Part shown: one piece after another, positions 1-64,000 of the stretch
Position numbering within the stretch: the stretch's first letter is position 1
Layout of the letters: each line of letters starts with the position of its first letter
Origin: Candidatus Latescibacterota bacterium
GTDB lineage: Bacteria; Latescibacterota; UBA2968
DNA length: 64,000 nucleotides
Direction of reading: 5' to 3'
NCBI GenBank assembly: GCA_965207885.1
Contig: OZ242311.1
Span: forward strand, 2,112,001 to 2,176,000
Made by a program: the position numbers and the translations under genes
The notes under the pieces: generated by a model
What the model saw: the letters and a program-made list of their open reading frames with translations, nothing else
Database searches by the model: none
Told to the model about the DNA's origin: nothing

Positions 1-664
1 CCGCGCCAATCAGGTAATCTGTGCCGGGGGAGGGCAGGGTCTCGAGATAGCCGCTTATATAGCGCGCGGCCAGACCCATAGCGCGGAGGCAACCGATGGC
101 CAGGTGGGCAAAGTCCTGACACACACCTTTGCGGTGTGTGAATACATCGGATAATGGCGTGGATATGGTGGTGAATCCAGGTACGTATTCAAAGTCGTTG
201 TAGATGCGTTGGGTGAGGTCGCCAACCGCTTCTATAAAGGGACGGTCTTTAGAAAATGACGGTTCTGCATATTTTGTCAACTCGGGGACGGTAGTGGCTT
301 TGGGAGAATCCAGTACAAATTGGCGCACTGAAAGAAGGTCAGGATCGGTTGTGGTTTTGAGGATGTGACACACGGTTTCCCAGGGCATATCGCTGGTCAA
401 TCGGGTTTGCGATACGATATGCACATCGCTTTCGGCTGTGACTGAGAGGATATTGTGAGGTTGTTCGATGGAAAAATAGGCGGTTCGGTTGCCAAAAAAA
501 TCTTTTCGCTCGCGAAAAGATGCTGGCTGTGGATTGATGGTGATGTGGCTATTCAAGCATGTCTGATTAAAAAAACTGCGTGGGCTCAATCGGGCTTGAT
601 TGTGAGACAGACTCACGGTCTCTGCATATTCGTAGTGGCTCTGATGTGTGATGCGATAATTCAT
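1..664 (-). CDS. Transglutaminase-like protein (3' end runs off the window)
   Basis: Not in the ORF track; read by hand. ATG at 664 overlaps the upstream TGA. Begins MNYRITHQSHYEYAETVSLSHNQARLSPR and carries the catalytic motif GVCQDFAH..GLAARYISGY. Confidence 0.9.
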   Translation of the reverse strand, partial: MNYRITHQSHYEYAETVSLSHNQARLSPRSFFNQTCLNSHITINPQPASFRERKDFFGNRTAYFSIEQPHNILSVTAESDVHIVSQTRLTSDMPWETVCHILKTTTDPDLLSVRQFVLDSPKATTVPELTKYAEPSFSKDRPFIEAVGDLTQRIYNDFEYVPGFTTISTPLSDVFTHRKGVCQDFAHLAIGCLRAMGLAARYISGYLETLPSPGTDYLIGA

Positions 665-2136
665 GCGCCAAAGTTCCGGTGTGGGTGACCGTCAATCACC
701 CAGGTGTCTTTGCTGTGTACAAATGTATGCGTAGGAACGACAAAATTGCCGCGCTCGGGTGCGCTGCGCGTGAGGCCTCCGGGCATTACTGAGTATGTAT
801 TTTGGTGGGAGACTGCAAAGGCTGTGAGGGTGGTGTAGCGAGATTCGAGGTGGCCGTTGATCAGGGAAGGTGCCGTTGCAAAGCTGACGTGTTCCAGGCC
901 TACGTAATGGGTGGGATTTGCCCTGATGCGATCGCGCCAGACTTCGCGCTCGGCACGGCTGAGCAAGGCGCCGAAGACGCGGGGGATAACGGATTGCTGA
1001 TCAATTGGACAGAGAACCAGGCTGTCGAGATGATCGAGTACATAGTTCATTTCTCGCGCTTGCCCGCACCACCAGGTGGCCACCGAGGGCAGGATGAGAT
1101 CTTCGCCCAGCAAGTGTCGTGCAATGCCGGGCAAAAAAGGCATCAAGCCCAGATTTTCGAGCATGCTACTGCCCAGGGGATTGGCAATGGCTACATGCCC
1201 ATTTCGCACGGCATTGAGCAGACCGGCAACGCCGAGTTGCGATTCTTCGTTGAGTTCCAATGGGTCGCAAAAATCGCCATTGATGCGGCGCAAAATGATA
1301 TCAACAGGATGCAAGCCATCAATGGATTTGAGCCACATGCGCCCATCGCGCACGGTGAGGTTATCGCCTTGCACAAGGGTATAATCCAGATAAGCCGAGA
1401 GATATGCATGCTCAAAATAGGCGGCGTTAAAAGGCCCCGGGGTCAGTACGACGATCCGGGGGTTTTCTTTATCGTGAGGAGCAATTTCAGATAGACCGGC
1501 CTGAAAGGTGCGAAAAAAATTAGCCAGACGTCGCACATTGCAGTTGTTGAACAAGGCGGGCATGATGCGCGACATCGTGGTTCTGTTTTCGAGCGCGTAT
1601 CCCAGGCCCGAAGGCGCCTGTGTGCGGTCGTACAAAACCCACATCTGTCCATCGGGTCCTCGCGCGAGATTGGCGGCATAGACGCGCAATTGATGCTCGG
1701 CAGGCAGAAAGATATCTTTGCAGGACCTCAAAAAACCGGCGTGATTATAGATGAGCTCAAAAGGCAACAGACCCTCTCGGATGAGTGTTTGGGGACCGTA
1801 GATGTCTTTGAGCACGAGGTTGAGCAATTCGGCGCGTTGAGACACCCCTCGCGCAATATGGGTCCAGTCATTGGCCTGAAGCAGCAGAGGTATAGGATCG
1901 AGTTCCCAGGGGTGGTGCAAGCCATCGGGATCGCCATTGTACGTAACGCCGTTTTCGCGTAGTCGCGCTTCCTGGTGGCGGCGCGCCAGTTCTTTGCTGC
2001 CCATGCGTTCTATTGCGCGAAAAAAAGGATGCCAATGGGCGCGTACTCCGTCTTTTGGATCCCACATTTCGTCGTAAGAACCGGGTTCGATGGCGTACCC
2101 TTCGAGCATAATATCGGCAATTGGGGTTTTGGACAA
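661..2136 (-). CDS. Circularly permuted type 2 ATP-grasp protein
   Basis: YDEM, WELDPIP, DRTQAPSGLGYALENR, LTPGPFNAAYFEHAYL, MPGGLTR, SKDTWV motifs. Confidence 0.9.
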   Translation of the reverse strand: MSKTPIADIMLEGYAIEPGSYDEMWDPKDGVRAHWHPFFRAIERMGSKELARRHQEARLRENGVTYNGDPDGLHHPWELDPIPLLLQANDWTHIARGVSQRAELLNLVLKDIYGPQTLIREGLLPFELIYNHAGFLRSCKDIFLPAEHQLRVYAANLARGPDGQMWVLYDRTQAPSGLGYALENRTTMSRIMPALFNNCNVRRLANFFRTFQAGLSEIAPHDKENPRIVVLTPGPFNAAYFEHAYLSAYLDYTLVQGDNLTVRDGRMWLKSIDGLHPVDIILRRINGDFCDPLELNEESQLGVAGLLNAVRNGHVAIANPLGSSMLENLGLMPFLPGIARHLLGEDLILPSVATWWCGQAREMNYVLDHLDSLVLCPIDQQSVIPRVFGALLSRAEREVWRDRIRANPTHYVGLEHVSFATAPSLINGHLESRYTTLTAFAVSHQNTYSVMPGGLTRSAPERGNFVVPTHTFVHSKDTWVIDGHPHRNFGA

Positions 2137-2158
2137 GGCTGGATCCTACGATAAAAAA

Positions 2159-2247
2159 CGCGAATCAACGAATCAACGAAAGAAGCTGGTGATGACCTTG
2201 GTGTGGTAGGGTGAGGTTCGTCTATTTGTCTATTCGTCTATTCGTTG
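2159..2247. repeat. Two inverted arrays of 8-nt units (GAATCAAC; TCGTCTAT) at a gene junction
   Basis: CGAATCAACGAATCAACGAA faces TTCGTCTATTTGTCTATTCGTCTATTCGT across a ~35-nt spacer. Confidence 0.6.
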
Positions 2248-3203
2248 GCGGTCGTGGAGGAGGGTGAAGTTGCGAAGAAGGTCTCAAATATAGCGTTGTC
2301 AAGCCGGTTGAGGCGCGTTTGAAATGCGTCGAGGTATTCGTGCAGACCCCGCGTGATGATTTCATCGATGCTGGTGTAATCCAGTTCGGCGAGCAGGCGA
2401 CCCAGTACTTGTTCAGATGTGTTTTGGAAAGAGCTTTCGGGTGTGCCTGATATGGTGTGCAAGGATTGATTGGCTCTGGAGAGACAGTATCGAATAGCGC
2501 GGGGAAATTCGCGGTTTAAGAGCAAGAAATCGACCACATTATGGGGGTCGATAGGGCCATATTGCTTGCGATACATTTCGAGGGCACTGGCAGATTTGAG
2601 CAATGCCGACCACTGGATATTGTCAAAGGGCGTGCCCACATCATCAACTTCGGGCAATAAAAAAAAGTATTTGACATCGAGGATGCGCGAGGTCTTATCG
2701 GCGCGTTCTAAGTCCCGCCCCAGTTGAGCAAATTGCCATGCTTCATTGTGAGACATGGTGTTGCGCTGAATGCCTGTGAACAGGTGACTGGCCATGATGA
2801 TATCTGTAAAGTAGGTATGGGGAGTATCCTGTGCTTGGGGTTTGTCGATGTTTTGCACCTGCAAGTAGAATTTGTTAATCTGTTCCCACATTTCCGGTGA
2901 AATAATTTCTCGGATAGAACGCGCATTTTCACGGGCGTTTTGCAAGCAGGAGATAATGGAGTTGGGGTTTATGGGACTAAATGTCAGGAAGTCAATGACG
3001 CTGGCTTGATTGTCCGTTGCGTAGTTTTCGTAGAACAGGTCTTGATCGCCTGTGGTGAGCACAAGCGGTTCCCACTGCCCTTTGGCTTCAACGGGCAAGT
3101 CGAGCATCAAGTGGCAATTGACCTCGATAAAGCGGGCGACATTTTCGGCGCGTTCAAGATAACGACTCATCCAGTAAATGGATTCTGCTGCGCGGCTTAA
3201 CAT
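2238..3203 (-). CDS. Alpha-E domain protein (DUF403)
   Basis: MLSRAAESIYWMSRYLERAENVAR, ARENARSIRE, LGRDLERAD, FPRAI: the repeated ER motifs of the alpha-E family. Confidence 0.93.
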   Translation of the reverse strand: MLSRAAESIYWMSRYLERAENVARFIEVNCHLMLDLPVEAKGQWEPLVLTTGDQDLFYENYATDNQASVIDFLTFSPINPNSIISCLQNARENARSIREIISPEMWEQINKFYLQVQNIDKPQAQDTPHTYFTDIIMASHLFTGIQRNTMSHNEAWQFAQLGRDLERADKTSRILDVKYFFLLPEVDDVGTPFDNIQWSALLKSASALEMYRKQYGPIDPHNVVDFLLLNREFPRAIRYCLSRANQSLHTISGTPESSFQNTSEQVLGRLLAELDYTSIDEIITRGLHEYLDAFQTRLNRLDNAIFETFFATSPSSTTANE

Positions 3204-3220
3204 AAGGTGGCTCGTGCGTG

Positions 3221-4702
3221 TTAGTGCGTTTGTGAAAGATACCTGGACGGGACAAATGGATCGTCGCTGTCGTATAATACCCAGGTGTCTTTGCTACCCC
3301 CGCCTTGTGAAGAGTTGACCACCAGAGATCCTTTTTTAAGAGCTACACGCGTCAGCCCACCGGGCAAGACATAAATGTCTTCGCCATTGTAGAGGACATA
3401 GGGCCGCAAATCGACATGCCTACCTTCAAAGTGGTCTTCTACCAGAATAGGGCTTCGCGAGAGTGCAATGGTGGGCTGTGCAATATAATTGCGTGGGTTT
3501 TGGGTGATGCGGTTAGCAAAGTCTTCGCGTTCGGCTCGTGTGGAATTCACGCCAATGAGCATGCCGTATCCGCCCGACTCATTCGCGGCTTTGACCACGA
3601 GGTTGTCCAGGTTTTCGAGTACATGCTGGCGTTGCTTGTCGTCCCAACAAACATAGGTGGGCACATTGGGCAGCAGGATGTCTTCGTTGAGATAATATTT
3701 GATGATTTGCGGCACATAAGCATATACGACCTTGTCGTCGGCAACACCTGTGCCGGGTGCATTTGCGATGGCTACCTGACCGTTTTTATAGACCTCCAGG
3801 AGGCCAGGTACGCCCAGCATGGAATCGGGACGAAAGACTTTTGGGTCGAGAAATTCGGCATCAATGCGCCGATAAATAACGTCAATGCGCTGGAATCCTC
3901 GGGTCGTTCGCATCGATACAGAACCATCGGCAACGACGAGGTCCCGCCCTTCGACCAATTCGACACCCATTTGTTGGGCGAGAAAGGCATGTTCAAAATA
4001 GGCCGAGTTGTAGATGCCGGGTGTGAGTAAAACGACCGTTGGGGATGTGACATGGGAAGGAGATAGAGAGCGCAGTGTGTTGAGCAATTGAGCGGGATAG
4101 TCATCGACGTGTCGCACATGAGAAGCTTCAAATACTTCCGGAAATATGCGTTTGAGAACCTCGCGATTTTCAAGCACATAAGACACGCCCGAAGGACAGC
4201 GCATGTTGTCTTCGAGGATGTAAAACTGACCGTCTCTATCGCGCACGAGGTCAATGCCGGAAATGTGACACCACACATCTTTGGTTGGCGAAAGGCCAAT
4301 GCAGGGTTTTAGAAATTCTTTGGCTGTGTCGATGACGTAGCGGGGAATGATGCCGTCTTTGAGGATTTTTTGTTCGGCGTAGATGTCGCAGAGGAAGAGG
4401 TTGAGGGCCTGAATGCGTTGCTTGAGGCCATTTTCGATGTAGGTCCAATCAGTATGAGAAACGATGCGCGGAATGATGTCGAAGGGAAAAATTTTTTCAA
4501 CGCCAGCGTCGTGGCCATACACGTTGAATGTGATGCCCATGTTCATCAAGGCCAGTTCGGCGGCCTGATGGCGTTTTTGGAGTTCGTCTTTGGAGAGTTC
4601 GCCGAGTTTTTCGAGGAGCAATCGCGCGCCGGGATGGGGCGTGTTCGGAGATTCAAAGAGTTCGTCGTAAAATCCGCCGAGTTCATAAGATGAAAAGTCC
4701 AT
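3221..4702 (-). CDS. Circularly permuted type 2 ATP-grasp protein
   Basis: [53 protein letters not shown]. Confidence 0.95.
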
Positions 4703-4751
4703 GTGTTCACCATCCAGCAAAAGAACGGCTTACGTGACGTGGCGACAAAAA

Positions 4752-4780
4752 ATAATAAGGCGGTGGAGAGCACCTGTCAA
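4752..4780 (-). promoter_or_regulatory. Sigma70-type promoter for the ATP-grasp operon
   Basis: TTGACA-17 nt-TATTAT on the minus strand, ~50 nt upstream of the ATG at 4702. Confidence 0.6.
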
Positions 4781-4850
4781 TTGTTTTTTGGGTAGAACGA
4801 CGGGTCGGGATTTTAGGATGAGCAGGATGATAGGCGGGAGGTATCCGCAG

Positions 4851-4877
4851 GCATGTCCCTGCAGGTGTAAGCAGGGA
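4851..4877 (+). repeat. GCATGTCCCTGC-loop-GCAGGGA mini-palindrome (REP-like unit)
   Basis: Same arms as the hairpins at 14629-14651 and 46993-47015, with a different loop (AGGTGTAA). Confidence 0.6.
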
Positions 4878-4929
4878 TGGACGCAGAACCATCACATTGA
4901 CCACGTACTGCAATTGTAGTATATTTTTT

Positions 4930-6126
4930 TAAAGTACACGACAAAAAATAAAAGACCTGTGCAAAACGTGAAAAAGAGTTAGGTTTGAATGTGTGAAAAC
5001 GAACCTTCTCATCTCAACAAGGCACAGGTCTATGTCTCGTCAAGTTATACAACTTCACCATGTATTGCAAGGCCATTTTGGGTGGCATAAAGCACGCATC
5101 ACTTTCACAGCGGCCTTCATCTTGTCTTTGGTCAAGCTGAGCAGGGTCAACTTCGCCAAATTGGCTAATGCGCTAAATGGACAGGTCAAACCGCAATCAA
5201 ATTACCGCAGGATACAGCGTTTTTTCGCTGAGTTTGACATTCCTTATGAAGCCGTGACGCGACTGATCTTGCACTTATTACCTATAAAGACCGATTTTGC
5301 AGTCTCAATAGATCGCACTAATTGGAAGTTAGGCAAATTCAATATCAACATCCTAACCGCAGGCATTATCTATGAAGGGGTCGCCTTTCCTATGTGTTGG
5401 CACTTGTTAAAAAAACGAGGCAATTCCAATAGTGATGAGCGTATCAATTTGATGAAACAGGTGCTTACGCGCATTCCCAAGTCTCATATCCGCGTTGTAT
5501 TGGCAGATAGAGAATTCATTGGAAGAGAATGGTTTGCGTGGTTAGACACACAAAACATCCCTTTTGTCATCCGCATCAAGGAAAATGCCCTTGTCTCAAG
5601 GGCAGATAGAGAGATACCCATAAAAAAACTCTTTGAAAATTTGCACATCCATCAGCAGGTCAGCCTACAAAGACCTCGCCGCGTTTATGACCTACCTGTG
5701 TATGTGTCTGCGCTAAGATTGAAGGATCAATACCTCATTCTTGCAAGCAACCAACAACGTCAAGTCGCATTGGAGGTGTATAAAAAACGTTGGGGCATTG
5801 AAGTCCTTTTTGCAAATTTGAAAAGTCGAGGATTTAATCTGGAAGAGACCCACCTTATACATCAAGATCGCATTGAAAAACTCATCGCGCTTTTGGCTAT
5901 TGCCTGCACCTGGGCCCATATCATCGGCGAATGGATCGCCCTTACAAAACCTTTGAAGGTCAAAAACCACGGACGGATGGAAAAAAGTCTCTTCCGATAT
6001 GGGTTGGACTATTTGCAGTATGTCCTGCTCAATATACACCAACAAGCCCAGCAGTTCCTCAAATGCATTCGTTTACTGATTAATCCGCCAGATTTTAACC
6101 CGATTTAGGTTTTGTCGTGTACTATG
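4930..6126 (+). mobile_element. Complete IS4-family insertion sequence
   Basis: Terminal IRs with core AGTACACGACAAAA (4933-4946, inverted copy 6110-6123); 9-bp TSD ATATTTTTT at 4921-4929 and 6127-6135; lower GC than the flanks. Confidence 0.92.
5032..6108 (+). CDS. IS4-family DDE transposase
   Basis: SIDRTNW, LADREF, YKKRWGIEVLFANLKSRGF (YREK motif). The track start at 4993 (GTG) is an alternative. Confidence 0.93.
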   Translation: MSRQVIQLHHVLQGHFGWHKARITFTAAFILSLVKLSRVNFAKLANALNGQVKPQSNYRRIQRFFAEFDIPYEAVTRLILHLLPIKTDFAVSIDRTNWKLGKFNINILTAGIIYEGVAFPMCWHLLKKRGNSNSDERINLMKQVLTRIPKSHIRVVLADREFIGREWFAWLDTQNIPFVIRIKENALVSRADREIPIKKLFENLHIHQQVSLQRPRRVYDLPVYVSALRLKDQYLILASNQQRQVALEVYKKRWGIEVLFANLKSRGFNLEETHLIHQDRIEKLIALLAIACTWAHIIGEWIALTKPLKVKNHGRMEKSLFRYGLDYLQYVLLNIHQQAQQFLKCIRLLINPPDFNPI

Positions 6127-6202
6127 ATATTTTTTATTGAATCGTAAAATGCGGTTTTAGTCTATTATTTTTTTCTACTTCAGGTCATTATTTTGAGGGG
6201 GT

Positions 6203-8056
6203 ATGGTTATGGCTATCGCTACTCAAAGTTTCCAGGATCGACTGATGGACGGGGATATGACTCTGGATGTTTCTCCGGAGGTGGATCCGGGCAATCTGGT
6301 GTATCACAAATTGTGCTCTGCTGATGATTTTGAAGAAGGCGAAGGGAAGCCGTTTACGGTGGAGGGCACCCACATCGCCGTTTTCCGCTACGAGGGGGAG
6401 TTCAATGCGGTAGATAACCGCTGTCCGCACATGGGATATCCGATGTCCGAGGGCAGCGTTCGGGACGGGGTCCTGATCTGTCACTGGCACCACTGGGAGT
6501 TCGACCTTAAGACGGGCGGTTGTTTCATAACCTCTGGAGCTGGAAACGATCTGAAGAGCTTTCCCGTGGAGGTGCGGGATGACGGATGTCTGTACGTGGG
6601 GCTTGCGCCGGGCGAAAAAGAGGCGGCCAGACGCCGACAGATTGACCGGGGGAAGTATATTCTTGAGCAGGGTTTGAAAGATCGGAGCTCGCTCCTGATT
6701 GCCAAGGCGATTACCGCGCTAAAGGCTGCGGGTGCCACGCCGCAGGAGATGATCCAGCAGGGACTTTTTTACGGGGCATATAAATCGAATGAGGGTTGGT
6801 CATCGGGAGTGGCCATTTTGACGCTGGCTGCAAATATGTGGGAAGATGTGGGCGAGAGGGACCACAATCTTTTCCTGGTCCACGGGCTGACACAGATTTC
6901 CAGACGCACATCAGGGGGTTCGCGGCGGCAGGGTTTCCCTTTGCCCAAAACATCGGACGAACCGGACCTGGCGACCCTCAAACGCTGGTTCCGGCGGCTG
7001 GTGGATCAGCGCAGCAGCAGCGCTGCACAGCGTATTCTGATGACCCTGTACGACCGTGGATATTCACCAGAAGAGATTGCGGATATCGTTTTTACCACGG
7101 CGACGGATTTCTATTTTACCGGGGACGGTCACGCGCTCGATTTCGCGAATAAGATGTTCGAGGCCTTAGATTATGTAGATTGGGAAGGGGCGAATGAGAT
7201 TTTGCGACCGATTGTGGTAGATTTAGTGGGCAGGGAACGACACGAGGAGACCGCCCGGTGGGAAGACAGCGTGCCGGTCCTGGAAGATATTTTCACCCGT
7301 CTGGACGGGATGTGGGAAGCGAACCAGGAAAACGAGGCACCGCTGGATATTTCTGCTTTTACGCAGACGCTGCTGGGGGAGGAGTTTGAGCCGATTGTCG
7401 CCGAGATCGAAGACAAATTGCGCGAAGGTGTGAAGCCCACGGATATCTGCCGGGCGATGACCTATGCCGGGGCCATCCGCACAGCGCGGTTCCACCTCAA
7501 GAACGAGGGGGACTGGCACGATGTGGCGAATATTTACTCTTATGCCCATGCCCTCTATCGCGCTTTCCACCTGGCGCCGAGCGCAGAGCTTTTACGCGGC
7601 ATTTTCCACGGCGCTGTGTTTATGACCTATTTGCGCTGGCTCAACATGCCAGCGGCCCGCCTGCCCAGGGAAGGACAGCGGCTGAACGAGACGTTCGCGT
7701 CTGAGGACAAGATGTTGGACCGGCTACAGGAGTTTGCGGATTTCCAGAAGGTCTTCGAGGCTGAGGTGCTGGTAAGCCAGTACCTGGAGGAAGGATACGA
7801 TATCACGAAACTCAGGCATACTTTGGCCCATATTATGCTGCGCGAGGATGCGGAGTTGCACATGTTCCAGGTGCTGGAGGTGGCGTTCCGGCACTACGAC
7901 CTGTCGGACGATCCGAAGGAGAAGCGTATGCACCTGCTGGCGGCGACCCGGTATATTACCGCCCAGAAGGTGATGAAGGGAATTCTGTGGTCCACGGAGA
8001 ACGCGGAGCGGCTGCAGCGCGGGGAACTGCTAAGCGAGCGGGATGATGATAATTAG
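6203..8056 (+). CDS. Rieske [2Fe-2S] domain protein with large helical C-terminal region
   Basis: NRCPHMG and CHWHHWEFDL Rieske ligands; ~470-aa C-terminal region of unknown function. Confidence 0.85.
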   Translation: MVMAIATQSFQDRLMDGDMTLDVSPEVDPGNLVYHKLCSADDFEEGEGKPFTVEGTHIAVFRYEGEFNAVDNRCPHMGYPMSEGSVRDGVLICHWHHWEFDLKTGGCFITSGAGNDLKSFPVEVRDDGCLYVGLAPGEKEAARRRQIDRGKYILEQGLKDRSSLLIAKAITALKAAGATPQEMIQQGLFYGAYKSNEGWSSGVAILTLAANMWEDVGERDHNLFLVHGLTQISRRTSGGSRRQGFPLPKTSDEPDLATLKRWFRRLVDQRSSSAAQRILMTLYDRGYSPEEIADIVFTTATDFYFTGDGHALDFANKMFEALDYVDWEGANEILRPIVVDLVGRERHEETARWEDSVPVLEDIFTRLDGMWEANQENEAPLDISAFTQTLLGEEFEPIVAEIEDKLREGVKPTDICRAMTYAGAIRTARFHLKNEGDWHDVANIYSYAHALYRAFHLAPSAELLRGIFHGAVFMTYLRWLNMPAARLPREGQRLNETFASEDKMLDRLQEFADFQKVFEAEVLVSQYLEEGYDITKLRHTLAHIMLREDAELHMFQVLEVAFRHYDLSDDPKEKRMHLLAATRYITAQKVMKGILWSTENAERLQRGELLSERDDDN

Positions 8057-8091
8057 GCCAAGGGGCAAGGTGAAGGCATAGGGCTGAACAG

Positions 8092-8125
8092 GCAGTAGCA
8101 GGCAACATCCTGCTACTGCTTTTTT
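8092..8125 (+). terminator. Rho-independent terminator
   Basis: Perfect 11-bp stem GCAGTAGCAGG/CCTGCTACTGC followed by T6. Confidence 0.85.
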
Positions 8126-8137
8126 GTGTGCCACTCA

Positions 8138-9133
8138 CTATCTGATCGATAGAAATTTTCCACCTTGTCGCGCCGATTCTTCGGCTGTGATGCAGGCATT
8201 GGCAACGGCGAGGGTATCGTCTGTTGAGATTGAGTTTTCTTCGCCACGCGAGAGTGCATCGATCATATTTTCGACAAATGCGTGATTAGTTGAGGGAGGG
8301 AGTTTGGGTTCGTAAGTGCCCGATTTGTTGGAGACAATGAGCACGTGATCGTCGGCATAGGCACGCAAGTGTGCCGAACCTTCGGTGCCCATAATAATGA
8401 ATCGCGTGTCGCCAAAAGATCGCGCATCGTTTGGGGTGAGCCAATCGGCAGTGGCGGTGGCCAGTGCGCCATTGTCGAGTTGAAACGAAGCCTGGACGTG
8501 ATCGAATATGAGGCCCGTGTCGATGTGTTTTTTGAGTGTGCCGAGCGCGTGAACACCTGTGTATTCTGCGCCGGTGAGCCAGCGAACCTGGTCCACCCCG
8601 TGGCCTGCCAGGTCGTGGAATGTACCCACATATTTGTCAGCATCGAAGTAGAGTGCAGGGGGATTGGCGCCGAGTTTGTGCGGATGTGTGGTGATGAGGC
8701 TTACGAGGTCACCCAAATCGCCGTTTTGAATCGCCTGTCTCAATGCGATAAAGGCTCCATAACTACGAGATGTGAAAAAGGTCGAGAGTTTGATATTGTT
8801 TTTTGCAACAGCAGTTTTGATGCGTTGTAATTCTTCCGTCGTTCGGCAGAGCGGTTTGTCGAGTAGCATGTGGACGCTGGCTGCCGCGCACGTTTCAATG
8901 ACAGGCGTTTTTTCGTGATGCTCGAGACCCTCAATTACCAGATCGGGTTTTGCTTTTTCAAGCATCTGGTCGAGTGTGGCAAAGCGGGTGATGTTGTGGC
9001 CTGCGGTATATTTTTCGCAAAGCGCGTCATCGGATTCTACAATGCCGACGATTTCGCTATTTGGCGCATTGACTGCCGAGTGAAACATACCACTTATATG
9101 TCCGTAGTGCATGCCCATAATACCGATTTTCAT
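8138..9133 (-). CDS. Gfo/Idh/MocA family oxidoreductase
   Basis: N-terminal Rossmann fold (MKIGIMGM), LLDKP (EKP-like), DLAGHGVD motif. Confidence 0.88.
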   Translation of the reverse strand: MKIGIMGMHYGHISGMFHSAVNAPNSEIVGIVESDDALCEKYTAGHNITRFATLDQMLEKAKPDLVIEGLEHHEKTPVIETCAAASVHMLLDKPLCRTTEELQRIKTAVAKNNIKLSTFFTSRSYGAFIALRQAIQNGDLGDLVSLITTHPHKLGANPPALYFDADKYVGTFHDLAGHGVDQVRWLTGAEYTGVHALGTLKKHIDTGLIFDHVQASFQLDNGALATATADWLTPNDARSFGDTRFIIMGTEGSAHLRAYADDHVLIVSNKSGTYEPKLPPSTNHAFVENMIDALSRGEENSISTDDTLAVANACITAEESARQGGKFLSIR

Positions 9134-9146
9134 AATAGCGTCCTTC

Positions 9147-9920
9147 CTACGCTCGCCACCTGTGCGATTCGAGCACCATATGTGTTAAAAAAAGAAAAAA
9201 AGCCGCAGCACTAATAAAAAATACCACGTCGTGGGTATCGACAACACCGTGAATCATGTCTCGGGTGTGTTCGATGAGGGAGAGAGATTTCAAAATAATA
9301 AAAAATATGTCGCTGGCAAAACGCGCGGCCCAGTCGATAATCCACAATAGAATTAGAAAGAAAAAAGACAACACAGCCGCTATAATCTGATTTTCGGTCA
9401 AAGACGACGCCAAAATGCCCACACTGATAAATGTGGCGCCAATCAGCACTACAGCCAGCGCACCGGAAAAAACGGGCCCCCAGTCTAATTGCGCATGCAT
9501 AGACAATACGCCAATATAGCCGAAGGCCATCGCTTCGATTAGCAAATACAATACATAACAAGCGAGAAATTTTCCTATCAAAATTTGTGCTGAAGTAATC
9601 GGTGAGGTCATCAACAACTCATACGTACCCCCGCGTTTTTCCTCAGCGTAGAGACGCATCGTGAGCATTGGAATCACGATCATCCAGATAAAAGTCTGAA
9701 ATTCAAAAAATGGTGTGACAACCTCTGTATTGACGTTTAGTAGAATTTTTTCTTCGCGTTCTGCCAATTTCAGATATACGGTCATATCGTGAAATTCGAG
9801 CAACTGGTTGCGAAAAACAAAGCCACTAAATAGCAAAAACACACCGGCCATTACGTATGCAATTGACGAGCCAAAATACGACCGCATCTCTTTGCCAAAA
9901 ATCGCCATTACATTACCCAT
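9147..9920 (-). CDS. ABC-2 transporter permease (GldF-like)
   Basis: KEMRSYFGSSIAY, LTMRLYAEEKRGGTYELLMTSP, SSLTENQIIAA; multiple TM segments. Confidence 0.88.
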   Translation of the reverse strand: MGNVMAIFGKEMRSYFGSSIAYVMAGVFLLFSGFVFRNQLLEFHDMTVYLKLAEREEKILLNVNTEVVTPFFEFQTFIWMIVIPMLTMRLYAEEKRGGTYELLMTSPITSAQILIGKFLACYVLYLLIEAMAFGYIGVLSMHAQLDWGPVFSGALAVVLIGATFISVGILASSLTENQIIAAVLSFFFLILLWIIDWAARFASDIFFIILKSLSLIEHTRDMIHGVVDTHDVVFFISAAAFFLFLTHMVLESHRWRA

Positions 9921-10846
9921 CACACCTCCTCCTCGTGCATGGTCAGCGCTTGAAAAATTTCTTCCAAAGACATGGCCTCACGCTTCATTTCCACCAGTCC
10001 CATGCCCAATCCTACAATGCGAGCCGATACTGCGGCACTCAAATCAGCTTTAGCTGGCCAATGGACGTGCAGCCCATTGTTTGTTCGCGTCACATCGCTA
10101 ATCCCTTCAATAGTGGCAATGGCTTTGGCCGCGATGTCCATATCGCCCGATATCCGAACAAAAAACCGCGTTGTGTCGCGCATATTAGCCGTGAGATTTT
10201 CAGGGGTATCAACAGCGACAATCCTACCTTCGTGGATAATGATTACGCGATTGCAGGTCATTTCAACTTCGGGCAAGATATGCGTGCTTAAAATCACCGT
10301 GCGCTCCTGGGCAAGTTCGCGGATCAATTGTCGCACCTCTATGATCTGATTGGGATCGAGGCCCGAAGTTGGCTCGTCCATAATGATTACCTCAGGGTTG
10401 TGCAATATCGCCTGTGCAAGCCCTACCCGTTGCCGATATCCTTTGGATAAATGACCGATGAGTTGCTCGGTGCGCCCCACAAGTCCGCATTGAACGACGA
10501 CTTCATCAATTCGCCGTCTGGATTCTTTTGGCGCAACCCCCTTGATTTTAGCGATAAACTCCAGATATGTACGCACGCGCATATCGCGATACAGAGGCGG
10601 CAATTCGGGCAAATATCCAATACGCATTTTGACTTCCAATGGATTGTCAAAAATATCGTAGCCGGCAATGCGCGCCGTGCCTTCTGTAGCGGGCAAAAAA
10701 CAGGTGAGTACGCGCATGGTCGTGGTTTTGCCCGCGCCGTTTGGTCCCAAAAAACCGACAATTTCACCCTTACCCACTTGAAACGAAATGTCGTCAACAG
10801 CCGTAAACGCGCCGTAGCGCTTTGTCAGGCGATCAACTTCTATCAC
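9920..10846 (-). CDS. ABC transporter ATP-binding protein (GldA-like)
   Basis: Walker A GPNGAGKTT, LSKGYRQRVG, DEPTSGLDP. Confidence 0.93.
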   Translation of the reverse strand: MIEVDRLTKRYGAFTAVDDISFQVGKGEIVGFLGPNGAGKTTTMRVLTCFLPATEGTARIAGYDIFDNPLEVKMRIGYLPELPPLYRDMRVRTYLEFIAKIKGVAPKESRRRIDEVVVQCGLVGRTEQLIGHLSKGYRQRVGLAQAILHNPEVIIMDEPTSGLDPNQIIEVRQLIRELAQERTVILSTHILPEVEMTCNRVIIIHEGRIVAVDTPENLTANMRDTTRFFVRISGDMDIAAKAIATIEGISDVTRTNNGLHVHWPAKADLSAAVSARIVGLGMGLVEMKREAMSLEEIFQALTMHEEEV

Positions 10847-10857
10847 ACCTTACTCCT

Positions 10858-11739
10858 TTATCCATTAATTTTTTTTGCCCGCATCCTGAAAAATTGCATC
10901 AACGGTTCGTGATACGCCCCTTGAGTCGAAATATTTACAGCGTCTAAACCCATGCGATGAAACAACGCTTCGCGGTCATCGCGCTCTTTTCGCGTCAGCT
11001 TTTGAAATGTATCGCGCACTGCTGCATCGCCGAAATCGACCATGATGCCTTCGCCCGTCTCGGCATCTTCTAACTCCACTATGCCAATTGCAGGCAGGTC
11101 GTACTCCCGAGGGTCTTCCAGCGCTATCGCTACCAGGTCGTGACGCCGATTTGCAACCCGCAGTGCTTTTTCATAGTTGGAAGCAAAAAAATCCGATACC
11201 AGAAACACCACACTGCGCCTGTAGGTTACACGATTCAAATACTCCAATGCCGCATCGATATTTGTACCGCGCCCCGAAGGTTGAAAATACAACAACTCTC
11301 GAATGACACGCAGCACATGCTTTTTGCCCTTTTTGGGGGGGATAAACAACTCAACTTCGTCGGTAAAAATGATCAGTCCCACGCGATCGTTATTCTGAAT
11401 TGCTGAAAAGGCGAGCAAAGCGCAAATTTCAGCACCTATCTCGCCTTTCATTTGCGCCACCGTTCCAAAGTCGCCCGACGCACTCGCATCCACCATCAAT
11501 ATTACGGTGAGTTCGCGCTCCTCGTCGAACACCTTGACAAAGGGGTCGCCCATACGCGCTGTCACGTTCCAGTCAATTGTGCGAACATCATCGCCGGGCT
11601 GATATTCTCGCACTTCTGCAAATGCCATTCCCCTGCCCTTAAATACCGAATGGTACTCGCCGGCAAAAATCGTGTTCACCAGATTGCGCGTGCGCAACTC
11701 AATGCGCTTCACTTTTTTGAAGATTTCAGTTGGAATCAT
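10858..11739 (-). CDS. DUF58 domain protein
   Basis: GEYHSVFKGRG, REYQPGDDVRTIDWNVTAR; directly downstream of the MoxR gene. Confidence 0.92.
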   Translation of the reverse strand: MIPTEIFKKVKRIELRTRNLVNTIFAGEYHSVFKGRGMAFAEVREYQPGDDVRTIDWNVTARMGDPFVKVFDEERELTVILMVDASASGDFGTVAQMKGEIGAEICALLAFSAIQNNDRVGLIIFTDEVELFIPPKKGKKHVLRVIRELLYFQPSGRGTNIDAALEYLNRVTYRRSVVFLVSDFFASNYEKALRVANRRHDLVAIALEDPREYDLPAIGIVELEDAETGEGIMVDFGDAAVRDTFQKLTRKERDDREALFHRMGLDAVNISTQGAYHEPLMQFFRMRAKKING

Positions 11740-11750
11740 GGTAAAAACTA

Positions 11751-12746
11751 TCACGGCACTTCAACGTGATCGAATATTTGGCGTGCGATTTCTTCGGAGT
11801 CAATTTCTTCGGCTTCTGCCTCGTAAGTTACCAGCACGCGGTGACGCAACACATCCAGTCCAATGGCTTTCACATCTTCGGGGGTGACATAGCCGCGATG
11901 GCGCAAAAACGCGTGTGCTTTGGCAGCGCGGGTCAGGGCGATAGACGCGCGCGGCGATCCGCCAAATTCGATCAGGGCGCGCAAATCATCCAGACCATAA
12001 GCCGCCGGATCACGGGTTGCCAACACGAGATCGACGATATAATCTTTGATTTTGTCATCCACGTAAATCTCGTCGGCTACGCTTCGCGCACGAATGAGAT
12101 CGTCAGTTGTTATAACGTTCTCGATCCGAGGGGTTGCATCGCGGCTCATGCGATCGACAATAGCGCGTTCTTCCTGTTTATTGGGATATGTTACCCGCAC
12201 TTTCAGCATAAAGCGATCGACCTGTGCTTCGGGCAGTGGATAGGTCCCCTCTTGTTCGATGGGATTTTGCGTGGCCAGCACCAAAAATGGATCGGGCATG
12301 GCAAATGTTTCGTTCCCAATGGTAACTTGACGCTCTTGCATGGCTTCGAGCATGGCACTTTGTACTTTTGACGGTGCGCGATTGACTTCATCGGCGAGTA
12401 CGAGTTGGGCAAAAATAGGTCCCTTTTGAGCTACAAATTGGCCCGTCTCTCTGTGATAGACCATTGTGCCGATCAGGTCGGCGGGCAACAAATCGGGTGT
12501 AAACTGAATGCGTTTAAAAGACGCCTGAATCGCCTGAGCCAATGAATTGACGGCTAAAGTTTTCGCAAGACCGGGAACGCCCTCGAGCAGGACATGGCCG
12601 TTGCACAACAGACCGATTAACAGCCGTTCGATCATGTCCTGCTGCCCAACAATGACCTTGCCCACCTCGGCCAATAACCGATTGACAAACGCGCTTTCGC
12701 GCCCAACCCGCTCATTGATTACCTGAATATCTTGTCCAACTGTCAT
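11751..12746 (-). CDS. MoxR family AAA+ ATPase
   Basis: LLEGVPGLAKT, RIQFTPDLLPAD, DEVNRA, ATQNPIEQEGTYPLPEAQVDRF. Confidence 0.95.
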   Translation of the reverse strand: MTVGQDIQVINERVGRESAFVNRLLAEVGKVIVGQQDMIERLLIGLLCNGHVLLEGVPGLAKTLAVNSLAQAIQASFKRIQFTPDLLPADLIGTMVYHRETGQFVAQKGPIFAQLVLADEVNRAPSKVQSAMLEAMQERQVTIGNETFAMPDPFLVLATQNPIEQEGTYPLPEAQVDRFMLKVRVTYPNKQEERAIVDRMSRDATPRIENVITTDDLIRARSVADEIYVDDKIKDYIVDLVLATRDPAAYGLDDLRALIEFGGSPRASIALTRAAKAHAFLRHRGYVTPEDVKAIGLDVLRHRVLVTYEAEAEEIDSEEIARQIFDHVEVP

Positions 12747-12750
12747 TGCA

Positions 12751-13233
12751 TCACTCTCGACTTATTGGTTTGGTACGCAACCACTGTTCGGGCGCTTTGC
12801 CCAAATTTGCAATCGAAAATTTGGCATCATCTACCAGCTCAGAGTTTGGATATGTATCAACCACCTGCTGATAGGCTATCTGCGCCTGTTTGTAATCGCC
12901 GAGTTGATCGTAGATGTAGCCAATCATAAATTGTGCCTGTACACAATACCGGCTCTGCGGAAATCGCGCGATCAGGGTTTCGTATCGCGCAATAGCTTCT
13001 TTGTGTTTCTGCTGATTCATCAACACCCGAGCCAGAGCCTGTAGTGCCACCTCAGCGCGAGGATCGTCGGGAAACTGCGCCAGAAATTCCGCCAATTTGA
13101 CCTCGGCCACTGGATACGACGCCATATCGTGCGCGGCCTGTTCGCCCTCTCGAAATAGCAAATCCGCAGACTGGTCTTGTCCCCCACAGGCGACAAATAG
13201 TGGCAAAAAGAATAGGAATCGAAATCTGTGCAT
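12751..13233 (-). CDS. TPR-repeat lipoprotein (YbgF/BamD-like)
   Basis: Lipobox LFVA-C; TPR repeats ending in FPDDP, FPQS, YPNS; AGGAG RBS upstream. Confidence 0.75.
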   Translation of the reverse strand: MHRFRFLFFLPLFVACGGQDQSADLLFREGEQAAHDMASYPVAEVKLAEFLAQFPDDPRAEVALQALARVLMNQQKHKEAIARYETLIARFPQSRYCVQAQFMIGYIYDQLGDYKQAQIAYQQVVDTYPNSELVDDAKFSIANLGKAPEQWLRTKPISRE

Positions 13234-13340
13234 CTTTTTCCATCTCCTTTGCTTATTCAAACTTTTTCAAAAACGCTTTTGTCCAATTCGAGTTCCCGTT
13301 TTTTCTCACTACATAGTGCGATCAGATTGGACGGTGTATA

Positions 13341-13500
13341 GTGATTACTCCCAACGATAGAGGAGTTGGGCTTCTTGGCGGTCAAACCGCCTGACTTTGT
13401 AATCCCAAAGTCAATATGTTTATCGCAGCATTGAGGTCTCTGTCTGCTGTATAGCCACACGCCTTGCAATGATGCACACGATCAGAAAGTGCTTTCTTCT
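13341..13500 (-). ncRNA. Predicted TnpB omegaRNA (reRNA) scaffold
   Basis: By established TnpB biology the scaffold overlaps the tnpB 3' end and the right end, with the guide taken from the flank (UAUACACCGUCCAAUC). The 5' boundary is a guess. Confidence 0.55.
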
Positions 13501-14500
13501 CGCGGTGCCCACAAGAAGAGCAATCTTGTGAGGTGTATTCAGGATCAACGGCCTTGAATCCAATACCAGCCTCTTCCGCTTTATATTCGAGACAACGCCG
13601 AAACAGTGACCACGCTGCGTCTGAGATGCTTTTTGATAACCGACGATTCTTTTGCATCTTTTTATTGTCTAACTTTTCTGTTGCAACAAAGCCATACTTA
13701 TTGATTACTTTCCGAACTTCTTGATGCACAAAATTATGTCGTCTATTCCGGATGCGCTCATGCATTCTGGCAACAGTCTTACGCGCTTTCTCTCGTTTCT
13801 TTGACGATACTTTTTTTACTTTGTCCCACTTGCGCTGTGCTCTGGCAAGTACCTTTTCCTCTTTTTGAAAAAAGCGAGGATTTGCTATCTTTCCCTTATC
13901 AGAAAACATAGCAAATTTTTCAAGCCCTACGTCAATGCCAACGGCGGGGCCAGCGTCTGTTTTCTTACTTACCTCGCCTATATCACAAGAGATAGTAGCG
14001 AACCACTTGCCCGTTGCTGTGCGCCTGAGACTGCAAGACTTAGGCATACCCTCAAGTGGTCTGTGCTGGACAATCCGAATACAGCCTATTTTGCCCAATC
14101 GCAAGCCCTTCTCGTCCAATCGGCATCCATTGGAAAACTGAGGATAGGTGATAGAATCATAGCGATTCTGACCTTTGTATCTTGGAAAACCTGCTTTCTC
14201 GCCCGTCTTTGACCTCTCTTTGAGACGGCGGAAAAATCCTTTGAACGCCCAATCTACTCTCTGGCATACTTGCTGAAGAACTTGAGAATAGACAAGAGAA
14301 AAAGACTTACGCTGTTGTTTCAGCATTGGCAATGTCGCCTGTTGCTCATAGCGCGACAAACTTTCTTTATTCTTTTGCCATGCTTGGACTCTATCACAGA
14401 CAAGTTGGTTATATAGCAAGCGACATTCTTCAATGTGCGCCAGCAGGATTTTCTCCTGTTTTTTCGTTGGGCGCAATCTATATTTGAAGGACTTAAGCAT
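13382..14500 (-). CDS. tnpB: RNA-guided endonuclease TnpB, apparently intact
   Basis: KYRLRPT N-terminus; RuvC D (GIDVG), E (ATEKL), D (DRDLNAA); zinc finger CSSC..CKAC. Confidence 0.95.
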   Translation of the reverse strand: MLKSFKYRLRPTKKQEKILLAHIEECRLLYNQLVCDRVQAWQKNKESLSRYEQQATLPMLKQQRKSFSLVYSQVLQQVCQRVDWAFKGFFRRLKERSKTGEKAGFPRYKGQNRYDSITYPQFSNGCRLDEKGLRLGKIGCIRIVQHRPLEGMPKSCSLRRTATGKWFATISCDIGEVSKKTDAGPAVGIDVGLEKFAMFSDKGKIANPRFFQKEEKVLARAQRKWDKVKKVSSKKREKARKTVARMHERIRNRRHNFVHQEVRKVINKYGFVATEKLDNKKMQKNRRLSKSISDAAWSLFRRCLEYKAEEAGIGFKAVDPEYTSQDCSSCGHREKKALSDRVHHCKACGYTADRDLNAAINILTLGLQSQAV

Positions 14501-14506
14501 AATAAA

Positions 14507-14535
14507 AATATATATTTACGAGCATATTTTGTCAA
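14507..14535 (-). promoter_or_regulatory. Promoter of tnpB, implying a leaderless mRNA
   Basis: TTGACA-17 nt-TATATT-6 nt-ATG, with no RBS. Confidence 0.7.
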
Positions 14536-14551
14536 CTCATTTTTTGTAAAA

Positions 14552-14724
14552 TTAGTGGACGAACCTCAATGACTCACCGCCCACATCGCACAAGGCGATG
14601 TGCCCCATGCTAAAGCACCACACCATAAGCATGTCCCTGCGAAAGCAGGGAACCGTAGGCCCTAACAACGCTCGCTAACTCGCGTCTGCTTCCCAAATCT
14701 AAAGCATTTGGGCCTTACGAGCTA
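14552..14724. other. Conserved structured non-coding left-end module (copy 1)
   Basis: Shares 33-nt and 31-nt identical blocks and a covarying hairpin with 46909-47134. Confidence 0.8.
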
Positions 14725-16005
14725 TTTATTAAAAAAACGTCCTGCTTTCGTCAAGATTTCCGTGTGCTTAAAAAGCAAATATGCGATGCCCACCAGCGCC
14801 AACCCACCGTATTCCACCCATTGAACCCACACGGCTTCTTCCCATACACCACGGGTCTGATACTGGATCAAAATGTGGTAGGATAAGACCACCAGAAGTG
14901 AGAAAGCGATCCAGGGCGGATGCCGAAAAAAAACGAGAAATGGAATTAACCACACGACATACCACGGATGAAGAGTAGGAGTCAGCAGAACAAAGGCCGC
15001 CGCAGTCAGATATGCGCAGCGCAACAGGGGAATTCTTTTCCAGATCAGAAACAGAACAACACTTAAAAAGAGCAAGCCAATAATGCCACGCGCTATCTGC
15101 CCATTGCCGCAAAGCAGAATGAGTACATCGAATATCGCGCTATTAAACGACCAGTGTTGTGCATAAGTGCCCAGGCTACCAAAGACAGATGCGCCGGTCC
15201 AGGCATAGGGCAGATATCCCAGGAGTATGACACAGGGGACCATGAGCAGTGCCGACCAATTGGTTGGCAGCCACCCTTTCCAGCGCACAAAATACGGCAA
15301 AAAAACAAGGGGAAAGAATTTCACCAAAACAGCCCCGCCCAGCGCACTTAGCGCTATGCGATCTCGTCCTTTGAAGAACAAGTACAATGCGGCTAACAAA
15401 GCGACGATGCCCAGTGATTCAATATGTCCATTTCCAGCGATTTCCACCACGATCAGCGGATGCCAGAAGTAAATCAAAACCCATTGAGGCCGCTGCTCAA
15501 AATGCCTGAGCAAACAGACTATAAGCCATCCCGCAATCAGGTCGGCACACACGAGTAGCATCTTAATGCCCAGTATGCCACTCGAAATCCCATATCCTAC
15601 CCAGAATGCCATTTGGGCAATGGGCGGATAAATGGTGGGCAATTCGGGGTGGTTAATTTTGGAAAAAATGAGCGCGTCTCGTACATGCACCAGTTCTTGT
15701 GCTGCAGGTGCAAACCGGTAGGGGTTGACGCCCGCCCACTGTACGCGTCCATCCCACACATAGCGATAAATGTCATCGGATAGCGCGGGAATAGAAAACA
15801 AAAGGCTAAGCCGAAAAACAACGGAAACGATCACAATAGCGGTCAATGGCACATATTTACAATGCCAGATGGCAATGAGATAGGCCACAGATGCAATGCC
15901 AAAAAGCATAAAAAAAACCGGCACATGCTTGCCCAATGCCGGCATTGCAGCAAAACTGCTCGTCATGACCAACCCCATCAAAAGGGGCACGATCCACCGC
16001 TGCAT
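14722..16005 (-). CDS. GT-C fold membrane glycosyltransferase (GT87/MptB-like)
   Basis: LSDDIYRYVWDG, TIYPP, WHPLIVVEIAGNGH, HPWY; polytopic membrane protein. Confidence 0.85.
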   Translation of the reverse strand: MQRWIVPLLMGLVMTSSFAAMPALGKHVPVFFMLFGIASVAYLIAIWHCKYVPLTAIVIVSVVFRLSLLFSIPALSDDIYRYVWDGRVQWAGVNPYRFAPAAQELVHVRDALIFSKINHPELPTIYPPIAQMAFWVGYGISSGILGIKMLLVCADLIAGWLIVCLLRHFEQRPQWVLIYFWHPLIVVEIAGNGHIESLGIVALLAALYLFFKGRDRIALSALGGAVLVKFFPLVFLPYFVRWKGWLPTNWSALLMVPCVILLGYLPYAWTGASVFGSLGTYAQHWSFNSAIFDVLILLCGNGQIARGIIGLLFLSVVLFLIWKRIPLLRCAYLTAAAFVLLTPTLHPWYVVWLIPFLVFFRHPPWIAFSLLVVLSYHILIQYQTRGVWEEAVWVQWVEYGGLALVGIAYLLFKHTEILTKAGRFFNK

Positions 16006-16031
16006 AAGTATCTCTTAGCGCAATATGTCCA

Positions 16032-16940
16032 TTACAACTGATCTTGCTCAATATGTCGCCGATGCGTGTTAATTTGCAAAACGATTTTGCCTTGCTTAAA
16101 TACGCGAACTGTTCCTGTTGACTCAGAAATAGCCAGGGCGATGGCTCGGGTAGTTTTGGTAATCGCCGCCGCCGCCACATGCCGTGCGCCCAACCCCTTG
16201 GGCAAAGTGAGACCGCGCACACTCGCTGAAATATAGCGTCCTCCAGATATAATAACCCCATCTTCCCGAATAATAAATGCGCCATCCATCAGCGATACTT
16301 CTTTGACACCTTCGTGAACATCGGGATTACAAATATTTTTTTCTTTATCGGAATATCCGCGAAAAGGATCAAATGTCATGGATCGCGAATGGTGCAAAAC
16401 CCGTTTGGAATCGCCAATGACAAATAAGGTGCCGACCGATTCGCCTTCGCGACCTTCCTTACCAATATTGATGGCAAGATCGAGCGTGGTTTTGACAACT
16501 TTGAGCGGTAAATTGCCCGCTATGGCTGCAATTTTTGCCGGGTCGTATATATCAAACCCAATACTGGTATCCATCACCGTTATCGCATCTACGCCCCGAG
16601 AGACCAGCATGCTACTCAGGCATACCAATCGCGCATCTCGGCGAATACATCCACTCTCCAGGCCCCTGATAATGCATTGTCGCAATTGTTCGAAGGGAGT
16701 GCCATCACTTCTGCGATAATCATAAGTTAAACGCTGCACACCCTTTTCTTCCACACCACTCAAAAAGTGTTTTTTTTCCGTAACAATCAGGACCTGACAG
16801 GTGGCATTTAGCCTGTGAACATCATCTTGGCTCACGCCGGAATCAGCCACGAGCAGGATCATATCAGCGCAGGTTTCCCGTGCCAAATTTTTGGCGGTAC
16901 TCAGCAAGGACTGCGTGTGATTTTCGTTTGATTTAGCCAT
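16032..16940 (-). CDS. Diadenylate cyclase (DisA_N/DAC domain with N-terminal extra domain, DacZ-like)
   Basis: EGREGESVGTLFVIGD, MDGAF, GLGARHVAAA, ISESTGTVRVF. Confidence 0.88.
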   Translation of the reverse strand: MAKSNENHTQSLLSTAKNLARETCADMILLVADSGVSQDDVHRLNATCQVLIVTEKKHFLSGVEEKGVQRLTYDYRRSDGTPFEQLRQCIIRGLESGCIRRDARLVCLSSMLVSRGVDAITVMDTSIGFDIYDPAKIAAIAGNLPLKVVKTTLDLAINIGKEGREGESVGTLFVIGDSKRVLHHSRSMTFDPFRGYSDKEKNICNPDVHEGVKEVSLMDGAFIIREDGVIISGGRYISASVRGLTLPKGLGARHVAAAAITKTTRAIALAISESTGTVRVFKQGKIVLQINTHRRHIEQDQL

Positions 16941-17001
16941 AAAATGCTTTTATGAGAAGGTCATGCTGGTCCTGTGAACACGCCCCAAAACTACCATTTA
17001 A

Positions 17002-17622
17002 CTACCGCCGGGACGAGAAGCGCCGCCGCCGACCATAAGTCACATTTTCTTCTTGAGATACGTTGTGCGACGTTATGACCCCTCCCCGTTCTAAATCCAA
17101 AAATTCCCCGGGAATATGTTTGGTCAATATGGTTGGACCACAATCGTAGAAATGCACGCCAGCCTGATGGGCGCGTATTGCTGCAATGCGTATGACTGCC
17201 CCTCGGCGTCCGGGCCTGGCACTTAACCGCGCGGCGACATCGGCATCAAATGACAAATGTACATAATCGCGATCATCAGGCACCAGGCCTTCAGACAACA
17301 ATCGCTCAACATCGGCAGAATCCACGCCCTTGTATAAAAATTCGGGTGGTTCTGATGGATCGAGACCCAGGTCGATGGAAAAACTGTGCCCATAACGCGC
17401 GCGAATGCGATTTTCCACAATCTCGAAACGTTGCTTTTCTCCATCATAAACCACTTTTTCAATATCTTCAAGAGTAAATGTCGAATTTCGGTCTTGAAAT
17501 GCACGTAAAACCTCGTCGAGGTCGGCAAAACCATAGTGGTCAACTTGCAGTCCAAACTCATCGGGCCTGTGTCGCAACATCAATGATAACAATTTGGAAA
17601 TGTGTACAATTCTCGGTGCCAT
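17002..17622 (-). CDS. kptA: RNA 2'-phosphotransferase Tpt1/KptA
   Basis: SKLLSLMLRH, KQRF, IRARYGHS, RDYVHLS motifs. Confidence 0.88.
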   Translation of the reverse strand: MAPRIVHISKLLSLMLRHRPDEFGLQVDHYGFADLDEVLRAFQDRNSTFTLEDIEKVVYDGEKQRFEIVENRIRARYGHSFSIDLGLDPSEPPEFLYKGVDSADVERLLSEGLVPDDRDYVHLSFDADVAARLSARPGRRGAVIRIAAIRAHQAGVHFYDCGPTILTKHIPGEFLDLERGGVITSHNVSQEENVTYGRRRRFSSRR

Positions 17623-17646
17623 GCGCTTTCTCCGTAATAATAATCT

Positions 17647-19014
17647 CTATGAAAACACCACATCTTGCGCGGCATCCACATCCTGAACGCCAATCAACGA
17701 CAGGCCATCGGGAATGCGCGCCCCACTCAAATTTGCTTTGGCGGCAATACACCGCGTGAAGCCCAGTTTGCGCGCTTCGGTCATTCTGCGTTCAATTTGA
17801 CCAACCGCACGCACTTCTCCGCCCAACCCAACTTCGCCAATTACAACCGTATCGCGGGACATCTGTCTGCTGCGAAAGCTCGACGCCATAGCCATAGCTA
17901 CACCCAGATCGACAGCGGGTTCGTCAATGCGCAAGCCTCCTGCGACATTTAAAAAAATATCCTCAGTACCCAATTGCAGGCCTGACCGTTTTTCGAGCAC
18001 GGCAATTAAAATCGCCATCCGCCGCGCATCAAATCCCGTGGCCACGCGCTGCGGGTACCCGAAATTACTGCGACTGACCAGTGCTTGTACTTCGACCAAA
18101 ATGGGACGTGTACCTTCAATTGTGCAAACAATGGCTGTGCCTTCTCGGTCGGCCTCGCGCTCGGGCAAGAATACCTGTGAGGGATTATCCACTGCGACCA
18201 TCCCCCGATCGCACATTTCAAAAATGCCAATTTCATTTGTCGAGCCAAACCGGTTCTTGGCAGCCCGCAAAATGCGAAATGCACCGTGTTGTTCGCCCTC
18301 CAGGTAAAGTACGGTATCGACGATGTGTTCGAGCACGCGCGGTCCTGCAACCGTGCCTTCTTTGGTGACATGCCCGATTAAAAAAATCGATGTGCCCGTG
18401 CGTTTGCCCAGTGCCACCAGTTTGGCAGAAGATTCTCTGACTTGTGCCACACTTCCCGGCGCGCTTTGTAGATCTGGGCTAAAAATGGTCTGCACCGAAT
18501 CGACCACAACCGCAATGGGCTGCATTTCTTCGATGTAGCCGCAAATTAGATCGAGATTGGATTCAGAAATCAAGTACAATTCATCGGATAACGCGCCGAT
18601 TCTGTGGGCGCGCATTCGCGTTTGGCGAGGAGACTCTTCTGCGGATACGTACAGCGTCTTCATACCCGAAAACGCGAGTTGTGCAACGCCTTGCAAGAGC
18701 AATGTGGATTTGCCAATGCCGGGATCGCCCCCGACAAGCGCAGCCATGCCGGGCACTATGCCGCCACCCAATGTGCGGTCAAATTCGCCGATAGCTGTCT
18801 CAATGCGGTCTTCTCTGCCGCCCATCACTTCCGTAATCGGCTGCGGCGGATTTGCTTTGATCCATTCGTCCGCGCGTCTGTTTTGTTTTACATCGGGCGA
18901 TGCCTGTTCTTCGACACAGGTGTTCCATTCACCACAGGATACACACCGACCAAACCACTGTCCCGAATCAGCACCGCATTGCTGACATACATACCGCACG
19001 CGCATTTTGCCCAT
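17647..19014 (-). CDS. radA: DNA repair protein RadA/Sms
   Basis: C4 zinc finger, GGDPGIGKST, KNRFG. Confidence 0.97.
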   Translation of the reverse strand: MGKMRVRYVCQQCGADSGQWFGRCVSCGEWNTCVEEQASPDVKQNRRADEWIKANPPQPITEVMGGREDRIETAIGEFDRTLGGGIVPGMAALVGGDPGIGKSTLLLQGVAQLAFSGMKTLYVSAEESPRQTRMRAHRIGALSDELYLISESNLDLICGYIEEMQPIAVVVDSVQTIFSPDLQSAPGSVAQVRESSAKLVALGKRTGTSIFLIGHVTKEGTVAGPRVLEHIVDTVLYLEGEQHGAFRILRAAKNRFGSTNEIGIFEMCDRGMVAVDNPSQVFLPEREADREGTAIVCTIEGTRPILVEVQALVSRSNFGYPQRVATGFDARRMAILIAVLEKRSGLQLGTEDIFLNVAGGLRIDEPAVDLGVAMAMASSFRSRQMSRDTVVIGEVGLGGEVRAVGQIERRMTEARKLGFTRCIAAKANLSGARIPDGLSLIGVQDVDAAQDVVFS

Positions 19015-19026
19015 GGGCTATATTCC

Positions 19027-20400
19027 TCAGGGAAATTCGCGATAGATTTCGGGTTCTTCAAAGCGAAGATATTCTGCCTGAAAGATCAAAAAAACGCTGC
19101 CAATCGGCCCGCTGCGCTGCTTGCCCAATATGATCTCGGCTCTGCCTTCTTGCGTATTGCCCTCTTCATCTACAATGCCATATACTTCGGGGCGAAAGAG
19201 AAACATCACCACATCCGCGTCCTGTTCCAGCGAGCCGCTCTCGCGCAAATCAGCCAATTGCGGTCGTTTATCCGTGCGACTTTCCACAGCCCGCGACAAT
19301 TGCGCGCAGGCAACGATCGGAATATCGAGTTCTTTGGCGAGGGCCTTCAGGGACCGCGAGATATAGGCGATTTCCTGTTCGCGGCTGCCAAAATTTTCAG
19401 ATGAGGTCATCAGTTGTAGATAATCGACAATGATTAACTCAATATTGTATTCGGATTTTGCACGGCGCGCTTTGGCTCGCAGTTCCATGACGGAAATAGC
19501 AGGTGTGTCATCGATGTATATGGGGGCTTCAATGAGCTTTCCCGTCCACTCGGATAATCGTTGCCATTCCTCTTCTGATAGCCTGCCCGTTCGCAAACGG
19601 TGCGAACTCACGCGTGCTTCTGCACACAAAAGTCGCTGTGCGAGTTGCTCTGTTGACATTTCCAGAGAAAAATACAGCACGGGTGTACTGCCCTTCACGG
19701 CGGCATTGCGCGCCATGCACAATGTGAGTGCTGTCTTGCCCATCGATGGACGCGACGCGAGGATGATCATGTCCGAGGACTGCAAGCCCGCTGTGATCTC
19801 ATCCAGGTCCGTATAGCCCGTGGTCACGCCTGTCAGCGCGCCGGGCTGTTCGTGCGCGCGTTCAATCGCTACATAAGCCTCTTCAATGGCCGATGAAAGG
19901 GGCATGACGCCTTTGCCCAATTCGCCTTCGGCAATTTGAAAGACCCGTTGCTCTGCGCGGTCGATGAGTTCGCGCACATCCTCGGTTTCTTCATAGCTTT
20001 CGGTAAGCGTTTGAGTCGCTGCGTCAATCAACCGCCGCCTCTGCGCCTTTTCCAAAACGATCTGTGCGTGGTATTCGGCATTGGCTGCCGTCGCCATTTC
20101 ACTGGCCAGTTCGGCAATGAAAACTGCGCCGCCGACATCGTCGAGTTGTCCTCGTCGCACGAGTTCTGCGGTCAGTGTGACTTGATCGACGGGATCACCG
20201 CGCTCAGATAATTTTTGAATTGCCGCATAGACTTTTCGATGTGGCGTATGGTAAAAAGCCGTTTCATCCCCCAATACTTCCACTACGCGATTGATTGCCA
20301 TATTGTCAATTAACATGGCGCCCAGTACAGCGCGTTCGACTTCGAGTGCCTGGGGTAGCGCGCGTTCAGCCGTGTTCAATGTTGGATTTTGGGAGGCCAT
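19027..20400 (-). CDS. dnaB: Replicative DNA helicase
   Basis: SRPSMGKT, IVDYLQL, DLRESGSLEQDAD; no intein. Confidence 0.97.
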   Translation of the reverse strand: MASQNPTLNTAERALPQALEVERAVLGAMLIDNMAINRVVEVLGDETAFYHTPHRKVYAAIQKLSERGDPVDQVTLTAELVRRGQLDDVGGAVFIAELASEMATAANAEYHAQIVLEKAQRRRLIDAATQTLTESYEETEDVRELIDRAEQRVFQIAEGELGKGVMPLSSAIEEAYVAIERAHEQPGALTGVTTGYTDLDEITAGLQSSDMIILASRPSMGKTALTLCMARNAAVKGSTPVLYFSLEMSTEQLAQRLLCAEARVSSHRLRTGRLSEEEWQRLSEWTGKLIEAPIYIDDTPAISVMELRAKARRAKSEYNIELIIVDYLQLMTSSENFGSREQEIAYISRSLKALAKELDIPIVACAQLSRAVESRTDKRPQLADLRESGSLEQDADVVMFLFRPEVYGIVDEEGNTQEGRAEIILGKQRSGPIGSVFLIFQAEYLRFEEPEIYREFP

Positions 20401-21071
20401 CAGATTTTGGTTCCATCGTAAAGTTTGCGAACGAGTTTCAAGTCTTCCCAGGCAGGGCGCTTCCAGTGTGCATTTCGCAACAGGGCAGCAGGGTGATATG
20501 TGGGGACTAATTTCGCGCCCTGGTATTCAAAAATTTTCCCCCGCAAACGCCCCATAGACTCGGTGGTTTGCAACAGGGTTTGCACGGCAAAACGTCCCAA
20601 AGTACAGATTACAACCGGTGCAATCAGGTCAATTTGTTGTAGTAGATAAGGCTGACAGGCAGCAATTTCATCGGGTTTGGGGTCCCGGTTATTGGGGGGC
20701 CTGCATTTGATGATGTTGGCGATATAGACATCTTCGCGTGTCAAACCCATGGCTTCGATCATTCGCGTCAGCAATTGTCCGGCAGCCCCTACAAAAGGCA
20801 GACCTTGCCGGTCTTCTTCTGCACCGGGTGCTTCACCGATAAACATGAGGTCTGCATTAGTTTTCCCGCTTCCAAACACGACTGAGGTGCGCGTTTGTGC
20901 CAACCCGCATTTTTGACAGTTGCAAGCCTCTTGATCCAAAATAGTCAGGGGATCAGTGTCCGATTCTCGATCATCCATCCGCGCAATCGAGGCAGGTGCA
21001 TAAGCGATTTCCCGCGATAGAAAATCGCGTGCAAGCGCGAGGGTTTCCAACAGATCGGAGGATTCATCCAT
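20400..21071 (-). CDS. Uracil-DNA glycosylase family 4
   Basis: CQKC Fe-S motif, [24 protein letters not shown]. Confidence 0.93.
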
Positions 21072-22269
21072 GCCCGCTCTCCCAACGCGACACCAGCCAA
21101 TCCAAAATGCGGTCTGCCACATCGCGTTTGGACATTAGAGGCAATGCGGCAGGTTCTCGATGGGGTTCGATAAAAGTCACGACATTGGTATCGACGCCAA
21201 ACCCCGCACCTTCCACATTCAATTCGTTCAGCACAATCAGGTCAAGATTTTTCTCGTGGAGTTTTTTGTGGGCATTTTTCAGCGCGTGATCGGTTTCCAT
21301 CGCAAACCCGATTACGACTCGCTCCCCCTTGTTTTGTCCCAGAGGAATTAAAAAATCTTCGTTGGGCAGAAGGTGAAGCGAAAGACCGCCATCGCGTTTT
21401 TTGATTTTTGATTTGGACACGTGTTCGGGGCGAAAATCGAGCACCGCTGCGGTCATAATTAGCGCGTCGGCATGCTGATATGCGCGGACGGTCGCTGCTT
21501 TTAATTCGGCAACTGTGCGGATAGATTCGATTTGTACACCGGCGGGGACGGTGAGTTCTGTCGGCCCGCTGATCAACGCGACATCAGCCCCTCGGCGTCG
21601 CGCTTGTTCGGCAATGGCGAAGCCCATTTTACCCGTTGAGCGATTGGTGATAAAGCGCACGGGATCAAGGGGTTGTTCGGTTCTGCCCGCTGTCACTACA
21701 ATGCGCTTGCCGGCAAGCGATTGCGTCGCGCCCATCATACTACTGGCCTCATCCACAATCTCAGGGGGTTCGGCCATGCGCCCCATTCCCTCGGCACCCG
21801 AGGCGAGTGCTCCAGCTCCCGGCCCAACCATCCGATAGCCGTCTTTTTTTAAGAACTCGACATTTTGCCGCACAGCACCGCGTTCCCACATTTGGGTTTC
21901 CATTGCCGGGGCGAGTAGAACAGGTGCTTCTGCAGCCAACAACGCACAGGTCAAAAGGTCGTCGGCTAATCCATGGGCCAATTTTCCCATGCAATTTGCA
22001 GTTGCTGGCGCAACAATGATGAGATCGGCCCATTTGCCCAAATGTACGTGGATAACATCGGGGTCGCCGTCCGAAGGAAACAAATCCGTATAGACGCGAT
22101 GGTGCGAGAGTGCTTCAAAAGTGAGGGGCTGCACAAACTTCTGTGCAGCAGGTGTCATGACCACCCGAACCTCTGCGCCTGCATTCTGAAGAAGGCGCAA
22201 TAAGAATACGCTTTTATAGGCGGCAATTCCACCGCTAACGCCCAGAAGAATCCTCTTTCCCGTCAGCAT
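21064..22269 (-). CDS. coaBC: Bifunctional phosphopantothenoylcysteine decarboxylase/ligase
   Basis: [34 protein letters not shown]. Confidence 0.96.
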
Positions 22270-22462
22270 AGGTCACCTGAATTTTCTTTTCTACAATTCG
22301 GTCCAGTGCAATGGTTGTTATTTTTTCTTCGCCTTCGGGCACACCTGCAACCAGCCGGGCTTTATTCAACCGGCGAGCTTCTTTTGATGCCAGCAATACG
22401 GCTTTATAGGTATTCATGTCCTCTTCAACCGTTAATTCCTCAGTGAAAAATACATTCGACAT
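22235..22462 (-). CDS. rpoZ: RNA polymerase omega subunit
   Basis: NTYKAVLLASKEARRLN..KITTIAL; position between gmk and coaBC; AAGGAG RBS. Confidence 0.8.
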   Translation of the reverse strand: MSNVFFTEELTVEEDMNTYKAVLLASKEARRLNKARLVAGVPEGEEKITTIALDRIVEKKIQVTYADGKEDSSGR

Positions 22463-22539
22463 AACGCACTCCTTGTTAGAAATGGACTTTCGCACTGCAA
22501 TAACGGGCCGGAGATGGGCCGGGAGCATAGCACGAGTTT

Positions 22540-23193
22540 TTAGAGACTCAAGCGACGCAAACATATCCGCGGTGTGCGCTGGCGCTCTGCGCGAATAATA
22601 GCGAGCAAATCGGCGATAGCCTGTTCCAATTCGTCATTTACGACGACGTAATCGCTGTTTTTTGCGTGAACGAGTTCAGAAACGGCATTTTCCATACGCA
22701 ATCGAAAGTCCGAAGCACTTTCAGACTGCCGTGCATTGAGGCGCTTCGCAAGCACATCGAGAGATGGCGGCACGACAAATACGGTCACGCAGCGATCTCC
22801 CAAGACTTTTTTCCACGCGGCCACGCCTTGCACATCTACATCCATCAACATCACATGTCCACCGCACAGAGCTTCTGCAACCGCGTCGAATGTCGCGCCG
22901 TAAAGATGTCCATGTACTTCTGCAGATTCGATAAAATCGCCTCGCGTTTGCATGGATTCAAATTGTGCAACTGTCACAAAATGACGGGCAACACCCTGTA
23001 TTTCGTCATCGCGTGGTGGTCGCGTCGTTGTCGTCACACAGCGCCGGACGCTTGAATCTGCACGCAAAACCTCCTGGCACATCGACGTTTTTCCAACTCC
23101 CGATGGCCCGGCGACGACCACGGCAAATGCGGCGGGATTATTGCTCAACTTTTGCCGAATCCGTTCAATATCAGTTTCTTCTGATTTAATCAT
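22540..23193 (-). CDS. gmk: Guanylate kinase
   Basis: GPSGVGKT, TTRPPR, DVDVQG, YVVVND. Confidence 0.93.
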   Translation of the reverse strand: MIKSEETDIERIRQKLSNNPAAFAVVVAGPSGVGKTSMCQEVLRADSSVRRCVTTTTRPPRDDEIQGVARHFVTVAQFESMQTRGDFIESAEVHGHLYGATFDAVAEALCGGHVMLMDVDVQGVAAWKKVLGDRCVTVFVVPPSLDVLAKRLNARQSESASDFRLRMENAVSELVHAKNSDYVVVNDELEQAIADLLAIIRAERQRTPRICLRRLSL

Positions 23194-23202
23194 CCGCGAT
23201 TT

Positions 23203-24075
23203 TTACTCGATGTTTTGAACCTGTTCTTTGAGTTTTTCAATTTCTTCTTTGATATCCACGACCACATGGGCTATCGTCGCATCACCCGCTTTGGATCCCA
23301 TAGTATTGGCTTCCCTGAGCATTTCTTGCAGCAAAAAATTGAGACGCCGGCCAACCGCTTCACTGCGATCGAGCATCCCGAGAAACTGCGCGTTGTGACT
23401 GTGAAAACGCACACATTCTTCTGTTATGTCGCTGCGGTCAGCTAAGAGAGCAATTTCCATTAACAACCTGCTCTCATCAATTTGTTCAGGTGTTAATAAT
23501 TGCGCCAATTTTTCCTCTAACCGCGTTCGAACAGTTTCTACACGCTCGGGTGCGAGTGCTTCGACGCGCTGGAGAAATTCGTCGAGTACTGAAATGCGCG
23601 TGCGGAGATCACTGGCGAGTTTTTCACCTTCTGCCAGGCACATGGCCCGACAGGCGTCAATGGCTTGACAGAGTGCAACAGATACCACTTTCCAGAGGGC
23701 TTCAGAATCGAGTTCGGGAACTTCAAATGTGAATAATTGAGGCAATTGGGCAATTTGCATCAAATCGATATCGCCCGATATATCCGCGCGAATTTCCTCA
23801 ATCCCCTTGAGATATGCGGCTAGCACTTCGGGCTTGAGTACGGGAAGACCTTGCTCTGATGCAGCATTCTGCAAGGTGATACTTACATCGAGACGCCCTC
23901 TCGTAAAGACCGATAAAACGCGTTCTTTGATGCGAGACTCAAGTTCAGACAAAGAACGGGGCATGCGTACCATCACATCGCCATAGCGTCCATTGACCGA
24001 CCGCATTTCAACAATAACGCGGCCCACTTCCCCTTCTGCAACCCCCTTTCCAAAACCGGTCATGCTGGCGATCAT
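23203..24075 (-). CDS. yicC: YicC/YloC family endoribonuclease
   Basis: SMTGFG, SVNGRY, GRRLNFLLQEMLREANTMGSK, EQVQNIE. Confidence 0.93.
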   Translation of the reverse strand: MIASMTGFGKGVAEGEVGRVIVEMRSVNGRYGDVMVRMPRSLSELESRIKERVLSVFTRGRLDVSITLQNAASEQGLPVLKPEVLAAYLKGIEEIRADISGDIDLMQIAQLPQLFTFEVPELDSEALWKVVSVALCQAIDACRAMCLAEGEKLASDLRTRISVLDEFLQRVEALAPERVETVRTRLEEKLAQLLTPEQIDESRLLMEIALLADRSDITEECVRFHSHNAQFLGMLDRSEAVGRRLNFLLQEMLREANTMGSKAGDATIAHVVVDIKEEIEKLKEQVQNIE

Positions 24076-24130
24076 ACCCGCTCCCACCTGCTGGCAAATG
24101 TAGTAAAAATGTTTGGAATAATAGCCAAAA

Positions 24131-24159
24131 AAGATAGTCAATTTACATATTATTGTCAA
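24131..24159 (-). promoter_or_regulatory. Promoter of the yicC-gmk operon
   Basis: TTGACA-17 nt-TATCTT. Confidence 0.55.
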
Positions 24160-24260
24160 TCAAACTGCATAGAACTACGGATTTGAGGTTGTCAATCGCA
24201 TTTTCTCACATCTCGCAATTGGGGTTATCAGGTGGTGCGTTTATAGAATCAGGTCTTAGA

Positions 24261-24289
24261 TTGACTTGAACAGGGCAAGGCGGTATATT
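24261..24289 (+). promoter_or_regulatory. Promoter of the lepA operon
   Basis: TTGACT-17 nt-TATATT. Confidence 0.6.
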
Positions 24290-24379
24290 CTCATTTGCTT
24301 TATAGCTTTCATTGCGCTACTGAGACAGTCAGACGCGCTTTTCATATACGGCTTCCCGAACTTTTAAGAACACAAAAAC

Positions 24380-26179
24380 ATGAATCTCCAGAATATTCGA
24401 AATTTTTCCATTATCGCGCATATTGATCACGGTAAATCGACCCTGGCCGACCGGTTGCTCGAACAGACGCAAACTCTGAGCAAATTTCAGATGCAAGATC
24501 AGGTGCTCGATAGCATGGACCTCGAACGCGAGCGGGGTATTACCATCAAGTCGCACGCCATTCGCATGGATTATACGGCGCCAGATGGTCAGATCTACGA
24601 ACTCAATCTCATCGATACGCCGGGTCATGTCGATTTCTCTTATGAGGTCTCGCGCAGCCTTACCGCGTGTGAAGGGGCGTTGCTCCTCGTTGACGCGGCG
24701 CAGGGAGTTGAAGCCCAAACCGTTAGCAATGTCCTCCTCGCCATGGAGCACGACCTGTTCATCATTCCCGTGATTAACAAAATTGACCTGCCCGGTGCCG
24801 AGGTCGATCGCGTAGTGATGCAACTTCACGATTTGCTCGGTGTCGAAGAAGAAGAAATTGTCAAAATCAGTGCTAAAGAGGGCATTGGGATCGATAAACT
24901 CTTGGCTGCCATCATCGATGAGATACCGCCCCCTGAAGGGAATCCGGATGCACCGCTTAAGGCTCTCATTTTCGATTCCATCTTCGATCAATATCGAGGT
25001 GTCGTGGCTTATGTGCGCGTTTTTGATGGTGTTTTGAAAAAAAACATGCCCATTCGTCTCTTTTCAACCCACCAAAATTACGACGCCGAAGAAATTGGCA
25101 CTCTCAAACTCAAACGCATCAAACAACAAAACCTCAGTGCGGGCGAAGTCGGGTATCTCATCGCGGGTATCAAAGATCTTGAAGACGCTCGGGTTGGCGA
25201 TACCGTTACCGGCTCTGCTAATCCCGCCCCTCATCCCTTGCCCGGCTACCAGGAAGTCAAACCCATGGTCTTTGCCGGACTTTATCCCGTATCATCAGAT
25301 GACTTTGAAAACCTTCGCTCTGCGCTCGAAAAACTGCACCTTAACGATGCGTCATTGTCCTACGAACCCGAAACTTCTACAGCACTCGGTTTCGGGTTCC
25401 GATGTGGCTTTCTGGGCCTGCTTCACATGGAAATTGTCCAGGAGCGACTGGACCGCGAATTTGACATAGACATCATCACGACTGTGCCCAATGTCGAATA
25501 TCGCGTGCGTCTGACCAGTGGCGAGCAAATCGATGTGCAAAATCCCGCTGAGATGCCACCTGCGGGAAATATAGAAGATATTGCCGAACCCATACTCGAT
25601 GCTCAAATTTTGGTGCCCTCTGAATATGTGGGCAATATTATGCGTATTGCACAAGATCGTCGGGGTCATTATCGGACGACCGAATACATCGATCCCACCC
25701 GTGCCCTCTTGCGCTATGATCTGCCGTTATCCGAAATTGTTCTCGATTTCTACGACCGCCTCAAATCGGTCTCGCGCGGTTATGCATCGTTTGACTACGA
25801 ATACAAAAAACACCAGGCAGCGGATCTGGTCAAACTCGAGCTGCTCATCAATGGCGAACCCTTAGACGCACTCTCTGCAATTGTTCACCGCGATAAAGCC
25901 TATGAATGGGGGCGCGCATTGAGTCAAAAACTCAAAGCACTGATCCCGCGCCAGCTCTTTGAAGTCGTTATTCAAGCGGCAATCGGTGCCAAAGTGATCT
26001 CGCGCGAAACCGTGCGTCCCTTCCGCAAGAATGTTACTGCCAAATGTTATGGCGGCGATATTACCCGCAAGCGCAAACTCCTCGAGCGTCAAAAGGAGGG
26101 CAAAAAGCGCATGAAACAAGTCGGAGCAGTAGAAATTCCTCAAGAGGCGTTTCTCGCTGTTTTGCAGATGGAAGTGTGA
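24380..26179 (+). CDS. lepA: Translation elongation factor 4
   Basis: [35 protein letters not shown]. Confidence 0.98.
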
Positions 26180-26184
26180 GGAAA

Positions 26185-26874
26185 ATGCCCAAAAAAAAAT
26201 CCGTGACTATCGAATATATCAAAGCCATCTTACTCGCGTTTGCACTCGCGCTTTTTATTCGCATATTTATCGTGCAGGCATTTCGCATTCCTTCGGGATC
26301 GATGGAAAACACTTTGCTGGTCGGGGATTTTTTGCTGGCGAACAAATTTATTTATGGCGCTCGCATTCCCCTTATCGATATTCGCCTGCCAGCGTGGCGC
26401 TCGCCAGATCCCGGCGATATTGTCATTTTTCAGTATCCCAGAGATCCGTCCCGCGATTTTATCAAACGCATTGTTGCAGGTCCCGGGCAGAAAGTTGAAA
26501 TCAAAGATAAAATCCTTTATGTTGACGACAAGCGCGCGACTGATCCGTCCAAATCCAAATATATCGATTCTGTTATTCTCAAACGGAGGTCGGTAGCCAA
26601 TACGCGGGATAACTACGGACCTAAGATCGTGCCCGAAGACTGTTATTTTGTGATGGGCGATAACCGCGACAGCAGCGAAGACAGTCGATACTGGGGCTTT
26701 CTCAAGCGCGATCTCATTCGGGGGAAAGCATTTGTTCTTTACTGGTCCTGGGCACCAGATGATCGCGTTCCCGCATATAGCAATATAACGTCTCTGCTCA
26801 GTATTGCGTTCTATAATCTGTTCCATTTCCCAGAACGCGTGCGCTGGCAGCGCATTGGCATGCTCGTGGAGTGA
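26185..26874 (+). CDS. lepB: Signal peptidase I
   Basis: IPSGSMENTL, FIKR, MGDNRDSSEDSRYWG. Confidence 0.95.
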   Translation: MPKKKSVTIEYIKAILLAFALALFIRIFIVQAFRIPSGSMENTLLVGDFLLANKFIYGARIPLIDIRLPAWRSPDPGDIVIFQYPRDPSRDFIKRIVAGPGQKVEIKDKILYVDDKRATDPSKSKYIDSVILKRRSVANTRDNYGPKIVPEDCYFVMGDNRDSSEDSRYWGFLKRDLIRGKAFVLYWSWAPDDRVPAYSNITSLLSIAFYNLFHFPERVRWQRIGMLVE

Positions 26875-26880
26875 AACGTC

Positions 26881-27990
26881 ATGCACCTCGGCCTTTATAT
26901 TCATATCCCATTTTGTCACTCGCGTTGTCCATATTGCGATTTTGCATTTGTTGTGGGCAAAAACCACATGGCGAAACGCTATACGGATGCGGTGATTGTC
27001 GAGATGCAAAATCGCATGCAAACCCTCAGAACGCCGCCCGTGTTCAATACGCTATACTTTGGAGGAGGCACGCCTTCGGCAATACCGCCTGGACAGTTGA
27101 ATCGGATCACGACAAATGCGAAAAGCGCGGTCGCTCCCGATGCAGAGATTACGGCAGAGGCCAATCCAAATGATCGCAAGCACTTTGAAAAATTATATGA
27201 ACACGGCATCAACCGCTTGAGTCTGGGTGTGCAGGCATTTACAGACCGCGCACTCAAAGCACTCGGTCGATTTCACACGGCATCAGATGCGATAGTTGCG
27301 TTTCAAGCCGCCCGTGATGTGGGGTTTAAGAACATAAGTGTCGATCTTATGTACGGCGCGCCGGGACAGACGCCTGAAGAATGGGCAACGAGTATTCAGA
27401 GGGCCATTGAATTGTGTCCCGAACATATCTCGGTGTATGGACTCACGATTGAACCCCAGACTAATTTTGCGCGCCGCTTTCAAAAGGGGAAATTGGATGT
27501 GCCGCCTGAGACCGATCAGGCCGAGATGTATATGTATGCTATTGATCAACTCGAAGCTGCCGGGTACACACATTACGAAATTTCCAATTTTGCCCAACCG
27601 GGATTTGCGTCGCGTCACAATCTCAACTACTGGCATGATCGCCCCTATCTGGGCGTTGGTTTATCTGCACATTCATATCTCGACAATCGCCGATCCTGGA
27701 ATGTGCGCGGTATCACAACTTATATACAGCGCATTGAGGCAACCGGATATGCATTGGAAAGAGAAGAACAACTCACACCGACACAGCACATCATGGAACG
27801 CGTTATGCTTGGATTGCGCCAACGCAGGGGGCTTTGCGCAGATTTTTTGAGTCATCCAAAAATCCACAAACAGTACATCGCGATGGCAAATCAGCACTTG
27901 CTGGAACAAATTGATAACCGCATCCGCCTGACGCGACAGGGTCTCCTGTTCGCCGATCTGGTATGCACCGAACTCGTTAGAGAACTATAG
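26881..27990 (+). CDS. hemW: Radical SAM heme chaperone HemW
   Basis: YIHIPFCHSRCPYCDF, GGGTPS, YEISNFA, HNLNYW. Confidence 0.92.
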   Translation: MHLGLYIHIPFCHSRCPYCDFAFVVGKNHMAKRYTDAVIVEMQNRMQTLRTPPVFNTLYFGGGTPSAIPPGQLNRITTNAKSAVAPDAEITAEANPNDRKHFEKLYEHGINRLSLGVQAFTDRALKALGRFHTASDAIVAFQAARDVGFKNISVDLMYGAPGQTPEEWATSIQRAIELCPEHISVYGLTIEPQTNFARRFQKGKLDVPPETDQAEMYMYAIDQLEAAGYTHYEISNFAQPGFASRHNLNYWHDRPYLGVGLSAHSYLDNRRSWNVRGITTYIQRIEATGYALEREEQLTPTQHIMERVMLGLRQRRGLCADFLSHPKIHKQYIAMANQHLLEQIDNRIRLTRQGLLFADLVCTELVREL

Positions 27991-28890
27991 ATGGAATTTC
28001 GCATCCGCCTGCCCGGTTCCACTGCCAATCTCGGTCCCGGTTATGATGCACTGGGTATGGCGCTGTCCATTTACAATCAGGTCGCGGTAAAAATCCGTTC
28101 TCAACCGGGCGTGTCGTTTAGCATTGAGGGTGAAGGTACGGATATTTTGCCTGCCGATGAGGAGAATCTCCTCTATCGCGCCGCGCAATTCACCGCCCAA
28201 CGCGCGGGGAAAACACTGCCCGGGATCGATATCCACATGCACAACATTGTGCCCCTTGCCCGGGGATTGGGCAGCAGTTCAACGGCCATTGTTGGCGGTG
28301 TTGTTGCAGCCAATCACCTCTTATGCGAACCCTTTTCGCAGATGGAGATGCTCGATATTGCCACCGCTATTGAAGGCCATCCCGACAATGTCTCACCCTG
28401 CTTGCTCGGCGGCCTCACTGCTTCTACTATGGATGGCAACCGCGTTGCGTGCGTGCGCGCCCTGCCTCCGGAAGAATTGCGCGCCGTGGTCGCTATTCCC
28501 GAATTTGAACTCAAAACTCAAGACGCTCGCAATGTTTTGCCCAATACCATTTCCCACCGTGACGCTGTTTTCAGTACAAGCCGAGCCTGCATTGTTACGG
28601 CAGCGCTGATCACGGGAAATTTTGAGCATCTCGCCATCGGCATGCAAGACCGCTTGCATCATCCCTATCGGGCAAAACTCATTCCAGGCTTTGATCAGAT
28701 ACTCGCAGCAGCGGTCAAAGCAGGGGCATGGGGTGCTGCGCTTTCGGGTGCGGGACCGACCCTCGTCGCGCTTACTACCCAAAATGCCGACGCTATCGGA
28801 CAGGCTATGATTGATATTTGGGCGGCAAAAAACGTCCAGGCGCGTTATAGCATCCTCGAAATTGATCCATCGGGAGCCACCATCACATGA
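27991..28890 (+). CDS. thrB: Homoserine kinase
   Basis: STANLGPGYD, PLARGLGSSS, EGHPDN, SGAGPT. Confidence 0.95.
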   Translation: MEFRIRLPGSTANLGPGYDALGMALSIYNQVAVKIRSQPGVSFSIEGEGTDILPADEENLLYRAAQFTAQRAGKTLPGIDIHMHNIVPLARGLGSSSTAIVGGVVAANHLLCEPFSQMEMLDIATAIEGHPDNVSPCLLGGLTASTMDGNRVACVRALPPEELRAVVAIPEFELKTQDARNVLPNTISHRDAVFSTSRACIVTAALITGNFEHLAIGMQDRLHHPYRAKLIPGFDQILAAAVKAGAWGAALSGAGPTLVALTTQNADAIGQAMIDIWAAKNVQARYSILEIDPSGATIT

Positions 28891-30611
28891 TTATCTCTAT
28901 GGCATATCCGGGACGTTATATGCGTCTTTTTTATATTGTGCTCGTGAGTTTGCTCATTTTTGACTTTGCGTTTTACCCTTTTGCTGCACACGCGCAATCT
29001 CGTCGCACTGCACGTCAAACCGAGGAAAAATCCGAACGACCATCTCCCAGGCCCTTTACCACGTCTGTTCCCGAAGAAACAGAAAAAGAAGTTACACCAC
29101 CGGTTGAAATCAAAAGCATTGGCAAAGCCGCCTATGACGCGGTTATTCGGTCAGGTCGCTATATTGTCGGACCGGGAGATGTTTTTGCCGTAGTTATAAA
29201 TAGAAATGAAGAAATCGAAACCTTTGAAGTGCCCGTCGGCGCGAGCGGCAGTTTGCTTTTTCCGTCTGTTGGACCTGTTTCCGTTGCGTTTTTATCGCTT
29301 ACAGAAGCCAACCAGGCTATCCAGACCGCTATAACTAAACGCTTTCATCAACTCGATATCTCCATCAGCCTCGCGCGCCTTCGCACATTTCCCATCAACG
29401 TAGTTGGCGAAGTACACATGCCAGGAGCCGTTGATGTTGAAGGTGTCGAACAGGCATCGCAACTCATCACCAAAGCCGGGGGCCTCATTGATGATTTTAA
29501 CCGCAAAGGCTCCAGCCGCAATATCCAGATCATGCGTCTCGATGAAAATGGACAATGGCACAATACGGAACGCAGGATAGATCTCGAGCTATGGAACCGC
29601 ACTGGTAAGGCACAGTACAATCCCTTCTTACTCGATGGAGAACAAATTGTGGTGCCCGTTGCTCGCAGTGATTCCATTTATATCACAGGTGCAGTACAAT
29701 ACCCGGGTAGCTATGAATTTGCGCCCGGCGATCGCGTGTCCGATCTCATTGTTTTGGGGAATGGTTTGCGTGCCCATTCCCCTCCAAAGCGCGCCCATCT
29801 TTTGCGCTTGTCGGATGATGGTGAGTGGAGACCCATAGACATCGATCTCTCCCGTGTGCTTGCAGGTGATCCCGAGGCGAATCTCACTTTGCAGGCGGGT
29901 GATAAACTCTATGTTATTGGCGAAACAAAGTGGGTCTATGTCGAAGGCGAGGTAAAATTCCCCGGTTCTTTTCCTTTTAAAGAGGGGCTTCGCCTCAAAG
30001 AATTATTACAGCAGGCCGAACTCACACCCGAAGCATCCGTGGTTCAGGCGTCTCTTATTCGCAAGGTCAATTTCGAAGAACAGACCATCGAAGATGATCC
30101 CGCGCTCAACCGATTACTCGGTATCCCCCGCTCACAGCGCACCGATGCCGAAGAAGCCCTCATTACCCTCAAAACCCAGCAGCTTTCCGGGCGTTTGCCC
30201 ATTGATTTTGTAGCGCTCATGGCTGGCGACGAGCAGCACAATATCCTCCTGCAAGATGGCGATGTCGTTCGCATTCCGCGATTTGTACCTTCTGTGCGCG
30301 TGACAGGTGCTGTGATCGCACCGGCGAATATTCCTTATGACGCGGCACTTACGGTTGGCGGTTATATTGACCTCGCTGGCGGTTTTAACACGCGTGCAAA
30401 AGAAAAAGATATTATCATTGTTGAGGGCAATACGGGCAATGCTATAAACGCCACATCAGAATCAATCGTGCGTCCCGGCGATGCGATTGTGGTTCCCACG
30501 CGAGCAACCGTGCCTGGGCAGGGCTATCGCATCACGCGAGAAGTCATTGCAATGCTCGGTTCTATTGCATCGCTGGTCTTCACCATCGTTTTGATCAACC
30601 GCGAACTCTGA
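28887..30611 (+). CDS. SLBB-domain polysaccharide export protein (Wza/KpsD-like)
   Basis: YIVGPGD and repeated GEV..PG and L..GD SLBB units. Confidence 0.85.
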   Translation: MIISMAYPGRYMRLFYIVLVSLLIFDFAFYPFAAHAQSRRTARQTEEKSERPSPRPFTTSVPEETEKEVTPPVEIKSIGKAAYDAVIRSGRYIVGPGDVFAVVINRNEEIETFEVPVGASGSLLFPSVGPVSVAFLSLTEANQAIQTAITKRFHQLDISISLARLRTFPINVVGEVHMPGAVDVEGVEQASQLITKAGGLIDDFNRKGSSRNIQIMRLDENGQWHNTERRIDLELWNRTGKAQYNPFLLDGEQIVVPVARSDSIYITGAVQYPGSYEFAPGDRVSDLIVLGNGLRAHSPPKRAHLLRLSDDGEWRPIDIDLSRVLAGDPEANLTLQAGDKLYVIGETKWVYVEGEVKFPGSFPFKEGLRLKELLQQAELTPEASVVQASLIRKVNFEEQTIEDDPALNRLLGIPRSQRTDAEEALITLKTQQLSGRLPIDFVALMAGDEQHNILLQDGDVVRIPRFVPSVRVTGAVIAPANIPYDAALTVGGYIDLAGGFNTRAKEKDIIIVEGNTGNAINATSESIVRPGDAIVVPTRATVPGQGYRITREVIAMLGSIASLVFTIVLINREL

Positions 30612-30619
30612 CAATAAAT

Positions 30620-31801
30620 ATGGAATCTGAACGCAATATCCTCGATCACATTTATGTTCTCGTGCGCTGGCGACGCATGATTCTCACCTGCTTTTTTGCC
30701 GTCACGCTGGTGACAGCGGGCATTTCTCTGATCTTGCCCAAAGCCTATCGCGCGTATGCCAGCGTTTATCCCCCACAAGATACCGGCAGTGGCTTAGGGG
30801 GACTATCTAATCTGTTGCAAGAACTGCCCCTCAATTTGATGGGACTGGGCGGTGAGGTCATATCCGCCACAGAATTTGTTCCGGTCGTTGAAAGCGAAAG
30901 TGTGCGCCTATCTGTTGCAGAGCGCTTTGATCTCGCCAGGCTTTATGGTGCCAGCCATCAAAGCGAATTGCTCGATATGATATCCAATCGTCTGCAAGTC
31001 GATCTCTCTCGCGAGCAATTTCTTACGATTTCCTACGAAGCCGATACTCCAGAACTGGCGGCAGAATTGACCAATGCTTTTGTTGAAGAACTCGAAAACG
31101 CGCTTGAACGACGCAATCAAGACAAAACGCGTGCCTATCTGGCTTATCTCACGGAGCGGCTCAAAGAAGCCGAACAGGACATGCTCAAAGCCGAGCGGCG
31201 CTATCGGGATTTTCAGAACGAGCACATGGTATTAGACGTGGAAACCCAGGGCAAAACGCAGTTGGAAATATCTGCCACGCTCATCGGTTCGCTGGCAGAA
31301 CTGATTGTCAAGCGCGATTACCAATCAAAACTGATGACTGCAGACAATCCCGAACTGAAAAAGCTCGATATGGAAATCCAGACTACGCGCGAAGTGCTCG
31401 ACAATCTGCTTATGGGCCAATTCCCCGATAGTTTGCGCAGCAGCGATTCGGACGGACAATTGCCAGAAATTTTTAAGCCTTTCCGACAATTGCCTGAATT
31501 GGGCCTGACTGCGGTGGCATTCATCCGCGATGTTGAAATACAAAATGCCATCTATCAGTTTATCAAACAGGAATATGAAAAAACGCGATTTGAAGATGAA
31601 AAAGGTACACACACTGTCACAGTCCTGGATTATGCCCGGCCTCCTGATACGCGCAGCTATCCGCGCCGCAGTCTCATGGTTGCTGTTGCGGGGGGACTTA
31701 GTCTGATATTGAGTTGCTTGTTTGCCTTTGTATTTGAAGCTCTGAGAAATCTGACTCCGGAGAATCGAGCCAAACTCGATGCCATATCAGAGGAATTGTG
31801 A
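30620..31801 (+). CDS. Polysaccharide chain-length determinant (Wzz/GNVR family)
   Basis: Two terminal TM helices, coiled-coil centre, VLDYARPPDTRSYPRR. Confidence 0.85.
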   Translation: MESERNILDHIYVLVRWRRMILTCFFAVTLVTAGISLILPKAYRAYASVYPPQDTGSGLGGLSNLLQELPLNLMGLGGEVISATEFVPVVESESVRLSVAERFDLARLYGASHQSELLDMISNRLQVDLSREQFLTISYEADTPELAAELTNAFVEELENALERRNQDKTRAYLAYLTERLKEAEQDMLKAERRYRDFQNEHMVLDVETQGKTQLEISATLIGSLAELIVKRDYQSKLMTADNPELKKLDMEIQTTREVLDNLLMGQFPDSLRSSDSDGQLPEIFKPFRQLPELGLTAVAFIRDVEIQNAIYQFIKQEYEKTRFEDEKGTHTVTVLDYARPPDTRSYPRRSLMVAVAGGLSLILSCLFAFVFEALRNLTPENRAKLDAISEEL

Positions 31802-31818
31802 GTAAGCGAGGTATGTCC

Positions 31819-32841
31819 ATGTCTGAAAACCTGGATACAATTCTCACCACCACAGTTGGGTCTTATCCGCTGCCCGACTGGCTCGTGGCAGCACCGAGTG
31901 AAACCGCTGTTGTAGATGCCACGCGCGTTATCTTCGATACGCAGCGCCAGGCAGGGATTGATCTGCCTACCGATGGCGAACTCTACCGATTTGACATCAA
32001 TCATCCCGAGACCAATGGCATGATCGAATATTTTGTGCGTCCTATGGGCGGTACGCGCGCCGATTTTGGGCGTACTGAGATCGAGACATTTCGGCAACGA
32101 CAATCCATGGACTTTCGCGCCAAACCCGCAGCTGTTGTCGATGACGCGCTCTCAGAGGGGTCGCTTGACTTGTTATCCGACTGTTTGCGTGCAGCAACCG
32201 TCGCAGGTGGTTCCTTCAAATTTACGCTTACCAGCCCCTATATGCTTGCCCGCACCTTGCTTGATAACTACTACGGAGATTTTGAAGCCCTGCTCATGGG
32301 GGTGGCCGATGTGTTGGCCGATCAGGTGCGCGGTCTGCCATGCGCCTGTGTACAGGTCGATGAAGCCAATATTCCGGGTAATCCCGAGGACGGGCCTATC
32401 GCAGCGAAGGCGATTAATAGGGTGCTCGACGCGGTTGATCCCGATACTGAGAAAGCTGTTCACTTTTGTTTTGGAAATTACGGTGGGCAAACCATCCAGA
32501 GTGGCACATGGCGCGCGCTTATTGATTTCCTCAACGATCTGCACACCGATCACCTCGTGCTCGAACTGGCCCATCGCCCGAATGATGATCTGGTTGCTCT
32601 GAAAGAAATTGATCCGCGCATCAAACTGGGCATCGGCGTGGTTGACATCAAAATCAATCACGTTGAAACCGCCGAACAGATTGCCCGGCGCCTCGATCAC
32701 GCCGAAAAAGAACTCGGCCCGGGACGCATCGCATTTATTCATCCTGATTGCGGGTTCTGGATGCTCAAACGCTCGGTGGCAGATCAGAAAATCGCAGCCC
32801 TCGCGCAAGGCAGAGATCTTTATTTGGGAAGTGTGAAGTGA
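31819..32841 (+). CDS. Cobalamin-independent methionine synthase II family (single barrel)
   Basis: TTVGSYP, TDGE, QVDE, HFC, E and PDCG zinc ligands. Confidence 0.88.
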   Translation: MSENLDTILTTTVGSYPLPDWLVAAPSETAVVDATRVIFDTQRQAGIDLPTDGELYRFDINHPETNGMIEYFVRPMGGTRADFGRTEIETFRQRQSMDFRAKPAAVVDDALSEGSLDLLSDCLRAATVAGGSFKFTLTSPYMLARTLLDNYYGDFEALLMGVADVLADQVRGLPCACVQVDEANIPGNPEDGPIAAKAINRVLDAVDPDTEKAVHFCFGNYGGQTIQSGTWRALIDFLNDLHTDHLVLELAHRPNDDLVALKEIDPRIKLGIGVVDIKINHVETAEQIARRLDHAEKELGPGRIAFIHPDCGFWMLKRSVADQKIAALAQGRDLYLGSVK

Positions 32842-32878
32842 GAAGATCGGTAGTAGTATTCCGTCCTATAATTTTACC

Positions 32879-35800
32879 ATGCGATATATTTATATATTTT
32901 TTTTTAGTTTTCTGATCTCGGAAGCGGGTGTTTTCGCCCAGACACGCGGTGCGATTGTCACCATTGCCGGTGGTGGTCTGGAAGATGGCGATAATGTGCT
33001 GGCAACGGATGTTGTGCTCAACCGTCCGCTGGGAATTGCGCTCGATACACGGGGAAATCTCTATATTGCGGATACGGATAATCACCGCATTCGACGGGTG
33101 GATGCGATAACGGGTATCATCACTACGGTCGCGGGTACTGGGGAGCCGGGATTTTCGGGCGATGGCGGGCCAGCGACAATGGCATTGCTCAATACTCCCA
33201 ATGCCATTGCGGTCGATAGCGCGGGCAATATTTATATCAGTAGCGGTGGCGCGAGTGAAAGTGATGTTCACAATCGACGCATTCGGCGCATCGATGCTTT
33301 CGGTATCATCACTACGGTTGCGGGTACGGGCGAAGGTGGTTTCAATGATCAGGTGGTGCCCGCACTACAAGCCACGTTCCACGAAATTGTCGCACTGACG
33401 ATGTTGGGCGATGTGGCTCTTTTAATCTCCGATAGCCTCGATGAGAATGGACAGGGCAACAACCGCGTGCGGCAATTTAATCTGGCGAATAATACCGTAG
33501 GCACAATCGCAGGCAATGGTAGTGCCCAGGCGTCGAATATTCAGGATGGGAGATTGGCAACTCGAGCGGGTTTAACCCCTGGGCAATTGGCTGTGACAGG
33601 TCTGGGCGATCTTTTGATTGCCGATTTTAACAATGGACGCATTCGGCGCGTCAGCAGGGCCATACAAGACACAACCGTCGTTGCCGTGATCAATACCGTA
33701 GCCGGACGGGGAGCGACCCCTGCTGAAGAACTGTCAGAAGATCTCTACAAGGGCGATGGTGGGCCAGCGACAGGTGCTTTATTTTTTTCTCCTTCGGGCG
33801 TTGCTGTCGATGAAGCTGGCAATATCTATATCGGCGATACGGGCAATAATCGCATTCGCGTGGTTGAAACGGAAACGGGCAATGTATTGACTATCGCGGG
33901 AACGGGTGTTGCAGGCGAGGGGCCTGAAGGTACACTCGGTCTTCTGTCTGATCTCGGACAGCCCACACATTTGCTGATTGATGGCGATGGGGACCTCATC
34001 TTTATCGATTCTTTAAACAATCGCATCCGCAAACTGCGCGATCCTGGGTTCCGAATGCCTCTTTTCAACGCCATCTCCACGGATGTCATCTTTGGTAGAG
34101 TTAGCGTTGGCGATCCGGCGGTGCGCCATTTGCGCGTTGAAAATCGAGGCAATTTGCCCGTTCGTATTGAAACAGCTATTTCCGATAACCCCGGGTTTCG
34201 CGTTTTGTCGGAATTGCCCTTCGAAGTCGGCATCGCACAAATCGCTGAACTTGAGATTGTATTTGATCCTGTACAAACAGGCGTGGCAAGAGGTGTTATC
34301 ACTATTACCACCAATGACTCGCGCACACCTTCTGCCACGGTCAATGTGCAGGGATGGGGAGATGCCGCCAATATCGGACTTTTTCCATCCGATGTTTTAA
34401 TTTTTGATCGCACCTCTATTGGACAATCTCAAACCTTGTCGGTACGCATTTCCAACCTCGGTGCTGGCGTGCTGGTCGTTCCCAATGCTACTACGACCGA
34501 CTCGCAATTTGTTGTCGAACAAACCGATGTCCTCCGCATTGAGTCCGGACAAAGCCAGCGACTTCCCATTATTTTCCGCCCGCAGTCCGAAGATCTCCAA
34601 CAAGCCGTGTTGACCATTTTTAGCAATGCGCCAGGAACTCCTGCTGTTAGACTTCAATTACAGGGCATTGGGCAAAGTGCCCAGCCCGGCGGATTTGTCG
34701 ATGTGTCACCCAACATGGATTTGGGGGATACAGGTGCGGGATTTGGTGCGGCCTGGGCAGATTTTGACAACGATAATGATCCCGATTTCTATCTCGTACG
34801 CAGCAGAGAACCCAATCGCTTATATCGCAACGACGGTACGGGGTTCACAGATATCGCGCCAGCACTGGGTATTGGCGATTCCGGCGATGGTAGCGCGGGG
34901 ATATGGGGGGATGTGGATGGCGATGGGGATCTCGATCTTTATGTCACCAACTTTGGCGAATCCAATCGCTTATATCGCAATGACGGTGCGGGATTCACAG
35001 ATATTGCAACCATTTTTGGGGTTGACGACTCCGGGGATGGGTATGGCGCGGCCTGGGCAGATTATGACCGCGATGGGGATCTCGACCTCTATGTCGCTAA
35101 TTTTGGCGCGAACCGCTTTTACCAGAACGATGGCAATGGTTTTTCCGAGCGTGCCGATAGTCTGGGCATAGGCGATATAGAGAGTGGGATTCAACCTGCC
35201 TGGGGCGATTTCGACAATGATGGGGATCCCGATTTGTTTTTGGCGAATAGCGGGCCCAACCGCCTTTTTCGAAATGATGGCGAGCAATTCACATCCGTAG
35301 AAAATGTTTTTAGCCCGGTTGATACCGGGCCGAGTTTTGGCGCGACGTGGGGCGATTTCGACAACGATGGAGACCTCGATCTGTTTATCCCCTATTTTGG
35401 TGCGGATAATAGATTCTATATAAACGAAGACAATGGCGTGTTCAGAGATCGCGCGCCGGAAATGATGCTCGATCACGACGGACGAAGCAGAGGTGCGGTG
35501 TGGGGCGATTTTGACAATGATGGGGATCTCGATCTGTATGTGACCAATAGCGATCAGCCCAATTTGTACTACCAAAATGAGGATGGGCTTTTTGTAGAGA
35601 TGTCCGATTCTTTGGGCGTTGCTCTGAATGCCGATAGCCGCGGTGTTGCCCTTGCCGATTTCGACAACGATGGGAAACTCGATTTGTATGTCGCAGTGCA
35701 GGATGGTCCCGATGCTCTTTTTCGCAATCGCGAAGCTGATGGCAATTGGATCGCAATTCGGCTTCGCGGGACAGATAGCAGCACCGATGCGATTGGCACG

Positions 35801-37579
35801 CGCCTCAAAATTGAGTTCAAAGATGGGGATGGCAATAATCGCCAGGCCATTCGAGAAGTTACAGGAGGTGCTTCCTTTTTATCGCAGGATGCGCTCTTGC
35901 CCACATTTGGCGTGGGCAAAGCCGAAAAAATCGAAGTGCTCTCCCTGCGCTGGCCCAGTGGTATTGTGCAGCAATTTCGCAGTGATAGAGACAATTTATC
36001 GGTCAATCGCGTTATAGATATTACCGAACGACCGTCCTTGCCCCCTGCTCGCGTTCTTTTGTTTGCAGACGCGGCCAATTTGCTGGCCAATGGTATCTCC
36101 GAAATTGAACTCACCGCACAGATCGTCACGATAGACAACAGGCCTTTGCCCACCAGCGACCGGGCGGTTATATTTCGCATTGAGAGCGGTAGTGGTCTCA
36201 TTATTTCTTCTGGGAAGTCAGAAGCCGCAGGCGGAGATTCCGTCGCGGTGCGCGATGGCGTGGCGTATGCGCGTTTTCGAGCAGGGCAAGATCAGGGGCG
36301 CGTTGTCATCGTTGCAGAAAGTGCTGGCCTGGAATCCGGACGCGTTGAGATAGAACTCATCAAACCTTTCGCAGAGGATGCCCTGACTATGCGTACTATC
36401 GCCGGTTCGGGCGATGAGGGCGGTGGATTTGAAGGCGATGGCGGCGCAGCTATTGAGGCACTTCTTCAGCGACCACAAGGTGTATTGGTCGATCCGTCGG
36501 GCAATATTTATATTGCGGATACAGCAAATCACCGCATTCGCTCCGTGAGTGTGGAAACAGGTATTATCCAGACCATTGCAGGGACAGGAGTAGCGGAAGA
36601 TCTCGATGCGCCTCGAGGTATGGTTCTTCAAGGCGATTTGTTGATCAGCCAGATGGGCAATCACGTTGTGAGCACGGTGCAAGATGAGATATTGTTCGCC
36701 TTTGCCGGAATCGGCATCGGTCAGTTTGGAGGCGATGGGGGGCGTGCTTTGGACGCCAATTTAAGAAGTCCCGCAGGGCTTGCCATTGACTCGCGTGGGA
36801 ATGTCTATATCGCCGATACGGATAATCACCGCATTCGCAAAGTCGATGCCAATGGCATTATCACGACGGTTGTGGGTAGCGGCGACCCCGATCAGGGCGC
36901 ATTTTTTGGCGATGGCGGGGTGGGCACACAGGCGCGCCTAAATCGCCCCAGTGCGATTGCCATTGACTCGCGTGGGAATATCTATATCGCGGATACGGAT
37001 AATCACCGCATCCGCAAAGTCGATGCCCGCGGTGTTATTGCGACTATTGCGGGAATGGGACAGAACGGATTTGCAGGCGATGGCGGTGCGGGCACGCAGG
37101 CGCAACTCAATGCTCCGCAGGGGATTGCCGTTGATGAACGGGGATATCTTTTTATTGCCGATACGAATAATCACCGCATTCGCTTGCTCGATTTGGACAG
37201 CGGTCTGATCCAGACTGTCGCGGGTACGGAAGTGGGGCAACTCGATTTCGAAGAAGGTGGTGCCCTCGCCATAAGTCTCAATGCCCCGCAGGGTTTGGCT
37301 CTTAGTCCAACGGGCACCCTGTTAATTGCGGATACGGCAAATCACAGAATACGAGAACTGTCAGTTCTATTTGATTTGGCTTTTGCATTGCCTGCTGTTC
37401 CACAGGCAAAATCCTTCGATTTCAATGCCGATGGTCGGTTCGATTTCGATGATTTTCGTATCTTTGCCAGTGCTTTTGATTCTGGTGATACGCGCTTTGA
37501 CCTCAATGCCGATGGTCGGATTGGTTTCGGCGATTTTCTGCACTTTGCCAGGGTTTATGAAGTGAGAAGTGTAAAGTGA
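32879..37579 (+). CDS. Large secreted multidomain protein: NHL - Ig-like (ASH/HYDIN) x2 - FG-GAP/CRTAC1 - ASPIC/UnbV - Ig-like - NHL - dockerin-like EF-hands
   Basis: Signal peptide; GNLYIADTDNHRIR..GDGG.A NHL repeats; WGDFDNDGDLDLYV repeats; RWPSG; C-terminal DFNADG/DLNADG. Confidence 0.88.
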   Translation: MRYIYIFFFSFLISEAGVFAQTRGAIVTIAGGGLEDGDNVLATDVVLNRPLGIALDTRGNLYIADTDNHRIRRVDAITGIITTVAGTGEPGFSGDGGPATMALLNTPNAIAVDSAGNIYISSGGASESDVHNRRIRRIDAFGIITTVAGTGEGGFNDQVVPALQATFHEIVALTMLGDVALLISDSLDENGQGNNRVRQFNLANNTVGTIAGNGSAQASNIQDGRLATRAGLTPGQLAVTGLGDLLIADFNNGRIRRVSRAIQDTTVVAVINTVAGRGATPAEELSEDLYKGDGGPATGALFFSPSGVAVDEAGNIYIGDTGNNRIRVVETETGNVLTIAGTGVAGEGPEGTLGLLSDLGQPTHLLIDGDGDLIFIDSLNNRIRKLRDPGFRMPLFNAISTDVIFGRVSVGDPAVRHLRVENRGNLPVRIETAISDNPGFRVLSELPFEVGIAQIAELEIVFDPVQTGVARGVITITTNDSRTPSATVNVQGWGDAANIGLFPSDVLIFDRTSIGQSQTLSVRISNLGAGVLVVPNATTTDSQFVVEQTDVLRIESGQSQRLPIIFRPQSEDLQQAVLTIFSNAPGTPAVRLQLQGIGQSAQPGGFVDVSPNMDLGDTGAGFGAAWADFDNDNDPDFYLVRSREPNRLYRNDGTGFTDIAPALGIGDSGDGSAGIWGDVDGDGDLDLYVTNFGESNRLYRNDGAGFTDIATIFGVDDSGDGYGAAWADYDRDGDLDLYVANFGANRFYQNDGNGFSERADSLGIGDIESGIQPAWGDFDNDGDPDLFLANSGPNRLFRNDGEQFTSVENVFSPVDTGPSFGATWGDFDNDGDLDLFIPYFGADNRFYINEDNGVFRDRAPEMMLDHDGRSRGAVWGDFDNDGDLDLYVTNSDQPNLYYQNEDGLFVEMSDSLGVALNADSRGVALADFDNDGKLDLYVAVQDGPDALFRNREADGNWIAIRLRGTDSSTDAIGTRLKIEFKDGDGNNRQAIREVTGGASFLSQDALLPTFGVGKAEKIEVLSLRWPSGIVQQFRSDRDNLSVNRVIDITERPSLPPARVLLFADAANLLANGISEIELTAQIVTIDNRPLPTSDRAVIFRIESGSGLIISSGKSEAAGGDSVAVRDGVAYARFRAGQDQGRVVIVAESAGLESGRVEIELIKPFAEDALTMRTIAGSGDEGGGFEGDGGAAIEALLQRPQGVLVDPSGNIYIADTANHRIRSVSVETGIIQTIAGTGVAEDLDAPRGMVLQGDLLISQMGNHVVSTVQDEILFAFAGIGIGQFGGDGGRALDANLRSPAGLAIDSRGNVYIADTDNHRIRKVDANGIITTVVGSGDPDQGAFFGDGGVGTQARLNRPSAIAIDSRGNIYIADTDNHRIRKVDARGVIATIAGMGQNGFAGDGGAGTQAQLNAPQGIAVDERGYLFIADTNNHRIRLLDLDSGLIQTVAGTEVGQLDFEEGGALAISLNAPQGLALSPTGTLLIADTANHRIRELSVLFDLAFALPAVPQAKSFDFNADGRFDFDDFRIFASAFDSGDTRFDLNADGRIGFGDFLHFARVYEVRSVK

Positions 37580-37585
37580 GATGCC

Positions 37586-38200
37586 ATGATCGCACTGCCA
37601 ACTCTTCAAAATATCAATCAGGCTGCCGATATTATTAAAAACGGCGGCCTGATTGCCTATCCGACCGAGACTGTGTATGGTCTGGGGGCAGATCCCTATA
37701 ATGCTGAGGCTATTCAGAAAATTTTCACTGCCAAAGGACGTGCGGAGGATAAGGGGATTATTCTCTTGATTCGCGGTGCAGATGATTTTTCAACGCTTGT
37801 CCGCACTGTATCTCCGACAGCTCAAATACTTATCGAGGCATTTTGGCCAGGACCGCTTACCCTTGTTTTTCGCGCCAATCGCAATCTTTCTCCCGCCTTG
37901 CTCGGCGGACGCGATACGGTGGCTCTCCGCCATTCGAGTTCGCCCATTGCCACCCAATTGCTCACTGCACTTGGTGGTCCCCTCACGAGTACGAGTGCCA
38001 ATCGTTCTACAGAGCCTCCGGCGCGTTCGGCTTATGAGGTGGAAAATGCGCTAGGCGAGCATCTGGATCTCATTCTCGACGGTGGGCCTTCCGGCAGTAC
38101 TCTCCCTTCCACGCTTGTCGATGTTTCCGCCGACCGCGCAATTCTCCTGCGCGAAGGTGCTATTCCTGCCCAAAAACTCAGGGCGCATATTCACCTCTAA
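37586..38200 (+). CDS. tsaC: L-threonylcarbamoyladenylate synthase (Sua5/YrdC)
   Basis: YPTETVYGL, KGR, WPGPLT, STSAN, PST. Confidence 0.93.
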   Translation: MIALPTLQNINQAADIIKNGGLIAYPTETVYGLGADPYNAEAIQKIFTAKGRAEDKGIILLIRGADDFSTLVRTVSPTAQILIEAFWPGPLTLVFRANRNLSPALLGGRDTVALRHSSSPIATQLLTALGGPLTSTSANRSTEPPARSAYEVENALGEHLDLILDGGPSGSTLPSTLVDVSADRAILLREGAIPAQKLRAHIHL

Positions 38201-38228
38201 GAAGCTGTTTTAAATTTAATGAAAGGGC

Positions 38229-38317
38229 GTCATGCTGAGCGGAGTGAAACGGAGCCGAAGCATCTGTTTCACCTGCGTCAGTAGTAGATTTTTCGACTCC
38301 GCTGCGCTAAAAATGAC
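38229..38317. repeat. REP/REPIN-like inverted pair
   Basis: GTCATGCTGAGCGGAG..CGAAGCATCT faces AGATTTTTCGACTCCGCT..AATGAC, forming a long imperfect hairpin after tsaC. Confidence 0.7.
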
Positions 38318-38519
38318 AGGCCCGTTATCTTGTGCAGATGTGTAACATCAGTGAAAAAAACGGAAACTGGGACAAATTTGCGGGGTTGACATCTTAAGAA
38401 CAAACTATACTTTTCTGAGGACTTACTATCAGCAGGGCTTGCTTCTTATATTAAGATGGGAATTGTGATTGGCAACTCTCTGATAGATCCCGCCGCGAAC
38501 AATAAAGGAGAATTCGCAG

Positions 38520-39992
38520 ATGAAAAAGATCCTATTATTCAACCTCATATTCTTACTGGTTCTATTTATACAGGACAGCCGCAGCGCAGGAACGCTGTCT
38601 GACGACGTGCTGAACCTGGAGGGTCATTATCGGACGTGGCATGTCCCCAATGGTGTAATCGCACGTCTGGGAAAAGGAACACTTGGGGGAATCGACAGGC
38701 CGATAGCATTCTCGCCAGATGGTCAATATCTCGCTGTGGCAAGTGACATCGGCATCTGGCTTTATGATGTGGCGACGTCTCGTGAGCGCGCGTTGATACC
38801 CACGACGAGTTCTATCAGATCGGTGTCATTTTCACCCGATGGGACGCTGTTGGCCTCCGGGTCATTTGATAACGCGGTGAAGCTATGGGATGTGAGCACG
38901 GGTCAGGAGAGAGCCACTTTCACAGGGCATACGGCTTGGGTCTTATCCGTGTCATTTTCACCTGATGGGACGCTGTTGGCATCAGGGTCATCGGATGACA
39001 CAGTGAAGCTATGGGATGTGAGCACGGGTCAGGAGAGAGCTACTCTCACAGGGCATACGAGTAGTGTCTTATCCGTGTCATTTTCACCTGATGGGACGCT
39101 GTTGGCATCAGGGTCAGGGGATGACACGGTAAGACTGTGGGATGTGAGCACGGATCAGGAGAGAGCTACTCTCACAGGGCATATGCATGCGGTCAATTCC
39201 GTGTCATTTTCACCTGATGGGACGCTGTTGGCCTCCTGGTCATCGGATGACACAGTGAAGCTATGGGATGTGAGCACGGGTCAGGAGAGAGCTACTCTCA
39301 CAGGGCATATGCGTGCGGTCTATTCCGTGTCATTTTCGCCCGATGGGACGGTGTTGGCATCAGGGTCAGATGATAACACAGTGAAGCTATGGGATGTGAG
39401 CACGGGTCAGATGAGAGCCACCCTCACAGGGCATATGCGTGCGGTCTATTCCGTGTCATTTTCGCCCGATGGGACGGTGTTGGCATCAGGATCATCGGAT
39501 GACACGGTGAAGCTGTGGGATGTGGGCACGGGTCAGGAGAGAGCCACCCTCAAAGGGCATACGGATCGGGTCAATTCCGTGTCATTTTCACCTGATGGGA
39601 TGCTATTGGCATCAGGGTCATGGTTAAGGGATGACACAGTGAAGCTATGGGATGTGAGCACGGGTCAGGAGAGAGCCACCCTTACAGGGTATACGAATGG
39701 CGTCAATTCCGTGTCATTTTCACCTGATGGGGCGCTATTGGCATCAGGGTCATGGGATGGCACGGTTCTGCTGTGGGATATGTCGCCGTATGGCACAGTT
39801 CAACCGCAAACTCCCAATCCCGACTTTGATAGCGATGGGACTGTTGGTTTTGGCGATTTTTTGCAGTTTGTAGCACTATTTGGATTAAGTCGTGGCGATG
39901 CGGGATATGATGCGCGGTACGATCTGGACGGAGATGGCACCATTGGATTTTCTGATTTTCTGATCTTTGCCAGTGCCTTTGGGGAAAACTAA
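38520..39992 (+). CDS. Secreted WD40-repeat protein with C-terminal dockerin-like EF-hand domain
   Basis: Signal peptide; 8 near-identical SVSFSPDG..WD repeats plus one degenerate repeat; DFDSDG/DLDGDG tail; AAGGAG RBS. Confidence 0.92.
   Translation: MKKILLFNLIFLLVLFIQDSRSAGTLSDDVLNLEGHYRTWHVPNGVIARLGKGTLGGIDRPIAFSPDGQYLAVASDIGIWLYDVATSRERALIPTTSSIRSVSFSPDGTLLASGSFDNAVKLWDVSTGQERATFTGHTAWVLSVSFSPDGTLLASGSSDDTVKLWDVSTGQERATLTGHTSSVLSVSFSPDGTLLASGSGDDTVRLWDVSTDQERATLTGHMHAVNSVSFSPDGTLLASWSSDDTVKLWDVSTGQERATLTGHMRAVYSVSFSPDGTVLASGSDDNTVKLWDVSTGQMRATLTGHMRAVYSVSFSPDGTVLASGSSDDTVKLWDVGTGQERATLKGHTDRVNSVSFSPDGMLLASGSWLRDDTVKLWDVSTGQERATLTGYTNGVNSVSFSPDGALLASGSWDGTVLLWDMSPYGTVQPQTPNPDFDSDGTVGFGDFLQFVALFGLSRGDAGYDARYDLDGDGTIGFSDFLIFASAFGEN
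38814..39782 (+). repeat. Intragenic 126-bp tandem repeat (8 units)
   Basis: Near-identical DNA units GTGTCATTTTC.CC.GATGGGAC..TGGGATGTGAGCACGGGTCAG; one unit carries a 6-bp insertion. Confidence 0.92.
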
Positions 39993-40035
39993 ATAATCAG
40001 GTAAAATGTGGAGATCACAAATTTGCTGAGATTTG

Positions 40036-40067
40036 AAAAGCCGATCTGTTTTCAGGTCGGCTTTTTT
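40036..40067. terminator. Bidirectional rho-independent terminator
   Basis: AAAAGCCGATCTG-TTTT-CAGGTCGGCTTTTTT between convergent genes. Confidence 0.85.
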
Positions 40068-40098
40068 ATTTCAGAGTCTTTCTCAAGTTCTCTAAAAA

Positions 40099-41298
40099 TT
40101 AAAATGAGACATTGCTCATCACATACGCCCAGTGCATGTTCTCATTCAATCGGCCCAGCGCCTTGATGGCATCTCGCGCCAGGGCAATTGTATAACCGGT
40201 CATAAAGGTTACATTTTCGCTGTATTGATATGATAGTGTCAAATCGAGTTCATCTGCCAGATGCCCCGATTCCATATTGCCTTTTTGGGCGAGGAAGAAC
40301 ACATGTCCGTCCGCTGCCAAGCGCAACTGCTCTGCCTCATCCAGCGGTACGGATACTTTTATCGCAAAGTCCTGAAGGCCGAGATTTTGGGTGTGGACGG
40401 GAATATTGAGAAATAAATCGGCAAATCCGTAGTATTTGTGATTGGTTGCAAAGAGCGTATCAAATGATTTCCATTTGCTGTCTTTCTCATTGCCATCGCC
40501 AGATAAATAATCATACCACAGGGTCAGGCTACCTTTGCCCAGTGTTGTGCCCAGTCTGCCTCCAAACATAAACGCCGAGCCATTCGGCCCACGCCGTTCG
40601 CCTGTTTGGAAAGAGCCTTCGGCGCGGTAGGTCCAGTTTGCCTTTTCGCCGTAAATGCGCGCGCCGAGTGTCCATAGCCGCGTATTATCACTTCTGTTGA
40701 AGCCTTTGGGGGATACGTGATGGTAGATGCCGTAAAAATCCGCGGATGTGCTCGTTCTGGTTACAGTAGCATACACAGCAGCGAGATAGGCATTGCCGTT
40801 TATCTCTTTGGCTGTGGTATCGGATAGGCGAACGCCAACGCCTTGAACTGTGCCCCATTGGGGTCTGGCGGTTGCGATAATACCGTCGAAGGCACGCCCT
40901 TGTTGTGCCCATTCGACTGCGCCGATTATCCGCTGTCCGCCGAGTCCTATCGCCTGTCGTCCAATGCGGAGAGATAGGGCCGATCCGCCCATATCTTTGA
41001 TATCCATATACGCCTGGTGAAAGTCGAAATTGTCGGCATTATAATCGGTGAAGGTATTGCTTTCTTCGCCCCACAACCGCACATCCTGTAACTGGATAAA
41101 AACATTCACATCTTGATCTAAATTCGCTGTGATATTCAGTCGAGTACGCATAGATGTGAATACGTCGTGCCCATTGCCAACGGGATCTCGAAATTCCGTG
41201 CGAGGCCGAACTTGCCCTCCAAACTCGATATCTGTGGCTTCAATACCACTTGCTATAACGACAATTATCGCTATACCAACCAACCATCTCGATAGCAT
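40099..41298 (-). CDS. Alginate export family outer-membrane beta-barrel
   Basis: GQVRPRTEFR, FIQLQDVRLWG, GRAFDG, FDTLFATNHKYYGFAD, C-terminal Phe. Confidence 0.82.
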   Translation of the reverse strand: MLSRWLVGIAIIVVIASGIEATDIEFGGQVRPRTEFRDPVGNGHDVFTSMRTRLNITANLDQDVNVFIQLQDVRLWGEESNTFTDYNADNFDFHQAYMDIKDMGGSALSLRIGRQAIGLGGQRIIGAVEWAQQGRAFDGIIATARPQWGTVQGVGVRLSDTTAKEINGNAYLAAVYATVTRTSTSADFYGIYHHVSPKGFNRSDNTRLWTLGARIYGEKANWTYRAEGSFQTGERRGPNGSAFMFGGRLGTTLGKGSLTLWYDYLSGDGNEKDSKWKSFDTLFATNHKYYGFADLFLNIPVHTQNLGLQDFAIKVSVPLDEAEQLRLAADGHVFFLAQKGNMESGHLADELDLTLSYQYSENVTFMTGYTIALARDAIKALGRLNENMHWAYVMSNVSF

Positions 41299-41398
41299 AC
41301 CAGCCTCCTGGATACAAATTTTTCAAATAGAGGTCACGCCAAGTATAATATACTACAAAATTTTAGACAATATCAGCTATAAAAAAGCAATCCGCTTA

Positions 41399-43573
41399 TC
41401 ACAGCAAAGTTCCCTGAACAGGTTCTTCGACGAGTCCAGCTCGAATGCGCTGAGATAGGGTCGTGTGTCGCTCTGCAACCCGATTGTTGCGAACAGCCAT
41501 CCCCAGAGCCTGTTTTGTTCCTGCGAGTACGACCAGTTCTCGCGCCCGAGTAATGGCTGTGTACAACAAGTTGCGCTGTAACATCATATAGTGTTGCGTG
41601 GTCAAGGGCATTACCACGGCGCGAAATTCTGCACCCTGGCTCTTGTGTACACTCATGGCATAGGCCAGCACCAACTCGTCTAATTCCGAAAACTCGTATT
41701 CTAAGACGCGGTCCTGAAATCGCACGCGCAATATATCATCCTCTATTCCCTGGACGCGCCCAATATCACCGTTAAAAACATCGCGGTCGTAGTTATTTCG
41801 CACCTGCATCACTTTGTCGCCCACTCGAAAGCGGATACCGCCCCGCGTCATCTCCTGTCCTTTGGGATTTAACTCGTCTTGCAAGACCTGGTTGAGATTG
41901 TTCGCGCCGGTTTCCCCTCGATACATCGGCACGAGTACCTGGATATCTTCAATACTGTCCAAACGATATGTGCGCGGTAAGCGTGCAGCACACAATCCAC
42001 AAACCATCTCTACGACCTGGTCGGGTTCCGAGACTTCGAGAAAAAAGAAATCCGCATCGCGATCATTCTGTAAGTATGGCATTTCGCCGCGATTGATCGC
42101 GTGGGCATTGGTAATGATGCGGCTCGTTTGTGCCTGCCGAAAGATCTCGTTGAGTTCCACGACTTCGACAATGCCAGATGCAATGACATCCTTCAACACA
42201 TTTCCCGCGCCGACCGATGGCAACTGATCGACGTCGCCTACCAGGACTACCGAAGCGCTGATTGGAACAGCGCGCAATAGACTGTTCATCAGAACCGTAT
42301 CGACCATGGATATTTCATCGACAATCAGGGCTTCGATCTCCAGGGGGTTCTCAAAATTTTTCTCAAACGCCATTTCAGATGGGCTAAATTTTAGCAATCT
42401 GTGGATGGTTTTGGCCTCATGCCCGGTCGCCTCAGACATCCGCTTGGCCGCGCGTCCCGTTGGCGCTGCCAGTGCGATTTTTTTGTTTCGCGCCTCTAAA
42501 AGTGCGATGAGTCCCTTAATGGTCGTTGTTTTACCCGTTCCCGGCCCCCCCGTCAATACCAGCAAATTGTGCGATAATGCCTTTTCTAAGGCTAATTTTT
42601 GACGGGGCGCGAATGTGACCCCGTCGCGCTGTTCTATGGCTCTGATCTCCGCCGGGATATTGCCCAGTTCAATGCGTTGTACCTGGGATAATTGATAGCA
42701 CCGCGTTGCGGCGCCCTGTTCGGCATAGTACAAATGTGGCAAATACACCCGCTCATCATCTACCACAATTGATTCTTCGGAGAGCAATTGCGCTACGCAT
42801 GGTGGGATTGCATCAATAGGGACATCGAGTGCTTCGGCACACGATTCAATGAGCGCGTCCTCGGGCAAGAAAACATGGCCTTCTTTGTCTGCGGCTTCAT
42901 TGAGTACATGCAAAAGACCGGCCTGGATGCGCCGGTCTGAATGCGCGGGTATGCCCATTTTTTGCGCGATGCGGTCTGCCGTCAAAAAGCCAATGCCCCA
43001 AACATCTACCGATAGGCGATAGGGATTTTCCCGAATCAATTCAACGGCTTCATGCCCGTACCGTTTCCATATTTTTACGGCGTATCCCGTGCCCACTTCG
43101 TGCGATTGCAAGAATAGCATGACATTGTGAATTTCGCGCTGGTCTTCCCAGGCTTTGATAATCCACTTTGCGCGTTTGGCTCCCAATCCTTCGACTTCGA
43201 CCAGTCGTTTGGGATCTCTTTCGATGACATCGAGAGCTTCTTTTCCAAAGTGATCCACAATCCGCTTTGCCGTGACTGGCCCAATGCCTTTGATCAATCC
43301 CGAACCCAAATACCGCCGCATTCCCTCTACTGTAGATGGATGCACGGTCTGGTAGGATTCAATTTTGAATTGTGCCCCATATTGCTTATGGGTTGTCCAT
43401 TCGCCTTCCAAAACCACGGTCTCACCCGGGTTGATAGACAGCATTTCGCCCACAATGGTAGCCGGACGGTTGTTGTATGCGGCCAATCCCTCTACCTGCA
43501 AACGGGCAACCGTGTATCCATTCTCTTCGTTTTGAAATGTAATGCGATCCACAATTCCGCGAAGCTGAGCCAT
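41399..43573 (-). CDS. recD2: ATP-dependent RecD-like DNA helicase
   Basis: YLGSGLIKGIG, GGPGTGKTT, DEISM, HKSQGAEF, YTAITRA. Confidence 0.95.
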   Translation of the reverse strand: MAQLRGIVDRITFQNEENGYTVARLQVEGLAAYNNRPATIVGEMLSINPGETVVLEGEWTTHKQYGAQFKIESYQTVHPSTVEGMRRYLGSGLIKGIGPVTAKRIVDHFGKEALDVIERDPKRLVEVEGLGAKRAKWIIKAWEDQREIHNVMLFLQSHEVGTGYAVKIWKRYGHEAVELIRENPYRLSVDVWGIGFLTADRIAQKMGIPAHSDRRIQAGLLHVLNEAADKEGHVFLPEDALIESCAEALDVPIDAIPPCVAQLLSEESIVVDDERVYLPHLYYAEQGAATRCYQLSQVQRIELGNIPAEIRAIEQRDGVTFAPRQKLALEKALSHNLLVLTGGPGTGKTTTIKGLIALLEARNKKIALAAPTGRAAKRMSEATGHEAKTIHRLLKFSPSEMAFEKNFENPLEIEALIVDEISMVDTVLMNSLLRAVPISASVVLVGDVDQLPSVGAGNVLKDVIASGIVEVVELNEIFRQAQTSRIITNAHAINRGEMPYLQNDRDADFFFLEVSEPDQVVEMVCGLCAARLPRTYRLDSIEDIQVLVPMYRGETGANNLNQVLQDELNPKGQEMTRGGIRFRVGDKVMQVRNNYDRDVFNGDIGRVQGIEDDILRVRFQDRVLEYEFSELDELVLAYAMSVHKSQGAEFRAVVMPLTTQHYMMLQRNLLYTAITRARELVVLAGTKQALGMAVRNNRVAERHTTLSQRIRAGLVEEPVQGTLL

Positions 43574-43700
43574 ATAAAACCTCGGCGAACATGTTCTCCC
43601 ATCACACAATCGGAGTGGTAGAGGAATTATACGACACTTGCCGCGGTTTTACAAGTTGCTCTCGATATGGCGTTTACTCTCACCATTTTTGCTGGGTCAT

Positions 43701-46169
43701 TTACTCATCTCTCAAAGTATCCACGGGATTAGATACAGCAACTCGTATGGCTTGATAACTCACAGTGCATAAAGCAATCATCAGCATAAGAACGCCACTC
43801 AATAAAAAAACACCTATTCCAAAATCAATCCGATAAGCAAAATTCTCAAGCCAGCGTTGTGCGGCATAATAAGCGACAGGCCAGACAATCAGATTGGCGA
43901 TGAGGATCAGTTTTACAAAATCCTTTGAAAGCAACAGAACAATATTCAATACTGTTGCGCCCAAAACTTTCCGAATACCGATCTCTTTGGTGCGCTGTTC
44001 AGCAGTATAAGCAGATAGGGCGAACAAACCGAGGCAAGCAATAAAAATGGCCAGGATAGTAAAAGCATGAAGTACCTGTCCAAGACGCACTTCCTTTTGA
44101 TACATCGTATTCAGTTGGTCGTCCATGAACCAGAACGTGAAAGGTCGGTTGGGGACAAAACGCTGCCAGGTCTTATCCAGGAATTCAATCGTTTCTAAAA
44201 TATTTTTGGACTGAATTTTGAGTGCGAGATAAGAATAAAAACCCGTTCGCATATAAATGCCCATAGGACCGATTTTTTCTCGCAAGGATTGATGATGATA
44301 ATTTTTAATTACCCCAATTACACGCCCTTTGCGAGGCAAAAACACGACTTCTATTTGTTTGCCAAGCGATTTCTTCCAGCCCAAATATTTCACTGCTGAC
44401 TCGTTGAGAAGAATTGCTTCGGTAAAATCGCTGCTCATTTCCGTAGAGAAGTTACGACCAGAAAGAAGTTCGATTTCAAATGTGTCGAGATAATCCTCAT
44501 CGGCCTGCTGAAACGCCATGTGAATTTCCCGATCTTGAATGCCTTCTGCACGAATCAAACGCAGACGGTTGGTGCCCATACCAAAAGGAAAATTATAAGC
44601 GGTCGCCTTGAACACGTTGGGGTGTTCCAAAAAGGCTTGTTTGACCACGTTGTAACGCGAAGCCAAACGCTCATTGGGGTCTGTCCTGGCCCCCCGATGC
44701 GTAATGAAGATGGGCAAAACCACAATGTGTTCTTTGTTGAATCCCAGCTTTTTTGTTTTTATATACACGAGCTGACGCGATACCATTATTGTGGCAACAA
44801 TCAGCAAAATGGAAATCGCAAACTGGACAACAACGAGGCTCTTACGCAATGATGTTTCTCGACCTCTCATCTTTCCGGTGCCTTTGAGCACCTCAATAGG
44901 ATGAAATTTCGACAGAAACAGTGCGGGATAACTTCCCGACAAAAGACCGACAAACAGGGTGACCGCTATTAGCCCCAATAAGAGCGTCCAATCGTTGAGG
45001 ATATTCAGATTCAGGTCGCGATTTAGAAAGGTGTTGAGAAAAGGAAGAGCGGCTTTGCCTATCATAACGGCCAGAGGCAGGGCAAAAAACGCGATGAGAA
45101 TAGATTCGTTCAGAAATTGCTGGATCAACTGCTGCCTATGTGCGCCCACAACCTTTCGCATGCCGACTTCCCGAGCGCGATTCGTTGAACGGGCTGTGGA
45201 AAGGCTCATGAAGTTGATGCACGCAATCGCCAACACGGCAACTCCCGCACAGGCAAACATGTAAACCTGTCGAATATCTCCCTGTACGCCAGGGCCCCGT
45301 TTGACAATCGCTTGTCGAATATTCTCTTCTGTTTCAATAGCATAATCGACATTTGAATAAAGATGTACACGATTCAGGGATTGCAAGTGATAGGTTGTGG
45401 TCGCGCGAACTTGAGGACCTATGTAGCGGTTGATCAAATCGGGCAGTTTGCGTTCCAAGTCGGCAGATTTTGCGTTTGGATGCAACAAGATATATGTGAC
45501 AAACATACGGTTTTGCACATCTTCCCATCTTGTCCATTTGTCTTGAATATAGGAGTCGCCAACAGTTGAATGTAGAAAGTCGATTTGCAAACTCGTATTG
45601 GTAGACAAATCGCGCAAGACGCCCGTCACTTTGAATTCGCCATGCCAGAACCGCCCATCAACCGTGAGAATTTTACCCATGGGGTTTTCATCGCCGAAAT
45701 ATTTTCGAGCCATCTTCTCAGTCAAAACAATGGTATATGGCTCTTGAAGCGCGGTTTGCGGTTTGCCCTTTAGAAAGGGAATTTGAAAAATGTCAAAGAA
45801 AGACGCATCAACCAGATCGAACTTCTGCTGGAAAAATTTATCTTTGTATCTCAACATAATCTCGTGACGCCCCATGCGCGTCGCTTGCTGAACTTCTGGA
45901 AAATCGCGCATCAGCGCATCGGCCAGCGCGCCGGAGGTATTTGCCTCGTAGTGTGCCTGGTCTGCACCGGTTGAACGCGTTTCCCGAATAACCCGATAAA
46001 TGCGATCCGAATTTGGATAAAAGCGATCGTAACTCAATTCGTGCTGGACAAAACACAGCATCAGAATAAAACTGGCCATGCCAATCGCCAATCCAGAGAC
46101 GTTCATAAGCGTATAAATTTTGTACTTGAACAGATGTCGAATGGTGACGATTATATAATTTTTTAACAT
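43701..46169 (-). CDS. ABC transporter permease (MacB/FtsX duplicated type)
   Basis: ELSYDRF, IACINF..RAREVGMRKVVGA, QRTKEIGIRKVLGA. Confidence 0.92.
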   Translation of the reverse strand: MLKNYIIVTIRHLFKYKIYTLMNVSGLAIGMASFILMLCFVQHELSYDRFYPNSDRIYRVIRETRSTGADQAHYEANTSGALADALMRDFPEVQQATRMGRHEIMLRYKDKFFQQKFDLVDASFFDIFQIPFLKGKPQTALQEPYTIVLTEKMARKYFGDENPMGKILTVDGRFWHGEFKVTGVLRDLSTNTSLQIDFLHSTVGDSYIQDKWTRWEDVQNRMFVTYILLHPNAKSADLERKLPDLINRYIGPQVRATTTYHLQSLNRVHLYSNVDYAIETEENIRQAIVKRGPGVQGDIRQVYMFACAGVAVLAIACINFMSLSTARSTNRAREVGMRKVVGAHRQQLIQQFLNESILIAFFALPLAVMIGKAALPFLNTFLNRDLNLNILNDWTLLLGLIAVTLFVGLLSGSYPALFLSKFHPIEVLKGTGKMRGRETSLRKSLVVVQFAISILLIVATIMVSRQLVYIKTKKLGFNKEHIVVLPIFITHRGARTDPNERLASRYNVVKQAFLEHPNVFKATAYNFPFGMGTNRLRLIRAEGIQDREIHMAFQQADEDYLDTFEIELLSGRNFSTEMSSDFTEAILLNESAVKYLGWKKSLGKQIEVVFLPRKGRVIGVIKNYHHQSLREKIGPMGIYMRTGFYSYLALKIQSKNILETIEFLDKTWQRFVPNRPFTFWFMDDQLNTMYQKEVRLGQVLHAFTILAIFIACLGLFALSAYTAEQRTKEIGIRKVLGATVLNIVLLLSKDFVKLILIANLIVWPVAYYAAQRWLENFAYRIDFGIGVFLLSGVLMLMIALCTVSYQAIRVAVSNPVDTLRDE

Positions 46170-46174
46170 AGGTT

Positions 46175-46735
46175 TTATCTTTTTCGCGCAAAAATCCGCA
46201 ACCCCTGTGGCAATCCATCCAGCATATTCTCGCGCCAATTTTCGGGATGCGCGGCTGGTTTTTCGAAAAACTCGACGAGATCAAAACCCGTCTCAATCAA
46301 CGCCGTCACAAAATCGCTTACGGTCCAGTGGAAATTGAATTGCGTCGGTTTACCCTTGCGTTCTTCAAGCGAAACATCCGAAACCAAAGCATACCCCTTA
46401 CCTGTCTCAGGATTGTATAAATACTCTTTCGGTGTATGATCGAAATAATGATATTCCATGCGAATTTTATCTTCTGCGTCTTTCTCATCGTGAAAGTATT
46501 CACAATGATGCAGCACCTGCCGAGCCGCATAATTATCCCCACTGCCCAATACGCAGACCCGCTTACCACGCAAATTTCCAATATGCTTTCTCAATAAATA
46601 TTTCTGTCTATCCTCAAAACCAAAAAGTGAATCTTCAGCGCACGTCCGCCACCTTGCTGCAACATCTCGCCGCGCTTTCCATCGCGATGCTGTCACTTGC
46701 CACTTTTGCCTGTTTTTTTCATGCATCGGGTTCAT
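46175..46735 (-). pseudogene. Class I SAM-dependent methyltransferase with probable internal deletion
   Basis: Motif I region GKRVCVLGSGD runs directly into a C-terminal part (FHWTVSDFVTALIETGF..GLP); the central Rossmann motifs are not visible. Confidence 0.55.
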
Positions 46736-46908
46736 CGTGCTGTCTCCCGTCGCGACCTATGTCGCTTTTAAGCGTTTGCACATTTAAATTATTTTATCGA
46801 TGTAAAACCAATTTTTGGCCTCCAAAACGCGCATAGCGATACCCTTTTCTTTATACAGGCCTTAAATTCGTGGAACACACAAACTATAAAATCCGTATAT
46901 TATCTCAC

Positions 46909-47134
46909 AGCCCGTAAGACCCACTCGCAGAGAGCTTTAGCGTTGGGAAGCAGACGCGAGTTAGCGAGCGTTGTTTTGCAAGGGCTTCCGAATCCCTGCT
47001 TTCGCAGGGACATGCTTATGGTGCGGTGCTTCCGTGTAAAATCATCACGGAACATGCTTGGCATGGTGGCACATTGCTCAAGGCAATGTGGGCGGTGGAG
47101 CGGTGTACAAGTGCGCCAGCACTTCATCAACTAA
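46909..47134. other. Conserved structured non-coding left-end module (copy 2)
   Basis: Homologous to the reverse complement of 14552-14724, with a 28-nt hairpin insertion. Confidence 0.8.
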
Positions 47135-47162
47135 AATCATTCGTTCACAGACCACATAAAAC

Positions 47163-47191
47163 TTGCATAAGTTACTGTTTTTGTGTATATT
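47163..47191 (+). promoter_or_regulatory. Promoter of the truncated tnpB, leaderless
   Basis: TTGCAT-17 nt-TATATT-6 nt-ATG (47198). Confidence 0.65.
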
Positions 47192-47197
47192 TATGCT

Positions 47198-47728
47198 ATG
47201 GAATACTTAACATACAAATACAAAATGTATAGTCTCTGTGATCGCAATATGTATATCCATAGGGATATAGATTCTTTTGCTGAGGTGTATAATCATTTCA
47301 TTGCTTTGCACAAGCGATACTATCGGCGTTTTGGCAAATATCCGAATAAGTTCACAATGATTAACCATTTGGCAAAGCTGAAAAGAACAACACGCTTTGC
47401 ACATTGGCGTTTGTTGCCGTCACAGGCATTGCAAAATGTGGTTGAGCGCATAGACTTTGGCTATCAGAAATTCTTTGCCAGAGATAATAAGCGTCCGCCC
47501 ACATTCAGGTCTCGCTTTCGGTATCAGTCCTATACGCTGAAGCAAGCAGGATACAAATTCCTTGAGCGTAACAAGGTGCGTATTGGCAAGCGTATATTCA
47601 GATACCATAAGAGCAGAAAGTTCGATGTAGAGCGTATCAAGACGGTCACAATCAAACGTGACCGCGTAGGCGATTTGTGGCTATGTGTTGTTGCAAAGGC
47701 TGAGGGTTTTAGAATCCCAATGCTTTAG
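47198..47728 (+). pseudogene. tnpB: Truncated TnpB (WED/REC part only; RuvC and zinc finger deleted)
   Basis: TYKYKMY, SQALQ, PTFRSR, IKTVTIKRD..GDLW; the frame runs into the right-end hairpin before the GID motif. Confidence 0.85.
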
Positions 47729-47837
47729 ATTTGGGAGTACGTCAATGAAACACAACATTTAACGGCTACGTCACAACGGAAAAGAGGTTGGCCCAAAAGC
47801 TATTGACACACCGCATGTACCTGTCGGTGTGATCTGG

Positions 47838-47885
47838 GGTCCTCGCGCCGTCCCGCCAAGAACTCGCGCGAGGGCCTTTCTTTTT
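47838..47885 (+). terminator. Terminator-like hairpin
   Basis: GGTCCTCGCGC/GCGCGAGGGCC stem followed by TTTCTTTTT. Confidence 0.6.
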
Positions 47886-47940
47886 GGTACACGACATGGT
47901 TGCCTTCGGGCCAACCATGTCACAAATTGAAATTTTCCCG

Positions 47941-48117
47941 AAAAACAAAAAGCACCTACCCGTCCCTTCACCAAATCGCCAACTTTGACGCAAGGAACAA
48001 GCAGGTGCCTCGTGGACTGGTATGGCAACGCTGCTGAAACGCTGGGCGTTTCGAAAATATTGTTTTTTTTACAGGCCAGTCGGCAAAAAATATAGCCAAT
48101 CTTATATTTGGGGTCAA
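47941..48117 (-). ncRNA. Candidate small RNA with its own promoter and terminator
   Basis: TTGACC-17-TATATT (48117-48089); GACUGG/CCAGUC stem enclosing a GAAACGC/GCGUUUC hairpin; 17-bp G-U-rich terminal stem followed by a U tract. Confidence 0.5.
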
Positions 48118-48162
48118 GGGAGAAAATGGATTGGGGCTCATAGATATGATTGAGGATAAAAA

Positions 48163-48783
48163 ATGAAGCGGTTTCTCATCGTTGTTTTACTCGGATTGAT
48201 ATGGACAGCTCATGCTGAAGAGGATCGCAAGACGGTTTTGTTTTTGGGAGATAGCCTGACTGCGGGTTATGGTCTGGATAAAACGCAGGCTTTTCCCGCG
48301 CTGATTCAGGCAAAGATCGATTCGCTCGGGTGGGCGTTTGATGTGATCAATGGCGGACTGAGTGGCGAAACATCGGCGGGAGGGTTGCGGCGGGTCAACT
48401 GGTTGTTGCGGCGAAAAATCGATGTGCTGGTGCTGGCATTGGGGGGCAACGATGGCTTGCGGGGGATTCCCACGACTGAAATGCAGCAAAATTTACAGGG
48501 GATTATAGATCGCGCAAAAGAGAAGTATCCAGATATTCAGATCATACTTATGGGTATTGAAGCACCGCCAAATTTGGGAGATATATATACGACGGCTTTC
48601 CGTGCGGTGTTCCCTGCTCTATCTGAAAAGAATCGCGTGCTTTTGATACCCTTTTTATTGGAAGGTGTTGGCGGGATTCCAGAGCTGAATCTGCCAGACC
48701 GCATTCATCCCAATGCTGCGGGACATCGGATTATCGCGGAAACCGTGTGGCGCATGCTTAAACCGGTTCTGGAAAAGAAGTGA
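48163..48783 (+). CDS. Arylesterase / acyl-CoA thioesterase (GDSL/SGNH, TesA-like)
   Basis: FLGDSLTAGYG, GGNDGLRG, DRIHPN. Confidence 0.92.
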   Translation: MKRFLIVVLLGLIWTAHAEEDRKTVLFLGDSLTAGYGLDKTQAFPALIQAKIDSLGWAFDVINGGLSGETSAGGLRRVNWLLRRKIDVLVLALGGNDGLRGIPTTEMQQNLQGIIDRAKEKYPDIQIILMGIEAPPNLGDIYTTAFRAVFPALSEKNRVLLIPFLLEGVGGIPELNLPDRIHPNAAGHRIIAETVWRMLKPVLEKK

Positions 48784-48788
48784 GAAAA

Positions 48789-51350
48789 TCACACTTCGCT
48801 TCGCAAAATTTCGAGTGGAGGGCGGTCGGCGATGCCGCGGCTGTTGAGCATGCCGACAAGGATGGTGAGCGCGGTGACGAGGATAAAGACACTGGCAATG
48901 GCCGCAGTGGGCAGGGCAAAGTGGATGTCAAAAATAAAGATGGTGACAGCCCAGGCACCGCCAATAGAGAGTATGAGTCCAGTCAGGGTAGCGAGTGCAC
49001 CCAGGAAAGTGTATTCCAGCAAGAGTATGCGGCGAATCTGTTTTTGAGATGCCCCCAAAGTACGCAGCAAAACGGCTTCACGAATGCGTTGATAGCGGCT
49101 GGTGGTGACTGCGGCAGTTAGCACAATGAGTCCGGTAATCACACTAAAGAGTGCCATGAAGCGCACGACAAAGGCGATTTGTGAGAGTACATCGTCAACG
49201 GTTTTGAGAATAAGGCCGAGGTCAACAGCCGATACATTGGGGTATTGTTGAACCAGTGTGCGTTGCAGTATAGCTGATTGTTCGGTTGTGTTGATGCGCG
49301 TGGTCAAGACGTGAAACTGAGGAGCGGTTTCGAGCACGCCCTTGGGAAAGACGATAAAAAAGTTCGGCTGAATGCGCTGCCAGTCAACCACTCGCAGGCT
49401 TTGTACTGTGGTTTGAACGGACACGCCCTGGATGTCGAAGGTCAGGGTATCGCCGAGCGAGACGCGAAGCGAGCGGGCAATGTCGCGCTCAAATGAAACG
49501 GGGATGGGTTCTTCTGTCCATGTTGCATTGATCCAGGTGCCGCCTACGAGGCGTTCTGAATCGAAGAGGTGATTTCGATAGGTCGAGCGGTATTCGCGTT
49601 GAATTGCCCAGCGCCGCACATCGTGTATTCTGCCGTAGGAACGCGCATCTTGACCTTTGATGCTCTTCAGGCGCATGGTGACGATGGGGGCACGGTGGAT
49701 GATGGGTAGATTTTGTTTGCGAAGCAACGCGCTTACACCTTCAATCTGATCAGTTTGCACATCGACGAGAACAAAATTGGGACGGTTGTCGCTCCCTGCG
49801 ATGGCAATTTGAGCGAGCAGGGCATGTTGCACAATATAGAGCGTGGTGATGAGAAAGGTGCCCAGGCCCAGTGCGAGCATGAGAATTACGGTCTGATTGT
49901 GTGGGCGATAGAGATTGGCCAGGCCCTGTCGCCATACGTATTGCCAGGTTGTGGGAAAGAAGCGGCGAACGGTTTTGATAATGAGCCACGATGCCCCTAT
50001 GAGCAGTCCAAAGGCAATGCCAAACCCGATGGCAATGCCAATTCCCATGAGGATACTGCTGGTTTGCAAAATGCCTAATCCCGCGACTATGAGACAGATC
50101 CCGCCGATGGTCATTAATTGCAGAGGGTCTATTTGAGATCGTGCGTTTTCAAAAGATGCCCGCAAGGTGTGCAGGGGCGATGTTCGACGTATCGGCAACA
50201 GGGGGAGCAGGGCGAAGAGCAGCGACAGACTCAGGCCAATGCCGGTGCCCTGAATGACCGCCCAATAGGAAAATTGAATATCGAGTTCAATGGGCAGGAT
50301 TTGTGCGAGAACACCGGGCAGGAGATACTGAATGCCCACACCGAGGAGAGAACCGCACCCCGTGCCAATAAGACCCAGCGCGATGGCCTGGATGGCGTAA
50401 ATGCAGAGGATCTGATTCGATTGCGCGCCCATGCAGCGCAGGATGGCGACGGTTGTTATTTTTTGGCGTGTATAAACGTGAATGGCACTGGCAACGCCGA
50501 TACATCCGAGCAAGAGGGCGGCAAAGGCGACAAGACTGAGGAAAATATAGAGATTATCCAATATGCGATTGAGGCGTCTTTGACGGCTGGCAACGGTTTC
50601 GGTCCGCAAATTTTGATCCCCGCGATAGGGGCGAAGTTCGCGCTGGATGGATCCGATTCTCGTGCTGCTATCAAACTTAAAATAAGCCACATAAGACGCC
50701 AGGCTGCCAAATTTGATGAGGCCCGTTTTATCGAGATGCGATAAGGGGATGTACACACGAGGTGCCACTGTGGCAAAGGCCATGGCCTCGCCCGATATTT
50801 TTGTGATGCGTCCGCCTATGACAAAGGTGTGGTTGCCAATTCGCACGGAATCGCCGACCTGAACGCCAAATTGGACGAGCAAGCCATCGTCGAGGAGCGC
50901 GTGATGGGTATGCTGAAAGGTCTTCGACGCTTGTAGTGGATTGGTTTCAAATGTGCCGTAATAGGGAAAGTCGCCTTGTAGCGCGCGCACCTGTACCAGG
51001 CGGGTTCCGCCGTTTTTGGGAAAGAAGACCATTGAGGCAAAGCGCACTTCTCGGGATTGTTCCCCACCCCATGAGTTGAATAGGGAGTCAACCGCAGGCG
51101 CAAAAGCGCGCTGGCTGCTGACGCGTAAATCAGCACCTAAAAGTGTGCGCGCTTCATTTTCGACAACGCGTTGCAGGTTATCGCCGAGCGCGCGCACAGC
51201 TACGAGCCCACCCACGCCGAGCAATATGCAGGATATAAAGAGCAGTAATCGGCGGCGATACGTGCGGCTATCGCGCCAGGCCATGCGCCAGGTCCAGGCG
51301 TTGAATAGTGGGCTGGAGGTCTGATTTTTAATGCTGGTGATTCGATCCAT
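48789..51350 (-). CDS. ABC transporter permease (YbbP-like)
   Basis: MAWRDSR, LLGADL, FPYYG, LRTLGA; two FtsX domains. Confidence 0.9.
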   Translation of the reverse strand: MDRITSIKNQTSSPLFNAWTWRMAWRDSRTYRRRLLLFISCILLGVGGLVAVRALGDNLQRVVENEARTLLGADLRVSSQRAFAPAVDSLFNSWGGEQSREVRFASMVFFPKNGGTRLVQVRALQGDFPYYGTFETNPLQASKTFQHTHHALLDDGLLVQFGVQVGDSVRIGNHTFVIGGRITKISGEAMAFATVAPRVYIPLSHLDKTGLIKFGSLASYVAYFKFDSSTRIGSIQRELRPYRGDQNLRTETVASRQRRLNRILDNLYIFLSLVAFAALLLGCIGVASAIHVYTRQKITTVAILRCMGAQSNQILCIYAIQAIALGLIGTGCGSLLGVGIQYLLPGVLAQILPIELDIQFSYWAVIQGTGIGLSLSLLFALLPLLPIRRTSPLHTLRASFENARSQIDPLQLMTIGGICLIVAGLGILQTSSILMGIGIAIGFGIAFGLLIGASWLIIKTVRRFFPTTWQYVWRQGLANLYRPHNQTVILMLALGLGTFLITTLYIVQHALLAQIAIAGSDNRPNFVLVDVQTDQIEGVSALLRKQNLPIIHRAPIVTMRLKSIKGQDARSYGRIHDVRRWAIQREYRSTYRNHLFDSERLVGGTWINATWTEEPIPVSFERDIARSLRVSLGDTLTFDIQGVSVQTTVQSLRVVDWQRIQPNFFIVFPKGVLETAPQFHVLTTRINTTEQSAILQRTLVQQYPNVSAVDLGLILKTVDDVLSQIAFVVRFMALFSVITGLIVLTAAVTTSRYQRIREAVLLRTLGASQKQIRRILLLEYTFLGALATLTGLILSIGGAWAVTIFIFDIHFALPTAAIASVFILVTALTILVGMLNSRGIADRPPLEILRSEV

Positions 51351-51467
51351 GATAGAAATTAAAAATTAAAAATTAAGGCGTGGTGTACAACTGGTCCAGT
51401 CCAGACCTGTTCACGGTGATAGGGGTGTAGCACCCGTCTTTGGGTGGTTGGGCGGGGCCTTCACACT

Positions 51468-52154
51468 TCACACTTCATCCTTCACGACGGTGCCACCTTG
51501 CAGGCGGATGATGCGCTGTGTGCGTGCGGCGAGGTCGTGATCGTGCGTGACGAGGATGAGGGTTGTGCCCGCTTCTCGGTTGAGGTCAAAGAGCAGATTG
51601 GCGATGGTATGACTGCTGTCGGCGTCGAGGTTGCCCGTAGGCTCGTCGGCAAATAAGATGTGCGGTTGGTTGATAAAGGCGCGTGCAATGCCCACGCGCT
51701 GTTGTTCACCACCTGAAAGCTGGGCGGGATAATGCGTCAAGCGGTCGCCCAATCCCACGCGGTCGAGCAATTCTCTCGCTTCGCCGAACACACCGTTTTT
51801 ACCGCGTAGCTCGAGAGGAATCGCAACATTTTCAATGGCGGTGAGGGTGGGGATGAGTTGAAAGCTCTGAAAGACAAAGCCCACATATTCATTTCGCACG
51901 GCTGCGCGTTGATCTTCGTCGAGGCTGTCGAGGGCCATGTTGTGAAGGGTGACTGTGCCCGATGATGGACGATCAAGTCCAGCACACAGACCAAGTAGCG
52001 TGGTTTTTCCACTGCCCGAAGGCCCTACTATCGCACAGGTTTGGCCTTTGGGAATGGTGAACGTGACGTTGTCCAAAACGGTGAGTGGATGTCCCCCGCT
52101 CGTGTAGGTGCGGGTGAGATTTTGAACTGCGAGTGCTGCGTTTGGATGGCTCAA
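51468..52154 (-). CDS. ABC transporter ATP-binding protein (YbbA-like)
   Basis: [27 protein letters not shown]. Confidence 0.93.
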
Positions 52155-52253
52155 CTGATTACCCCTTGCGTCTCTGGTTGTAATTCTTACCTTTGTGAGA
52201 CCTCAAAACATAACATAGAGTTCCATTATGTGCAAAAAATGAGTGGAGGAGAC

Positions 52254-53438
52254 ATGCAAGCTGAGATTGTGATGATTGGAACGGAGTTGTTGTTGGGTGA
52301 AATTGTAGATACCAATGCCACGATGTTTGCCAAAGCACTGCGCGATATTGGAATGGATTTGTTGTATAAAACGACTGTGGGGGATAATGAAGATCGGATT
52401 GCCGGCGTTTTGAATATTGCGCTGGATCGGTCAGATGTGATTCTGACATCAGGGGGTATTGGTCCTACGGTGGATGATATGACGCGGAAATGTGTGGCGC
52501 GTGCAACGGGACGCAAGCTTGTTTACAGCAAGGTACTGGAAAATCAGATTGCATCGCGGTTTCGCAATTTTGGTCGTGAGATGGCAGATAATAACAAAAG
52601 ACAGGCGTATATTCCCGAAGGCGCAATGCCCCTGGAAAATCCCAGGGGCACGGCGCCTTGTTTTTTGAGTGAAGATGCCCAGGGGCGCGGCTGTGTGATT
52701 TCGCTTCCGGGTGTGCCGAGAGAATTGGATTATATGTTGCACAAGGTCGTGATTCCAATTTTGATTGACCGCATGGGCGGGAGCAAAATTACAAAGGTAC
52801 GTGTGTTGCGAACTTGTGCGGTGGGTGAGAGCAATATTGATCGCACAATTGGGGATCTGATGACCGAGAGCAATCCAACGGTGGGATTGGCGGCGCATGC
52901 TGGGCAGACTGATGTGCGCGTGGCAGCGAAAGCGGATACAGAGGAAGATGCCGATGCGTTGATTGCGCCGATGGAAGCGGAACTCAGGAAGCGGTTGGGG
53001 GTTGCGATTTACGGTACGGGGAAAGAGACAGTGGCCGAGGTTGTGGGCGATTTGTTGCGGGAAAAAGGGTTGAAGATTGGGGTGGTGGATACGCTGACAG
53101 ATGGCCAGGTCGTGCGGGAGTTCGAAGAGAATGGCGCAGGTGATGTGGTGGCCGCGCAAAGAGATGCTAATATGGATGGACAGGATGACCCTCGCGCTTT
53201 GACCGAAGCGATGGCTCAGGAGGTTACGCCCGAGGATGGTGTGGGGCTGGCGATAGTTGGTCCTTATGAAGGCGGTGCGACGTTTATGGCTGTCTATGGA
53301 TCTGATCCACAAGCGCGAACGTGTATTGCAAGTCGCCGCTTTCAGGATTCGGATCATATCCGCCGATGGTTGGTGATTCAGGGTTTGGATCTGGTGCGCC
53401 GGGCGGTGTTGGGCAAGTTGGCTTCGCCAGCAGATTAA
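52254..53438 (+). CDS. cinA: CinA-family protein (MocF/pyrophosphatase domain; degenerate C-terminal PncC domain)
   Basis: IGTELLLGEIVDTN, GGIGPTVDD, LPGVPRE; the C-terminal domain lacks the ES(C)TGG motif (reads VDTLTDG). Confidence 0.8.
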   Translation: MQAEIVMIGTELLLGEIVDTNATMFAKALRDIGMDLLYKTTVGDNEDRIAGVLNIALDRSDVILTSGGIGPTVDDMTRKCVARATGRKLVYSKVLENQIASRFRNFGREMADNNKRQAYIPEGAMPLENPRGTAPCFLSEDAQGRGCVISLPGVPRELDYMLHKVVIPILIDRMGGSKITKVRVLRTCAVGESNIDRTIGDLMTESNPTVGLAAHAGQTDVRVAAKADTEEDADALIAPMEAELRKRLGVAIYGTGKETVAEVVGDLLREKGLKIGVVDTLTDGQVVREFEENGAGDVVAAQRDANMDGQDDPRALTEAMAQEVTPEDGVGLAIVGPYEGGATFMAVYGSDPQARTCIASRRFQDSDHIRRWLVIQGLDLVRRAVLGKLASPAD

Positions 53439-53439
53439 A
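53396..53439 (+). repeat. cinA 3' end; left copy of a ~45-bp direct repeat
   Basis: GCGCCGGGCGGTG-TT-GGGCAAGTTGGCTTCGCCAGCAGA-TTAAA; recurs at 63297-63339. Confidence 0.85.
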
Positions 53440-53466
53440 GGAAATAGAATAAATAGGAGGAACGCA

Positions 53467-54510
53467 GTGCCGGATAACGAGTCTTTGTCTTATTCTAAGA
53501 GTGGCGTCAATATTGATGAAACTGATGCTGTTAAAAGAGATATGGCTTCAGATATCGGGCGTGGCGATTCGAGAGTGCTCAATAAATTGGGGGCTTTTGG
53601 TAGTCTGGTTGATGGCCGTTTTGAGGGATATGATCACCCCATTCTCGTGCTGAAAACCGAGGAGCCTGGTTCAAAGCAAAAGTTGGCGTTTGAACACGGA
53701 AGTGTCACGTCTATTGCTTATGATCTGGTCAATCATTTGATCAACGATATTATTGTTATGGGTGCCGATCCTTTTTATGTGCAAGATTGTATTGTCTGCG
53801 GCAAACTCGATCCCCCCGTTGTCAAAGCTCTCGTTGGTGGGATTGCCGATGCTTGTGAGGCACAGGGATGTGCATTGACAGGTGGAGAAACATCTGTTCA
53901 ACCAGGGGTTGTCGAAGATGGGGTGTATATTTTAAGTGCTTCGGCTATTGGAGTTGTCGATAGGGACAGTATTATTGATGGCGCTGCGATTGAGGAGGGA
54001 GACGCGGTTCTCGCGCTTGCATCCAATGGACTGCATACCAATGGCTATACGCTTGTCAGAGCATTGTTAAAGAATAAGCCAGAGTTGAAAGATCGAGATA
54101 TTCAGGGGGTGTCCTTTCTCGATATGATTTTGCGCCCACATCAGTGTTATTATCAACCTCTGAGGGGTTTGTTTAAGGACGAGGAGTTGAAGGGAATGGC
54201 ACATATTACCGGTGGCGGTATTCAGGATAATTTATCCCGCATTCTTCCCGAGACCTGTCAGGCTGTGATCGATCTTTCGTTACTCCAAGTGCTCCCCATT
54301 TTCAAAACGATTCGCGCGGAGGGTTTGGTTCCAGAAGACGATATGGTGAGGACTTTTAATATGGGTGTGGGGATGACGCTTGTCTGTGCCCAGAATTCTG
54401 TAGGGAGGATTAAGGCTCATCTACAAAGCGCGGGATGCCATGCGTATCCAATCGGGCGTATTGTCAAAGGCGAGAAAGGCGTTGTATTCACGGGAAAAGT
54501 TCGATGGTGA
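53467..54510 (+). CDS. purM: Phosphoribosylformylglycinamidine cyclo-ligase
   Basis: YSKSGVNI, GGET, SNGLHTNGY, AHITGGG, RTFNMGVG; the usual DGVGTK is replaced by EEPGSK. Confidence 0.88.
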   Translation: MPDNESLSYSKSGVNIDETDAVKRDMASDIGRGDSRVLNKLGAFGSLVDGRFEGYDHPILVLKTEEPGSKQKLAFEHGSVTSIAYDLVNHLINDIIVMGADPFYVQDCIVCGKLDPPVVKALVGGIADACEAQGCALTGGETSVQPGVVEDGVYILSASAIGVVDRDSIIDGAAIEEGDAVLALASNGLHTNGYTLVRALLKNKPELKDRDIQGVSFLDMILRPHQCYYQPLRGLFKDEELKGMAHITGGGIQDNLSRILPETCQAVIDLSLLQVLPIFKTIRAEGLVPEDDMVRTFNMGVGMTLVCAQNSVGRIKAHLQSAGCHAYPIGRIVKGEKGVVFTGKVRW

Positions 54511-54584
54511 AAGGATGAGATATGAGATCTAAAACTTTAGAACGAGCGGTTCCCTTTGCGTGGGATAATTGAGAAAGGACATAC

Positions 54585-55439
54585 ATGGACACACCATATC
54601 GCACCATTGATGTGAAGCCCCTATCTGGGGCACTCGGTGCTGAAATTGAAGGCGTTGACATTGCGTCGAGTCTCGACGATGAACAATTCGCTGAAATTCA
54701 TCGGGCCTTTGCGGATTACAGTGTGATTCTCTTTCGCAATCAGTCCCTCACGCAGGAACAACACATCGCATTTGCTCGACGCTGGGGGAATATCAATGTC
54801 AACCGGTTTTTTACGGGCGTAGCGGAAAATCCCATCATCGCCGAAGTGCGAAAAGAACCCGATCAGGAAACCAATATTGGGCGCAACTGGCACACCGATC
54901 ATTCTTACGATACCATTCCCGCACTCGGCTCGATTCTCTACGCACGCGAGGTTCCCGAGTTTGGTGGTGATACGATGTTTGCCAGTATGTACAGGGCTTA
55001 CGAAACTCTCTCGCCGGGGTTGCGGAAAACGCTCGAAAACTTAAATGCTCTGCACTCCAGCCGACATGTTTTTGGCGTAATGAACGGCAGAAGTCCCGAT
55101 CAAAGCGGTCGCATTGGCAATCCCGAACTCGCCACGCAGGATGCTGTTCATCCCCTGATCATAAGGCATCCCATTACAGGTCGCAAAGCTCTTTACGTAA
55201 ATCCCGTGTTCACGGTTCAAATTGAGGGATGGAAAAAAGAAGAATCCCAACCTCTGCTTCAGTATTTGTACCGGCACGCTTCTCAACCGGATTTTACATG
55301 CCGCATTCGCTGGGAAAGAGATACTCTCGCTATCTGGGACAACCGCGCGACATGGCATTGCGCTCTCAATGATTACCAGGGACAGCGACGCCTCATGCAC
55401 CGCATCACGATTGAAGGTGTGCCGTTAAACCAGGAGTAG
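54585..55439 (+). CDS. TauD/TfdA family Fe(II)/2-oxoglutarate dioxygenase
   Basis: WHTD, GGDT, HP..HP.TGRK.LYVN, WDNR..H..R. Confidence 0.93.
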   Translation: MDTPYRTIDVKPLSGALGAEIEGVDIASSLDDEQFAEIHRAFADYSVILFRNQSLTQEQHIAFARRWGNINVNRFFTGVAENPIIAEVRKEPDQETNIGRNWHTDHSYDTIPALGSILYAREVPEFGGDTMFASMYRAYETLSPGLRKTLENLNALHSSRHVFGVMNGRSPDQSGRIGNPELATQDAVHPLIIRHPITGRKALYVNPVFTVQIEGWKKEESQPLLQYLYRHASQPDFTCRIRWERDTLAIWDNRATWHCALNDYQGQRRLMHRITIEGVPLNQE

Positions 55440-55506
55440 ATCATGCAAACGCACCCACCGCGAGTTTGCGCCGCGAGTGATGGAATATGGAATAGGGAGT
55501 AAAACA

Positions 55507-55836
55507 ATGAACAATGAACAATCGCTTTTGCCACCGAAAATTTCATTTTTTGAAAAACGATTGACAATAATTCTCGCTCGAGATGATGCGATGGTATGCG
55601 CTTTCTGCCCTGAATTGGATTTGGTGACTGAAATGGCAACGCCTGATGAAGCGCTGGAAGATATGCTGGAATCCATGCAGGACTATGCTGAGGAATATTT
55701 AGAGGACTTAGAAATTTATCAAAACAGTCCCAATCGCGCCCACCATTTGCCTTATATCCAGGCGATTGCTGCGTGTAAAGATGTCTGGGATATTCGCATG
55801 CTAATTGAAATTCACCATGGCCGTGTACAGGTTTGA
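55507..55836 (+). CDS. HicB-like antitoxin
   Basis: AFCPELDLVTEMATPDEALEDM HicB-type motif; overlaps the hicA-like gene. Confidence 0.7.
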   Translation: MNNEQSLLPPKISFFEKRLTIILARDDAMVCAFCPELDLVTEMATPDEALEDMLESMQDYAEEYLEDLEIYQNSPNRAHHLPYIQAIAACKDVWDIRMLIEIHHGRVQV

Positions 55837-56041
55837 TCAGTTTCGCAAAGTGTTGCGTGTTTTGGGATTCGCAAAAATTCGATCTCGAAAACACGAGACT
55901 TGGCGCAAAATACTCGTAAATGGAACGATTTTGCGCGTTCGCATTAGCCATAAGCATGGGCGCGATATCCCCCGGTGGCTATTTTATGAAATGCTGCGGC
56001 AGGCGGGAATTAATGAAAAGAAATTTCGAGAATTGATGTAG
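55817..56041 (+). CDS. HicA-like toxin
   Basis: 74 aa, basic; LRVLGF..RKH..H..RDIP....MLRQAGI. Confidence 0.75.
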   Translation: MAVYRFDQFRKVLRVLGFAKIRSRKHETWRKILVNGTILRVRISHKHGRDIPRWLFYEMLRQAGINEKKFRELM

Positions 56042-56084
56042 ATAGCTCCTCTTAAAACAATCCAAGCCCGAGAGAAAATCCGTC

Positions 56085-57335
56085 ATGAAAATCGCAAACG
56101 CAACCCGTCGTAGCCTCAATATTCCCTTTTACTGCAAACGGGTCGAACGCGCCATGCACCGCGCGCAGACTCACGACGAACGGGTCTATCTCTACCGCAT
56201 TGAAACCGATGAGGGTATCGTGGGCTATGGAGATAGCCTGTCTGTTAGCGATGTGCATACACTGATCGGCCAGAATCCCTTCCAGATCATGCACAACGAC
56301 GCCATCGGCTTTGGTCCACAGCTCGCTGTGCTGGACGCTGTTGGAAAGGCCGCTGATGTGCCTGTCCATGCCCTGCTCGGCACCAAATTGCGCGACCGAT
56401 GCCCCATCTCCTGGTGGGACATTGACATGTCACCTGCCGACTGGGTCGCGGAGGCCAGAGAATCTCTCAAACGCGGGTACACTTCTTTCAAAATGAAAGC
56501 CCGCCCCTGGCGAGACATCCTCTATCAGGTCGAAGCCGTGGGCAAAGTCGTACCCGCAGATTACAAATTCGACATAGATTTCAACGGTTTTCTGCTCAAT
56601 CAGGCAAAAGCGGAGATTATCCTCCAGCAGCTCGACAATCACCCCAATGTCGGCATCTACGAAAGTCCCTTCTACCTTTATGGCGATCTCATCGGCGCGA
56701 GAATTCTTCGCGAACGCGTATGCAAACCCGTCGTCGAACACTTCCGGGAAGAATATTTGCACGCCCACGCCTGCGATGGCTTTGTTATTGGCGGCGGTGT
56801 CACAGAAGTCCGCCGGCAGGCTGCGCTCGCCGCTGCTTTCAACAAACCCTTCTGGTTACAAATGGTCGGCACTGGAATTACCACTGCCTTCGCCGTACAC
56901 CTCGGCTCTGTCCTCTCCCACGCCCAGTTGCCCTATATTACCTGTCACGAACTCTGGAAACACGATTTGCTTAAAAAACGCCTCGACGTGATCGATGGCC
57001 ACATCCGGGTCTCCGATGCCCCTGGCCTGGGCATTGAAGTCGATGAAAAAGCTGTCGAAAAATACGTGGTCGATCCCGATACACCCACACCTAAAAGGCT
57101 CTACCGAGGTAAAAAACGCATCCTGCGCATCTCGTGGCCCGGTGCGGCCAAACAGAAACGCATCTGGGAATTTACCGATGAACCCATCTACCAGAAGACC
57201 TTCTACGCAGGTAGCATCCCCGGATTTGAACGCGGTGTTACCCTGGAAGTTATCGACGACGACGATAGCGCGACTTTTAAAAAGGCCCATGCCACGTTGG
57301 CAAAACGCGAGGCAGCTATACCCGCCCTGAGGTGA
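56085..57335 (+). CDS. Mandelate racemase/muconate lactonizing enzyme family protein
   Basis: ETDEGIVGYG, KMK, DFN, ESP, PGLGIEVD. Confidence 0.88.
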   Translation: MKIANATRRSLNIPFYCKRVERAMHRAQTHDERVYLYRIETDEGIVGYGDSLSVSDVHTLIGQNPFQIMHNDAIGFGPQLAVLDAVGKAADVPVHALLGTKLRDRCPISWWDIDMSPADWVAEARESLKRGYTSFKMKARPWRDILYQVEAVGKVVPADYKFDIDFNGFLLNQAKAEIILQQLDNHPNVGIYESPFYLYGDLIGARILRERVCKPVVEHFREEYLHAHACDGFVIGGGVTEVRRQAALAAAFNKPFWLQMVGTGITTAFAVHLGSVLSHAQLPYITCHELWKHDLLKKRLDVIDGHIRVSDAPGLGIEVDEKAVEKYVVDPDTPTPKRLYRGKKRILRISWPGAAKQKRIWEFTDEPIYQKTFYAGSIPGFERGVTLEVIDDDDSATFKKAHATLAKREAAIPALR

Positions 57336-57358
57336 ATGACAGTTAGGAGAACCCATCG

Positions 57359-58279
57359 ATGGCATCCGTAACCTTTAAAGGCGTCTTTCCCATCCTCGTC
57401 ACCCCATTCGATGATCAGGGCAACCTTGATCTGGAATCCTTTGATCGAACGGTACGCTTTATGGCCGACATCGGTGTAAACGGCGTTACCATCATTGGTG
57501 TACTCGGTGAATCCAACCGAATGCTGGATGCCGAACGGGAACAACTTATTAAAACCGCTGTGGGTGCTGCAGGCGGGCGCATCCCCATTATCGTGGGCAC
57601 GAGCTACAGCGGCACACGGGCGACCCTTGAACTCAGCCGGATGGCCGAATCTCTCGGCGCCGCCGGTGTGATGGTTACCCCTTCGTGCGAATCCGTGCCC
57701 AACGAAGACCGCATCTTCGAATTTTTCCAGCAGGTGGCCGAAGGTATCTCCATTCCCATCGTCGTACAGGACCACCCGGCCTCTACCCAAGTCCACATGT
57801 CCGTTCCCCTCATTCTGCGCCTCGTCCGCGAAATTTCGCTCGTCGCCTGTATCAAAGAAGAGGCAGTGCCCACTCCGCCCAGGATTACTGCCCTCTTGGA
57901 TGGCATTGGAGACCGTGCGGTCACCATCCTCACTGGCCTCGGCGCTCTCTACGGTGCCTTTGATCTGACTCGCGGGGCACACGGTTTTATGACTGGCTTT
58001 GCCTTTCCCGAAGTTCTGCTCGCCCTGGTTCGAAGTGCTGAAAATAGAGACTTTGATACCGTACACGACATCTATCACCGATACCTGCCGCTCATTGTGT
58101 ACGAACAGCAGCCGGGAGTGGCCATCCGCAAAGAGATTTTCCGCCTGCGCGGCCTTATCGCCAGCAGCTACGTGCGCCATCCCGGCGCAAATATCGACCC
58201 CACCACTGCCGACCACTTGAAATCACTCTTGCGCAAAATGCTACCCGGCGCAGATATTACGAGACCTATCGAGGTGTGA
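57359..58279 (+). CDS. Dihydrodipicolinate synthase (DapA) family aldolase/dehydratase
   Basis: GVFPILVTPF, GVLGE, VQD, CIKEE Schiff-base lysine. Confidence 0.88.
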   Translation: MASVTFKGVFPILVTPFDDQGNLDLESFDRTVRFMADIGVNGVTIIGVLGESNRMLDAEREQLIKTAVGAAGGRIPIIVGTSYSGTRATLELSRMAESLGAAGVMVTPSCESVPNEDRIFEFFQQVAEGISIPIVVQDHPASTQVHMSVPLILRLVREISLVACIKEEAVPTPPRITALLDGIGDRAVTILTGLGALYGAFDLTRGAHGFMTGFAFPEVLLALVRSAENRDFDTVHDIYHRYLPLIVYEQQPGVAIRKEIFRLRGLIASSYVRHPGANIDPTTADHLKSLLRKMLPGADITRPIEV

Positions 58280-58314
58280 ACGGCAGGATTTAGGCTTTAG
58301 AAGAGGATTTGATC

Positions 58315-59529
58315 ATGAAAATCATCGACATCGACATCATCCCCATCTACCCCAAAATCGCCGACCGGAATGCCGATCAGAAAGCCCGGTTTTTCAATAT
58401 AAACCATCGTACCATTTTTAAAATTACGACTGACAATGGTATTGTCGGCTATGGCGATGCACGCTGCGAGGCCCCTTCTAAATCCACTGTGAAACACCTG
58501 ATCGACCGCGATCCTTTTGACTTTATCAACGCCGATCTCAACAGCGGCCTGATGGGCGCACTCTACGATGCCATGGGCAAATACCTTGAAATTCCCGCGT
58601 ACAAACTCATGGGTCAGAAGATACGCGACCGCGTACCCGTAGCTGCCTGGACCCGCCCGGCCTCCCCGGAAGACCTGGCCAAAGAGGTTCAGCGAGCCGT
58701 AGAAGAAGGGTATATGATCTTTAAAATCCACACTTGCGCCTATTACGACGTGTACGAACAAACCAGAGCTGTTGAGGAGGTTGCTCCGCCCGGTTTCAAG
58801 ATGCATTACGACTTCAATCACAATCGGCCACTTGCCGCTGTCCTGCGCATTTTGCAGGAGTTGGAGAAGTCCCCCGTCGTAGGTATGATCGAAGATCCCC
58901 TGGTCTTATCCGATGTCGAAGGCTGGCGCCTTCTGAGAGAGAAAACCAGTTTGCCACTGCTCATGCATGTCCCCCAACTCGGCGGAGGCCAGGAGATTAT
59001 TCGCGGTTGCGCCGATGCCTACATGATCGGCGAAGGCGGCATTGGCTCTACCCTCGTGCGTGGATTTGCTACTGCCCTGGCCAATGTCTCCTCTGTCATC
59101 CAGCTCACAGGCGGTACCCTCACCAAAGCCATGGCTCTGCATATGGGCGCCTTGATTCCCAACGTGGCTCATTCTACCAACCTGGACGACCAGTACGGTG
59201 AAGACGTTGTCAAACAGCGCATCGAAGTCGCAGGCGGTTCCTCTCCGGTACCCAAAGGCGCTGGCCTCGGCGTAGAAGTCGATGAAGACGCGCTGGCCAG
59301 ATGCGCTGCCAACAAACCTACTCTTATTCCCCCCACTATTGGCATCTTGCATCTACCCGATGGCCACAAGCTCTATACCAGAGGATTCCCAAACGTTGCC
59401 CGCCTCACTGGTTTCCCCGAAGGCAACATCCGGGGCATTCGCCTGGATGTCTGGGAAGACGACGGTTCCGACAAGTTCAAACAAACTCTGCAACACATCG
59501 ATCAGCAGGGTCCGTTTATGGAAAAATAG
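58315..59529 (+). CDS. Mandelate racemase/muconate lactonizing enzyme family protein
   Basis: TTDNGIVGYG, FKIH, DFN, EDP, GLGVEVD. Confidence 0.88.
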   Translation: MKIIDIDIIPIYPKIADRNADQKARFFNINHRTIFKITTDNGIVGYGDARCEAPSKSTVKHLIDRDPFDFINADLNSGLMGALYDAMGKYLEIPAYKLMGQKIRDRVPVAAWTRPASPEDLAKEVQRAVEEGYMIFKIHTCAYYDVYEQTRAVEEVAPPGFKMHYDFNHNRPLAAVLRILQELEKSPVVGMIEDPLVLSDVEGWRLLREKTSLPLLMHVPQLGGGQEIIRGCADAYMIGEGGIGSTLVRGFATALANVSSVIQLTGGTLTKAMALHMGALIPNVAHSTNLDDQYGEDVVKQRIEVAGGSSPVPKGAGLGVEVDEDALARCAANKPTLIPPTIGILHLPDGHKLYTRGFPNVARLTGFPEGNIRGIRLDVWEDDGSDKFKQTLQHIDQQGPFMEK

Positions 59530-59543
59530 TAGGTCTCTTTATT

Positions 59544-60302
59544 ATGCACACCAGCACCCTCTTAATCTCTCAGGATTTTGAATACTGGCAATCTGGCGAA
59601 AACGGCCTCACTTGCGTCGATTTTGAGACTTTCTGTCCGGACTACCACGAATTGGACCGCACGGGTGTCATCTCTCCCCATCTCGAAGATGGCATACTAC
59701 ACGTCGGGTATGCACTTCTGGCACTGACCACCGCCTTTTACGATATCTGGCGCGCACGCACGGATGATTTTTTTATTTATCCCCAGCACTTTGCCCTTCT
59801 GGACATCACCCGAGAAGGCGTCAACACGGGATGCGGGCGCCTGCCACTTGAAAAAAATACGCTGGGCGGTCCTTGGGGCAATTTAGACGTCTGGCCCGAC
59901 TCAAAATGGATTCCTGCCCACGGCAGCGTTTCCGGCATGCTCAAGAAAGCGTTTGACCTTCAGATCAACCGCCTGTTCTGGCCCGAAGCCTTCCGCCCAA
60001 ATCGCGAAGAAAAATCTCTACCTGCTTATGCGGTCAAAATGCTCCGTACTCACCTGAAAGCTGTCTATTATTACAACACCTCCGAACCCAATATCGAAAT
60101 CCATACCGCTCAAAACGTGCAAGATCTCCTTCAGACGAGCCTCAATAGACTGTCCGGCATAGATGGCCTATCAATTCCACATTTTCTTCGGCGACAGGTT
60201 CTCGAAAACCCACAGACCGATCATCGTTATGTCGAACAGTATCGCAAAGTAGATCCGGATCATTTTCTCAACGACATGGCAGATTGCTTTGAAAATGCCT
60301 GA
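59544..60302 (+). CDS. Hypothetical protein
   Basis: 252-aa ORF packed in the operon with codon usage like its neighbours; no family recognised. Confidence 0.7.
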   Translation: MHTSTLLISQDFEYWQSGENGLTCVDFETFCPDYHELDRTGVISPHLEDGILHVGYALLALTTAFYDIWRARTDDFFIYPQHFALLDITREGVNTGCGRLPLEKNTLGGPWGNLDVWPDSKWIPAHGSVSGMLKKAFDLQINRLFWPEAFRPNREEKSLPAYAVKMLRTHLKAVYYYNTSEPNIEIHTAQNVQDLLQTSLNRLSGIDGLSIPHFLRRQVLENPQTDHRYVEQYRKVDPDHFLNDMADCFENA

Positions 60303-60338
60303 TTGAGCCTCTCATAATTTTCTCTTGCGGGGAATCCT

Positions 60339-61700
60339 TTGGCCAACGGTCAACTCTTACACCTGCTAACCGCCCGCGCCGAGTCTAAAAATCCCCTTCG
60401 CGTGGGTCTCATCGGCGCTGGAAAATTCGGCACCATGTTTCTGGCCCAGGCCCGTCGCGTTTCGGGTCTGCACGTCCTGGGTGTGGCCGATCTATCCCTA
60501 CACCGGGCGCGCGAAGCTCTCACGCGTGCTGAGTGGCCGCCCGAACAATTTGCCGCACCCCACTTCGATCACGCTCTCAAAACCGGTGCTACCTATCTCA
60601 CCGATGACGGCGATGCCCTCATCCGGGCGGACGGTCTGGATGTTCTGGTCGAAGCCACTGGCAATCCTCTCGCAGGCATCCACCACGCCCTTCAAGCCAT
60701 CGAACACGGGCGCCACCTGGTCATGGTCAATGTCGAAGCAGACGTCCTGGTCGGTCCCATCCTGGCTCAACGTGCAGCATCCGCCGGCCTCGTGTACACC
60801 CTCGCCTATGGCGATCAACCGGCTCTGATCTGTGAACTGGTTGAATGGGCACAGACCAATGGCTTCGACATTGTCTGCGCTGGCAAGGGCACCAAATACC
60901 GGCCCGCGTACCACGCATCCACTCCTGATACTGTCTGGGAGCACTACGGTTTCGATGCTGAAACCGCTGCAAAAGGCGGTCTGAATCCCCGTATGTTCAA
61001 CTCCTTTTTGGACGGTACAAAATCCGCCATTGAAATGGCCGCTGTCTCAAATGCCACTGGTCTGAATCCCCAGCCCGAAGGCCTGAAATTCCCGCCCTGC
61101 GGTATCGACCAGCTGTCCAATATTTGCCGGCCTCATAGCGATGGAGGACAGCTTTCTCACAAGGGAACCGTCGAAGTCGTCTCCAGCCTGCAACCAGATG
61201 GAACCCCTGTAGATCGGGATCTGCGCTGGGGAGTTTACGTTACCATTGAAGCCCCCGGCGACTACATCCGCCGCTGCTTCTCCGAATACGGCCTTCCCAC
61301 TGATTCCACTGGACATTACACGGCCATCTATCGTCCCTACCATCTGGTTGGCATGGAACTCACCACCAGCGTCTTGCGCGCTGGCTTGCGCGGCGAAGCC
61401 AGCGGCGTGCCCGTTGTTTTTAATGCAGACGTTGTCGCCACTGCAAAACGCGACCTTTCCGAAGGAGAAATCCTGGACGGTGAAGGCGGCTACCGGGTGT
61501 ACGGCAAACTCATGCCGGCTGATCAGGCTCGTACATCCAACACCTTGCCCATCGGCCTGGCTCACGATCTCAAGCTGAAACACAAAATCGCCGCGGGGCA
61601 ACCCATACACCAATCCGATGTCGAATTTGACGAAAACAACGCCATTCTCTGCCTCCGCCGGGAAATGGTACAACGCTTTGCAGAATCCCTGCGCCGTTAA
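60339..61700 (+). CDS. NAD(P)-dependent oxidoreductase with C-terminal SAF domain (homoserine dehydrogenase-like)
   Basis: GLIGAGKFG, VNVEAD, GDQP, DGTKSAIEM, AKRDL..GEILDGEGG. Confidence 0.88.
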   Translation: MANGQLLHLLTARAESKNPLRVGLIGAGKFGTMFLAQARRVSGLHVLGVADLSLHRAREALTRAEWPPEQFAAPHFDHALKTGATYLTDDGDALIRADGLDVLVEATGNPLAGIHHALQAIEHGRHLVMVNVEADVLVGPILAQRAASAGLVYTLAYGDQPALICELVEWAQTNGFDIVCAGKGTKYRPAYHASTPDTVWEHYGFDAETAAKGGLNPRMFNSFLDGTKSAIEMAAVSNATGLNPQPEGLKFPPCGIDQLSNICRPHSDGGQLSHKGTVEVVSSLQPDGTPVDRDLRWGVYVTIEAPGDYIRRCFSEYGLPTDSTGHYTAIYRPYHLVGMELTTSVLRAGLRGEASGVPVVFNADVVATAKRDLSEGEILDGEGGYRVYGKLMPADQARTSNTLPIGLAHDLKLKHKIAAGQPIHQSDVEFDENNAILCLRREMVQRFAESLRR

Positions 61701-61728
61701 ATTAAAAATTAGGAAAGGGAGCAAAACA

Positions 61729-62058
61729 ATGAACAATGAACGATCGCTTTTGCCACCAAAAATTTCATTTTTTGAAAAACGATTGACAATAATTCTTGCT
61801 CGAGATGACGCGATGGTATGCGCTTTCTGTCCCGAATTGGATTTGGTGACTGAAATGGCAACACCTGATGAAGCTCTGGAAGATATGCTGGAAGCCATGC
61901 AGGATTATGCTGAGGAATATTTGGAGGACTTAGAAATTTATGAAAACAGTCCTAATCGCGCCCATCATTTGCCTTATATCCAGGCGATTGCATCATGTAA
62001 CGATGCGTGGGATATTCGCATGCTAATTGAAATTCAACATGGCCGTGTACAGGTTTGA
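61729..62058 (+). CDS. HicB-like antitoxin (second copy)
   Basis: Differs from 55507-55836 by a few residues. Confidence 0.7.
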   Translation: MNNERSLLPPKISFFEKRLTIILARDDAMVCAFCPELDLVTEMATPDEALEDMLEAMQDYAEEYLEDLEIYENSPNRAHHLPYIQAIASCNDAWDIRMLIEIQHGRVQV

Positions 62059-62263
62059 CCAATTTCGCAAAGTGTTGCGCGTTTTGGGATTCGCAAAAAT
62101 TCGATCTCGGAAACACGAGACTTGGCGCAAAGTGCTCGTAAACGGAACGATCTTGCGCGTCCGCATTAGCCACAAACATGGACGAGATATTCCGCGGTGG
62201 CTATTTTATGAAATGCTGCGGCAGGCGGGAATTAATGAAAAGAAATTTCGAGAATTGATGTAG
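62039..62263 (+). CDS. HicA-like toxin (second copy)
   Basis: Differs from 55817-56041 by one residue (I/V). Confidence 0.75.
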   Translation: MAVYRFDQFRKVLRVLGFAKIRSRKHETWRKVLVNGTILRVRISHKHGRDIPRWLFYEMLRQAGINEKKFRELM

Positions 62264-62298
62264 AATGGCTCCTCTTAAACAATCCAAGCCCCAGAGAA

Positions 62299-62517
62299 CT
62301 GCACCACTATCTATAAACTGACGCTTCCATTTGGACAGACTCACCGGATGCACATCGTAAACACGAGCGATTTCTGCATCCTCTTTGTCCGAAGTCAGTG
62401 CTTCTAACACGACCTATAATTTGAGTTCAGCGAAATAGGATTTCTTGGTTTTCTTCGACATGGTATTTCCTCCTGTTAGGTGAGAAAATACCACGCTGAT
62501 ACCTAATGTCACAGCCT
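62299..62517 (-). pseudogene. Transposase HTH (IS3 OrfA-like) fragment with left end
   Basis: AGGAGG RBS, then MSKKTKKSYFAELKL*VVLEAL..IARVYDVHPVSLSKWKRQF; in-frame stop; truncated at the hicBA repeat. Confidence 0.7.
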
Positions 62518-62907
62518 TTATACCGGTTCAACATTGGGCTCTTCAAAATTTTGTCTCCTAAGCTCCGTATAACTAACAGGTTTTTGGATAGCCTCAGCGC
62601 ACTCTTTAGCTTCTTTACGAGAAGTAAATTTCTTAACTAAATAATTATGAATATGAAAAGGAGAAAATCTTAACCGACGATCAACTTCTACTTCTACTTC
62701 TACTATATGATCTTCTGGTGGATCTTTAAATCCATATATTGTAATTTTACATTTGTCGGCTAAAGCATCCCTATTAGGCCAATCATCGTCTATCGGTAAG
62801 GGATGAGAAAGCGCACAGTAACGAAGTCTCCGAACTTGTGCCTTTTTCTGATCAAATGTAAATCTACGTCTATTCCTACGAGAATAAGAACTTCTTCTTC
62901 TAGCCAT
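62518..62907 (-). CDS. Hypothetical basic protein, low GC
   Basis: AAGGGGG RBS; MARRRSSYSRRNRRR N-terminus; 129 aa. Confidence 0.55.
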   Translation of the reverse strand: MARRRSSYSRRNRRRFTFDQKKAQVRRLRYCALSHPLPIDDDWPNRDALADKCKITIYGFKDPPEDHIVEVEVEVDRRLRFSPFHIHNYLVKKFTSRKEAKECAEAIQKPVSYTELRRQNFEEPNVEPV

Positions 62908-62983
62908 GAGAGAACCCCCCTTTTCAAATCTTATGTCGTCAATCAATCTGCACATTTTCACGGTTGAATTTGCTGTCTCCCAT

Positions 62984-63292
62984 TTACATTGGAGCCTCTA
63001 ATATTTCAACTAAAATCAGCACAATACCCTCGTTCGGAATAGAGGGTGAAGTTTTGCGAGGATGGCGTCGAGTTCGCGGTGGTCGGTCGTCTTCATCCAT
63101 TTTTGTGCTGCCAGGCGCGTGCATGCCGCTTGTTTTGAAGATGCCTCGGCGAATGAGTACTTCTTTAACCAGGCGGAGACCGAGGATCTGGATCAGGTTG
63201 GTGAGTGGAAGAAGTTGATCGAAAAGGTCGCGTGCTTTGTCTTCATCACCTGCTTGAAAGGCATTCCAGATATCGACGTGAATATCGACAAC
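62984..63292 (-). pseudogene. C-terminal fragment of a DapA-family gene
   Basis: IWNAFQAGDEDKARDLF..LLPL..KEVLIRRGI resembles the C-terminus of 57359-58279; 5'-truncated; frameshift from a GACC duplication near 63085. Confidence 0.7.
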
Positions 63293-63296
63293 CGGA

Positions 63297-63339
63297 GCGC
63301 CGGGCGGTGGGGGCAAGTTGGCTTCGCCAGCAGACTAAA
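63297..63339 (+). repeat. Right copy of the cinA 3'-end direct repeat
   Basis: 24-nt exact match GGGCAAGTTGGCTTCGCCAGCAGA (63311-63334 = 53411-53434) plus a 13-nt exact block upstream. Confidence 0.85.
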
Positions 63340-64000
63340 TGAAAGAACCTCGTTTAAGAGCTGCCTGTGGGTCATACCACACAGCATTCACAAAATTCTG
63401 TATTTCTTGCACGAATTTCCAAACTGTTTCGGCGTCTATCGGGAATTGTTCATGTTGGTGTTTTACTTCGTCATAATTTCCTCTTTTCCCATACGGAAGT
63501 CTCTTTGTTTTTCGCAGCAAAAAAACGTTATCAATCTCGGTCAGTCTGCAATCTTCAGGCTCCATATCTAAATATTCCACCAAAGCGTAATATTTCGCAA
63601 TAGGACACCCTTGTTTCAATCGGGCGGCTGTACCTGCACACTCTTGAAACATGGTTTTATCATAATTCACTTTGATCTCGGCCGAAAGCACAGCCAGATA
63701 AAAGCTACCAGAAGTCGTGCGTTCTGACTCAAAACCTGTACTTGGCGAAAATCTATAATGAATCGTTTTGCCAAACGCGAAGTCTTGATCTTTATGCTTT
63801 ATAACCACTTGGGGCTTTCCCTCCAAATCATTTACATTTGGAGGAGCAAAAGATAAAGACATAAATGCTGTATGCGGCCCAACTTCCAAGTCATACACAG
63901 GCAATCCGTGTAGGATCGAAGGATCTATGACATGGATGAAAAATTCTTCCAGTACTGAATTGTCGAGTTTTAATTGTCCTTTTTGTCTTTTTATAAATTC
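63335..64000 (-). CDS. Bpu10I-family type II restriction endonuclease subunit (5' end off the window)
   Basis: Frame is open to the window edge (RQKGQLKLDNSVLEEF); KDQDFA, AEIKVNYDKTMFQE, EYLDM; low GC. Confidence 0.8.
   Translation of the reverse strand, partial: EFIKRQKGQLKLDNSVLEEFFIHVIDPSILHGLPVYDLEVGPHTAFMSLSFAPPNVNDLEGKPQVVIKHKDQDFAFGKTIHYRFSPSTGFESERTTSGSFYLAVLSAEIKVNYDKTMFQECAGTAARLKQGCPIAKYYALVEYLDMEPEDCRLTEIDNVFLLRKTKRLPYGKRGNYDEVKHQHEQFPIDAETVWKFVQEIQNFVNAVWYDPQAALKRGSFI

Follow-up and report, generated by a model that had tools for sequence, protein, structure and literature searches.

A hairpin-rich module upstream of divergent tnpB genes, probably an extended left end of non-autonomous IS200/IS605-family elements

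The locus

The window (the whole 64-kb stretch of contig OZ242311.1 from a Candidatus Latescibacterota bacterium that was analysed) holds two tnpB elements on opposite strands, each with a hairpin-rich, non-coding module between its left end (LE) and its tnpB promoter:

13341..14728, minus strand: element 1, a complete non-autonomous IS200/IS605-family element of lineage A (limits +/-2 nt)
14507..14535, minus strand: tnpB promoter of element 1, TTGACA-17-TATATT, 11 of 12 consensus matches
46905..47745, plus strand: element 2, lineage B, with an internal deletion (limits by sequence)
47163..47200, plus strand: putative lineage-B promoter of element 2, TTGCAT-17-TATATT, followed by an ATG at 47198

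Element 1 runs in the order LE, promoter, tnpB, right end (RE). It is a 1388-bp insertion: empty-site contigs from two sequencing runs (X1 and X2) join 13338 to 14727 with a 2-nt ambiguity, consistent with limits at 13341-14728, and the precise joining of the flanks indicates scarless excision without target duplication, as is proper to the IS200/IS605 family. The tnpB ORF (13382-14500) encodes the HTH_OrfB (PF12323, 2e-10), OrfB_IS605 (PF01385, 3e-21) and Cas12f1-like TNB (PF07282, 3e-26) domains, that is, both the RuvC-like and the zinc-finger/TNB parts of a TnpB/OMEGA nuclease. Its ATG, at 14500, lies 6 nt past the -10 hexamer, from which the tnpB mRNA is probably leaderless. The element lies at the extreme 3' end of a host gene and provides the stop codon of that gene.

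Element 2 had been placed at 46904-47745 in the original prediction; its end stands and its start is one base off. Comparison with full-length lineage-B copies and with the autonomous element described below shows that its tnpB ends after ~175 codons and is fused to the RE. The truncated TnpB is homologous to the full-length B copies and has no significant Pfam domain. The putative promoter was missed by the consensus scan; in the alignment it corresponds to the A-type promoter, of which it is a homologue.

Pairwise alignment of the two modules shows what had first drawn attention to them: a 33-nt identical block (TTGGGAAGCAGACG...GTT), a 31-nt identical block with CCCTGC-TTTC-GCAGGG, an 8-bp stem with a compensatory C/T-G/A change, and a longest indel that is itself a hairpin (CCGTG...CACGG). 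The similarity is indeed far above chance, with genome-wide matches down to E 3e-39. Nor is any ORF conserved, since cassette lengths of 22, 27-28, and 34 versus 12 nt break any reading frame. A distal TTAGT(G/T)GA(C/T)GAA motif, also thought to be common to both modules, is doubtful, its two occurrences falling in non-homologous columns of the 60-sequence alignment. Folded as single-stranded DNA, the modules of elements 1 and 2 give z = -4.09 and -2.99, respectively, and none of 200 shuffles folds as well.

Copies in the genome and in the genus

The module consists of a conserved core (a stem, P1, and the hairpins H0, H4 and H5) and of optional cassettes (L1a or L1b, H2, H3 and H6). Only two copies had been counted, which is correct for the window and not for the genome, where module sequence lies upstream of ~20 tnpB genes. 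A 201-nt query from element 1 finds 12 genomic places other than itself, at E 1e-5 to 3e-39, and all 12 A-type tnpB ORFs, as well as 7 of 10 B-type ones, have the module immediately upstream. The TnpB proteins of lineages A and B are 27.6% identical, yet their H2 and L1a units are identical, in agreement with the claim that dissimilar tnpB lineages share this sequence; the elements of a third lineage, C, have P1-H0-H4 in common with A and B. Within the genus, 17 of 20 genomes were positive for the module, and elsewhere in the family none of 10; in another family (f2), one of 22 genomes was positive, for the H2 unit only.

Copies were gathered by regular expressions for LE and promoter, which pass over copies lacking either, and conservation of the LE and promoter motifs is not to be judged from the set, both having been required. 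Sixty unique copies were counted from 63 such matches, those at genome positions 352819, 2989963 and 5245596 (no cassette, odd lengths) being dropped as spurious. The longest versions of the module are several near-identical copies at different sites, which is compatible with recent movement. In orientation relative to replication, 24 elements divide 13 to 11, a comparison made unreliable by the very asymmetric origin and terminus derived from skew.

A conserved core

The core has the following parts in the two elements:

14719..14723, minus strand: 5' arm of P1 (AGCTC), pairing with GGGCC at 14658-14662, 3' of H0
14692..14712, minus strand: H0, subterminal hairpin of the LE (loop TTTA, a single bulged base), the presumed TnpA-binding hairpin as read from sequence and fold
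14658..14662, minus strand: 3' arm of P1 (GGGCC, inside AGGGCCTA), by pairing and covariation
14608..14617, minus strand: H4, a small hairpin centred on the conserved GCTTTAGC and seen in 55 of the 60 copies
14582..14602, minus strand: H5 of element 1, with an 8-bp stem and a loop that most copies have in the opposite orientation
46909-46913 with 46982-46986, plus strand: P1 of element 2, enclosing H0 and L1a (whole, 46909..46986)
46920-46947, plus strand: H0 of element 2, with a 7-nt loop extension
47070..47090, plus strand: H5 of element 2, CACATTGC-TCAAG-GCAATGTG, by fold and covariation

That structure is conserved, as had been proposed, is borne out for this part of the module. Covariation in the H0 stem extends over copies and phyla, with 93.9% of cells paired and both sides changed in 5 of 8 pairs. 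P1, which in element 1 includes one T-G pair and one mismatch, has both sides changed in 5 of 6 pairs among 25 LE sequences, Ktedonobacteria included; these were 17 of the 60 copies and 8 chosen outgroup ends, rows with a long L1a insert or a loop extension having been left out. P1 and H0 taken together are 89.4% paired, with both sides changed in 10 of 14 pairs. The Ktedonobacter left end L064, and also L071, have no P1. H4 recurs in the autonomous element and also in left ends that go with an 82% identical TnpA, and the GC-TTTA-GC apex of H0 recurs in H4. H5 is present in 54 of 60 copies (by alignment column counts); 96.4% of its 248 cells are paired, both sides are changed in 6 of 8 pairs, and none of 500 shuffles matches its score. 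A stem kept through so many double changes looks more like an object of selection than a passenger.

Optional cassettes and their turnover

Between the core and the promoter, and in the case of L1a within P1, lie units of a different character:

14664..14691, minus strand: L1a cassette of element 1, within the 33-nt identical block, an alternative to the 12-nt L1b
46948-46981, plus strand: L1a cassette of element 2, inside P1
14629..14650, minus strand: 22-nt H2 cassette of element 1, made up of the CCCTGC-TTTC-GCAGGG hairpin and ACATGC, present or absent in alignments as exactly 22 nt and carried by 28 of 60 copies
46994..47015, plus strand: H2 cassette of element 2, identical to that of element 1
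47031..47058, plus strand: H3 cassette, the CCGTG...CACGG hairpin and longest indel, in 17 of 60 copies
47098..47125, plus strand: H6 cassette, an AAGTGC-GCCA-GCACTT hairpin, in 30 of 60 copies

L1a occurs in 21 of the 60 unique copies (14 of lineage A, 7 of lineage B) and in this genome only upstream of tnpB (6 of 6 matches). The units c0ext, L1a, L1b, H2, H3 and H6 are each present in both lineages, and about 33-35 cassette combinations are found in 60-63 unique copies. A four-gamete count finds all four combinations in 24 of 28 cassette pairs (H5 excluded): the cassettes reassort singly, and the notion of a module exchanged as a unit falls. Cassette content differs at two of three flank-matched orthologous sites, and at one orthologous insertion site H3 is present or absent as a precise 27-nt unit (genomes G017 and G008), flanked by a TGCTT repeat.

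Some of these hairpins also occur on their own. H2 is free-standing at four places in a genome of another family (G042), a compensatory H2 variant at two places in the present genome, and H6 has five free-standing intergenic copies here and one in another genome (G001); an H3-like hairpin also lies inside another repeat. H2 and H6 are thus dispersed in intergenic DNA independently of the IS, as REP sequences are. With 2-5 solo copies per genome and the IS TnpA as sole Y1 gene, neither the high copy number of REPs nor a RAYT transposase was found. The term REP-like therefore describes the form of the cassettes only.

One could also take all the hairpins to work together in cis, with no passengers among them, which we consider rather unlikely. 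Such an array could keep the LE folded and single-stranded at the replication fork, giving TnpA access to H0; it could offer additional binding hairpins to TnpA or host proteins; or it could protect the tnpB promoter against transcription from outside, the LE of IS200 having a terminator hairpin against impinging transcription, according to the part of that account relevant here (PMC4513863). The strong covariation of H5, the near-universality of H4 (which extends to the autonomous element and lineage C) and the fit of the longest versions with recent movement all speak for it. Against it, everything except H0, P1 and H4 can be missing from otherwise intact copies, the minimal copy having ~45 nt from H0 to the -35 hexamer; the distance from hairpin to promoter differs widely among copies; and H2, H3 and H6 have no sequence variation across the alignment, hence no evidence of selection on their structure. 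Moreover, the named hairpins lack T-runs, and the one terminator-like site called in the module (14578-14558, minus strand) is none of them.

Strand, transcripts and RNA families

The module had not been matched to any named RNA family, and a search with Rfam 15 agrees: there were no matches at the gathering threshold in the whole window, and at E up to 10, on stretches of 260-1700 nt, only chance-level matches to miRNA, snoRNA and c4-a1b1 models. The top strand folds with lower energy in 59 of 60 copies. Dinucleotide shuffles give the same offset and z-scores are similar for both strands (12 of the 60 tested), which makes the offset an effect of base composition; fold energy was accordingly rejected as strand evidence. 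Wobble pairs were likewise rejected for choosing a strand, there being no consistent bias: G-T exceeds A-C by 57 to 33 overall, with 20 of the G-T from one column, H5 is balanced at 4 to 4, and in H0 A-C outnumbers G-T by 9 to 3. Tracr-like pairing of the module with the RE/guide-RNA region was tried and rejected, the longest complementary match being 9-10 nt.

RNA data come from Logan contigs of sponge or coral metatranscriptomes (4 of 20 runs examined), which yielded the empty site and carry no strand, ends or level. One RNA-library contig (run X7, record 26) spans 14409-14661, from tnpB into the module, so that part of the module may be transcribed. Positions 14549-14619 are without contig cover in three runs, which is not evidence, as the copies differ there.

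It is in this context that an RNA role for the module has to be weighed. That the module, or its H4-H5 core, serves as the sense-strand leader of read-through or alternative tnpA/tnpB transcripts, controlling their processing, stability or translation, strikes us as quite unlikely. The contig just mentioned would fit, as would G-T pairs on the sense strand in L1a and H4 and a promoter-like site (TTGGGT-16-TAGAAT) at the L1b/P1 position in some copies. Both elements of the window and many other copies, however, lack that site, the strong conserved promoter with its closely following ATG is downstream of the module, the contigs tell neither strand nor ends, and no Rfam family matches.

A divergent non-coding RNA running outward through the LE, suggested originally by a GAAA tetraloop, is very unlikely. 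The H2 loop does read GAAA on the antisense strand, the A-C pairs of H0 (antisense G-U) are slightly in excess, and IS200 carries an antisense sRNA at its LE, as described in the relevant part of PMC4513863. Nevertheless, a consensus scan found no antisense sigma-70-like promoter in or beside the module, no complementarity to the RE/guide-RNA region exceeds 10 nt, and the 22-nt unit with the GAAA hairpin is optional, does not vary, and turns up alone, in either orientation, in unrelated intergenic places. The presence or absence of cassettes would, besides, yield RNAs of very different make-up.

A self-cleaving ribozyme or an IStron-like splicing module, also among the original suggestions, is barely credible: its position at the LE and its several hairpins are all that recommend it. 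No ribozyme or intron of Rfam 15 matches, even when short stretches are searched at E up to 10, the cassettes are optional and there is no conserved multi-helix core. Splicing is also not needed where element 1 lies, at the 3' end of a host gene that takes its stop codon from the element.

A single transposase

The 6.23-Mb genome has one Y1 transposase gene (PF01797, 125 bits; also found with phmmer). It lies at genome positions 1450901-1451293 and belongs to an autonomous element at 1450683-1452490, with the order P1-H0-H4-H5-promoter-tnpA-tnpB, whose tnpB and RE are both B-type. In this element the LE core and a promoter precede tnpA, which is then followed by tnpB; the module is therefore not in the tnpA position, to which the original prediction had assigned it. 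A decayed tnpA, named there as a possible source of the homology, was looked for by tblastn of TnpA against both modules and the 60 copies and was not found (best E 0.98 over 14 residues).

Other marks of the family are in place. Subterminal hairpins of the CCCAA...TTGGG type are read at both LE and RE, and there are no terminal inverted repeats. Most of the 60 aligned copies have TTATC directly 5' of the LE, with TTAAC or TTAAT in the subgroup of element 1. Beside lineages A, B and C and the one tnpA, the genome has two one-hairpin PATE-like elements.

The module as a left end

These observations lead us to read the module as the extended subterminal LE of non-autonomous members of the IS200/IS605 family, which the genome's one Y1 TnpA would move in trans, a reading to which we give a probability of roughly 0.6. 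On the same estimate, the module contains no separate gene. It is probably not a new RNA gene, and rather an unusual variant of a known structure. Of the three options originally put forward, an extended single-stranded DNA (ssDNA) signal for TnpA acting in trans comes closest; a match to a described IS left end, which had been named as refuting, exists in kind and not in sequence.

The LE, so read, would have two layers. The first is an old, structure-conserved core, in which P1 closes around the bulged hairpin H0 beside the TTATC target/cleavage site, and which continues with the GCTTTAGC hairpin H4 and, in most copies, the 8-bp H5. Folded as top-strand ssDNA, this core would act in cis, offering the left cleavage site to TnpA in 'peel and paste' transposition; by analogy with characterised relatives, TnpA would bind the LE hairpin and cleave the top strand. 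The second layer would be the variable spacer from core to tnpB promoter, made of the self-folding palindromic cassettes L1a/L1b, H2, H3 and H6. These are gained or lost as precise units, and recombination or gene conversion would reshuffle them among the ~20 copies of a genome. H2 and H6, at the least, belong to free-standing REP-like intergenic hairpin repeats. The cassettes would be tolerated passengers, the spacer being the sole stretch of the element that is neither coding, promoter nor guide-RNA template. Both tnpB lineages would have the module in common because both rely on the same TnpA and because their ends recombine.

Relation to known systems

In IS608 and ISDra2 an imperfect top-strand hairpin lies subterminally in the left end. 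Both insert on the 3' side of a fixed target of four or five nucleotides, which is not duplicated, and neither has inverted repeats. Elements of this type excise without a scar and are moved by a Y1 HUH TnpA, tnpB being dispensable cargo. The elements described here resemble them in the subterminal top-strand hairpin, the fixed target (here TTATC), scarless excision and a Y1 HUH TnpA; they differ in having 100-250 nt of extra hairpins between the TnpA hairpin and the promoter, and a covarying P1 stem that closes around the TnpA hairpin. To our knowledge, and within a limited literature search, neither extra LE hairpins nor a P1-like stem has been described for IS608 or ISDra2. A modular hairpin LE was not found described in the literature searched, which was not exhaustive and had supplements and extended-data figures outside its scope.

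REP and BIME sequences, which are imperfect palindromes of small size and high GC content, are scattered through intergenic regions and tied to HUH Y1 transposases. The cassettes are likewise short palindromes, H2 and H6 being free-standing as well. In contrast to REPs, there are 2-5 free copies per genome and no RAYT, and most copies are inside an IS end. The group I intron of IStrons and the IscB omega-RNA (HEARO) provide other cases of structured non-coding sequence between LE and nuclease gene; in the features covered by our partial comparison they differ from the module, for which there is no Rfam 15 match, no conserved multi-helix core and a TnpB, not an IscB, as the protein.

ISGst1-5 of Geobacillus stearothermophilus offer a precedent in genomic arrangement: elements with different TnpB or IscB have very similar LE and RE, one TnpA acting in trans and gene-less PATEs, according to part of the preprint (bioRxiv 10.1101/2023.03.14.532601). 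The same arrangement is seen here in lineages A, B and C with one tnpA and two one-hairpin PATE-like elements. In contrast, that part of the preprint makes no mention of a modular hairpin spacer. Hairpin inserts of 28 nt are known from the IS605 elements of Halanaerobium hydrogeniformans, where they lie in non-essential parts, namely the RE and the inside of tnpB, and served as recombination markers, the LE being a uniform 60 nt with a single hairpin (PMC7290912, in the portion of it compared). The likeness lies in the inserts themselves and in a short conserved loop motif (AAGCT there, CTTTAG here); the difference, on the same partial account, is that at least five different cassettes are stacked in the LE here. 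IS200, for its part, has more than one hairpin in its LE, with regulatory roles: beside the terminator hairpin there is a tnpA 5'UTR stem-loop hiding the ribosome-binding site, and its antisense sRNA is art200 (PMC4513863, as far as the relevant part goes). Here, in contrast, the hairpins are upstream of the promoter, and the scan showed no antisense promoter.

Implications

If the LE reading holds, the lesson is mostly one of caution. A conserved multi-hairpin block common to divergent tnpB genes is not necessarily an RNA gene; such a block can be a common transposon end, recognised in trans by one transposase. The LE of this clade would be much longer than the textbook hairpin, with covarying P1 and a second hairpin, H5, which define concrete mutants for excision assays. 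The spacer, for its part, preserves traces of 22-28-nt hairpins that have come and gone as exact units, an orthologous site among them, and is a clean natural case in which to follow the origin, spread and deletion of small palindromes in ssDNA-transposing elements. The engineering of mini-elements may also profit, since the comparison indicates which parts can be trimmed.

A bolder construction, unlikely as it stands, makes the LE a two-part device. A covarying three-way ssDNA fold (P1 around the TnpA hairpin, with H4/H5) would constitute a second cis signal for single-strand transposition or its control, and a 'landing pad' would take up very small REP-like hairpins, which could then travel from genome to genome with the transposon. 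The IS would then be a vehicle for otherwise immobile mini-palindromes. The three-way fold would, on that construction, be common from Poribacteria to Ktedonobacteria.

The two tnpB elements and their left ends

The module, the non-coding stretch between the left end (LE) and the tnpB promoter, is best read as a long, modular LE of a transposon of known kind (IS200/IS605), common to different tnpB lineages because these share a transposase and recombine. We would put at roughly 0.6 the probability that its core acts in cis as a single-stranded DNA signal, with the optional hairpins as passengers. The elements in the window are the following.

13341-14728, minus strand: element 1 (lineage A), 1388 bp, with a full tnpB
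13382-14500, minus strand: tnpB of element 1 (Pfam OrfB_IS605, Cas12f1-like TNB, HTH_OrfB)
46905-47745, plus strand: element 2 (lineage B), shorter; its tnpB breaks off after ~175 codons, where the right end (RE) takes over

Pairwise alignment of the regions upstream of elements 1 and 2 bears out what the original prediction described: identical blocks of 33 and 31 nt, a common CCCTGC/GCAGGG hairpin, an 8-bp stem with one compensatory change between the two, and a long indel, which forms a hairpin of its own. As single-stranded DNA, both modules fold better than 200/200 shuffles (z = -4.09 and -2.99).

In two RNA libraries, from sponge or coral, contigs connect 13338 straight to 14727; these are the empty site of related strains, and element 1 is therefore a discrete, scarless insertion. 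It sits in the last codons of a host membrane-protein gene (ORF 14722-16005, minus strand; site 14722-14730), whose TAG stop (14724-14722) comes from the IS; the empty-site ORF would extend five codons more. Element 2 is an internal-deletion derivative (47198-47745, plus strand), in which ~175 codons of tnpB are joined to the last ~35 nt of the RE, so that the RuvC half is missing, as is most of the guide-RNA template.

One transposase, many copies

The genome has a single Y1 transposase gene, in an autonomous element (genome 1450683-1452490) with the order LE hairpin, GCTTTAGC hairpin, 8-bp hairpin, promoter, tnpA, B-type tnpB and B-type RE. The module thus lies upstream of tnpA and its promoter and not, as the original prediction had it, in tnpA's place; no similarity to TnpA was found in it, which speaks against descent from a decayed tnpA. 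MAGs labelled Poribacteria or Latescibacterota contain TnpA relatives of 80-100% identity; the next relatives, at most 50% identical, are from Ktedonobacteria and Actinobacteria.

That there are only two copies holds for the window alone. Genome-wide BLAST uncovers a repeat family: a 201-nt query from element 1 finds 12 places in the 6.23-Mb genome, with further pieces under more sensitive settings. The genome's tnpB ORFs comprise ~12 of lineage A (element-1-like), 10 of lineage B (element-2-like) and a few of lineage C, and the module lies directly upstream of 12/12 A-type and 7/10 B-type ORFs (the other three being 5'-truncated, otherwise arranged, and separated from it by tnpA, respectively). 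Two A-type copies (genome G000:C1:84221-85800 and 6165629-6167200) have identical 450-nt upstream flanks, and so lie in a segmental duplication rather than being independent insertions. A DNA search of 60 relatives detected the module in 17 of the 20 genomes from the same genus, in none of 10 others of the family and, as one small unit only, in one of 22 from the neighbouring family.

Anatomy of the left end

Copies gathered by pattern from the genome under study and 16 others gave 65 instances, 63 of them unique; three spurious ones were dropped and 60 aligned. Nearly all aligned copies begin directly after TTATC. From the outside inward to the promoter the parts are these.

P1, outermost: 5-6-bp stem, AGCCC with GGGCT, closing around H0; variants include TGCGC/GCGCA and AGTTC/GGACT
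H0, inside P1: bulged subterminal hairpin, loop TTTA or TTCA; the presumed TnpA site
L1, after H0: small hairpin of 34 nt (L1a) or 12 nt (L1b), or absent
H2, after L1: 22-nt unit
H4, after H2: built around GCTTTAGC
H3, inserted into H4: 27-28 nt
H5, after H4: 8-bp stem, loop usually TCAAG
H6, last before the promoter: ~28 nt

P1, H0 and H4 are all that a minimal copy has, and all that is found in the LEs of elements with an 82%-identical TnpA (loci L045 and L046). The tnpB-only elements retain the autonomous element's promoter, TTGACA-17-TATATT in element 1. In both lineages the tnpB ATG stands 6 nt past the -10 hexamer (14500-14535, minus strand; 47163-47200, plus strand), so that the mRNA is probably leaderless; relative to the A promoter, that of lineage B has an insertion of 12 nt, which gives it a new -35 hexamer. 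In Ktedonobacteria (L048, L052-L056, L058, L059, L062, L064) a common G-rich tract with three or four G-runs (TTCCTT..GGGGC.GGG..) follows the LE hairpin, ~60-110 nt upstream of tnpA; it might fold into a top-strand G-quadruplex. The poribacterial counterpart is weaker and G/T-rich.

Which stems covary

Conservation of structure, as originally proposed for the module, stands for H5 and for P1 with H0. Among 31 distinct, mutually related H5 sequences (a 30-nt insertion led to the omission of one of the 32 with a locus), 96.4% of 248 cells are paired and 6/8 pairs have changed on both sides; the covariation score was reached by 0/500 shuffles, and slid controls pair at 22-48%. P1 and H0 together have 89.4% of 348 cells paired and 10/14 pairs changed on both sides (5/6 for P1 alone) in 25 likewise related sequences: 17 of the 60 copies and eight LEs of autonomous relatives, six of these from Ktedonobacteria, after removal of duplicates and of rows with L1a, with a loop extension or without a stored locus. 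In two Ktedonobacter ends the P1 arms are wholly different yet complementary; one end is without P1. H2 and H3 are invariant and thus give no evidence either way on structural selection; the sole deviations in H6 are cells that are unpaired or misaligned. Stems may, moreover, stay perfect in the absence of selection, through quasi-palindrome correction during replication. That the whole array is functional, as the covariation of H5 might suggest, is to our minds rather unlikely.

A mosaic spacer

The optional parts come and go. By pattern, the 60 unique copies include a loop extension (16), L1a (21), L1b (29), H2 (28), H3 (17) and H6 (30), each present in both lineages, in 33 different combinations; 24/28 character pairs show all four combinations (H5 column excluded). 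The A and B TnpBs are 27.6% identical, yet H2 and L1a are the same letter for letter between lineages, implying that ends have been exchanged recently and piecewise. Exchange between tnpB lineages was thus correctly anticipated, but it does not proceed as a unit. Three pairs among the 60 copies, the members of each being in different genomes, share an upstream flank, and two of the three differ in cassettes. The clearest pair (genomes G017 and G008) has 95% identity across 423 columns of flank and element, with a single internal indel: a precise 27-nt H3 hairpin that has a TGCTT repeat on its flanks. An A-type copy (L002, genome G000:C1:3638778-3639060) has two extra GC-rich palindromic repeat insertions (CCTG.CTG.GCG...), one within the H5 loop and one before the promoter, so that the same spacer accepts still other hairpin repeats.

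Certain cassettes are found beyond the IS as well. H6 stands alone at five intergenic places in the genome under study and at one in a compared genome (G001); the exact 22-nt H2 unit does so at four in G042, of another family (G042:C1:3026653, 4149543, 4185460 and 4930893), and an H2 variant with a compensatory stem change at two in the genome under study (G000:C1:5656711 and 6202592). The free-standing H2 copies are embedded in a larger intergenic repeat with CTGCG/CTCTGCG motifs, and a different repeat contains an H3-like hairpin. In form these units resemble small palindromes of the REP kind, which have either colonised the sole dispensable stretch of the IS or escaped from it; the genome has no RAYT-like gene. 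Its cumulative GC skew has a minimum at 5.82 Mb and a maximum at 1.18 Mb, implying replichores of ~1.6 and 4.6 Mb, an inequality that could reflect rearrangement, misassembly or a weak skew signal.

DNA or RNA

In 59/60 copies it is the top strand that has the better fold. Folding energy was dropped as strand evidence, since shuffles show that base composition explains this advantage. G-T outnumbers A-C 57 to 33 overall, with one column giving 20 of the G-T, and the two are even (4 and 4) in H5. The H5 loop of element 1 is inverted relative to most copies, as is typical of DNA palindromes. A sense RNA leader would accommodate the one RNA-library contig that covers 14409-14661; these libraries consist of contigs only, which neither show nor exclude a transcript, and with tnpB mRNA probably leaderless we regard such a leader as quite unlikely. 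An antisense RNA, the divergent transcript that the original prediction had entertained, is more improbable still: no antisense promoter was found at the module, nor any complementarity of more than 10 nt to the RE/guide-RNA region. A ribozyme, also suggested then for this folded stretch, deserves almost no credence; the module matches no Rfam family, even at E up to 10. Together, this evidence favours action as DNA, on the strand putatively used by TnpA.

Relation to known systems

A literature search turned up no earlier description of the covarying P1 stem or of a stacked, combinatorial hairpin spacer in an LE, and none is known to us. In Halanaerobium, 28-nt hairpin-bearing inserts have been described in IS605 copies, as has a motif common to hairpin loops (PMC7290912). 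In the IS200 LE a terminator hairpin occurs together with a 5'UTR stem-loop and an antisense sRNA (PMC4513863). IStron introns and IscB guide RNAs also lie at the LE, and the module matches neither. In ISGst1-5, different TnpB/IscB families in one genome have a common LE and RE, are moved by one TnpA and are accompanied by PATEs, gene-less derivatives (bioRxiv 10.1101/2023.03.14.532601). These PATEs resemble two elements of 46-49 nt in the genome under study (G000:C1:886352-886410 and the 5438622 region (-)), in which one hairpin is both LE and RE: TTATC, LE linker and H0 are followed by an RE tail ending TCAC. Either they are minimal elements of PATE type, or a deletion between end hairpins left them behind.
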